This document shows, piece after piece, positions 1 to 44,124 of a DNA stretch of 44,124 bases; within the stretch, counting starts at the first letter, position 1; every line of letters begins with the position of its first letter. This DNA is from an uncultured Candidatus Saccharibacteria bacterium (GTDB lineage: Bacteria; Patescibacteriota; Minisyncoccia; Phycocordibacterales; CAIZLB01), in the NCBI GenBank assembly GCA_964450605.1, contig CAYVEK010000002.1:153681-197804 (forward strand). Reading direction: 5' to 3'. The notes below the pieces were generated by a model that saw nothing but the letters and a program-made list of their open reading frames with translations, ran no database searches and was not told the origin of the DNA. The position numbers and the translations under genes are program-made.

Positions 1-772
1 TGGCCTCAATGCGTGCATTACGGAGTGCTCCTTTACGAGCAGAATCTCGCTTGTCTTCTGGCAAAGACTCAATCTTTTTAAGAGTGTCGTCACTTAGTTT
101 TACATCGCGCTGAATTGATTCCTCCACTTCTTTTGGTAATTCCATGCTTTCAATCTCAAGCTGATGGTCAATTGATTTTTTAACAAAAGCAAGAGCTTCA
201 GCATTCATTTCTGGAAATGGTGCGATTGTTTTTTCTGTTCTTGTGGAATAGCTCGTAGTATCACGATTGAATTGCCCCATCTTCTTGAGTGATCGAACAA
301 CATAGTATTTAAACCACATCGGATAGTCTTCACCTTCTTTTAGATATCTAATCCATGATTGTAGAGATTCTTTTTGAGTTTGGGCTTTTTCGATTATGTT
401 TTGACGATAGCGTTCTAGAATTTCTTCATCATTCAATTGCTGGATATCACCCCCTCTACCTTGTTGAATAGCTATTTTCTTTTCTGATTCATAAAGATCT
501 CGAGTAAGAGATCGGACAAGTTCCTCATTATTGGTATCTAGTACGTAATCATCAGTAATAGATTTCTCGATCATCTGTGCTACGGATGGTCGATTTTTCA
601 TAACCCTGTCGAGCCCTCTTAGGTAGCGATCGATTATTGTATGTTTAGTTTGTTTATGGGACAATTCCTCTTTTTTTGTAGTATACTCAGCCAAAGTTTG
701 AGCTTCTTCAGACGTATGAATATCTTGAAATTTTTGTCCGAGGAATTCGGGGCCGTTGAATGATTCTTTCAT
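1..772 (-). CDS. hypothetical protein, N-terminal part; ORF continues past the left window edge
   Basis: Own translation of the minus strand. ATG at 772-770 (MKESFNGPEFLGQKFQDIHTSEEAQTLAEY...) stays open to position 1. It is absent from the supplied track because no stop lies in the window. No family recognised. Confidence 0.55.
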   Translation of the reverse strand, partial: MKESFNGPEFLGQKFQDIHTSEEAQTLAEYTTKKEELSHKQTKHTIIDRYLRGLDRVMKNRPSVAQMIEKSITDDYVLDTNNEELVRSLTRDLYESEKKIAIQQGRGGDIQQLNDEEILERYRQNIIEKAQTQKESLQSWIRYLKEGEDYPMWFKYYVVRSLKKMGQFNRDTTSYSTRTEKTIAPFPEMNAEALAFVKKSIDHQLEIESMELPKEVEESIQRDVKLSDDTLKKIESLPEDKRDSARKGALRNARIEA

Positions 773-804
773 GATGTAAGTATTGTATCAAACCTAACTA
801 TCAT

Positions 805-939
805 GCGCCCGAGACGGACATCTCTCTCGTGCTAGCTCTAATTGGCGGGCCGAGTCGTGCTAGAACTGTGGGTGGTCAAGGCCTGTATAGTTCGTTTATA
901 ATGTTTTGAGTATTGCATGACGACCCCACTCGTACAATG
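805..939 (-). ncRNA. 23S (LSU) rRNA domain V-like structured element, copy A (degenerate, not a functional rRNA)
   Basis: Non-coding and about 75% identical to 1661-1791. Starts 1 nt after the stop of methyltransferase 940-1638. Minus-sense strings CTCAAAACATTATAAACGAACTATACAGGCCTTGACCACCCACAGTTCTAGCACGAC resemble E. coli 23S ~2425-2500. Hairpin GCACGAGA-N10-TCTCGGGC. Confidence 0.5.
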
Positions 940-1638
940 TTAAATTTTAACTAACTCAAACACAATATAGGAATTTACGACTTCTCCACCTATTCCTAGT
1001 GAAAATACTTCTTCGGCTATATTTTCCAGTCTATAGTCATTTTGCTGAGCAATCCTTTCAATAGATTTCAAATCAGCATTATTACCAGTTCCGAGAAGCA
1101 GTCGCCCTTCTTTTGATAGATAATTATCAGCCTCACCTATGTACCGTGACAAAGCCTGATACTGATAATCTAATCCTGCCAACAATAGAGTTTCGTCAAC
1201 TTTTTCAGGCCAATTATTAAATGGATGATTCCAGAATACAAAATCAAATTTTTTATTTCCATCCAAAGAATTAAACATGTCACTCAAAAAAACCTTTCCT
1301 GAGACATCGTATTTTTCAAAATTTAGTTTTGTATTTCTAACTGCATCTGGATTAATATCAAGAGCAACAACCTCGGCGCCTTTTAAAGCAGCAGACAAAG
1401 CAATTATTCCGGTACCAGACCCCACTTCAAGAAGAGATCTCTTGCCAACAATTCCACTTACTGTTTTTGCAAACCATTCACTGTCTGTAAAATATTTAGG
1501 CGAAAATACATTTGGCAATACTGTAATTTCAATTCCATTGCACGTAATTACGTACGGTTCGGTATGACTTCGAATTTTATCGTATATAGAAAATAAGTCT
1601 TTTTTCCATATCTCCTGATCTACCGGTTGAATTTTCAT
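940..1638 (-). CDS. class I SAM-dependent methyltransferase, HemK/MTS-like, with NHPF variant of the NPPY motif (paralog 1)
   Basis: 232-aa ORF. Motif I LEVGSGTGIIAL and motif IV FVFWNHPFN. Paralogous to 1797-2477. TATAAT lies 6 nt upstream of the ATG. Confidence 0.8.
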   Translation of the reverse strand: MKIQPVDQEIWKKDLFSIYDKIRSHTEPYVITCNGIEITVLPNVFSPKYFTDSEWFAKTVSGIVGKRSLLEVGSGTGIIALSAALKGAEVVALDINPDAVRNTKLNFEKYDVSGKVFLSDMFNSLDGNKKFDFVFWNHPFNNWPEKVDETLLLAGLDYQYQALSRYIGEADNYLSKEGRLLLGTGNNADLKSIERIAQQNDYRLENIAEEVFSLGIGGEVVNSYIVFELVKI

Positions 1639-1660
1639 AGACTAATTATATCTCTCAAGT

Positions 1661-1791
1661 GTACGAGATGACCACCCCTCTCGTACTAGCTCGAATTGGC
1701 GGGCCGAACCGTGCTAGAACCATGGTCGGTTAAGCCCTGTAATGTCCGTTGAGAATATTGTAGCATGCCCGGCTCGACCCCACTCGGGCGG
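1661..1791 (-). ncRNA. 23S (LSU) rRNA domain V-like structured element, copy B
   Basis: Starts 5 nt after the stop of methyltransferase 1797-2477. Minus-sense contains CTCAACGGA (1753-1745), ACATTACAGGGCTTAACCGACCATGGTTCTAGCACGG, and CTAGTACGAGAGG (1689-1677), the last identical to the sarcin-ricin loop 13-mer. Perfect hairpin GTACGAGA-N10-TCTCGTAC. Confidence 0.5.
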
Positions 1792-1796
1792 TTTAA

Positions 1797-2477
1797 TTAA
1801 ACCCTTTTTACAAACTCATAAATTCTAAAATCAATATCTTTCCCATTTACCTCTGTTGGCCTATCAATTTTTTCTAAGAGAACAAGATGATGCCCATATT
1901 TGTGAGCAATCTCCTCCAAATCTTCGATTTTTGCAATATTACTGGTACCAAGCAGTAACCTTCCTTCAGCTGCTAAATATTCCCGAGCGTTCGATACATA
2001 ATTCTCGAGATCTTTATATTGATAATCAAAAACCGATTTTAAAAACACATCACTTTCATCTTGATCACTTTTATTGAAAGGATGATTCCAGAAAATAAAA
2101 TCAAATTTATCTACATTTGATAAAGGTTCATATACACTTCCCGTGTGCAGCACCGCATCGACATTGTGCTCTTTGAAATTCAATTCTGCATTCCTGACAG
2201 CTTGTTCATTTATATCGATAGCAGTTACTTGAGCTCCTTGGAGTGCAGATACAAGAGCAATTATCCCCGTACCAGTTCCGATCTCCAACAAACTCTTTTG
2301 CCTCACCATCTGGGCCAACTTTTCTGCATACCATCCACTTTCAAAAAATATTCCCGGAGAAAACACATCAGGGAAAACTTTTATTTTCAACCCATTGACT
2401 ATACATTCGACAATGTCCCGATTATTTTTAAGTTTCGCAAACATGTTGCGCACATCATTTTCCCATTTTTTGTCCAT
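1797..2477 (-). CDS. class I SAM-dependent methyltransferase, HemK/MTS-like, NHPF motif (paralog 2)
   Basis: 226-aa ORF. LEIGTGTGIIAL and FIFWNHPFN. About 45% identity (by eye) to 940-1638. Starts 4 nt after the stop of 2482-2685, so probably an operon. Confidence 0.8.
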   Translation of the reverse strand: MDKKWENDVRNMFAKLKNNRDIVECIVNGLKIKVFPDVFSPGIFFESGWYAEKLAQMVRQKSLLEIGTGTGIIALVSALQGAQVTAIDINEQAVRNAELNFKEHNVDAVLHTGSVYEPLSNVDKFDFIFWNHPFNKSDQDESDVFLKSVFDYQYKDLENYVSNAREYLAAEGRLLLGTSNIAKIEDLEEIAHKYGHHLVLLEKIDRPTEVNGKDIDFRIYEFVKRV

Positions 2478-2481
2478 ATAT

Positions 2482-2685
2482 CTAAAGGTTCTTTTCGAAG
2501 AATTCTCTTAGTAAGATTTTTGCTAATTGTTCTGGAACCATATCCCCCACCTGTGTACTTTTCTCCTGCATATCATAAATGACTGTCAAAATCCCCTTTT
2601 CGACAAAATAATAACCTACGATCTCTTTGCCTCCGATCACAATCTTGATTTCTTTAGTTTTAGAATAATCGAAATTCTTTTTCAT
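2482..2685 (-). CDS. small hypothetical protein (67 aa), co-oriented with and abutting the methyltransferase
   Basis: ORF MKKNFDYSKTKEIKIVIGGKEIVGYYF.... TATATAAT -10-like box 12 nt upstream. No family recognised. Confidence 0.5.
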   Translation of the reverse strand: MKKNFDYSKTKEIKIVIGGKEIVGYYFVEKGILTVIYDMQEKSTQVGDMVPEQLAKILLREFFEKNL

Positions 2686-2774
2686 AAGATTTTCTTAATT
2701 ATATACTAGATTACTCTGCGCCCGAATGGGATACCCCACAGAGGCGCCCTTGTTGGCGGGCCCACTCCGACTCG

Positions 2775-2896
2775 CTCCTTACAGGAGCAGTACACCTTTG
2801 CGGTTTGACTCGGACAAACGTCCTCGCAAACATCGCAAAGCTTTTCGAGTCGGGGAAAAGCTACGCTTTTCCTAACTCTAGAGTACTGTGGTAACT
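2775..2896 (-). repeat. tRNA-associated structured repeat element, copy 1 (L1)
   Basis: A 64-nt core (2851-2788, minus sense GACTCGAAAAGCTTTGCG...CGCAAAGGTGTACTG) matches 12341-12404 with 1 mismatch. Flanking hairpins differ in sequence but keep their pairing. Lies directly 3' of tRNA-Trp. Confidence 0.6.
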
Positions 2897-2897
2897 G

Positions 2898-2969
2898 CGG
2901 GCCCACTCCGACTCGAACGGAGAACTGCGCGTTTGGAGTGCGATGTTTTACCATTGAAACTATAGGCCC
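2898..2969 (-). tRNA. tRNA-Trp (CCA), atypical weak anticodon stem
   Basis: Manual cloverleaf: acceptor GGGCCTA/TGGGCCC, D arm GTTT-CAATGGTA-AAAC, loop CTCCAAA, T arm CTCCG-TTCGAGT-CGGAG, discriminator G. Anticodon stem TCGCA/CGCGC has only 3 Watson-Crick pairs. Resembles E. coli tRNA-Trp. Confidence 0.7.
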
Positions 2970-2976
2970 TGGTGTG

Positions 2977-3012
2977 CAAAAACCTGCACTACATCAATAT
3001 AGCACAGGTTTT
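2977..3012 (-). terminator. hairpin terminator downstream of rpmG
   Basis: Minus sense AAAACCTG-N16-CAGGTTTTTG. Confidence 0.5.
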
Positions 3013-3032
3013 CGCAATATATAAGTGAAGAA

Positions 3033-3197
3033 TTATTTCTTTGATTCTTCGAATACTTCTCGCTTTCGAGTCTTTTTACTGAACTTCTTAAGCTTTAGTT
3101 TTGGCATTGTTGAAGAACCTGGCTTACCTGACTTTCGCATGTAGATAACCTCACCAGTTTTCTTGTTTTTTAGCTTTACTAATTTTTTCTGTGACAT
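3033..3197 (-). CDS. rpmG: 50S ribosomal protein L33
   Basis: Own translation, not in the track: MSQKKLVKLKNKKTGEVIYMRKSGKPGSSTMPKLKLKKFSKKTRKREVFEESKK (54 aa). Matches the L33 pattern Y.T.K......P.KL.LKK[FY]....RKH..F.E.K. Confidence 0.8.
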   Translation of the reverse strand: MSQKKLVKLKNKKTGEVIYMRKSGKPGSSTMPKLKLKKFSKKTRKREVFEESKK

Positions 3198-3235
3198 ACT
3201 TTTATGCTTATTTTTATAATTAAATCTTTTCGATT

Positions 3236-3321
3236 TGGTGCGCAGAGTAGGATTTGAACCTACGTAGCCCGAAGGCGTCTGATTTACAGTCAGATGCGAT
3301 TGACCACTCCGCCATCTGCGC
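3236..3321 (-). tRNA. tRNA-Tyr (GTA), long variable arm, CCA encoded
   Basis: Manual fold: GCGCAGA acceptor, anticodon arm TCTGA-CTGTAAA-TCAGA, T loop GGTTCAAATCC, 3' ...TCTGCGCACCA. Confidence 0.9.
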
Positions 3322-3368
3322 TCATGTATATACCTTTATAAATATACATGATTTTTGAGAAAAATCAA

Positions 3369-6068
3369 TTATCGACTTTCCTCGACCAGATCTCTAACTG
3401 TGTGTTTTCGGGTTGATACTTTCTTGTGCTTTACATCAAAAGTCATCTCACCCTGCTTATTTAGATCTATACTTACCCGCGCTCCGCTTGTCAGACCCTC
3501 AGCGATCATCATAGACGCAAGAGGTGTAAGAACTTTGTTTTGTATCATTCGTCGCAAAGGTCGTGCACCGTACTGAGGTGTGTACCCTTCTTTGGCAAGA
3601 TAATCGTATACAGCATCCTTGAACTCAAGAACAATCTCTTTTTCAGCAAGTCGGTCTTGAACTTTTTTGATCTCTATATCAACAATACGTCGTATAGACT
3701 CAGGATCAAGAACGTTGAACATAATGATCTCATCGAGACGATTCAAAAACTCTGGACGGAAATAATCTTTCAAAGATTCCATCACTTTTTCTTTTGTCTC
3801 TTCATAATTTACAGCGGCGTCAGCACTTGTAGAGAAACCGATAGTTTTCATCTTGTCGATAAACTGTGCTCCGATATTTGAAGTAAGGATGATGATAGTA
3901 TTTTTGAAGTTAACAGTTCTACCTTTTGAATCCGTAAGACGACCATTGTCCAAAACTTGAAGCAATACATTAAAGATGTCAGGATGAGCTTTTTCAATCT
4001 CATCAAACAAGATAACTGAGTATGGTCGATGTTTTACTTTATCAACAAGTGTTCCGGTATCATCATGACCAACATAACCTGGTGGTGCGCCAATGATTTT
4101 TGAGACTGTATGTCGCTCCGCAAACTCTGACATATCAACTCGTATGAGTGATTTCTCGTCATCAAACATAAAGTTTGCAAGTGCCTTGGTAAGCTCTGTC
4201 TTTCCTACTCCTGTTGGACCAAGGAATATAAATGAACCGATAGGTCGATGTGGGTCGTGAATACCAACACGTGATCGTTTGATCGTATCAACAACTTTTT
4301 TAACTGCATCATCTTGACCAATAACCTGACTTTTCAAAACTTCTTCCATACGTGCAAGTTTTGCAACTTCTTCTTCGAGCATGCGAGTAACAGGTACACC
4401 TGTCCACCGTGCCACAACTGAAGCAATATCGGCTTCTGTTATCTCTTCTTTTAGAATACGTTTTGAGACATCTGTTTTTCGAAGTTTCTTAAGCTTTGCT
4501 TCAAGATCTTTTTCAAGAAGTGGTAATTTTCCGTATCGTATCTCAGCTGCTTTTCCAAGATCAGCTCTTGACTCAGCGCGCTCAGCTTCCTGTCGAAGTG
4601 ATTCTAGATTTTTCTTAATATCTTTGATGTCAGACAACGCTGTTTTTTCTGATTGCCATTTTGCTTCAACATCTTTGATGCTGTCTTTTACATCGGCGAT
4701 ATGTTGCTCTATCTCCTTTATACGATCTTTAGTTGCTTTATTTTCAGGATCTTTAAGAAGAGCTTCACGTTCAATCTCAAATCGTCGTATCTTTCTATGT
4801 GCATCTTCAACAACTTGTGGTTTATTTTCCAAAGATATCTTAAGTGATGAAGCAGCCTCGTCGATAAGATCGATAGCTTTATCTGGTAATTGTCGATCTG
4901 TGATATATCGACTTGAAAGTTGTACCGCTGATACTATAGCCTCATCAAGAATACGCACACCGTGAAATAGTTCGTACTTTTCTTTTAGACCTCGAAGTAT
5001 TGCAATCGCATCTTCAACAGATGGTTCATTTACATATACAGGTTGGAATCGTCGCTGAAGTGCTGGATCTTTTTCTATGTACTTCTGATACTCACGAAGT
5101 GTTGTTGCGCCGATAGCTCGGAGTTCTCCTCGTGCTAATGCAGGCTTCAACATATTTGAAGCATCGAGAGATCCATCTCCAGCACCTGCCCCCATAATAG
5201 TGTGAGTTTCATCGATAAATAGAATAATCTTTCCATCAGCTTTTTCTATTTCTTTTAAAATAGTTTTCAATCTATCTTCAAACTCTCCTCTGTACTTTGT
5301 TCCTGCAACCAGTGTACCCATATCAAGAGAAAGAACTTCTTTGTCTTTCAAAGAATCAGGAACATCACCGAGTGCAATACGATTTGCTAAACCTTCAACG
5401 ATAGCAGTTTTTCCAACTCCTGCTTCTCCGAGAAGAATGGGATTATTTTTTGTACGTCGAGAAAGTATTTGTATCACTCGTGCTATCTCCATGTCTCGAC
5501 CAAGAACTGGATCAAGTTTATGTTCTCGCGCAAGCGCTGTTAAGTTTCGAGTATACTTTGTTAAAGTTTTTGCTTTTTTAGAATCAGCAGTTTGTGCAAC
5601 ACTAGAACCGCCTGTTGTCTTTTGTGTTTTCAAAGACTCAAGTGTTTCGATACACTGTTCAGCAGTTATTTTAAATTTTTCTATAAGTTCTCTTCCAGGA
5701 TTCATCGTCTCAAAAAAGGCAACAAAAAGATGCTCAACTGATACAAAGTTATCCTTCAGCTGTGCTGATACTTTTCCTGATGCTTCGATGATAGCCGCAA
5801 GCTCCGGAGTTAAATACAACTGATATGCAGGACTTAGTGTATTTGATGCTTCAGTTGAATCGATAAGTTCAAAGGCATTATCGGTCATCAATATAAAGTC
5901 AACCCCCATACGTTCAAGCATGGTGATAACAAGTGTGTCTTCCTGAGTTAGTAGGGATGCAAGTAGGTGCATCGGCTGAACGTTAGTCTGTCCTCGCTCT
6001 ATAGCCAGTTCATGTGCTCTTCTGATGGCCTCTTTAGCCCGAGTTGTGAAGTGATTTAAAGGTAACAT
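3369..6068 (-). CDS. clpB: ATP-dependent chaperone ClpB (two AAA+ modules with a long coiled-coil middle domain)
   Basis: 899 aa. Clp N-domain, Walker [16 protein letters not shown] and [16 protein letters not shown]-domain string [17 protein letters not shown] typical of ClpB. Confidence 0.9.
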
Positions 6069-6162
6069 GTAATGAGTATAACATAGCTGTCAACTGGAGC
6101 TTTTTGGGTTTTTGTGGGAGGATTTAAACACCTCAGAGTGAGGTACAAACACACAGAAACCC

Positions 6163-7218
6163 ATGAACACTACAATGTTTAAGCCGGGTGATGTATGTGT
6201 AGTACTTCACCCCGAAAGATTCCTTTTTACCCTTTGCGGGGACGACAATGTTTGGTATGACGAAGACGGTAAATCCTCCTACCGACAACCTTCGGGTTTT
6301 ATGGTGGGTATAGGTACGGTTGTAGAAATGATTAGGAGTGGAGTGGTTGACTCTATCACGGCAAACACACTTGCCGTTCCAGATCAACTAACTGCGACTT
6401 TTTTTAATACAACAAAACTACTTCGGCAAATACTAGACCTGCCAAAACCGAAGATGGAGCGAGAGTTTTCACTCAACCCTTCCATTCAAACAGCACGAAA
6501 TGTACTCGGCTGTCCGGGAACCAATACTCCACCATCCGAACCTGCAATACACGGAGCCTCTAAACTTCAGTTTCTTATCGCTGCAAAAAAGCGAATTGAA
6601 AAAGGAGTATGGGGTAAAAATGTATACAGGATCAAAACAGCGGTGAGATACCTTCTTAACTGTTTACAGAAAAAGGAGGACGATCTACTACTCTCACCGC
6701 TATCTTACACGGTGTTGGCAAATGCTGTACCTGGAGAAACATGCTGTTTTACCAAAGCCAGCTCAATCTCCTATGGTATATCATTTGGTCAGACCTGGAA
6801 GTATGGACACGGGGCAATGCTTATGTTTGTTCCTTCTGAGGGTGTGATAGGCCTTCGAGAAACCACCATCATACCCGCGTCATCAGTTGAACGGGCACGG
6901 GATGTGCTAAGAGACCCCCGGACACAGAACCTGAAAGATCCCTTATTGGGTGAAGCCGTAAGCGAGACGGTCAGGTTACTAAAACTTGTTCCAAGACTAG
7001 GAACCTTTAAAGGGGGTCCTGTAGTAGACCCTGAAAGGGTCTTAGGGATACACGCAATAAAAGAAGCTGGCCTACCTACACCTCATGTGCCAGACTTGCT
7101 GCGCGCACACCTACTCCACAGCCTACATACAGCATTCTGCTTTCCACTGAAAATTCCTTGCATGGAAAAAAGAATTGCCGTCGCAATAAGTGCGGCCGCG
7201 GCCGTACTCAAAAACTAA
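6163..7218 (+). CDS. hypothetical protein in the GC-rich island
   Basis: 351-aa ORF in a segment of about 50% or higher GC. Followed by a GC-rich hairpin and T-run. No family recognised. Confidence 0.6.
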   Translation: MNTTMFKPGDVCVVLHPERFLFTLCGDDNVWYDEDGKSSYRQPSGFMVGIGTVVEMIRSGVVDSITANTLAVPDQLTATFFNTTKLLRQILDLPKPKMEREFSLNPSIQTARNVLGCPGTNTPPSEPAIHGASKLQFLIAAKKRIEKGVWGKNVYRIKTAVRYLLNCLQKKEDDLLLSPLSYTVLANAVPGETCCFTKASSISYGISFGQTWKYGHGAMLMFVPSEGVIGLRETTIIPASSVERARDVLRDPRTQNLKDPLLGEAVSETVRLLKLVPRLGTFKGGPVVDPERVLGIHAIKEAGLPTPHVPDLLRAHLLHSLHTAFCFPLKIPCMEKRIAVAISAAAAVLKN

Positions 7219-7222
7219 CAAG

Positions 7223-7258
7223 CGACCGACTCCTCTCGAGGACCGGTCGTGTTTTTTT
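7223..7258 (+). terminator. intrinsic terminator
   Basis: CGACCG-N15-CGGTCG followed by T7. Confidence 0.7.
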
Positions 7259-7377
7259 ATTCAAAAATACATTTTACAAAACGACAAACAAACTCAATCA
7301 AGCTAACAAAACACCTATCATCGTGTCAGTATGAAAACACATCCAACGTAGGATGATCAATCAAAACCATCTGCACC

Positions 7378-8100
7378 ATGAACTTACCAAACTTCCGGGT
7401 TGGTGACTTCACGGTTGGCCAACCCTGCGCAATAGTTTATCCGACAGGACATATCGATTTTGCAGTTTTTATCGAGATGAGAGATGACATGCCTGTTTTC
7501 ACAGTCAACACAGACAAACTTGTTTGGGTAACACTGTGGGAAATCTTCGAAGCAGTCCAAAACGTAGAAGCCGAGATTTCTATACTCGGACATCTCCAGA
7601 CTAAGGAGCAACGGGCAGCCATGATCGCTCTCATCGCCGAGATACGCGATGCACAAGGCGTACCCGAATACGCCAAATCTCGAAAAGGCATCATGTCTGA
7701 TGCCGAGGCTGAAGAAACCCTTTGTTGGAACCCTAACTTCCCCTCCTCAGAGGATGTTGTTCGAGGCCTTGCAACGACACGAAGGCTGGTAGCGCGTATC
7801 CATAAACACCGTACAGGCCAATGGCCAAAGTGGGCAGCGCGTTTGAGGCTTGCTGAGGTGGTTATGAGAAATCGAATCCATTTCAGAAATCTAGCTTCAC
7901 CGCCTGCGCCCGTGACCCAACCTGAACCGGTTGTTGCGGAAAAGGTTCTTCCGCCAAGTCGGATAGTCCTTCCTGAAGCTCCACCTCGAGTTGTTAAGCC
8001 GACTGCTCCACCCGTAGACTGCTCAAGGATGACTCGAGATCAGCTGACGGCTTATCTACAAAAAGTCCTTGCTGAATGCGAGATGTCAGAAAAAAATTAA
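7378..8100 (+). CDS. hypothetical protein in the GC-rich island, Pro-rich C-terminal half
   Basis: 240-aa ORF in GC-rich composition, with its own terminator. The N-terminus (MNLPNFRVGDF) is loosely like that of 6163-7218 (MNTTMFKPGDV). Confidence 0.6.
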   Translation: MNLPNFRVGDFTVGQPCAIVYPTGHIDFAVFIEMRDDMPVFTVNTDKLVWVTLWEIFEAVQNVEAEISILGHLQTKEQRAAMIALIAEIRDAQGVPEYAKSRKGIMSDAEAEETLCWNPNFPSSEDVVRGLATTRRLVARIHKHRTGQWPKWAARLRLAEVVMRNRIHFRNLASPPAPVTQPEPVVAEKVLPPSRIVLPEAPPRVVKPTAPPVDCSRMTRDQLTAYLQKVLAECEMSEKN

Positions 8101-8104
8101 CGAG

Positions 8105-8139
8105 CGGCCGAGCCCTTTGGGGCGAGGCCGTGTTTTTTT
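8105..8139 (+). terminator. intrinsic terminator
   Basis: CGGCCGAGCCC-TTTG-GGGCGAGGCCG (tandem G-A in the stem) followed by T7. Confidence 0.7.
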
Positions 8140-8145
8140 GTACAA

Positions 8146-9345
8146 TTATTTTTCAATAACTTTTTTTAAAGCTTTAACTAAACTCTTTACTTCCCCAAAC
8201 TTTGTAAATCTTCCAAATGTAATACGGAGTGATGATGCACCACAATCACCGCCTAAAGCATCAACAACATATGACCGTGACTCTTCTTGTTTGTTTTGAC
8301 ATGTAGTGCCAGTTGATACTTCAAAATCCTGCACATCGAGTTTAAATAATAAAAATTCTGAATCTTTATTTGGAATACAAATATTTACGTTATTTACAAT
8401 TCTCTTTTTTTCATCCTTTGATCCATTTACAAAACAACCAGCAGGAAGATTGTTAAACATGTATTGTTGAAATACAGCGAGTCGCTTAATCTCTTTTATT
8501 TTTTCTTGTTCACATATCTCCAGAGCTTTAGCGAAGCCCGCTATAGCACTCAGGTTTTCTGTTCCGGGTCGCACATCCATTTCTTGAGCACCTCCATGAT
8601 AAACCTTATCGATCACAACTCCTCTTTTTTTGTATAAACATCCAACACCTCGCGGACCATATATCTTGCCCCCATCGAGTGAAAGTAAGTCGACACCCAG
8701 CTTGTCAATACGCATGTCAATATATGCAGGCGCCTGACACGCATCTGTATGAAAATATGGATACGTAGTATTTTTTTCTTTTCGATATTTTCTTATAAGC
8801 GAAGCTATCTCAGAGAGAGGTTGTATTGTCCCTATTTCATTATTTACAAACATCACAGACACAAGCGCTACGTGCTCAGATGAAAATAGTACTTCTTTGA
8901 ATTCACGTACATCAAAAACACCTTCTGAATCCACTGATATGTATGAGACCGTTATGCTGCCATCTTTCTCTAGAGCCTCTAGTGTTTTCTTGATTGCAGG
9001 ATGCTCCACAACTGAAGTGATGATGTGAGGAGTTTTTCCATACAGACGCCTCCAAGCATGCACAGTTCCCAGTAGGGCCAGATTATCAGACTCTGTTCCC
9101 CCAGAAGTAAATACAATCTCATCAGAATGAACACTGTGTACTGAAGATCCTGACAATATCTGTGCCACAGAGGCTCTAGCCTGCTCGAGCTCTTTTGAGG
9201 CTAAAACCCCCGAACTATACAAGGATGATGGATTGTGCCATTTTTTTATCAAAATATCATGCATAACCTTTACAACTCTGTTATCCAGTGGTGTAATAGA
9301 GGCGTAATCGAAATATTTTTTTGTAGATGAAAACCTTGAAAACAT
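8146..9345 (-). CDS. cysteine desulfurase (class V aminotransferase, NifS/IscS-like)
   Basis: 399 aa. PLP-lysine context SLDGGKIYGPRGVGCLY and C-terminal active-site Cys STGTTCQ. Confidence 0.8.
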   Translation of the reverse strand: MFSRFSSTKKYFDYASITPLDNRVVKVMHDILIKKWHNPSSLYSSGVLASKELEQARASVAQILSGSSVHSVHSDEIVFTSGGTESDNLALLGTVHAWRRLYGKTPHIITSVVEHPAIKKTLEALEKDGSITVSYISVDSEGVFDVREFKEVLFSSEHVALVSVMFVNNEIGTIQPLSEIASLIRKYRKEKNTTYPYFHTDACQAPAYIDMRIDKLGVDLLSLDGGKIYGPRGVGCLYKKRGVVIDKVYHGGAQEMDVRPGTENLSAIAGFAKALEICEQEKIKEIKRLAVFQQYMFNNLPAGCFVNGSKDEKKRIVNNVNICIPNKDSEFLLFKLDVQDFEVSTGTTCQNKQEESRSYVVDALGGDCGASSLRITFGRFTKFGEVKSLVKALKKVIEK

Positions 9346-9382
9346 TGTATTTTTTTGAAAAATATGTATATTTAGTTATAAC

Positions 9383-11719
9383 ATGCCAGCCAAAAAAAAT
9401 CTAAAATCGTCAAAAGACACCGAAGATCTGAACACAGATATACCTGAAAGCACACAGGAGGACACAGGAGGTGCTTTTGACAGTGTTTTTGGTGGATCTT
9501 TTGGTGGAGCATTTGGAAGCGCTTTTGGAGATGGTATAGAAGTTAAGTTCAATACTGATGGTTCTACCTCAAAATCAAAAGTAGTTCGAACAAAGAAGGC
9601 TACAGCAACCAAAACAGAGGCTCTTTCAACCCCCCTACGATCATCATCTAGAACTTTTAGTGTGCAGGCAGATGAAACAAAAGATTCTGCAAAGAAAACT
9701 CTTTCAAAGAGCAACGAGGCTTGGGTTGATGAACTTACTCGAGGTATAGAGCGAAGAAATAAAACAGCAAACAGCACTCCAGCCACAGTATCACCATCAG
9801 AAGAAAATATTACGCCCACCTCACCTCAACCTACAACTCAAGATTCACCTTCATTTTCCGCACCAACTTTTTTTCGATCAAAGATACTTACTGCAAAAGA
9901 CAAAGAGTTGGAAAAACAAAAAGCAGTAACACAAGCACCTACACCCACTTCAACAGCGCCAGTAAACAAAGCAGCGATTGAAGATAGAGGTACTGCATTT
10001 GCAAAAACTTTTATACATAAAAACAAAAAACCTTTTCCTCCTCGACCAAATCGATTTGCATCAGACAAACCTTACTTCAAACCTGCACCTCGATCAAAAG
10101 TTAAAAATGCACCAACACTTAAAACACGTGTGAGTGGAAAATCACTGCAACACAAAGTTGAGCTCGTTAGACAAACAGGCTCAGTGATCGAACGACGATC
10201 CCCTATCGTATCTATTATGGGTCACGTTGATCATGGAAAATCTACTCTACTCGACTACATTCGAAACACAAATATCGCGGACCGAGAAGTTGGAGGTATT
10301 ACTCAGAAGATGTCTGCATACGAAGTAGAACATAATGGACAGAAGATAACGTTTCTAGACACACCTGGACACGAAGCATTTACAACTATGCGTGCACGTG
10401 GAGCAAATGCTGCCGACATAGCAATACTTGTTGTATCTGCTGAAGACGGTGTAAAACCACAAACACTCGATGCGCTCAAAGCTATCACTGATGCAAAAAC
10501 TCCTTTCTTTATCGGTGCAAGTAAGATAGATAAACCAAATGCTGACATAGAAAAAACAAAACAGTCTCTTGCTGAAAATAGTGTGTATGTCGAAGGATAC
10601 GGTGGAGATATTTCTATCATTCCTTTTTCGGGAAAAACAGGAAAAGGCGTTGATGATCTCCTTGATATGATTTTACTTATGGCAGACGTGGCTGACATCA
10701 AAGCATCATACGATGTACCTGCAGAGTGTCTTGTTATAGAAGCAAGTCGCGATAAAGTTCGAGGAATACAAGCAACAGTAATTGTTAAAAACGGAACATT
10801 GAAAGTTGGTGCATACATAGTTTCTGGTGGAGAGATATCACCTGTTCGAATCATAGAAAATTTTGAAGGAAAACAAGTAAAAGAAGCGCTACCTGGCCAG
10901 CCTGTACGTATCATGGGATGGACTGCTGAGCCTCGAGTTGGAGACATGTGTATTATGGCAGAAGACAAGGTTCAGGCTGAACTTATTGCCGTTGAACAAA
11001 AAGAAATGCTGGCTCTGTCTAAAGAGATTGAAGAGGGAGACAAACCTGCTCCATCAGGTATACAAAGACTTCCTCAAAATATCCGCGTACTATACGGACT
11101 TGAAAAAAGTGACATCTGGACACTTCCTATTGTACTAAAAGCTGATTCTGTAGGAACACTTGATGCATTAAGACAAGAGATAGCAAAGATATCCCTTGAT
11201 CGCATCAACATACGAGTTATACGGGCAGAAACTGGCGATATAAATGAAAATGATATAAAGCTCGCGCAAGGAAGTACAGATTCTGTAGTTGTTGGATATA
11301 ACACCAAAGTTGATGCTGGAGCAAAACGACTAGCAGAAACAACAAAAACAACTATTGAGACATTTGATATCATCTACAAACTTATCGAGTGGGTTACTGA
11401 AGAAGCTAAAAGCAAAGCTCCTCGTATTCAAGTTGAAGAATCTCACGCAACACTTAAGGTCCTTAAAGTATTTAGTGCAAATAAGCATAAACAAGTTCTC
11501 GGAGGTCGTGTAGAGACAGGAACACTCTCACTTGGCAATACAGTCAAGATACTTCGACGAGATAATGAAATCGGCCGAGGAGAAGTCATAGAACTACAAC
11601 AGATGCGTATTGCAACTAAGAGTGTTGAGGAAGGAGCAGAGTGCGGTCTTATGGTTGAATCAAAAATAGACATCGTTGCAGGTGATGTATTGTCAGCAGT
11701 TTCATATTCAGAAAAATAA
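9383..11719 (+). CDS. infB: translation initiation factor IF-2
   Basis: 778 aa. G domain IMGHVDHGKSTLLD, DTPGHEAF, low-complexity N-terminus. rbfA follows 3 nt downstream. Confidence 0.95.
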   Translation: MPAKKNLKSSKDTEDLNTDIPESTQEDTGGAFDSVFGGSFGGAFGSAFGDGIEVKFNTDGSTSKSKVVRTKKATATKTEALSTPLRSSSRTFSVQADETKDSAKKTLSKSNEAWVDELTRGIERRNKTANSTPATVSPSEENITPTSPQPTTQDSPSFSAPTFFRSKILTAKDKELEKQKAVTQAPTPTSTAPVNKAAIEDRGTAFAKTFIHKNKKPFPPRPNRFASDKPYFKPAPRSKVKNAPTLKTRVSGKSLQHKVELVRQTGSVIERRSPIVSIMGHVDHGKSTLLDYIRNTNIADREVGGITQKMSAYEVEHNGQKITFLDTPGHEAFTTMRARGANAADIAILVVSAEDGVKPQTLDALKAITDAKTPFFIGASKIDKPNADIEKTKQSLAENSVYVEGYGGDISIIPFSGKTGKGVDDLLDMILLMADVADIKASYDVPAECLVIEASRDKVRGIQATVIVKNGTLKVGAYIVSGGEISPVRIIENFEGKQVKEALPGQPVRIMGWTAEPRVGDMCIMAEDKVQAELIAVEQKEMLALSKEIEEGDKPAPSGIQRLPQNIRVLYGLEKSDIWTLPIVLKADSVGTLDALRQEIAKISLDRINIRVIRAETGDINENDIKLAQGSTDSVVVGYNTKVDAGAKRLAETTKTTIETFDIIYKLIEWVTEEAKSKAPRIQVEESHATLKVLKVFSANKHKQVLGGRVETGTLSLGNTVKILRRDNEIGRGEVIELQQMRIATKSVEEGAECGLMVESKIDIVAGDVLSAVSYSEK

Positions 11720-11721
11720 TT

Positions 11722-12063
11722 ATGAAGAAAAATACAAATCCAAGAAATAAAGAAGTTACTCGGGGACGAGGTTCATCTATCGTACGAAAGTTAGTTGATG
11801 AATACATATCTCGAAACTCAGGTGGACAATCTCTTATTACTATCACATCTATAGAACAGGCGGAACGAAGTAACCACATGACTGTTCGTGTTTCTGTATT
11901 ACCTGAAAATCAAGAAAAAGCCGTTCTTGATTTCCTAGGACGAAACGCAACAGAAATCCGTGATTATATTAAAGAAAATTCATCACTTGGCATACTCCCC
12001 TTTCTTACCTTTGAGATAGATAGGGGTGAAAAACACCGCCAAAGCATTTTTGAGATTATTTAG
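11722..12063 (+). CDS. rbfA: ribosome-binding factor A
   Basis: 113 aa, canonical position after infB, RbfA-like sequence. Confidence 0.8.
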   Translation: MKKNTNPRNKEVTRGRGSSIVRKLVDEYISRNSGGQSLITITSIEQAERSNHMTVRVSVLPENQEKAVLDFLGRNATEIRDYIKENSSLGILPFLTFEIDRGEKHRQSIFEII

Positions 12064-12093
12064 GTTTTGTGCTATATATAGGAAAGAAGGTTC

Positions 12094-12167
12094 GGCGTAG
12101 TGGCGAAGCTGGTTAACGCGGCGATCTGCAAAATCGATATGCGCCGGTTCGAATCCGGCCTACGCCT
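12094..12167 (+). tRNA. tRNA-Cys (GCA)
   Basis: Manual fold: acceptor GGCGTAG/CTACGCC, anticodon loop CTGCAAA, T arm GCCGG-TTCGAAT-CCGGC. Confidence 0.85.
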
Positions 12168-12180
12168 CAAAACAAAATAA

Positions 12181-12263
12181 GCCTTGGTGGTGGAATGGTA
12201 GACACGAGGGACTTAAAATCCCTTGGCAGCAATGCCGTGTGGGTTCGAGTCCCACCCGAGGCA
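12181..12263 (+). tRNA. tRNA-Leu (TAA)
   Basis: Manual fold: acceptor GCCTTGG/CCGAGGC, anticodon arm AGGGA-CTTAAAA-TCCCT, long variable arm, T arm GTGGG-TTCGAGT-CCCAC. Confidence 0.9.
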
Positions 12264-12270
12264 CATGAAC

Positions 12271-12299
12271 AAAAACACTCCCCTCCGGGAGTGTTTTTG
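12271..12299 (+). terminator. intrinsic terminator after the tRNA-Cys/tRNA-Leu pair
   Basis: AAAAACACTCCC-CTCC-GGGAGTGTTTTT. Confidence 0.75.
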
Positions 12300-12310
12300 T
12301 GTGTGCTGAG

Positions 12311-12434
12311 GAGAAAGACGCCGATGCGTCTTTCGGGTGTGACTCGAAAAGCTTTGCGATGTTTGCGAGGACGTTTGTCCGAGTCAAACCGCAAAGGTAT
12401 ACTGAAGCTGTAAGCTTCGAGTCTTGTATGGGCA
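12311..12434 (+). repeat. tRNA-associated structured repeat element, copy 2 (L2)
   Basis: Core 12341-12404 equals the reverse complement of 2788-2851 with 1 mismatch. Hairpins GAAAGACGC-CGAT-GCGTCTTTC and GAAGCT-GTA-AGCTTC replace the differently sequenced hairpins of L1. Confidence 0.6.
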
Positions 12435-12455
12435 ATTTTATCCGTGACCGAGTCC

Positions 12456-13031
12456 CTACTTTACAACCTTAAACGAATTTACATACTTTCTATATTGATT
12501 TATAGCTTTTGCAAACTCTTTATTTGGAGCATGTATACTCATGACATATATATTCTTCTTATCGAACAACATATAATATCGAGCCTTAACATATGCATCT
12601 TCTCCATAAGAAATATTTGCACTGTATCCAGAAACTCCATTTATTGTTACTTTTGTGATATTTTTATCTAGCATTTCCCAGTACGGCATTGTACCTTCAA
12701 GGCTTTTCATTACCATATCCCAGAGATCTTTATTTGTAGGTTTTACTTTATACGCTTGAAAATAGGCATCATCTTGTTCTTTTCGCGAAGTAACTGTTAC
12801 AGAAAAAGCCAGATGATCCGTTGTGACTTTTCCTGATGGATCAATAATATTAACACCGGTACTCAAACTATTACCTCCCAACAAATCCATTGGTTTCGCT
12901 TCCCATCCTGCTGGTATTTCTATAGAAAAACCTTTCGGATCTTTATATACATTTTTCTTTACAGCTGCAACGACTTGGGTTGATATTAAAACTAAAGCCA
13001 AACTTAAAAATAATATTTTTTTCATACACAC
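12456..13031 (-). CDS. secreted hypothetical protein (N-terminal signal peptide)
   Basis: 191 aa, MCMKKILFLSLALVLISTQVVAA signal-like N-terminus. No confident family. Confidence 0.65.
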   Translation of the reverse strand: MCMKKILFLSLALVLISTQVVAAVKKNVYKDPKGFSIEIPAGWEAKPMDLLGGNSLSTGVNIIDPSGKVTTDHLAFSVTVTSRKEQDDAYFQAYKVKPTNKDLWDMVMKSLEGTMPYWEMLDKNITKVTINGVSGYSANISYGEDAYVKARYYMLFDKKNIYVMSIHAPNKEFAKAINQYRKYVNSFKVVK

Positions 13032-13062
13032 AGTATATCACTATACAACCCTCTCATACACC

Positions 13063-14580
13063 TTACTTAACAGTATTTATATGCTTATCTAGTTCAATAA
13101 CCATTATTGTCGCATCGTCTGAAGCAACACCGTTATCAGCCATCCAATCCTCCAAAAGTTTACGAGCACGTACGTTATCTAAACTTAATAGAAATGCAGG
13201 GTTCAGATAGCTCTGACCAGTTTTTTTATCCACCACCCAAAACTCTGGATACTTATTCTTATTTCGTTCACCCACCTGTTTCCAGATTTCCTCCCTAGCC
13301 TTTTTCGTCTCATCAGATAATACTCTTCCCGAATCATCAGTTGTTGAGTTCTTCCACATCTCGCCTCTTGAAAAACACAACCTTGGATCATGTAGAAGCA
13401 TCTTTGTAATAAAATCAGAGGCAACAACTATTTTTCTTCCTGGTTTATATTCGATTGAACCATGTTTAATATTTTTATCATCAATAGATCGAACTTCACC
13501 ATTTTCTTTTATGGACAGAGATTGTGTTTCTGGATTTTTTAAATCCTCAACGATATCTTTATCTGTGTAGTTTGAATTATTTATCATTTTATCTTCCGTC
13601 ACAATCTCCCAGGATATTTTTCCCTCACTATCTGTATCAACAACAAAAATAGGACTATCACCAACACTTGACCATTCGATGGTCTGTGCTTTCTTGTCTA
13701 TTCGTACAGATGTTAGTGTTGAACTACCACCGCCTTCTATTGATATACTATTTTGTCTAATTTCACTATTTATGTCCGATAAAGATTCCCCTAATTTTTC
13801 CGAAGAAATAATATCTGATAATTTATGTGTGGCTCCAGAAGATACGATTTTCTTTGCCAACTTTGAAGAGACAGCTCCTGAGCTTTTTCTACTGGACACT
13901 CCATCACATACAGCCACACATAATGAATCCTCCCCATCTTCAACAGCAAATGCATCTTGACCATGCTGACCATTAAAATACAATCCATCGACAGCTCCAG
14001 TTACTCTATGTAATTCTTTTGGATCAAGATCTTCTGAAATGAGCTTACCTCTTTCAACAAAGATACTATCTTGTGCTTGCTCTGTGGCGTTGACAGCATC
14101 TTTAATATTTAAATCTTTTTTTATTTGTTCAACTTTTTTACCAGCCTGTTTTAATTTTGCATATTTTCTATAGTCCAAAATCATTTGATCAAATCTTTCA
14201 TTTGATTCTCTTCTTGCTACTTCGTCAACAAAAACAGCTCTTCTTGAATTCATGAGATCAATAAAAACTTCAACACCCTCTTCTGTATTAGCACAAGCAT
14301 CGGCCATATCTATATATTGTGCAGGAACAAGTGCCAATAATTCACTTTTAGGAAAAGATCTCGCCTCCTGTTCTTTTAACAAACGAGAAACCTCTTTATG
14401 CATAAAACCCTCAGGACTTAATCCTTCTAAAACTTTTTCCACCTCTTCACCTCCGTTTATTCGAGATAGATATTCTAACGCTTTTGCATGACCGGCTGAC
14501 TGAGGTTGACCTGTTTCTGCGCTCGACTCAACACCTCTTGTCTGTATCCCTTCTTCGGAAATATGAGCTGTTTCTTTCAT
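13063..14580 (-). CDS. PP2C-like (PP2C_2 family) phosphatase-domain protein with a long unknown N-terminal region
   Basis: 505 aa. GQDAFAVEDGEDSLCVAVCDGVSS... and a later VVASDF resemble PP2C/SpoIIE-type motifs, with the usual GG after DG replaced by SS. Confidence 0.55.
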   Translation of the reverse strand: MKETAHISEEGIQTRGVESSAETGQPQSAGHAKALEYLSRINGGEEVEKVLEGLSPEGFMHKEVSRLLKEQEARSFPKSELLALVPAQYIDMADACANTEEGVEVFIDLMNSRRAVFVDEVARRESNERFDQMILDYRKYAKLKQAGKKVEQIKKDLNIKDAVNATEQAQDSIFVERGKLISEDLDPKELHRVTGAVDGLYFNGQHGQDAFAVEDGEDSLCVAVCDGVSSRKSSGAVSSKLAKKIVSSGATHKLSDIISSEKLGESLSDINSEIRQNSISIEGGGSSTLTSVRIDKKAQTIEWSSVGDSPIFVVDTDSEGKISWEIVTEDKMINNSNYTDKDIVEDLKNPETQSLSIKENGEVRSIDDKNIKHGSIEYKPGRKIVVASDFITKMLLHDPRLCFSRGEMWKNSTTDDSGRVLSDETKKAREEIWKQVGERNKNKYPEFWVVDKKTGQSYLNPAFLLSLDNVRARKLLEDWMADNGVASDDATIMVIELDKHINTVK

Positions 14581-14595
14581 ATATACAGTATATCA

Positions 14596-15756
14596 CTATA
14601 CAACCCTTTCATACACCCTCTCCACTCTATCCACCATATGCCTCAAAGTAAACTTTTCAGGAAATTCCTCCTTAACTGTTTTCTTATGTTTAGGCATGTC
14701 CAACACTTTAACGATAGCCTCAGTCAAAAACTTGGCTGAACCCGCAGGAACAAGTGAAGTGGCTGCATACTGCTCTATCTCAGGAATACCACCCACCTCA
14801 GTAGCCACAAATGGCACATGGGCCAACATAGACTCAAGCAATGCATACGGAAAACCTTCTTTAACTGACGGCATGGCAAATACATCAAACGCTTTTAGAT
14901 ATCTGTAGGCCTCTGGCACAGCACCTACTAAGAAAAATATTGTTCCAATTTCAAGCTCCTCAATCTCTTTTTCTAATTCTTTTCGCAGATGACCTTCTCC
15001 TATAACTATAAATACAGTGTTTTTCAAATCTTTATATCTCTTTGCTAGATATGCAGAATGTATAAGATGGGTCACCCCTTTCGATTCATACAGGTTTGCA
15101 ACAAGTCCAACAACTTTAACCTCTTCACCAAAACTCAAACCGATCTTTTCAAACAAAGTTCTCCGCGCTTCTTTTTTTGTTAAGATCTTTTTTTCCATCA
15201 GTACATCATCTATACCATTATAGATAACTTCACCTTTATGTCTTGGTATAACATGCATCTTTCTACCAACATGCTGATCATATTTTGAAACAGTGATTGT
15301 ATAATTTCTAAAAAAGCGTGCAACAAACTCTGAAACAATATAAAACTTTTTTTTCAAACTACTCATTGGTTCATTAAAGACAAAACCATGAGCGGTGTAT
15401 ACAACTTTTACACCTGCCAAACGCGCCGCAACAGCTCCAACAGTACCAGCTTTGGAACTGTGTAGATGTACAACATCAGGTTTAATTCTTCGTACTAATT
15501 TAAAAATATTCCAAAAAGCTTTGATATCTTTAAACAGACTAACACTACGCTGTAAACCTTTAACGACATGTAAATTATGAATATCAAACTTAGCCTTTGT
15601 TAGCTCTCCAAATAACCAGCTATCTGAAGAGGTTTCCTGCTCACCTGTTGCTACGTGTACCGTATGACCATCACCTCGCATAAGTACAGCCATATCTCGT
15701 ATATGAACCTGAGCACCACCTCTTTCTCCTTGAGTTATGATTTGTAAGATTTTCAT
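14596..15756 (-). CDS. glycosyltransferase family 4 (GT-B)
   Basis: 386 aa. C-terminal EGFPYALLESM (E-x7-E type motif) and an N-terminal GGAQ-type start. Confidence 0.8.
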   Translation of the reverse strand: MKILQIITQGERGGAQVHIRDMAVLMRGDGHTVHVATGEQETSSDSWLFGELTKAKFDIHNLHVVKGLQRSVSLFKDIKAFWNIFKLVRRIKPDVVHLHSSKAGTVGAVAARLAGVKVVYTAHGFVFNEPMSSLKKKFYIVSEFVARFFRNYTITVSKYDQHVGRKMHVIPRHKGEVIYNGIDDVLMEKKILTKKEARRTLFEKIGLSFGEEVKVVGLVANLYESKGVTHLIHSAYLAKRYKDLKNTVFIVIGEGHLRKELEKEIEELEIGTIFFLVGAVPEAYRYLKAFDVFAMPSVKEGFPYALLESMLAHVPFVATEVGGIPEIEQYAATSLVPAGSAKFLTEAIVKVLDMPKHKKTVKEEFPEKFTLRHMVDRVERVYERVV

Positions 15757-15774
15757 AAGACGATATCTATTATA

Positions 15775-16551
15775 CTACATCTGTCCAACATGGGACTTAA
15801 TAGCCTGTTCAAAATCTTTTGGCAATGGCGCTTCGTATACTCGAGACTTACCTTTCATGTCAATAAAAGAAACAATATGGGCATGAAGAGCTTGTCGATC
15901 AAAACCAAGCACGTGCGGATGTGATGGGGCATACAAAGAGTCTGAAACTATCACGTGATTAACTAGCTTCATATGCACACGTATCTGATGAGTTCGGCCT
16001 GTTTTTGGTCTTATACTCATGTATGAAAAACGAGGAGTGATTGAAGATCCTTGTATTTTTTTTGTTTCAAATTGAGAAAGTGTTTCGTACTCTGTTATAG
16101 CCTCACGCATTTCACCTCGTGCAAAACGCCCAGCAGAATACTGCCGAAAATCTGTTTTACTTCGTCCAATAGGAGCATTGATAATACCTCTCTCAGTTCC
16201 TTTTTTAAACCAACCCCAGACAAAAGCTTTATACTCTTTTTGAACTTGATGATTTTGAAACTGTTCTTTCATGAATTCAAAAAACTTTTTTGTTCGAGGT
16301 ATAATCATCACACCCGATGTTTCTGTGTCCAATCGATGAACTATACCTGGTCGCTCTATAACAATCTCTTCTCCACCTTTACCAGTCATAACCAGAGGTT
16401 CGCCAATCTTTCGAATCTCGGGATACATATCAGCTATCAACTCCGAAACAGACTGACCTTTTGTGTCAGTTTTTCCGTCAGGATGTGTTACCAAACCAGC
16501 AGGTTTAGATATCACAACAAAATCTTTTTCTTCGTGTAAAACTTGAATCAT
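15775..16551 (-). CDS. RluA-family pseudouridine synthase (no S4 domain)
   Basis: 258 aa. Catalytic motif HRLDTETSGV and RTHQIRVH. Confidence 0.85.
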   Translation of the reverse strand: MIQVLHEEKDFVVISKPAGLVTHPDGKTDTKGQSVSELIADMYPEIRKIGEPLVMTGKGGEEIVIERPGIVHRLDTETSGVMIIPRTKKFFEFMKEQFQNHQVQKEYKAFVWGWFKKGTERGIINAPIGRSKTDFRQYSAGRFARGEMREAITEYETLSQFETKKIQGSSITPRFSYMSIRPKTGRTHQIRVHMKLVNHVIVSDSLYAPSHPHVLGFDRQALHAHIVSFIDMKGKSRVYEAPLPKDFEQAIKSHVGQM

Positions 16552-16553
16552 AA

Positions 16554-18104
16554 TTATTTTTCTATAAGAGTTACACCTTTCATACCTTCTGCTTCTGGTA
16601 GATCGAATAGATCTAAAACAGTTGGAGCGAGATCAGCTAAAGTTCCTCCGGAACGGAGTTTTACTTCAGTACCAGCGCCTATAAGGATACAAGGGACAGG
16701 ATTTGTTGTGTGTGCGGTATGTTTTGCACCAGTCGTCTCATCTATGGTTACTTCAGCATTTCCATGATCAGCAGTAACAAGAGCCACTCCTCCTATAGCA
16801 ACGATATGTTCAACCAAACGTTTGCACTCTCGATCAACAGCCTCTACCGCTTCGATGATTGCAGGAATATTTCCTGTATGCCCTACAACATCAGCATTTG
16901 GAAAGTTTATAACCAAAAAATCCGCAACTTTTAATTCTTCTATAGATGCATCTACGATCTCTTTCGCTTTCATCTCCGGCGCTAGATCATGAGTCGCGAC
17001 ATCTGTTCGACTATCTATTTTTACATGTCGCTCGCCTACCTGTACAAGATCACTTTGCCCATTTAAGAAAAAAGTAACATGCGGAAATTTCTCAGACTCT
17101 GAAACATGAGCTTGTACGATATGTCCTTTTGATAATTCTTTTGCAAGTGTTGTTTGTATATCAGCCGGCGGAAAAGCAACAACAGTATCTATCTCTTCAC
17201 CGTATTGAGTCATACTTACAAAGTACAAATTCATCTCTTCTTTGTGTTTCAAAATACTCTGTGTTAGCTGGCGTGCTCTATCAGCTCGGAAATTAAAGAA
17301 AAATATTCCGTCATTATTTTCAATAAAATAATTTTTACCGTCAGCATGAGTATACAATTGATGTTCTAGATATTCATCTATCTTTCCTGTTGGATCATGT
17401 TGCTCATATTGCATTTGCATGAACTGGGCCGGAGTATATTCTGTTGAATGGCAAACATTTCCTCGGCAAGAAAAAAGTATGTCCATAACTTTATCTATAC
17501 GATCTTGATTTCCAGCTCTATCCATACCAAAATATCTACCACCAAAACTACCTATCACACCAACACCTATCTCTTGTATTTTAGCTTCGAGTTCTTCAAA
17601 GTATTTTTTTGCACTTCCCGGTGCAGTATCACGTCCATCAGTAAAGAGATGTAAAACTACTCTGTCTTTTTCTAATCCTTTTTGTTTTGCCAACTCTAAA
17701 AACGCATAGATGTGAGAGTTATGACTATGCACACCACCATCACCTAACAGTCCCAACATGTGTATCTTTGATCCTTTGGATTGTATATGATCAAACAGTT
17801 TTCCAAATGCTTCATTTGTAAAAAATGTACCTGTTCGAATAGCTTTTTCTATAGTCACCAAATCAGTATCGATGGCAGATCCTGCACCTATAGTTGTGTG
17901 ACCTATTTCACTATTTCCCATCTGACCGTCTGGAAGTCCCACAGCAAGACCACTAGCTTCTAAGAGGGTATGTGGTTGTTCTGCCCATATCTGGTCAAAA
18001 AATGGCGTTTTAGCCTCTTTTATAGCATTGTGTTTAGACTCTTCTCTGTGACCCCAACCATCCATAATAATAAGGGCAACTTTTTTATATTCTGAGTTCT
18101 GCAT
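16554..18104 (-). CDS. gpmI: 2,3-bisphosphoglycerate-independent phosphoglycerate mutase
   Basis: 516 aa. N-terminal LIIMDGWG, MGNSEIGH, ADHGNAE motifs. Confidence 0.9.
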   Translation of the reverse strand: MQNSEYKKVALIIMDGWGHREESKHNAIKEAKTPFFDQIWAEQPHTLLEASGLAVGLPDGQMGNSEIGHTTIGAGSAIDTDLVTIEKAIRTGTFFTNEAFGKLFDHIQSKGSKIHMLGLLGDGGVHSHNSHIYAFLELAKQKGLEKDRVVLHLFTDGRDTAPGSAKKYFEELEAKIQEIGVGVIGSFGGRYFGMDRAGNQDRIDKVMDILFSCRGNVCHSTEYTPAQFMQMQYEQHDPTGKIDEYLEHQLYTHADGKNYFIENNDGIFFFNFRADRARQLTQSILKHKEEMNLYFVSMTQYGEEIDTVVAFPPADIQTTLAKELSKGHIVQAHVSESEKFPHVTFFLNGQSDLVQVGERHVKIDSRTDVATHDLAPEMKAKEIVDASIEELKVADFLVINFPNADVVGHTGNIPAIIEAVEAVDRECKRLVEHIVAIGGVALVTADHGNAEVTIDETTGAKHTAHTTNPVPCILIGAGTEVKLRSGGTLADLAPTVLDLFDLPEAEGMKGVTLIEK

Positions 18105-18108
18105 AGTT

Positions 18109-18720
18109 TTAGATAAGATGTTTTAATTTTTCAATATCAGGGTGTAATCTATCAAGATCTTTTTTAAATGATTCGACATTACGTTTTGTTGCATCAAATT
18201 TTGTTTTTAAACCTTGTGCGTATGTTCTTTTTTTCTGCAATTCACTCACACTTAATCTCTGTCTTTTCTCTATATCTTGAGACTCTTGTGTAAGGTGTAG
18301 GTGTTTGTTTTTAAGCATCTGAACTTCTGCTTCGAGTTGTTTTATTTTCTGCGCAATATCATCAGCTTCTTTCTTTTTTTTCGGAAGCTCTTCAAATTTT
18401 CGCTCTTCCTCACGTTCCGCATGTGCAAGATCTTGTTCGTATCTATCGAGTTCAGATTTCAATCTTCTTCCTTCAGACTCAAGTCGCTCATAGTTTTGTT
18501 CTGCAGCGTGATATTCACGACTCTTACTATCATACTCCAGTTTTGCCCGCTCTCGTTCTCGACGCTCTCGTTCTTTCTTCAGATACTCCATTTTCATCCG
18601 TTCCGCCGCGCCAGCATCATAGTTAGAACTATGACTTGTTCCTGCTCTCACATCCTCAAGTTTGGTGTGAGTTTGATTTTGCGAATTATTTCTTGTTGGA
18701 GGTGTTGTGATACCAAACAT
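18109..18720 (-). CDS. coiled-coil hypothetical protein
   Basis: 203 aa, highly charged E/K/R-rich heptad-like sequence. No family recognised. Confidence 0.55.
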   Translation of the reverse strand: MFGITTPPTRNNSQNQTHTKLEDVRAGTSHSSNYDAGAAERMKMEYLKKERERRERERAKLEYDSKSREYHAAEQNYERLESEGRRLKSELDRYEQDLAHAEREEERKFEELPKKKKEADDIAQKIKQLEAEVQMLKNKHLHLTQESQDIEKRQRLSVSELQKKRTYAQGLKTKFDATKRNVESFKKDLDRLHPDIEKLKHLI

Positions 18721-18744
18721 ACTTTTTCTATTGTATCACGTTTT

Positions 18745-18820
18745 TGGAGCCACTTCCCAGGCTTGAACTGGGGACCTACTGTTTACAAAACAGTTGCTCT
18801 ACCAACTGAGCTAAAGTGGC
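18745..18820 (-). tRNA. tRNA-Thr (TGT), CCA encoded
   Basis: Manual fold: GCCACTT acceptor, anticodon arm ACTGT-TTTGTAA-ACAGT, T arm CCCAG-TTCAAGC-CTGGG, 3' AAGTGGCTCCA. Confidence 0.9.
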
Positions 18821-18902
18821 ATAAAGGTGTCGCGAGGAGAGGCAATAGTTTGGGGAGACAATGTCTCAACGCCCCTTCTGCGACACCTACACTATACACT
18901 AT

Positions 18903-19397
18903 TTATTTTCCGATTTCAAATCTTGTAAATCTTACAAGTTCTACCTTTTCACCAAACTTCTGCATAGCTCCATCAACCAATCCCTGTATTGTTACACTTG
19001 GATTTTTAACGAAAGGCTGACTTAGAAGCGCCTCTTCTTCACTCGCGCCAGCAGCTACTGCCTCTTCAGCTTTTAGATACTGAGGATTCATAGCTGTTAC
19101 ATGCATAGCGATATCTGATGCGATAGTTCGAAACTCTGCGTTATTTGATACAAAGTCTGTCTCTGAAGCAAGTTGTACTAGAGAGCCCATCATACCGTTT
19201 GAGTGTATGTAGGACTGTATTACTCCTGCGCCTAGCTCTCGATCAGCTTTTTTAGCTGCTTGCTCAGCACTTTTTTCTTTAAGAATAGCAAGTGCTTTTG
19301 CTTTATCCCCACCAGCTTCTTCAAGAGCTTTTTTACATTGCATCACTGAGATACCTGTCTCTTCTCGAAGTTCTTTGATTTGTTCAGGTGTTACCAT
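18903..19397 (-). CDS. tsf: elongation factor Ts (short form, 164 aa)
   Basis: UBA-like N-terminus ELREETGISVMQCKKALEEAGGD. Canonical position downstream of rpsB. Confidence 0.85.
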   Translation of the reverse strand: MVTPEQIKELREETGISVMQCKKALEEAGGDKAKALAILKEKSAEQAAKKADRELGAGVIQSYIHSNGMMGSLVQLASETDFVSNNAEFRTIASDIAMHVTAMNPQYLKAEEAVAAGASEEEALLSQPFVKNPSVTIQGLVDGAMQKFGEKVELVRFTRFEIGK

Positions 19398-19434
19398 ATT
19401 TTTATTTCAAGTTTCTTTTAGATTTTATAAATAT

Positions 19435-20103
19435 TTATGCAAGTAACTGGTGCAGTACATACTCTACTGCAGATCGTCCTGAATCATTTGCAAGTATTGG
19501 ATATGTAATGTTTGAAATCTTACAATCTGTGTTTGCGATAGCTATAACAGGAACTTTTGTATCATTTGCCTCCTGTACAGCAATAAATTCTTTTTTAGGA
19601 TCAACAACAACAATGGCAGCTGGAAGAGCTTTCATCTCTCGAACTCCACCAAACAACTTTTCAAGTCGCTCAACTTCTTTGTCCATAAGTGACTGCTCTT
19701 TCTTTGTATATTTTTTAAGCTCACCTTTTGCTTTCATGTCTATAAGCTCAAGCATTCGATCGATTCGTCGTCGAATGTTATCGAAGTTTGTAAGAAGACC
19801 TCCTACCCATCGACCTGCTACATACATCTGACCTAATTTCTCGGCATATGCTTTAGCAAGATCTTTAACTTCGTTTTTACTTGTAACAAAAAGGATTGGT
19901 TTCTTTTCCGCAATAAGTGGAGCAAGAAATTCTTTTGCTGCTGCTAATTGTTTTTGAGTAACTTCAACATCAATGATGTCCATATTACCTTTTGTTCCAT
20001 ACACATGCTTTGCAACTGATGGATTTCGAGAAGAACGTAGTGTTCCGTAGTGAACTCCAGCCTCAAACATAGCCTGTGCGTCTGCTGTTTTGTGTTGTGT
20101 CAT
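19435..20103 (-). CDS. rpsB: 30S ribosomal protein S2
   Basis: S2 signature. The start is moved to the internal Met (MTQHKTADAQAMFEAGVHYG) because a TTGATT-N17-TATACA promoter-like site lies just upstream of it. Confidence 0.85.
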   Translation of the reverse strand: MTQHKTADAQAMFEAGVHYGTLRSSRNPSVAKHVYGTKGNMDIIDVEVTQKQLAAAKEFLAPLIAEKKPILFVTSKNEVKDLAKAYAEKLGQMYVAGRWVGGLLTNFDNIRRRIDRMLELIDMKAKGELKKYTKKEQSLMDKEVERLEKLFGGVREMKALPAAIVVVDPKKEFIAVQEANDTKVPVIAIANTDCKISNITYPILANDSGRSAVEYVLHQLLA

Positions 20104-20214
20104 ATAGGTCTTATGTATACCAAATTTAAGGCAATAAATCAAGGGTTTTTTACCTTGCCAACCCTAGCTTTTAGGACTATTGACTGTTTTATAGATATAT
20201 GCTATTTTGTATAC

Positions 20215-20351
20215 GTCTTGGGTACTATACCTATTTGTTCAAACCTTCGGAACCGACTTTGGCTTAGGGCCGGATGTAGGGGGAATGAAACAAAAGGGTC
20301 TAGACCATAGGACCGGTCGCCGAACGAAGTTTGGCGACCGCTTTTTATTTT
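20215..20351 (+). ncRNA. candidate small RNA of unknown class
   Basis: TTGACT (20180-20185), 17-nt spacer, TATTTT (20203-20208) upstream. GGTCGCC-N11-GGCGACC hairpin followed by a T-run at 20315-20351; the T-run follows the hairpin only on the plus strand. No credible plus-strand ORF. Confidence 0.3.
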
Positions 20352-20355
20352 TATA

Positions 20356-21342
20356 CTATTCACCGTCCTCAACCTCAGCAGAACCTCCTGCCTCAAAATA
20401 CCCCACGACCTCAGTAATCATCTTATCTATCTGGCCTGCCATGATATTTTGTATACCATGCCATGATTCCTTGAGACGGTGATCTGTTACTCGATCCTGA
20501 AGAACATTGTATGTTCTTATCTTTTCAGATCTATCACCTGTTCCAAGCTGTGACTTTTTAAGTCCTGAGAACTTAGCCATCTCTTCCTCTTCTTTCTTTT
20601 GAGCCAACTTTGCTTGCAAGATAGTCATTGCTTTTTCTCGGTTTTTAAGCTGACTTCGCTCTGACGTACATCGAACATCTATACCGGTAGGTTTATGAAT
20701 AAGACGTACAGCAGTTTCCACTTTGTTTACGTTTTGACCTCCAGCACCACCTGAACGTGAAAACTCCATCTCTATATCAGCTGGATTTATTTCAAATTTA
20801 ACTTTTTTTCGTATAGGAAGTACGGCAACAACAGCAGTAGATGTATGAACTCGACCAGACTTTTCTGTCTCTGGAATACGTTGTATTCGATGTACTCCAA
20901 TCTCATATTTAAAATATCTATACACCTCAAAGCCTCGAACCTCGAATGTGGCTTCTTTGTATCCTCCTATACCGTTTTCAGATATATCAACAGTCTCGAC
21001 TCTCCAACCCTTTTCCGCAGCATATGTTTTGTACATTTCCGAAAGATCAGCAGCAAAAAGAGCAGCCTCGTCTCCACCCACACCGGCTCGTATTTCAAGT
21101 ACTATTTCATTCGGATACATATCAGCAGCCTCATCTTCCTTGATAATATCTTTGATCTTTGCAACCATCGCATCTATCTGTTCATCAGTTGTTTTGATAT
21201 CAGACTCTGCCATCTCTTTCATTTCAGGATCTTGTGCCATTTCTAAAAGAGACTCTTTTTCTTTTTGCAAACGCTCTATCTCACCAGCAAAAAAACTAGT
21301 CTTAAAATCTTTTTTTAATTCTTCTAGATTTAGGTCTTCCAT
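20356..21342 (-). CDS. prfA: peptide chain release factor 1
   Basis: 328 aa. GGQ motif ([16 protein letters not shown]) and RF1-type P-x-T tripeptide ([10 protein letters not shown]). Confidence 0.85.
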
Positions 21343-21408
21343 AGTATTTGTTTAAGTATAGCAAATTAAAAAGAGCTCATGGTTTAAATGGGCTCTTTTT
21401 AATCGTGG

Positions 21409-21654
21409 TTATTTTGAAGCTTTCTTTGTAGTCTTCTTTGCTCCAGCGGCTTGCTGTCGAGCTTTAAACTTCTCTACTCGTCCCGCTGTATCCAAAACTT
21501 TCTCCATACCTGTGTAGAATGGGTGGCATGCAGAGCAAATTTCGATAGAGTTTGACTCCTTTGTAGAACCAATAGTATATGTCGCACCACATGCACATGT
21601 AAATGTAGCATTTGGGAAGTATGTTGGGTGTGATAACTCAGTTGTTTTCTTCAT
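21409..21654 (-). CDS. rpmE: 50S ribosomal protein L31 (Cys-containing form)
   Basis: 81 aa. CxC...CxxCHPFYTG pattern. Confidence 0.85.
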
Positions 21655-21670
21655 AGTCCCCTATTATACA

Positions 21671-23014
21671 TCATTCTGTGATTAAATCAATATCCGCCTG
21701 GAGCTTTAGAGCATGGGCCATAACTGAGTTTCCGTAGCTTGTATTTCCAGTCACAGAACCACAGGCTTTACCGGAATAGTATCGGCAAGCAGCATTCCTC
21801 TCAGCCGATGCGGTCTGAGAAGAAGCCCCTAGGTCAGCCACATAGAGGGCTGTGGCCATAAAGGCATCTTGAGCATTCCAAGGGTTGGCGTATCCACCAC
21901 CACCTCGGGCAGAAACCACTCGATTTTCAAACATTTCCCATGTCGAAGGGATAAACTGTGATGGACCCATAGCACCTCCGTAGCCTATAGAAAGCGGACA
22001 GGATACTCGCGTTTTATACGGGTCTTTTCCAAGCTTCTTTGTGATACGTAAAAATGGTTGAACATCACGACTCGGCTTCATTACGTTTTTAACCGCGGCA
22101 CCTGAACTTACTTTTACACCTTCACCTGTTTCTTCATTTGAAAGATAACAAGAACCGAGGTTTGAACCTATGTTTGTTTCCTGCTTGAGTATGGCAAGTA
22201 TAAATGCAGGACGAACACCCGTAGCTTTTCCTGCAGATTTGGCGTAACGAACAGCATCTTCAAACTTAATAGAGCCTGAATCTCGAAGTGCAAACAAAGC
22301 ATTTTTTATCTCGGTAACTTTTTTCTTTTTTTCACTGATAGCCAGGTTGTATTGAGTCTGTTCTTTTTTATTTAAATTAAGAAGTCGCTGTTTTTCTGCC
22401 TCTGCTTTTTCGATTACTTTTTTCTCTGCCTCTATTGCATATTTTGAATCGTATTCTTGATCACGTTTTTCATCCAACTCATTTCTTTCTCTCTCTTCGT
22501 CTTGTCTGTCTTTATTTATATACCCAATCTCATCACGAATACGAGACTGTATGGAAACATATGCATCTAAATCTTCAAAAAAGGATGAAATGTCGTCTTT
22601 TGAAAGCAGAGCTTCCACAACAGAATAATCATCAAACTCGTGACTTAAAACAACAATTTCTTCGAGAGATGCCTTACTTTTTTTAATACGGCCTTTTAGT
22701 GTTTCTATGTTATTCTCCTTACTTACTATATCTTTACCCAGTTTAAGGATAGACAGTTCGTGGGCACGTATTTTTAGTTTAGCCTGCTGTGTTTTTATCT
22801 CTAGAAGTTTTTTATCACGCTGAATAGAATTAGCTTCCTTTTCAAGCACTGCCTTTTGTTTGCTCAAACTATCTATCTCAGCCTCAGCCTTCTCGAGCTC
22901 TGCCAAACACGCCTGACGATTATCAGGATTTGTACAATCAAGTGCTTTGGTACCTATCGCAGAGAAAGCAAGTACTGTAAATAAAAACAACCATAAAGAA
23001 AACACAAATTTCAT
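21671..23014 (-). CDS. secreted coiled-coil protein with a C-terminal lytic transglycosylase (SLT_2/MltB-like) domain
   Basis: Start reset to MKFVFSLWLFLFTVLAFSA (signal peptide) because the longer ORF overlaps rplY. C-terminal GAMGPSQFIPSTW motif. Stop codon is TGA. Confidence 0.7.
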   Translation of the reverse strand: MKFVFSLWLFLFTVLAFSAIGTKALDCTNPDNRQACLAELEKAEAEIDSLSKQKAVLEKEANSIQRDKKLLEIKTQQAKLKIRAHELSILKLGKDIVSKENNIETLKGRIKKSKASLEEIVVLSHEFDDYSVVEALLSKDDISSFFEDLDAYVSIQSRIRDEIGYINKDRQDEERERNELDEKRDQEYDSKYAIEAEKKVIEKAEAEKQRLLNLNKKEQTQYNLAISEKKKKVTEIKNALFALRDSGSIKFEDAVRYAKSAGKATGVRPAFILAILKQETNIGSNLGSCYLSNEETGEGVKVSSGAAVKNVMKPSRDVQPFLRITKKLGKDPYKTRVSCPLSIGYGGAMGPSQFIPSTWEMFENRVVSARGGGGYANPWNAQDAFMATALYVADLGASSQTASAERNAACRYYSGKACGSVTGNTSYGNSVMAHALKLQADIDLITE

Positions 23015-23084
23015 ATACGTATATAAGTATATCAAGTCGTCAACAAAACAAAAACCCCCTTTCGGGAGTTTTTGTTGTTGAATG

Positions 23085-23708
23085 TTATTCCGCAGCCTCT
23101 TCTTCTTTCTTTCCTTTCTGGTCTGAAACTTCGATCGCTGACATATCGATAGATGATGGAGCCTCTTCCTCTTCTTCTTTATGTTTTGCGGCGATGGCAA
23201 TAACCTCTTCTTCTCCAGTAACGACACGTACACCTGATGCAACTTTTAGATCTGATACTAAGATCTGATCTTCAAACTCTGCTAGTTTAGCAAGATCAAC
23301 TTCAATCTCATGTGGAAGATCTTTTGCCTCTGCTTCGATCTCAACTTCATGCAAAACCTTAACAAGATCAGCACCAAGAGTTTTTACGGCATTTGAAACT
23401 CCAACAAAAACAAGTGGTACATGCACATGAACCTTCTTACCTTTTTCAATAGCATATAGATCAGCATGAACAATAGTTCCTTTTACAGCATCTTTCTGCA
23501 CATCATGTATAAGAACATCAAGATCTGCACCTAGTCCTTTCAGTGTTATAACTGAAGACTCTCCAGCATCTTTGTAAAGTTTTGTAAAATCTTTTAGATC
23601 AAGTGCTATAGGAGTTGAAGGTTGTTTTGGACCATAGCAAACAGCCTTAATCTTTCCGGCCATATCAAGACCAGCTTCGACTTTTACTGCATTTAGTGTA
23701 TATGTCAT
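23085..23708 (-). CDS. rplY: 50S ribosomal protein L25/Ctc
   Basis: 207 aa, L25/Ctc-like with an acidic C-terminal tail. Confidence 0.8.
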   Translation of the reverse strand: MTYTLNAVKVEAGLDMAGKIKAVCYGPKQPSTPIALDLKDFTKLYKDAGESSVITLKGLGADLDVLIHDVQKDAVKGTIVHADLYAIEKGKKVHVHVPLVFVGVSNAVKTLGADLVKVLHEVEIEAEAKDLPHEIEVDLAKLAEFEDQILVSDLKVASGVRVVTGEEEVIAIAAKHKEEEEEAPSSIDMSAIEVSDQKGKKEEEAAE

Positions 23709-23766
23709 AATGCATCGAAGTATACACTATTTTCTATATTTTTCAAGTCGTAGTATCATAAAGCCT

Positions 23767-24924
23767 ATGTTTAAAAGAATATTCTCCTTTTTTGTTTTGA
23801 ACCGTATTTTTATAGTTATTTTGGCCTTTTTTGCACTGACTCTGGCAACAAGTACCAAAAGCCATCTCATGCGCGGAGACTCAAAAACCTTTCCTATAAA
23901 TCAAGGATCCTACATCTACACCTATACCCAACCCGATAGCAAGCTTTTACATATGTGGGCCGTCTGGGATACCAAGTGGTATATCAGTATTGCTGATGAT
24001 GGGTATTCTAAACAACCGTACCCTTTTAAAACCACAGATAACAAAGGCTTTTTGCCTCTATATCCTATATTACTTTATATATTTGGAAATCTATTTTTCT
24101 TTGGCAACTTCTTTTTAGCAGGTATTGTTATATCAAACATATTCCTCCTACTCGGATTAATGCTTTTGTTTAAATTAATAAAAGAACATCCTACCCTATC
24201 AAAACATATAGAAACGAGGCGAGATACTCTTTTTTACATTTTAACTTTTCCTACAGCATATATACTTTCTGCAATATATCCTGAATCTTTATTTTTGTTT
24301 TTAAGCATTGCTGTATTTTATGCGGTAGAAAAAAACAAAATATACACAGCGCTCATATTGTTCGGCTTAGCATGTATGACAAAAACATTTGGAATATTTC
24401 TTATAATCCCGATCGCTTGGCATATATTACACAAAAAGAAACATATACATGTTGAAAAACTACTCAAATACATACTTGTTGGTTTAATTATTCCGATATC
24501 ATACTGTGCGTACATGTTTTACATATCAGGTGATGCTTTTGCATACATACATATACAAGAAAAGTTCTTTAGTCACTCATGGGTAAATCCTTTTATTGAG
24601 ATATTTAATAGTGCATTTGCTGGAAATTTCTCTGAACTTTGGAATGGGTGGTTTACACTGACCGCACTACTCATCATACTTGGAGCAAGTAAAAAAATAC
24701 CTCTTCCATACACCTTGTATGGAATAGCTGTACTCCTATTTACACCCGCAACAGGAATGGTTTTGGGATCAAGTAGGTACATAGCGAGTTTGTTCGTACT
24801 TCCACTCGCACTTTCTACTCTGGTTAAACACCAAGAAACAAAATACATATTGATTAGTATATTTTCAGTAATTCAAGGATTTGCCATATTTTGGTGGGTC
24901 ACAGGAGCTGGTTTCGTCTCTTAG
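23767..24924 (+). CDS. integral-membrane GT-C glycosyltransferase, PIG-V/mannosyltransferase-like
   Basis: Multi-TM protein with WDTKWYISIADDGY, as in PIG-V-type mannosyltransferases. Start chosen at MFKRIFSFF; the track ORF begins at 23710. Confidence 0.55.
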   Translation: MFKRIFSFFVLNRIFIVILAFFALTLATSTKSHLMRGDSKTFPINQGSYIYTYTQPDSKLLHMWAVWDTKWYISIADDGYSKQPYPFKTTDNKGFLPLYPILLYIFGNLFFFGNFFLAGIVISNIFLLLGLMLLFKLIKEHPTLSKHIETRRDTLFYILTFPTAYILSAIYPESLFLFLSIAVFYAVEKNKIYTALILFGLACMTKTFGIFLIIPIAWHILHKKKHIHVEKLLKYILVGLIIPISYCAYMFYISGDAFAYIHIQEKFFSHSWVNPFIEIFNSAFAGNFSELWNGWFTLTALLIILGASKKIPLPYTLYGIAVLLFTPATGMVLGSSRYIASLFVLPLALSTLVKHQETKYILISIFSVIQGFAIFWWVTGAGFVS

Positions 24925-24952
24925 ATGTGGTAGACTAAAACCACACACATTT

Positions 24953-25654
24953 ATGCCTCCATTATCCGTAGTTATTCCTTGTAAAAATGAAGAAGAAAGC
25001 ATTTTTTCAATGCTCACAGAGTTACGAGATATACTGATTAAAGACGGTGTAGAGCACGAAATACTGGTAGTAGACAACAACTCGACAGATAACAGTGCAC
25101 TTGAAGCAAAGAAGGTTCCTGGAGTTAAAGTTGTATTTTGTGAAAAACCTGGTTATGGAATAGCCATACGAACAGGTGTTAAACATGCAGTTCATGATCA
25201 TATATGTAAACTAGATGCAGATGGCAGTTACAATCCTGTATACATAAAACCATTACTACAACTACTACATATACACAAGGCAGATCTGACACTTGGAAAT
25301 AGATTTTCTGGCGGAGATACCCATAATATAAAGTTTTTACATAAGATTATCGGCGTTCCAGCCCTTAACTTTGTAACCAACACTCTTTTTCGAGCGCCAG
25401 AGTCTTTTGATTCTCATTGTGGACTTAGAGTTTTTAAAAAAGATATTGTCACAAAACTAAACCTTAGACACGATGATTTTTCATTTGCCAATGAAATGAT
25501 ATGCAAAGGTCTTAAAAATAAAATAGTTATGAAACAAATACCTATAGTTCTACGAAAAGATTTACGAGTTCTTACTACATCAAAGATAAAAACCATCAAA
25601 GATGGTTTTTATGCTCTCAAAACTATTTTAAAAATTAGATTTTCTAGAGATTAA
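24953..25654 (+). CDS. glycosyltransferase family 2 (polyprenyl-phosphate sugar synthase-like)
   Basis: MPPLSVVIPCKNEEE start and a DxD region (KLDADGSY). Confidence 0.75.
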   Translation: MPPLSVVIPCKNEEESIFSMLTELRDILIKDGVEHEILVVDNNSTDNSALEAKKVPGVKVVFCEKPGYGIAIRTGVKHAVHDHICKLDADGSYNPVYIKPLLQLLHIHKADLTLGNRFSGGDTHNIKFLHKIIGVPALNFVTNTLFRAPESFDSHCGLRVFKKDIVTKLNLRHDDFSFANEMICKGLKNKIVMKQIPIVLRKDLRVLTTSKIKTIKDGFYALKTILKIRFSRD

Positions 25655-25665
25655 ACTTAGAAGAA

Positions 25666-26583
25666 TCAACTTCCTCCCAGATTATCTTCTACACAAGTAT
25701 TACCAACCGGACTAAAGCCTATATTACAGTTACATCCACCACTTCCATCCGCTGTTCCACCTGGCTCACAACTATCCCCGCTTCCCAGTGGAGCCTCAGA
25801 TCCACTACCATTACCTGAACCAAAACCTTCTCCTACAAGGTTTCCTGATCCTGCACCACTTCCGGAACCAGCCTCTGACCCTGAACCTGCTCCCGCATTA
25901 TTATTTACAGGAACGTTTATTCGAACTCCTGTTGTATAGTTATAGTTTAGTTCCAAACCAATGTCACCATATGTTATACCTTCAAGTGCAGGTGTTCCTG
26001 TCAAAGTTTTCTTGGTTTCAAAATATGATGCAAACAACGCTCCCCTAGAGTTTGGTTGCCAGTTTGCCGCAAGCAATATAGGAGTACTTGGTTGACCTAT
26101 AAAACCGTTTTGATCCAACAACGCTCCGGCGATCATCTTTTGATTCTCAACAGTACCAAGTGCTGTTGTAGGTGTTATATAGATATAACAATAACCTTGC
26201 GCAGCTTGAGGGTCATCAGCTAAACGAGAAGATAGATACTTTGGAACAAGCGCATCAAACAATCGTTCATTGTTGTATTTGTTTGTTATATTTGCAGGAT
26301 CACCCGGAGATAGACAGTCGATACTTCCATCCTGGTTTTTACGAATATCCGAATACTGTTTAAATGCAGACTCAGGAACTTTTCCATTGTTACTTAGTGA
26401 ATAGAGATATAAAGCCTTTTCAACACTACGAATCTCCTCTGTTCTTTTTGTATCACGTGCTTTAGCTCGAGTACCAGAAAGACTAGCCGTTATAATAGAA
26501 CTCAACAAACCTATTATGGCGATAACCACAAGAAGTTCTATAAGGGTGAATCCTCTATTTGTTTGTATTTTTTTAGGAAACAT
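25666..26583 (-). CDS. type IV pilin-like protein (prepilin N-terminal methylation motif) with a Gly/Ser-rich, Cys-containing C-terminus
   Basis: N-terminus ...RGFTLIELLVVIAIIGLL. C-terminal GAGSGSEAGSGSGAGSG... and CNCN. Stop codon is TGA. Confidence 0.85.
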   Translation of the reverse strand: MFPKKIQTNRGFTLIELLVVIAIIGLLSSIITASLSGTRAKARDTKRTEEIRSVEKALYLYSLSNNGKVPESAFKQYSDIRKNQDGSIDCLSPGDPANITNKYNNERLFDALVPKYLSSRLADDPQAAQGYCYIYITPTTALGTVENQKMIAGALLDQNGFIGQPSTPILLAANWQPNSRGALFASYFETKKTLTGTPALEGITYGDIGLELNYNYTTGVRINVPVNNNAGAGSGSEAGSGSGAGSGNLVGEGFGSGNGSGSEAPLGSGDSCEPGGTADGSGGCNCNIGFSPVGNTCVEDNLGGS

Positions 26584-26597
26584 AGATATTAATTAAT

Positions 26598-26903
26598 TTA
26601 AATATTAAGAGCTGGATCAATAACAGCTTTTACCACTTCGGTTGAATTAAAAATGAAGTATGTTGTCACGATGATAACAACACATAAACCTAGGAGTATT
26701 GAAACTGCTTGGCCTTCATTTTTAACAATTCCTTTTGTAACAAGGAATTTGATCATAGTAGGTACCTCAGGTGCACCTAATATTTTTCGAGAACGTAATT
26801 TAAATTTTGATTCATCAAACTGCAGTCCTGATCCTGCAGGATTTTGCATAGTTTCTAAAGTTGACATGGCTATATTGTACACCTCTTTTATATATATGAG
26901 CAA
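26598..26903 (-). CDS. small membrane hypothetical protein upstream of the pilin gene
   Basis: 101-aa ORF with one C-terminal TM (ILLGLCVVIIVTTYFIF). The true start may be the internal Met (MSTLETMQ). Confidence 0.45.
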   Translation of the reverse strand: MLIYIKEVYNIAMSTLETMQNPAGSGLQFDESKFKLRSRKILGAPEVPTMIKFLVTKGIVKNEGQAVSILLGLCVVIIVTTYFIFNSTEVVKAVIDPALNI

Positions 26904-26940
26904 CTTGAATTAGTCTTTGGTCTGTACGATAATACACAAT

Positions 26941-27975
26941 ATGAAACCAAACACTTTTCTGGCCATCGGAGACACAGTTATCGATGCTTTTATAAAACTA
27001 AAAATTGCTGAAATAAAACAAGATTCTAACGGAGAGCACAAGACCCTATGTATGCCATTTGGCGAAAAACTTCCTTTTGAGGAAACTACTGAGGTTGTAG
27101 GTGTTGGAAACAGTGCAAACGCTGCAGTATCAGCAGCACGACTAGGTCTCGCCTCTTCTCTGCTTACTTGTTTAGGTAAAGATGAAAATGGAAAAAAATG
27201 TTTAGACAAACTTGCCAATGATTCTGTAGACACATCTGAAATACACACAATTGAGGGAAAAAATACAAACTATCACTATGTACTTTGGTATGAACACGAA
27301 AGAACAATACTCATAAAACACGAAGAGTTTAACTATCCCGTACCGACTTCATATCCAGAATATCTATACCTTAGTTCACTTGGAGAAAACTCTCTACCCT
27401 ACCATACTCAACTTTCTACATACCTCAAAGCTCATCCTGAAACAAAACTCATTTTTCAACCTGGAACATTTCAAATAAAATTTGGAACAGATGCATTAAA
27501 AGAACTGTATGAGAGAGCACTCATATTTTTCTGTAATAAAGAAGAAGCTGTTCATATACTCAAACTCGATGAAAACAAAGAGCACAGTATGAGAGAACTT
27601 CTACTTGGACTTCGCAAACTCGGACCGAAGCTCCCTGTTATAACTGACGGACCAAACGGTGCATACACATTTGATACTGATATACGTATTGTGGACACAG
27701 CGACATTTGACGAAGGTTCACCTATCATACATATGCCGATATATCCAGATATCAAAGAACCTCTTGAGCGAACAGGTGCAGGAGACGCTTTTGCCTCTAC
27801 ATTTACTGTAGCACTTGCACTTGGTCGATCTATCGAGGAAGCAATGATGTGGGGATCTATAAACTCTATGTCAGTATGTCAGGAGATCGGTGCACAAAAA
27901 GGACTTCTTACTGTTGATAAGATCGAAGAATATATAAAACAAGCACCTGAAGATTGGAAGAGTGAGATTTTGTAA
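26941..27975 (+). CDS. PfkB-family carbohydrate kinase
   Basis: GAGDAF motif and ribokinase-like N-terminus IGDTVIDAF. ATG at 26941 preferred over the TTG at 26917. Confidence 0.8.
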   Translation: MKPNTFLAIGDTVIDAFIKLKIAEIKQDSNGEHKTLCMPFGEKLPFEETTEVVGVGNSANAAVSAARLGLASSLLTCLGKDENGKKCLDKLANDSVDTSEIHTIEGKNTNYHYVLWYEHERTILIKHEEFNYPVPTSYPEYLYLSSLGENSLPYHTQLSTYLKAHPETKLIFQPGTFQIKFGTDALKELYERALIFFCNKEEAVHILKLDENKEHSMRELLLGLRKLGPKLPVITDGPNGAYTFDTDIRIVDTATFDEGSPIIHMPIYPDIKEPLERTGAGDAFASTFTVALALGRSIEEAMMWGSINSMSVCQEIGAQKGLLTVDKIEEYIKQAPEDWKSEIL

Positions 27976-28028
27976 GACAAATAAAACAAAAAAACACTGG
28001 TCTAAACCACTGTTTTTTTGTTTTAAAA

Positions 28029-28694
28029 TTATCTAACTTTGGAATTTTTTGGAGGAGTTTTTGGATTTACAGGTTTCTTAACATAATCACAAGCTTTCAT
28101 ACCTGTCGCAAATTCTGCCACTCGATTGGATACAAAACCCTGCGGCTCAACGCTAGATGTAAATGAACCTAAAAACACATCAGGATTTGGAAAATCTGAT
28201 GCCACTCCAGACATTCGTACTATACTTATATTTGTACAACCAGTTTTGGTACAAACACCCTTTTTAGGCTGTATAACAACTGAATCATCATTATTGTCTA
28301 TAGATGCATTTATCTCCATGAAGGCCAACTCATTAAAGAATGATATTTCAGCATTAGAGTTTGATTCAAACTTGTCAGGGAATAAATCACCTGGACTTGT
28401 ACTTTTTGGAACTGACCAAAAAGCGTATTCACATGTTCCACCGTCAGTCGTCGCCGTTGAGTCGTAGTTACAAGCTAGTGTATTTCGACAACCTGGTTTT
28501 GCAGGTTTGGTTGATACATCACCACTAGTAGGAGGTGGTGGAGGTGGAACAGTTCGAAATACTGAAGGATCTATTGCTAACAATGTTTCCGCCTGATCAC
28601 GTTCTACTTTTGATAGTTTTGCACTTTGCATATTGTAATATACAAGAGCTCCGACTCCTGCAACCAATATGAGTGCGATAATTATTTTTTTCAT
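28029..28694 (-). CDS. secreted/anchored protein with a Cys motif (GCRNTLACNYD...DGGTCEY), paralog A
   Basis: 221 aa. The N-terminal ~35 aa and the Cys motif are nearly identical to 40260-40997, while the central part has diverged. Confidence 0.7.
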   Translation of the reverse strand: MKKIIIALILVAGVGALVYYNMQSAKLSKVERDQAETLLAIDPSVFRTVPPPPPPTSGDVSTKPAKPGCRNTLACNYDSTATTDGGTCEYAFWSVPKSTSPGDLFPDKFESNSNAEISFFNELAFMEINASIDNNDDSVVIQPKKGVCTKTGCTNISIVRMSGVASDFPNPDVFLGSFTSSVEPQGFVSNRVAEFATGMKACDYVKKPVNPKTPPKNSKVR

Positions 28695-28722
28695 ATAGTG
28701 AATATTGTATCAATGAAAACTA

Positions 28723-29706
28723 CTACAGAGCAACTTTCACAATATCATCAACTGTCAAACCATACTCTTTCATAAGTTCAGCTGGTGTTCCTGATTGACC
28801 GAATCTATCGTGTATACCAACTCGTGTAACTTGTTTTGGACATTGTCCACTTAAAACTTCACAAACAGCACTGCCAAAACCTCCGTTGATCTGATGCTCC
28901 TCCACTGTCACAATTTTGTTTGATCTTTTTGCAAAACTTATAAGCGTTTCTTCATCAAGAGGTTTTATAGTATGAAAATTCAAAACTGCAACTTTTTTAG
29001 AATGCTCTTCTTCTAACATTTTTGCAGAAACAAGTGCATTGTATGTTATAGGGCCTGTACTACAGATAAGTACATCGAACTCACTTCCAGGTGTTTGATA
29101 CATAACATTTGCTTTACCAAATACAAACGGAGTTTCTTCAGTTGTCATGACCGGTGTCTTTTCTCGAGCAAGTCTAATATATGTTGGTTTATTTTGATGC
29201 AACAAAGCATCGACGGTTGCTTTTCGTGCTTCCACGACATCGCATGGATACACTACCTGCATATTTGGAGTAACTCGCATAAGAGCTATGTCTTCAAGCG
29301 CTTGATGAGAACCTCCATCAGGACCAACTGAAAGACCTGCATGCGAACCCGCAATAATTACTTTTCTATCGTTATAACAGATAGTTGTGCGTATCTGCTC
29401 CCAGTTACGACCTGGACTAAACATGGCATAGGACGTTATAGCTGGTATCTTACCCATAGCAGCCAATCCAGAGGCTACAGAGGCCAGATTTTGTTCTGCT
29501 ACACCTATCTCTATAAAACGTTCAGGAAACTTCTTTTTAAATAGATGCATCTGCGTAGACTCTGTCAGATCGGCACATAACCCAAAGACTCGAGTATCTT
29601 TCTCCCCTGCTTCAAGAAGCCCATCACCGAAACCTTTTCGGGTGTAGACCTGTTCGACGTCAGCATCGAAGAGTTTTGGGTTTAAGTTTGAAGAAGAATA
29701 CAACAT
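28723..29706 (-). CDS. transketolase, C-terminal (pyrimidine-binding) subunit
   Basis: 327 aa. FIEIGVAEQNL, GSHQALEDIA-type motifs. Confidence 0.85.
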   Translation of the reverse strand: MLYSSSNLNPKLFDADVEQVYTRKGFGDGLLEAGEKDTRVFGLCADLTESTQMHLFKKKFPERFIEIGVAEQNLASVASGLAAMGKIPAITSYAMFSPGRNWEQIRTTICYNDRKVIIAGSHAGLSVGPDGGSHQALEDIALMRVTPNMQVVYPCDVVEARKATVDALLHQNKPTYIRLAREKTPVMTTEETPFVFGKANVMYQTPGSEFDVLICSTGPITYNALVSAKMLEEEHSKKVAVLNFHTIKPLDEETLISFAKRSNKIVTVEEHQINGGFGSAVCEVLSGQCPKQVTRVGIHDRFGQSGTPAELMKEYGLTVDDIVKVAL

Positions 29707-29713
29707 TTACTTA

Positions 29714-32700
29714 TTATAACTTACGATTCTTATCATTCACAATTTCATTCATCTTCTTTCGTGTTTTGGGACCAACCACTCCGTAACCAGGATCTTTAGG
29801 CGATTTTACTATACCGTATTTTATTTGGAATTTACCTACAGCTTTCTTTGTAGCGGGACCATATATATCTGTTTCTTTGCCTGGAGAACCTGGTCCTTTT
29901 TTAGAAACTTGTGTTTCCGGATCAGAGTTTAGAATTTTTTGAATTGATACAACTGCGGGAGATTTTCCTTTACCTGTCGAAGAAGGCTTATCTTGAGGAG
30001 GGATTAAAGCTAGTTTTGAAGATTCTGAACTCCTGTTTTTATCTGAGCCTTGTTTTGTCTCAGTATCAAAAAAACGTTTTTTATCCGCATTAGAACTACT
30101 TCCACCAACTGGACCGATAACGGGTGTTCGTGCTGAGACTGTAGGACTAGAACTTATACTAAATACCCAACCAGAATTTTTTCCACTATCAACACATCCA
30201 GATGTACAGATTATTGATACTGGTCCAGTATTTACAACATTTGAAACAGATATATTTGAAACAGTAACTGATCCCACAGGATTTATCCGTATCACCGCAT
30301 TTGATCCGTTGATAAATTTTTGAATTCTATTATTGTCACCATCTGCAACATACAAATAATCTTTACCTGCATCAAAAGAAATACCGTACGGATTGTTTAG
30401 TTGGCCGAGCTGTGAACCGAATGATTCATATCTACCCATAAAGACACCTTCTGAACTGTATTTTTGTATATTACTGTCATAGTTTTGGGCAACATATATA
30501 TTGTTATCATTATCAATAGCCAATCCTGTTGGTATATACCTAAAACCACCATTTCCGTATGACTGTGTACCCATCCGACAACTAGATGTACATATCTCAA
30601 ACTGATCTGCGCCAGTTGCTACTCCCCAGCCCCACATTTTTAAGAAGTTATGATTGGAGTCAAATTTATCAACTCTGTAACCATAAGCGTTTACAACATA
30701 TATATCACCATCAGAATCAAAACCTATACCATACCCACCGTTGAGCGTACCTTCATACGATTGGCCAGAAGGCCAAGGTCCCCACTTACTTACAAAGACA
30801 CCTTCTGGGGTAAACTCTAGTACTGAATTTGCAGGCCTACTATTACCATAATACTGCGTAACAAAAACATTACCATTTGGCCCAACTTTTATACCGTGAG
30901 GATTCCACATCATACCATTAACATCTCGATTGCTGGTAGTGAGACCGATCCGACAACTAGATGTACATACCTCAAACTGATCTGCACCAGTTGCCACTCC
31001 CCAACCCCACATCTTTAAGAAGTTATGATTGGTGTCAAATTTTTGAACTCGATAATTTTTATTATCAGCAACATAAATATTTCCACTAGAATCAAAAGCT
31101 ATTCCAAGAGGGTTTGCAAATTGACCAGCCCCCGTTCCTGAAGAACCAAATTTACTTATAAAAGTTCCTGATGAAGTGAATTTTTGTATTCTATTGTTTT
31201 TAGTATCTGATACATACAGATCTCCATTGCTATCAACAGCCACTTCGTGAGGTGTGTTAAACTGACCGTTTCCTGTTCCAAGAGAACCGAAAGTTGAATG
31301 TGGTATAAGAATAGTGGAACCTTGCATGCCCACCACCAAAGGGTTTCCGCTTGTACCAGACAAATTTAATTGACCTAATATTGTTGTAGACGCCGATGGA
31401 CTAAAATATAGGGTCGATGATGATGTTTCAGTTTTTATAAGATTATAAAAAGTATTTTCTCCTGAAATAGTGTTCTCTGTACCAGAAAATATCACAGTTC
31501 CCTGATTAGCAATAAACACACCGCCATTTGTCCAATCACCAGTAACTGTTAAAGTGTTTCCGTTCAAATCTAGTGTACCCCCACTTGAAATAACAAGGTT
31601 GTGAACGGTCGTTTCTGAAAGTAGTGTTACTGTATTATTACTACCCCCTATAGTCACATTTGAAGAACTTGAAAAATTAACATCACCGCTACCGATCAAA
31701 GATCCACTTATCACAAGAGAACTACTTGCGGTAAATGGAGTGCTGTTCAGGTTCAAGGTTCCACCCGAATATACTGTGGTTGTTGCCGTTTGCAGTCCAG
31801 CCCCTGCAACAAATAAAGTACCTCCTGACAAAATAGATACGCTTCTTACATACCCCGATACTGGTAAAGCTGATGAAATAGCTAAGTCATATGTAGAACT
31901 AGCAAAGCTTACGTATCCTGTCGTTGAGCTTGAGATAGTTCCCTGATTATCAATAGTTCCATTTATAATAAGAGGAAACCCGTTAAGATTTAAAGTTGCT
32001 CCTGATGCTACAGTTAGATTATTTACAGTCGTCGTTGCAGTTAAAGTAACCGAGTTGTTTATAGTAACATCATCCGTAGTGGAAGGAACTTGTGATGCAA
32101 ATTTTTTAACTTTATGATTAGAACTGTCTGCTATAAATAAGTTCCCTTGATTGTCAGTTTTCAATCCTTCTGTAAAATAGCTAGACTCACCTGGAGCACC
32201 TATGGTCCACTTGGTTATATACACACCGGAAGATGTAAACTTCTGTATTCGGTTGTTATAATATTCACTAACATATACACTGTTTTGAGCATCAACCCAG
32301 ATATGTTTTGGTCCAGACAACTGTCCATTGCCTGTACCTGATGTTCCCCATTGGGTAACATATGTTCCTGATGAGTTAAATTTTTGGATACGATTGTTAT
32401 TCATATCCGTTACATACACATTACCTGTTGAATCAACTGCAACTCCCTGAGGTATTGAAAATTGACCATTACCCGTACCAAAAGTTCCCCATTGAGTAAC
32501 ATATGTTCCTGATGAGTTAAATTTTTGGACACGATTGTTTCCTGAATCAACAACATACACATTATCTGAACTATCTATAGCAATACCTATAGGAGAAGAA
32601 AACTGTCCATTGCCTGATCCTGATGTTCCCCATTGGGTAACATATGTTCCTGATGAGTTAAATTTTTGGACACGTTTTCTTATAGAATCAGCAACATATA

Positions 32701-34003
32701 CATTACCTGTAGAATCCACTGCAATACCATCAAGAGATTGGAACTGGCTATTACCTGTACCTGACGATCCCCATGCTGTTATATGATTACCAGAACTATC
32801 GAACTTATGAACTCTAAAGTTTGCATTTTCAATTACATATATTTCTTGTGAACTATTTATTGCTGAGTTTTTTGGTTGAAATACGGCGTCATAAGCAGGG
32901 TATCCTAAGAAGCTTGTGGTGTACACACCAGCTGATGTAAATTTTTGCACTCGGGCATTGTTAGTATCTGCAACATATACATTTCCAGAAGAATCCGTAG
33001 CTATTCCTTGTGGGGCAGAAAACTGTCCATTGCCTGATCCTGATGTTCCCCATTGGGTAACATATGTTCCTGATGAGTTAAATTTTTGGACACGGTTACC
33101 AACTTGTTCAACAACATACACGTTGCCAGAAGAGTCAGCAGCAACACCCGCGATAGCTTGAAATTGTCCGTTTCCTGTACCAAATGAACCCCATTTTGTA
33201 ATATAAGTACCTGTAGATGAAAATTTTTGAACTCGGGCGTTATTAATTTCTGAAACATACACATTATCACTTGAATCAATTGATATAGAGTTAGGTGCAT
33301 CTAACTGACCGTTACCTGATCCTTGCGTACCCCACTTGGTAACAAAATTTCCAGAAGAATCAAATTTTTGAATTCTATGTTGACCATATTGTGCCAGATA
33401 AATATACCCTGAACTATCGATAGCTATTCCAGAAATTGATCCTAACTGACCATCTCCTGAACCATACGTACCATTTTGGCACGTATTCAAAACTGTACAT
33501 TTTTCAAACTGGTTAGCTCCTGTTGCAACACCCCAACCTACCATCCACTCAAATTGCATTGACGAATTAAACTTGGCCAAACGAGAGTTAGTAGAATCTA
33601 CAATATATAAATTTCCAGACGAATCAGTCTCAGTATCTGTTACCGAAGTTAAATAACTATTACCAAAAACAGTTGTAACATTTCCAGGTTGTGTTGTTAT
33701 CTGTATTCGGTTAGAGTCCGATACATACAGACTATTACTAGTAGAATCAACAAATAATTTTGACGGATAACCGCTACTGAATCCAGAAATCTGTGCCCAA
33801 GCAGTTGAAGTTCCTATAGCACTTACGTATGCCGGGTTCCAAGTAGAAGTCGCTGTCCAGTTTCCATCAGACATACTGCTTGTGGTAATAGCACCTGTTT
33901 TTGTTGGAGCTATAGACAATACCCATATAACTAGTAAGAATACCCCTTTTAGCAAAAAAGAATTTTTAGAAAAAATACCCATATATTCCATCATATCAAA
34001 CAA
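29714..34003 (-). CDS. giant NHL-repeat (beta-propeller) surface protein with a central beta-helix-like repeat region and a C-terminal peptidoglycan-binding-like domain
   Basis: 1429 aa. N-terminal TM/signal. Many repeats of ..VQKFNSSGTYVTQWGTSGSGNGQFS.P.GIA.DSSGNVYV.D. C-terminal IQKILNSDPE...YGPATKKAVGKFQ resembles PG_binding_1. Exact start Met uncertain. Confidence 0.8.
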   Translation of the reverse strand: MFDMMEYMGIFSKNSFLLKGVFLLVIWVLSIAPTKTGAITTSSMSDGNWTATSTWNPAYVSAIGTSTAWAQISGFSSGYPSKLFVDSTSNSLYVSDSNRIQITTQPGNVTTVFGNSYLTSVTDTETDSSGNLYIVDSTNSRLAKFNSSMQFEWMVGWGVATGANQFEKCTVLNTCQNGTYGSGDGQLGSISGIAIDSSGYIYLAQYGQHRIQKFDSSGNFVTKWGTQGSGNGQLDAPNSISIDSSDNVYVSEINNARVQKFSSTGTYITKWGSFGTGNGQFQAIAGVAADSSGNVYVVEQVGNRVQKFNSSGTYVTQWGTSGSGNGQFSAPQGIATDSSGNVYVADTNNARVQKFTSAGVYTTSFLGYPAYDAVFQPKNSAINSSQEIYVIENANFRVHKFDSSGNHITAWGSSGTGNSQFQSLDGIAVDSTGNVYVADSIRKRVQKFNSSGTYVTQWGTSGSGNGQFSSPIGIAIDSSDNVYVVDSGNNRVQKFNSSGTYVTQWGTFGTGNGQFSIPQGVAVDSTGNVYVTDMNNNRIQKFNSSGTYVTQWGTSGTGNGQLSGPKHIWVDAQNSVYVSEYYNNRIQKFTSSGVYITKWTIGAPGESSYFTEGLKTDNQGNLFIADSSNHKVKKFASQVPSTTDDVTINNSVTLTATTTVNNLTVASGATLNLNGFPLIINGTIDNQGTISSSTTGYVSFASSTYDLAISSALPVSGYVRSVSILSGGTLFVAGAGLQTATTTVYSGGTLNLNSTPFTASSSLVISGSLIGSGDVNFSSSSNVTIGGSNNTVTLLSETTVHNLVISSGGTLDLNGNTLTVTGDWTNGGVFIANQGTVIFSGTENTISGENTFYNLIKTETSSSTLYFSPSASTTILGQLNLSGTSGNPLVVGMQGSTILIPHSTFGSLGTGNGQFNTPHEVAVDSNGDLYVSDTKNNRIQKFTSSGTFISKFGSSGTGAGQFANPLGIAFDSSGNIYVADNKNYRVQKFDTNHNFLKMWGWGVATGADQFEVCTSSCRIGLTTSNRDVNGMMWNPHGIKVGPNGNVFVTQYYGNSRPANSVLEFTPEGVFVSKWGPWPSGQSYEGTLNGGYGIGFDSDGDIYVVNAYGYRVDKFDSNHNFLKMWGWGVATGADQFEICTSSCRMGTQSYGNGGFRYIPTGLAIDNDNNIYVAQNYDSNIQKYSSEGVFMGRYESFGSQLGQLNNPYGISFDAGKDYLYVADGDNNRIQKFINGSNAVIRINPVGSVTVSNISVSNVVNTGPVSIICTSGCVDSGKNSGWVFSISSSPTVSARTPVIGPVGGSSSNADKKRFFDTETKQGSDKNRSSESSKLALIPPQDKPSSTGKGKSPAVVSIQKILNSDPETQVSKKGPGSPGKETDIYGPATKKAVGKFQIKYGIVKSPKDPGYGVVGPKTRKKMNEIVNDKNRKL

Positions 34004-34039
34004 CCCTGAATATTTATAGTTTTCTTCTGTGATATATAG

Positions 34040-34065
34040 AAAAACTCGGACCGTTCCGAGTTTTT
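34040..34065 (-). terminator. hairpin terminator (bidirectional shape) after tRNA-Ile
   Basis: AAAAACTCGGA-CCGT-TCCGAGTTTTT. Confidence 0.65.
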
Positions 34066-34073
34066 CTATCTAG

Positions 34074-34146
34074 TGCGCGTGCTTGGGTTCGAACCAAGGA
34101 CCTTTCGAGTATCAGTCGAATGCTCTACCAACTGAGCTACACGCGC
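34074..34146 (-). tRNA. tRNA-Ile (GAT)
   Basis: Manual fold: GCGCGTG acceptor, anticodon arm TTCGA-CTGATAC-TCGAA, T arm CTTGG-TTCGAAC-CCAAG. Confidence 0.9.
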
Positions 34147-34577
34147 AATAAACGATATTATACATAAAAATCAACATTTGGCAATTGAATACTTGACAAT
34201 CTAAACTTGTATGATTACTATAAATCATGTCAACGGCGGGTTTGGTAGCCCAACGTTTGATCGCCACTGTGTGTGGAGGTTTGATCAGCCTTTGCACACA
34301 GTGTTTTAATTTGTATATATTCACGACACCAAAAGAAAAAACTTTCATGAACAGTATTCACAAAAGTTTTTTCTCCTTAATAGTTGAACATCATCGCGCC
34401 AAAGTTATAGAACTAATTAAATCTTTTATTTTGTTCTGTTCGGCCAGTCTTTCCTGAGGTCATAGTTTTACGTACTAGAACGTCTTACATACGGCAGGGT
34501 AAGATCCTGTGCATATTGCTATGCGAACGACCGTTATTAATCTTATAGCCTCATAACGAGACCATAAAACAGTTTTC

Positions 34578-36104
<1,527 letters not shown>

Positions 36105-36305
36105 AAACTCAAACAGAACAAAAGAAAGGATTCAATTAGAAAATATAACTTCTTGCGTATTTGTTGTGATGTATGTTCATCTATTAAATTTTCAAGATTC
36201 TGAAATACGTTGACCTAACTTTTTATCGTCAGGTTTCTGCCACTTTCCTTTTTGCTTTTCTTCAAAGCGTTCGGAGTTAGAAGAGTCTTACCAACAATGT
36301 TCCCT

Positions 36306-36333
36306 ATTATACGCAGATGCGATTTAAAGTCAA
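36306..36333 (-). promoter_or_regulatory. sigma70-like promoter upstream of the 16S gene
   Basis: Minus sense TTGACT, 16-nt spacer, TATAAT, about 195 nt upstream of the 16S 5' end. Confidence 0.5.
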
Positions 36334-36469
36334 GAGCGAATCATGCCTTTTTTACCTTGATAAATAAGGGTTTTTTGGGGCTATTTTCCAGCACTCCAAA
36401 AAACCTATAGAAAATCGATATTTTGGGAGAATTATTTAGATAAATAAAACAATTTCTTACAAAATCTTG

Positions 36470-36542
36470 AGCCAATGGCGGGAATTGAACCCGCGACCTA
36501 CTCCTTACCATGGAGTTGCTCTACCATCTGAGCTACATCGGC
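36470..36542 (-). tRNA. tRNA-Thr (GGT)
   Basis: Manual fold: GCCGATG acceptor, anticodon arm ACTCC-ATGGTAA-GGAGT, T arm GCGGG-TTCAATT-CCCGC. Confidence 0.9.
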
Positions 36543-36614
36543 AATACCTATGAATATACACCATATCAAATTAAGTACACAACTTATTACATGGTACAAT
36601 ATGTGTACTTTATT

Positions 36615-37325
36615 ATGGAGAAACAAATAGCACTAGTTATTCCAACATACAATGAGGCCGATAATATAGCACCCTTACTACAAAAGATCAGAGGAATTTG
36701 TCCCGATATACCTATTTATTTTATAGATAGCAACTCTACAGATCTTACTCAGGATAATATAGAAAAACATCAGCAAAAAGACAGGAACGTACACCTATTA
36801 AGACAGCCAAAAAAAATGGGTCTGGGGCCGGCATATACCGAAGCCTTATCACACCTTACAAAAAACACTTCTGTTACCCATGTACTATGTATGGATGCGG
36901 ATCTGTCCCATGACCCAGTAGAAATGCCCAATTTTATTGAAAAATCTGAGAAATATGATGTTGTTATAGGGTCAAGAGTTGTAAATTCAACCCTTTTCCA
37001 GCCTGAAAACTTTTTTAGAAATCTAATCTCAAAATGTATAAATTTTTATACTCATAAAATACTTCGTCTACCTATAACTGACTATAGTTCTGGATTTATA
37101 CTCTTCCCTCTTTATATGCTTAAAAATAATTTAACAAAATTAGAAAAAACAAAAGGTTATATATTTCAAGCTCATTTAAAATATGCATTGTCTAAAAAAA
37201 CTTCGAACTTTATTGAAATACCTATTTTTTTCAAAAACAGAGTTGCAGGAAAATCAAAATTAGATTTCTCTATTGTACTTGAGGCTTTACTCAAAACTCA
37301 CAAAATCCCTTCGTATTACAACTAA
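36615..37325 (+). CDS. glycosyltransferase family 2 (polyprenyl-phosphate mannose/glucose synthase-like)
   Basis: Start reset to MEKQIALVIPTYNEADNI because the track ORF starts inside the tRNA. DAD motif (CMDADLSHDP). Confidence 0.8.
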   Translation: MEKQIALVIPTYNEADNIAPLLQKIRGICPDIPIYFIDSNSTDLTQDNIEKHQQKDRNVHLLRQPKKMGLGPAYTEALSHLTKNTSVTHVLCMDADLSHDPVEMPNFIEKSEKYDVVIGSRVVNSTLFQPENFFRNLISKCINFYTHKILRLPITDYSSGFILFPLYMLKNNLTKLEKTKGYIFQAHLKYALSKKTSNFIEIPIFFKNRVAGKSKLDFSIVLEALLKTHKIPSYYN

Positions 37326-38644
37326 CGCTGTTCTATTAAAACACCCCGCTCGGTGTTATTAACAAATATGTAATTTTTATTATCTACATTTGGCACATAC
37401 ATGTATGGTGATATAACTACTTTTCCAAGATACCGAGGTATTTTATACTCTAACGAATTCATATATACCACCCGACCATCCAATGATGCATAGTATGCAG
37501 ATGATAAGAACATGGGAAAATCATTATATATGATCGGAACTTTATTTTCAGATACTGTAGTAGCGGAATTCAATATATCTCTAGCTTTGTATCTAAAGTT
37601 TATAGGTATACATACGATATATACGAAACCAAGCATAAGCATAATCGCAATTATTCCATATATAAACTGCAACTTGCGTACATATCGTATACATACAAAA
37701 AAACATATAACATACAGCGGAATAAGGAAAGACAAATATTTGTAATAATATAATGGTGTCTTTGTAGATATTAAGTAGAAACAGATATGTTGTACCACAA
37801 TAAACAACCCTATAAACATATCTGAATGTTTTTTGCGGACAATAAAAAATGTTATCAAGACCACTACACAGATAACTGAAGCAGTAATCGTTTGCCACAT
37901 AGCCAGACTGTTTAAAATAATCGGAGATAGGAATAGCTGAGCTTGTGTATAAAAAGCTGTTTTTAAATACTCAAATGTGAGCCATCCTCCAGCTGTTTTA
38001 TCAGCCAAGTGCTCAAAAGCAATAGGTAGCCAGTACAAACATGCCAATACTGTATATAGGTATGAATATAGATATTTATATATATACTTTGACGAACGAG
38101 CTTTATACAAAAGAAACCCTCCAATCGTAATAGCTGGTATAACAAACAACACTTGTGTATAAAATCCTGCAATCATAATCCCGGCAAATAAAAGCATATT
38201 TCTTGTTGTGTACTCACGTAGCACTTTTGTGTATACAAAATATATCGCCAGCAATACCCAGAATGTAAGAAAACCGTAGTAACGTACTTCGAACGAGTAA
38301 TACAGCACCGCGGGAATAATCGTATAAAAAATAGTTGCGACTTTAGACCATGCTTTATCTTTAAATAGGAATAAACAGAGTTTATAAAACACCCAGACAT
38401 TTAAAACACTAAGCGCGATCGTTGCTGATCTAAGTGACATATGACCAAAACCAAACACGAAGCTCCACCACTTGAGCAGTACTGGATATAAAAAAGTATT
38501 ATAATCAGCCGCCATCAAATCAACTATCTTATGTATGGGGTTTTGAACTAAAAGTCCAATAAAAGCTTCGTCGGAAAAATAATCAACTTTATATGCCCAC
38601 CAGAATCTAAATCCGAAAATAATAGCGAGAATAAATATAAACAT
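37322..38644 (-). CDS. integral-membrane GT-C glycosyltransferase (ArnT/PMT_2-like)
   Basis: 440 aa, more than 10 predicted TM segments. Convergent with the GT2 gene, overlapping its 3' end by 4 nt. Confidence 0.55.
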   Translation of the reverse strand: MFIFILAIIFGFRFWWAYKVDYFSDEAFIGLLVQNPIHKIVDLMAADYNTFLYPVLLKWWSFVFGFGHMSLRSATIALSVLNVWVFYKLCLFLFKDKAWSKVATIFYTIIPAVLYYSFEVRYYGFLTFWVLLAIYFVYTKVLREYTTRNMLLFAGIMIAGFYTQVLFVIPAITIGGFLLYKARSSKYIYKYLYSYLYTVLACLYWLPIAFEHLADKTAGGWLTFEYLKTAFYTQAQLFLSPIILNSLAMWQTITASVICVVVLITFFIVRKKHSDMFIGLFIVVQHICFYLISTKTPLYYYKYLSFLIPLYVICFFVCIRYVRKLQFIYGIIAIMLMLGFVYIVCIPINFRYKARDILNSATTVSENKVPIIYNDFPMFLSSAYYASLDGRVVYMNSLEYKIPRYLGKVVISPYMYVPNVDNKNYIFVNNTERGVLIEQR

Positions 38645-38655
38645 ATGCTTATATA

Positions 38656-39372
38656 TTAATCTCTTTTTCGTTCCAAATACACACTTATCGTCCTTCGTTT
38701 AAAAGGCTTACCTTCTTTAGTTATATGTTTGTATGATTTTATCATCTTGTGCACAATAAAATACGGTGATAGTAATTCAACAAGTTCATCGTGAGTAAAC
38801 ACATGCTCTAACACTTTCATGCGTGGATGTATGTATGAATTTTCTTCTTTGTCAGGTGTCGGATATTCTCGTATCATACGTTTTGCATTTTCATCACCTT
38901 CCAAGATAAATGTTTTCAAAAACATCCACCCAAATGGTTTCATTACTCGAGCTATTTCTTCTATATATTCTTTGCGTTTTGCGTCATTTAAAAAATGCAT
39001 AGTCATCATATCAAGTACTATATCTACACTCTGATCTTCCAGATCAAGCTTATCTCCAACTGCACCTTTTCTAAATTCAAGATTTGGTATTTTTAGACTT
39101 TTAACAAACTTATCATTCGCCTGCTGGAGCGCTGTTTCTGATATATCTATACCCAAACCTTTCATCTTATAATCCTGACACATGGTACCGATGTTTCGTC
39201 CATTGCCACAGCCTATATCCAATACGAAGCCACCTTGTGGAAAAGGATCCCATTCTGAGTTACGTATAGCCCATCTAGCAAATGTTAAAAGGTCCTCCGC
39301 AGGATCTTCTGACAAAGTAAGGTGTTTAGAGCTTTTATATTCCTTGTTCCAAAATTGTGTGGTCATTGACAT
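38656..39372 (-). CDS. class I SAM-dependent methyltransferase
   Basis: 238 aa. Motif I VLDIGCGNGRN. Confidence 0.75.
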   Translation of the reverse strand: MSMTTQFWNKEYKSSKHLTLSEDPAEDLLTFARWAIRNSEWDPFPQGGFVLDIGCGNGRNIGTMCQDYKMKGLGIDISETALQQANDKFVKSLKIPNLEFRKGAVGDKLDLEDQSVDIVLDMMTMHFLNDAKRKEYIEEIARVMKPFGWMFLKTFILEGDENAKRMIREYPTPDKEENSYIHPRMKVLEHVFTHDELVELLSPYFIVHKMIKSYKHITKEGKPFKRRTISVYLERKRD

Positions 39373-39414
39373 TCTTTATACACTATTTTTTAAATATATG
39401 CTATACTCCCCTAC

Positions 39415-40206
39415 ATGTTAACAAAAGGCAAAATCCAAACTATACGATCATACGCTGACAAAAAGCACCGAAACGCCAAAGGTGTTTTTGTAGTTGAAGG
39501 TACAAAAAGCGTAGCCGAACTCTTAAAAACAGAGCTTGTAATTGAAGAGATCTATATTACTCATGAATTTGCTAAACGATATGAGCGAGAGCTTCATGCT
39601 GTAGCAAAGAGACAAGCAGAAAAACAGATCTGGCTTAAACCACAGCTGGTTGAGGCTGGTGAATTAAAACATCTTGGAAGTCTCGAAGCAAACGATGGTG
39701 CACTTGCTGTTGTAAAACAACCAAAAATAGAAGCCACCGATCTTATATCTATCGCTCAAAAAGACATAGTGCTCGTTTTAGAAGATGTACGTGACCCAGG
39801 AAATCTCGGAACAATAGTTCGTATAGCTGATTGGTATGGCATACACCAGATACTTGCATCTGTTGGAACAGTAGATATATATAACAACAAGACTATACTT
39901 GCTTCCATGGGATCATACGCGCGTGTTCAAGTGCAATACGGAGATGTAAAAACATTTCTGAAAGAATGTGGTTCTAAAAATATTTTAACTATTGCTTCAG
40001 TTCTTGATGGTAAAAATTCGCATACATATGCATGGCCAAAAAATGGAGTTCTTGTTATCGGAAATGAATCAAACGGTTTATCTTCTGATGTACTCGATCT
40101 AGTGAAAAATAAAATCACAATACCTTCTTATGGTGAGGCTGAGTCACTAAACGCAGGTGTTGCAACTGCAGTTTTGTTGGATGAGTGGAGAAAGAGTTTG
40201 AACTAA
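39415..40206 (+). CDS. TrmH/SpoU-family RNA 2'-O-methyltransferase
   Basis: 263 aa. DPGNLGTIVRIADW, VIGNESNGLS, ESLNAGVATAV motifs. Confidence 0.85.
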   Translation: MLTKGKIQTIRSYADKKHRNAKGVFVVEGTKSVAELLKTELVIEEIYITHEFAKRYERELHAVAKRQAEKQIWLKPQLVEAGELKHLGSLEANDGALAVVKQPKIEATDLISIAQKDIVLVLEDVRDPGNLGTIVRIADWYGIHQILASVGTVDIYNNKTILASMGSYARVQVQYGDVKTFLKECGSKNILTIASVLDGKNSHTYAWPKNGVLVIGNESNGLSSDVLDLVKNKITIPSYGEAESLNAGVATAVLLDEWRKSLN

Positions 40207-40215
40207 TATTCAATC

Positions 40216-40246
40216 AAAAAACCGAGAATCTCTTCTCGGTTTTTTG
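40216..40246 (+). terminator. bidirectional intrinsic terminator
   Basis: AAAAAACCGAGAA-TCTC-TTCTCGGTTTTTT. Confidence 0.75.
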
Positions 40247-40259
40247 TTAGATAACTAGA

Positions 40260-40997
40260 TTATCGTTTGATTTTTGAATTTGTGGGAAAAGTCTTTTTAT
40301 TTACAGGAGTTGCTGGTTTTTCAACTTGATTACATGCTTTTCTTCCTTCGATATCTTTAATATCTGATGGAGTTCGACGATCATCTCTTTTGGCAACATA
40401 TCCAAATGGTGTGAAGGTAATATTTGATAGTGGATCAATCTGACTTGCAGGAGCGTTCCAGGTAACAATTGATACAAGTTGACATTTTGTTCCTGCGAGA
40501 CATTTCTTTAGAGGTTTTAGAATACTCTCTAAAGTATCCTTATTCTTAGAATCAAGAACATTACTCAGAGATGGGGGTGGGGGTGGAGGAATATTTTTTA
40601 TTTCTGAAGGATCAAAACCTGCCAACAACACACTCGCTTGATTTGTTTTACTCAACTTACCTTCTTGTTCAAGTTTTGCTGTTAACTGTTTCCACCAAGT
40701 AAACAGTTCATCTGAATCAGTTGATAGTGTGTAGAAGGAGTATTCACACACTCCACCGTCTTCAGTAGCGTCTTTGTCGTAGTTACAAGCTAGTGTATTT
40801 CGACAACCTGGTTTTGCAGGTTTGGTTGGACCTGTATTGATTGTACTTAGATTCACACGCAAAGGCTCACCTAGTTCTGCTAACAACACTCCCGCCTGAT
40901 CACGTTCTACTTTTGATAAGTTTGCACTTTGCATATTGTAATATACAAGAGCGCCAACTCCTGCAACCAATATGAGTGCGATAATTATTTTTTTCAT
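40260..40997 (-). CDS. secreted/anchored protein with a Cys motif (GCRNTLACNYD...DGGVCEY), paralog B
   Basis: 245 aa. 5' 106 nt are about 97% identical to 28589-28694, and there is a 53-nt perfect match (40776-40828 = 28461-28513). Confidence 0.7.
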   Translation of the reverse strand: MKKIIIALILVAGVGALVYYNMQSANLSKVERDQAGVLLAELGEPLRVNLSTINTGPTKPAKPGCRNTLACNYDKDATEDGGVCEYSFYTLSTDSDELFTWWKQLTAKLEQEGKLSKTNQASVLLAGFDPSEIKNIPPPPPPSLSNVLDSKNKDTLESILKPLKKCLAGTKCQLVSIVTWNAPASQIDPLSNITFTPFGYVAKRDDRRTPSDIKDIEGRKACNQVEKPATPVNKKTFPTNSKIKR

Positions 40998-41036
40998 ACT
41001 TATTATTATCTCACAACAACATAGTACTGCGCAAAT

Positions 41037-42449
41037 TTATTTTGCCAAACCATATCTTTTAAGAGCCTCCTCGCGTGCATCTTTGTGAGGTACTATAGGT
41101 TCAACTTTTTCTTTAAGCCATTTTTTAATATATATACTATCTGGATCAAAACGCTCAGCCTGAAGCTCTGGATTAAATATACGTATAGGCTTTGGATCTG
41201 CACCAACCGAAGCTGACCACTGCCAACCACCGTTGTTTGAAGCTTCGTCTATATCGAACAAAAAGTGTCGAAAATACTCTTGTCCCCATCGCCAATCAAC
41301 CCCAAGGTTTTTGGTTAAAATACTTCCAACGACCATACGAGTTCTGTTATGCATCCACCCTATCTGTTGTATCTGTTGCATAGCAGCATCAACAAGTTCA
41401 TATCCAGTTTTACCTTGTAACCAGGCTGTAAATCTGTGCAAACCCTCTTTTTCATAAACCCAATCAATCTTTCTGTATCTTTCCTGAAACTCAACGTGTA
41501 ACAGTTTTGGATGATGCCATAATAGATATCTATAGAACTCACGCCATATAAGTTCGGATATATATGTTTGTACACCATTCCCTCTAAAATCTCCGTGATG
41601 CTGTCGTATCATCTCAAGAAGCATTCGAGCAGACACAAAGCCCCAAGCTAGAGCAACACTCATCTGAGACGTTCCGTCTTCTGCTAACATATCTCTACTC
41701 TCTTTGTATGAATCTATTCGCACTGCATACTTTTTAAAATGTTTTACAGCACCATCTTCGTCGACATATAAGAGTTCTGAGACGCTTGGTTTTTGCAAGT
41801 CATACTTGTCAAGATCTATGTCAATATTTTTACCTTTTTCATGCAAGCGAATAATACGTAAATCAGAAATATCTTTTTCAAGATCAGCGTGTAAAATATT
41901 GTCAGATAAATCCGAAAGATTGAGATATGTAACACTTTCTACATTTGATTGTTGTATTGTTCTTTTTTTTGTAAACTCATCCCACACTGCGTTTTTAAAT
42001 GGAGTGAATATAGAATATATATTTCCCTGTCCTGTTTTTGTTTCTTTGGATACTGTTAGAGCATCATCATGGACAACAACATCTATACCTTCTTTTTTTA
42101 ATTTATCAATCTGAGAATAAAAGTCAGGATATATATCATCGTTCACATGAACTTGTATATCGTATTTTTGTTGCAACTTCTTAAAAGTTTTTACTACGGT
42201 ACCTTTTGTGATTAGAAAACTTTTAAAGTTTTTGGCAAATGCAGGGAGTGATTTTTTTAAGAGAAGTCTCGCAGAATATCCGAACTGATGATCTGGATGA
42301 AGCCCGGTCATATATCTCTCTAGGATAAATACAGGCAGAAAGGCTGTATTTTCCTTTTTTGAACACTCCAAAGCTGTATGTAACGCAGGGTTATCTTTGA
42401 GACGAAAATCACGTCTTGACCAGTATATGATAAGTGGAGTTTTAGGCAT
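41037..42449 (-). CDS. phrB: deoxyribodipyrimidine photolyase (cryptochrome/photolyase family)
   Basis: 470 aa. N-terminal IYWSRRDFRLKDNPAL and C-terminal FAD-binding strings WREFY, GWMHNRTRM, NNGGWQW. Confidence 0.85.
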   Translation of the reverse strand: MPKTPLIIYWSRRDFRLKDNPALHTALECSKKENTAFLPVFILERYMTGLHPDHQFGYSARLLLKKSLPAFAKNFKSFLITKGTVVKTFKKLQQKYDIQVHVNDDIYPDFYSQIDKLKKEGIDVVVHDDALTVSKETKTGQGNIYSIFTPFKNAVWDEFTKKRTIQQSNVESVTYLNLSDLSDNILHADLEKDISDLRIIRLHEKGKNIDIDLDKYDLQKPSVSELLYVDEDGAVKHFKKYAVRIDSYKESRDMLAEDGTSQMSVALAWGFVSARMLLEMIRQHHGDFRGNGVQTYISELIWREFYRYLLWHHPKLLHVEFQERYRKIDWVYEKEGLHRFTAWLQGKTGYELVDAAMQQIQQIGWMHNRTRMVVGSILTKNLGVDWRWGQEYFRHFLFDIDEASNNGGWQWSASVGADPKPIRIFNPELQAERFDPDSIYIKKWLKEKVEPIVPHKDAREEALKRYGLAK

Positions 42450-42462
42450 AATGTCGTCTAGA

Positions 42463-44124
42463 TTAGTTTAAAATCTTCTGACACAGATTGTACATGTTTT
42501 TCTCTTCTTTTGTAAGTGGTCGCATTTCAGCTATTTTCTCAAGATACACGACTTGTTTTATAGCCTCTTCTTTCAACATTTCTCCTGAAATTTGCAGCTG
42601 TTTCTCCAACTTATCTTGATCCTTGATGTCTATTTTTATTTTTCTTGAGAAACAGGCTTTTAGATACAGTACAAATATTGCTATTGCGAAGAGGATAAAT
42701 ACGAGACCGTATATCCAGTTATGTGTACTTACCCAATCATTAACTGTATTAAGCCAATCTTTATAGACTTCAACAGTCTGACTTTCGCTTACATCAGAAT
42801 CTCCTATATGTGCCCATATTTTATGTGTTCCAAATTCTCTAAGAAGAATTTCTATGGCAATATTTCCTAAATCATCACTCTTTGCTATATACGTCTCAAC
42901 TTTTCGTGATGGTGTTTGAACAGTTACAGAAACATCACTATTTAACTTAGATGTTTTTCCTGAGATTTGTGCATACTCTCCTACTTTTATATCATTCTTA
43001 TTAAGAATGACTATTTGTACCTTTGGCACATCTTTTAGTTCAACTTCCTGTGTTAAAGTGGCCTCATTGTTTGCAGCATCATAGACTTCAACAATCACAC
43101 TATGTTTTCCTCCTTCATATGATTCAGGTATAGAATATACAGCTTTTCCATTTTCAAACAAAATCTTAATTGCCGGACCCCCATCTAATGAAACGTCAGC
43201 AAATGCCACACCTGAATGAGCATCTTTTGCTGTTATTTCAAGTAATCGTGTATTTGCTTCACCTTGTGTTGTTTGAATATTTATATCTGTAGGTATTGCA
43301 GTATCTACCCGTATAGCATAATGTGCTGTTTCTGATACACCGTTTTTGGCAACATATCTAACATGGAGATATGAAATACCGTCACGAACACCTTTCAAAA
43401 CTTTTTGATTTAGACCATATTGCACCGGACCTGTGGCAACAGTATCAGGTTTTGAATCAAATACAGTTTGAACACCTGAAGCGTTTGGATTTTTAGGCCA
43501 ACCTATAATAACATCCTTTGAATTGTACCAAACATCCTGATTTGGATGAGTACTTGATATGAGTTCTGGTTTTGAAAGTTTTACAGCAATAACTGGAGGT
43601 TGTGGCTTTGGAGTTTCTTTTACAGGCTCTTTTACGGCAGGTTTTTCTTCAACAGTCGACGCTTTGGCAACTGTTATCACACTATCATTTACTGAACTAA
43701 CAACCTCTGTACCTTCACCATCATTTTGTCTTATGGAAATACTGTTTAGATCAAATGTCGCACTTCCGGTTTTTTTAGCTTTTGCTGTTATGGAAAAAAC
43801 CAGACCATTAGATCCAGTATATCCAGGAGTAGCAACACCTCCAGCAAAAGATATTTTTCCCGTAGCATTTGAGAAGTTTGGTTCCTCTATCCATATATTT
43901 AACACAGAACCTGCACGACTCACTGAAGTAACCTCGAGCGTATTTGGATCGTAGCTTATAATACCATCAACAGCATTGATAGCTACGGATTGTGTATTTA
44001 CAACAACTTGAAAACGAACAGTTTGTCCAACAGCTGTTTGAACTTGTGTTGGTGAAACTGTGATAGACGCGGCGTGTACTGAAGGAGCAAGAGAAAAGAA
44101 TAATCCGAGGACAAGAATGAGTTT
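42463..44124 (-). CDS. cohesin-domain surface protein with a C-terminal TM anchor; 5' end lies beyond the window
   Basis: The frame stays open from 43923 to the right window edge (KLILVLGLFFSLAPSVHAASITVSP... signal peptide). LNIWIEEPNFSNATGKISFAGG matches the cohesin-like domain pattern common in CPR surface proteins. TM segment YGLVFILFAIAIFVLYL. Confidence 0.65.
   Translation of the reverse strand, partial: KLILVLGLFFSLAPSVHAASITVSPTQVQTAVGQTVRFQVVVNTQSVAINAVDGIISYDPNTLEVTSVSRAGSVLNIWIEEPNFSNATGKISFAGGVATPGYTGSNGLVFSITAKAKKTGSATFDLNSISIRQNDGEGTEVVSSVNDSVITVAKASTVEEKPAVKEPVKETPKPQPPVIAVKLSKPELISSTHPNQDVWYNSKDVIIGWPKNPNASGVQTVFDSKPDTVATGPVQYGLNQKVLKGVRDGISYLHVRYVAKNGVSETAHYAIRVDTAIPTDINIQTTQGEANTRLLEITAKDAHSGVAFADVSLDGGPAIKILFENGKAVYSIPESYEGGKHSVIVEVYDAANNEATLTQEVELKDVPKVQIVILNKNDIKVGEYAQISGKTSKLNSDVSVTVQTPSRKVETYIAKSDDLGNIAIEILLREFGTHKIWAHIGDSDVSESQTVEVYKDWLNTVNDWVSTHNWIYGLVFILFAIAIFVLYLKACFSRKIKIDIKDQDKLEKQLQISGEMLKEEAIKQVVYLEKIAEMRPLTKEEKNMYNLCQKILN

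Follow-up and report, generated by a model that had tools for sequence, protein, structure and literature searches.

L1 and L2, the two arms of an inverted repeat in the 44,124-nucleotide stretch of DNA analysed here (the window), are members of a large family of structured elements of about 100-170 nt that are linked to the 3' ends of tRNA genes in Saccharibacteria and related Patescibacteria. A covariance model finds 130 copies of the element in 100 loci, including copies missed by a looser sequence pattern, so that what had been described as a two-copy repeat is nothing of the kind. Among the hosts, two carry a name: a Candidatus Saccharibacteria MAG and a 'Patescibacteria group bacterium' (P0009/L013). 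The units fold around a three-way junction whose closing helix normally uses a copy of the 3' end of the adjoining tRNA, and L1 is an insertion whose empty site is kept in relatives. We consider that these units are probably duplicative RNA modules that mimic a tRNA 3' end and are co-transcribed with tRNAs.

Two units in the window and their relatives

The longest inverted repeat in the window by far has arms at 2769-2851 and 12341-12423 (83 nt, 92% complementary). These arms form the 83-nt core common to L1 (window 2756-2872, minus sense) and L2 (12313-12423, plus sense), both of which lie directly 3' of tRNA genes on the same strand, as called by ARAGORN. L1 and L2 follow two of the seven tRNA genes of the window and are the only units in it. 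Their parts, with the basis of each assignment, are as follows.

2897-2969, minus strand: tRNA-Trp(CCA) (ARAGORN; Rfam tRNA model, 49 bits)
2897-2915, minus strand: direct repeat D1, the last 19 nt of tRNA-Trp (positions 56-74), CGAGTCGGAGTGGGCCCGC in the tRNA sense, also written CGAGUCGGAGUGGGCCCGC (sequence)
2873-2896, minus strand: spacer of L1 between tRNA-Trp and P0, with a vestigial antisense segment and without a terminator (sequence, fold)
2854-2872, minus strand: hairpin P0 of L1, GGAAAAGC-GUA-GCUUUUCC (fold; a hairpin of about 9 bp stands at this fixed position throughout the family)
2846-2853, minus strand: 5' strand of P1 of L1, CCGACUCG, antisense to positions 56-63 of tRNA-Trp (sequence, fold)
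2841-2845, minus strand: junction J1/2 of L1, AAAAG (fold, family alignment)
2796-2840, minus strand: long hairpin P2 of L1 (CUUUGCG..CGCAAAG) with a tandem G.A internal loop (fold, covariance model)
2788-2795, minus strand: junction J2/3 of L1, GUGUACUG, of which the GUACUG portion is near-invariant in the family (family alignment)
2775-2787, minus strand: hairpin P3 of L1, CUCC-UGUAA-GGAG (fold, family pairing)
2756-2774, minus strand: D2 of L1, an exact 19-nt direct copy of positions 56-74 of tRNA-Trp (sequence)
2767-2774, minus strand: 3' strand of P1 of L1, the first 8 nt of D2 (sequence)
2754-2755, minus strand: two bases that with D2 of L1 complete the genomic CCA of the ancestral tRNA-Trp gene
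12094-12168, plus strand: tRNA-Cys, which precedes tRNA-Leu(UAA) (ARAGORN)
12181-12264, plus strand: tRNA-Leu(UAA), the tRNA upstream of L2 (ARAGORN)
12271-12300, plus strand: hairpin resembling an intrinsic terminator, AACACUCCC-CUCC-GGGAGUGUU with a U-run, between tRNA-Leu and L2 (sequence)
12313-12334, plus strand: hairpin P0 of L2, GAAAGACGC-CGAU-GCGUCUUUC (fold)
12341-12346, plus strand: 5' strand of P1 of L2, GACUCG (inverted repeat, fold)
12347-12351, plus strand: junction J1/2 of L2 (sequence, fold, covariance model)
12352-12396, plus strand: P2 of L2 (sequence, fold, covariance model)
12397-12404, plus strand: junction J2/3 of L2, GUAUACUG (sequence, fold, covariance model)
12405-12417, plus strand: hairpin P3 of L2, AAGC-UGUAA-GCUU (fold)
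12418-12423, plus strand: 3' strand of P1 of L2, CGAGUC (comparison with relatives)

The terminator-like hairpin at 12271-12300 is absent from the output of a simple scanner; the same arrangement occurs in relatives.

The first-pass annotation had recognised a 64-nt core in which the two copies differ by one base, had drawn it as a long hairpin, and had proposed that GACTCG and CGAGTC close a three-way junction around it; all of this is confirmed. The closing helix P1 (GACUCG/CGAGUC) leads through the junction AAAAG into the long hairpin P2 and then through the junction GURUACUG into the short hairpin P3, which has the loop UGUAA and abuts the 3' strand of P1. Both folds are markedly stable (folding-energy z = -4.3 for L1 and -3.3 for L2), and none of 200 shuffled sequences folds as well. 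The compensatory changes that the annotation saw in the 3' hairpin are three double changes in P3 (CTCC/GGAG in L1 vs AAGC/GCTT in L2), and its 5' hairpins are the separate P0 just 5' of P1, unrelated in sequence between the two units and equal in position. It was right, too, that both copies sit 3' of tRNA genes, which turns out to be the rule for the family. It had missed the 19-nt duplication of tRNA-Trp, the size of the family and the origin of the closing helix in the local T-arm (CGAGTC begins a copy of the T-loop and 3' end of the adjoining tRNA). With a covariance model derived from relatives, L1 scores 78.7 bits and L2 77.0 bits, and the next match in the window reaches 16.8 bits (E=0.03).

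L1 is a true insertion, for which both filled and empty sites were found. D1 and D2 agree at all 19 positions, and since D2 starts with CGAGUC, the 3' strand of P1 is the start of a copy of the tRNA T-loop, the 3' strand of the T-stem and the 3' strand of the acceptor stem. Three relatives were located through their ClpC orthologue (84% identical protein), and empty tRNA-Trp sites are present in L010, L011 and L014, where the tRNA-Trp end ..GCCCGCCA runs directly into ACAAGGGCGCC.., which is also the sequence 3' of D2 in the window. Because the empty sites continue with the sequence that follows D2, L1 is a 141-nt insertion with a 19-nt duplication, and the encoded CCA of tRNA-Trp now lies 3' of the second copy. 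The insertion most likely dates to the common ancestor of the window organism and the MAG CAYIYJ01. We considered whether the insertion always splits the encoded CCA and rejected this; it does so at L1 and L047, but CA follows D2 in only 4 of 36 units.

L2, by comparison, is an old copy that relatives retain 3' of tRNA-Cys/tRNA-Leu(UAA), with compensatory changes. Orthologues follow tRNA-Leu(UAA) in L013, L010 and L028, and L014 has a larger variant. They show compensatory changes in P2 and a U.G pair in P1 and keep the junction motifs and the UGUAA loop; in L010 the P2 sequence is wholly different. The 3' strand of P1 of L2 is the decayed remnant of a copy of the T-loop and 3' end of tRNA-Leu, of which 6 matching nucleotides are left. 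In these old orthologous copies the core has been maintained by compensatory change after D2 decayed.

A search for the core in related genomes, which the first-pass annotation had proposed, was made as an 18-mer scan of species-representative genomes and found four copies in the Saccharibacteria MAG CAYIYJ01. They lie 3' of tRNA-Trp, tRNA-Ser(UGA) and tRNA-Arg(GCG), and the fourth lies about 3.1 kb beyond the tRNA-Trp copy, at the far end of a 3.1-kb island. Matches to the 18-mer in L004, L006 and L008 (Acidobacteria, Pirellulales) were set aside as chance. The tRNA-Trp copy is the orthologue of L1 and has a duplication equal to that of L1; its P3 is AAGC/GCUU, and it is identical to L2 at 83 of 83 positions, even though the DNA of the flanking genes shows no more than about 80% identity. 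The P2 hairpins of the CAYIYJ01 copies are near-identical to those of the window, and the differences in P1, P0 and P3 are compensatory. The local tRNA is matched by P1 and by what follows it; in the tRNA-Ser copy P1 is GGUGAGAUUCG/CGAAUCUCACC, followed by ..UCCUC. The two units on the tRNA-Trp side flank the 3.1-kb island, which encodes a large serine recombinase, and the window has an empty site (807-853) where the fourth copy would lie. In L012 a matching island end comes directly after tRNA-Trp-CCA without a unit, which tells us that the island and the unit are separate things.

A family tied to tRNA genes

The copies in the window and its relatives gave a loose structural pattern, TCGAAA-N40-70-GTACTG-N4-TGTAA-N4-CGA, which matches at least 120 metagenome stretches. 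The same pattern has no match among the 2.9 million viral contigs of IMG/VR, a result that doubles as a control for chance matches. The covariance model (R1) was then built from 50 sequences with the structure supplied by hand. A 22-mer from the P2 of the window lineage has no match in the JGI metagenomes, so the P2 sequence is lineage-specific. The internal CCGAGTC that had been put forward as an alternative pairing partner is specific to this same window-lineage P2 and is not conserved in the family, and relatives do not support the pairing.

The order of parts after the tRNA or tmRNA gene is common to the family: in many units an intrinsic terminator comes first, in some an antisense copy of the 3' strand of the acceptor follows, and then come P0 and P1. 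P0, a hairpin of about 9 bp, keeps a constant distance to P1 and varies freely in sequence. Within P1 the three-way junction consists of AAA(A), the long P2 with its tandem G.A loop, GUACUG and the short P3 with its UGUAA loop. D2, a direct copy of positions 54/56-74 of the local tRNA, provides the 3' strand of P1. The tandem G.A loop of P2 and a recurrent G.G position are conserved features outside Watson-Crick pairing. Distinct P2 subfamilies exist, and units occur in tandem arrays, of identical units or of units from different subfamilies.

In the alignment of the 130 copies, which was made by the covariance model and to that extent favours the structure, standard pairs occupy 83.5% of pair cells vs 60.6% in shuffles, and double changes affect 31 of the 33 base pairs. 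Covariation scores 0.494 vs 0.146 in shuffles (none of 500 reaches it) and at most 0.109 when the partners are slid. In P3 pairing reaches 99.4%, and every position has four or more pair types. We regard the fold as secure despite the model-fitted alignment, on account of the size of the effect and the controls with slid partners. RNAalifold run on a plain MAFFT alignment recovered P3 alone.

About two-thirds of the copies lie 48-96 nt 3' of a tRNA or tmRNA gene on the same strand. For 18 of the 132 pattern matches the upstream sequence is too short to judge. A tRNA or tmRNA gene on the same strand lies no more than 400 nt upstream of 82 matches, and for 74 of these the distance is 48-96 nt. 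The covariance model tells the same story: where there is enough upstream sequence (111 matches), a tRNA lies within 150 nt upstream in 71 cases and downstream in only 6. The upstream genes cover 19 of the 20 standard isotypes (Phe is missing) and include one tmRNA. Seen from the other side, a unit follows 72 of the 127 tRNA and tmRNA genes in the family loci, a count that is biased by how the loci were found. In L096 all four tRNAs have a unit, and two of the four units occupy tRNA-tRNA spacers without a terminator.

The copied tRNA end is normally exact. Among 36 non-redundant units in which D1 and D2 share 15 nt or more, D2 copies positions 56-74 of the upstream tRNA without a mismatch (19/19) in 34. 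The 5' strand of P1 is antisense to the 3' half of the T-loop and the 3' strand of the T-stem of the adjoining tRNA, and if the T-loop reads UUCAAGU, P1 has 'UUG/CAA' in place of 'UCG/CGA'. The duplication measures 19 nt at L1 and 24-31 nt elsewhere, and at some loci the duplicated segment reaches 3-12 nt into the trailer. About one-quarter of units have the antisense copy of the acceptor 3' strand before P0; it can pair with D2, and it continues the palindrome centred on the symmetric terminator. As a universal part this segment was rejected, since no more than about 10 of 36 units show it strongly. Between the tRNA and P0, at least 40 of 70 tRNA-linked units have a hairpin that resembles a terminator and is joined to a T-run.

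The element matches no known family in our searches. The first-pass annotation could not place it, and the Rfam search that it proposed bears this out: in the window and 19 family loci Rfam 15 gives tRNA, rRNA and tmRNA matches only, and nothing overlaps the units at E<=10 (window regions, both copies) or E<=1 (the 19 loci). Neither ARAGORN nor the Rfam tRNA model recognises the units as tRNAs; the core splits the T-loop. Small self-cleaving ribozymes (hammerhead, twister-sister and others) were considered and rejected, as Rfam shows no match to them and inspection shows junction strands, AAA(A)/GUACUG/none, that do not fit CUGANGA/GAAA/UH. When 654 ORFs lying up to 4 kb from units were clustered (about 120 loci), no protein family was present in more than eight loci. 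L1 has no blastn match in phage and plasmid collections, and exact-word viral scans gave nothing real (L002 is a chance 18-mer). A promoter of the units' own is not evident from a promoter scan, which gave a weak TTGTCC-17-TATACT, inside L2 only. Our literature search found no account of a comparable element in CPR bacteria. It did return a meeting report on archaeal tRNA introns and CPR rRNA introns.

RNA module or DNA element

From the sequence it had been proposed that L1 and L2 are either functional RNA or a structured module of a mobile or att-associated kind, and not a random duplication, and the covariation, the adjacency to tRNA genes and the insertion of L1 support this. On balance we favour a duplicative RNA module that mimics a tRNA 3' end and is transcribed together with tRNAs. 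A unit would share the transcript of its tRNA, either as a product of read-through or as an operon spacer; given terminators in at least 40 of 70 tRNA-linked units, many units would be made by read-through only. The RNA would then fold such that the copied 3' half of the tRNA is held in P1, together with the outer helix where there is one, above the three-way junction. P1 would imitate the stacked acceptor and T-stem of the cognate tRNA; the outer helix, where present, also pairs N73 and C74, unlike the acceptor end of a tRNA. The conserved three-way junction is presumably bound by a conserved partner. We suggest that the unit persists by riding on tRNA transcription and probably on tRNA-end processing, much as RtT of E. 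coli tyrT does, and that it is perhaps released as RNA by the tRNA enzymes.

Spread would be duplicative, with new copies appearing at other tRNA 3' ends. The insertion has two fixed landmarks, the T-loop and the 3' end after C74. Since these are the two most conserved blocks of tRNAs, the simplest route would be copy-choice or recombination at them, by which D2 would automatically become a copy of the recipient tRNA; a trans-acting enzyme would be another route. In the loci analysed we identified neither a trans-acting partner nor a mechanism that would fit the 5' strand of P1 to each new tRNA.

The main alternative is a mobile element at the DNA level, a non-autonomous module akin to MITEs, REPINs or attC sites, whose RNA fold would be incidental. 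Its hairpins would act as folded single-stranded DNA or cruciforms, recognised by a recombinase or transposase encoded in trans that targets the region from the T-loop to the 3' end. Much of what we observe would suit such an element: the insertion polymorphism with exact boundaries and a 19-nt duplication, the tandem arrays, the distinct P2 subfamilies, which can even stand in tandem, and a P2 that is near-identical among the paralogues within a genome and also across species in which the identity of the flanking genes is no more than about 80%. The targets are tRNA and tmRNA 3' ends, which tRNA-targeting integrases also use, and the antisense segment extends a long palindrome centred on the terminator. 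DNA hairpin stems can, moreover, gain compensatory changes through templated repair of quasi-palindromes. The balance of non-standard pairs over all helices (G.U 156 vs A.C 163) also counts in favour of a DNA element, the equality being due in part to imperfect alignment of P2, so that it is P1 that carries the argument about the strand. At its T-stem positions G.U outnumbers A.C by 17 to 1 and 16 to 1. This excess points to RNA, as do the tandem G.A loop and the G.G position. Reading as RNA in the tRNA sense is further favoured by the constant orientation, by the copies within tRNA operon spacers and by the old orthologues, which conserve the core through compensatory change after D2 has decayed. 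A DNA element also sits poorly with a duplication that ranges from 19 to 31 nt, unlike the target duplication that an enzyme fixes, and with the lack of a recurrent neighbouring protein across about 120 loci. We therefore judge it unlikely.

The regularity of the units has another conceivable source, a host module acting in cis on tRNA expression as a terminator, insulator, processing or stability signal or folding spacer, which would be kept for tRNA maturation and copied between loci only occasionally by recombination. In its favour, nearly every tRNA has a unit in some loci (L096 being the clearest case, and the overall count pointing the same way within its bias), most units start with a strong symmetric terminator, their position relative to the tRNA end is fixed, and the L2 locus has long been retained. 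A terminator or processing signal, however, needs neither a 19-nt copy of the tRNA nor a conserved three-way junction; five of the seven tRNA genes in the window do without a unit, and close relatives lack the one at tRNA-Trp. This leaves a cis-acting module quite improbable in our view. That the units are scars (attL/attR) of integrated islands that target tRNA genes, such as the serine-recombinase island, is largely refuted and has very little probability left. It would account for the tRNA 3'-end direct repeats that flank L1, for the island between two units in CAYIYJ01, and for the pseudo-tRNA-Trp 3' ends that follow each methyltransferase gene in the window. It is contradicted by the island end of L012, which has no unit, and by units at all tRNA isotypes without integrases, and deep covariation of the core is not expected of att arms.

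Within the co-transcribed RNA module that we prefer, two more specific roles can be entertained, tentatively and at rather long odds. The unit may be a 'top-half' mimic of the adjoining tRNA, excised by RNase P or RNase Z, tailed with CCA and perhaps charged; in organisms whose regulatory repertoires are minimal, it might then benefit the cell as a decoy, sensor or regulator that is specific to the cognate tRNA and acts on tRNA maturation or charging. Or the RNA form, carrying a tRNA-like 3' end, could be the intermediate that copies the element to new tRNA genes.

If our reading is true, the family is a widespread class of RNA that Rfam 15 does not contain and that covaries very strongly. It occurs in a major branch of bacteria of which little is understood, and it is tied to tRNA genes of 19 of 20 isotypes and to tmRNA. 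There are practical consequences as well. The units break short-read assemblies (a Logan contig appears to stop inside L1), they duplicate the attB-like tRNA ends that islands use, and they could mislead the annotation of tRNA ends in Patescibacteria genomes.

Comparison with known systems

Some integrative elements target tRNA and tmRNA genes at a T-loop sublocation and make att duplications there. Our units resemble these in having a direct repeat from the T-loop to the tRNA 3' end, in using tmRNA as a further target and in leaving the tRNA gene intact. They differ in that the 'island' is only about 120-170 nt long, has no integrase, contains a covarying core and includes an antisense copy of its target. 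No integrase or recombinase gene lies between the direct repeats of L1, and none recurs near units.

REP/REPIN, ERIC, Correia, RUP and other MITEs are likewise short, hairpin-forming, multicopy and devoid of ORFs, uniform within a genome and divergent between lineages, and often co-transcribed with their neighbours. The present family has no ORF and many copies, and its inverted repeat is P1, which is made of target sequence. It differs from these elements in its strict linkage to tRNA 3' ends, its single orientation, a copy partly templated by the local tRNA and the lack of a known RAYT-like partner. A standard MITE seems unlikely: the length of the duplication varies (19-31 nt), the inverted repeat comes from the target and no transposase is known.

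A different kinship is suggested by tRNA-like modules (the tRNA-like domain of tmRNA, mascRNA, viral tRNA-like structures) and by 3'ETS-leuZ, with which the units would share an imitation of the acceptor and T-stem and the use of tRNA transcription. The gene pair upstream of L2, cysT-leuZ, is also the one followed by 3'ETS-leuZ, a spacer RNA of the glyW-cysT-leuZ operon of E. coli. Our units differ in having no canonical T-loop, and tRNA models miss them; the imitation is one predicted from the modelled fold.

Judged by analogy of design, the closest known analogue is E. coli RtT (RF00391) at the tyrT-tyrV locus, where E. coli K-12 has four copies that score 133-137 bits (gathering score 45 bits). 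RtT is reportedly released from the tRNA transcript by processing. RtT units follow tRNA genes directly and on their strand, also in the gap between two tandem tRNAs, and form tandem arrays; each ends with a copy of positions 58-76 of tRNA-Tyr, AATCCTTCCCCCACCACCA, and an internal antisense segment, GGGGAAGGAT, pairs with the copy and closes a multibranched fold. The family units show the same three traits, a place 3' of the tRNA, a copy of the tRNA end and closure by an antisense segment. There is, however, no sequence similarity, and RF00391 has no match on L1 or L2 (E<=10) or in the 19 loci (E<=1). RtT lacks the three-way junction of P0, P2 and P3 as well as GUACUG and UGUAA, and it follows tRNA-Tyr (in the one K-12 locus examined), whereas the family follows 19 of 20 isotypes and tmRNA; the family copy stops at C74 and not at CCA. 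Since design and location are shared and sequence, core, isotype range and taxon differ, with RF00391 giving no match, we suggest that the units work in an RtT-like manner without being members of RtT. The function of RtT itself is still unclear (bioRxiv 10.1101/2024.07.17.603846). The family would be a second and much larger example of the RtT design, a spacer RNA that copies a tRNA 3' end, and with a second example the purpose and origin of tRNA-linked repeats become testable, both comparatively and biochemically.

Serine-recombinase island and methyltransferase modules

On contig CAYIYJ010000001.1 of CAYIYJ01, a metagenome-assembled relative with four units, a 3.1-kb island flanked by two units lies downstream of tRNA-Trp (contiguous loci L003 6078-8000 and L005 1-1157). 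The island encodes a 358-aa large serine recombinase with Resolvase, Recombinase and Zn_ribbon_recom domains, together with a SEC-C-motif protein and one unknown ORF. Its left end, TCGTGCTAGCACGAATAGGCTAG.., is also found directly 3' of tRNA-Trp-CCA in locus L012, where a 443-aa serine recombinase lies ~4 kb away. The window itself contains two tandem methyltransferase genes, each followed by a module.

Methyltransferase genes and modules of the window
795-905, ~110-nt module
940-1638, methyltransferase gene
1649-1759, ~110-nt module
1797-2477, methyltransferase gene

The modules are 76% identical to each other, and both contain a pseudo-tRNA-Trp 3' end (..GGTTCTAGCACGnnnCGGCCCGCCAAT..) and a hairpin; the module at 795-905 is the empty site for the fourth unit of the relative. 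Both modules resemble scars left by the right ends of serine-recombinase islands; if so, the methyltransferases would be island cargo.

Other repeats, the rRNA region and contig ends

Two further direct repeats occur in the window. Segments 28420-28695 and 40735-40998, ~12.3 kb apart and 84-93% identical, lie at the ends of ORFs 28029-28694 and 40260-40997, which are probably paralogous genes. A 47-nt repeat (13016-13062 and 14571-14617, 91% identical) brackets a PP2C-phosphatase ORF (13063-14580) at both ends and may represent an upstream or promoter region common to two consecutive minus-strand genes.

rRNA region of the window
34578-36104, minus strand, 16S rRNA gene, followed by tRNA-Ile(GAU) (region 34073-36104)
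29714-34003, minus strand, 1429-aa ORF immediately 3' of the 16S/tRNA-Ile pair

As no match to 23S rRNA was found across the 44-kb window, the rRNA genes seem to be unlinked. The 1429-aa ORF consists in part of many diverged tandem repeats of 141 nt (47 aa), repeat families D1-D6. We also note that L001, a 9402-nt Logan short-read contig (SRR11567520) from the same organism, seems to break off within the L1 core on one side and in tRNA-Leu just before L2 on the other, as judged by position arithmetic and not by aligning its ends directly; the repeat may be a cause of assembly breaks.

Copied tRNA ends and variant units

The tRNA genes of the window (for example 12094-12168 and 12181-12264) and of most family loci end in N73-C-A.. 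and not in a full CCA, and the duplicated segment, the direct copy of the tRNA 3' end that closes each unit, always stops after the C. Within L2, a sigma-70-like match (TTGTCC-17-TATACT, 12375-12403) places its -10 hexamer in the J2/3 junction, which in most family members reads GTGTACTG, a poorer -10 than that of L2.

At L090 (1338-1912) the unit follows a tmRNA gene instead of a tRNA, and an extra 16-nt mini-hairpin (ACACGTATTCGCGGTG) separates CGAT from the copied 3' end. This additional segment (AAGCGTACTCGCGG) is the defining feature of a subfamily made up of L015, L037, L048, L113, L127 and L133. At L103 the unit follows a possible suppressor or recoding tRNA with anticodon UUA (2519-2592), which ARAGORN labels 'tRNA-Stop'. 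In the terminator's place, between tRNA and P0, terminator-less units (L041, L066, L073, L096, L097 and L119) often carry an A/U-rich hairpin with a GA-NN-GAA-NN-GA cap (e.g. AAAATTGAACGAAGTGAAATTTT). This cap motif also tops P2 of many units, and we therefore suggest that these units may possess a second P2-like arm.
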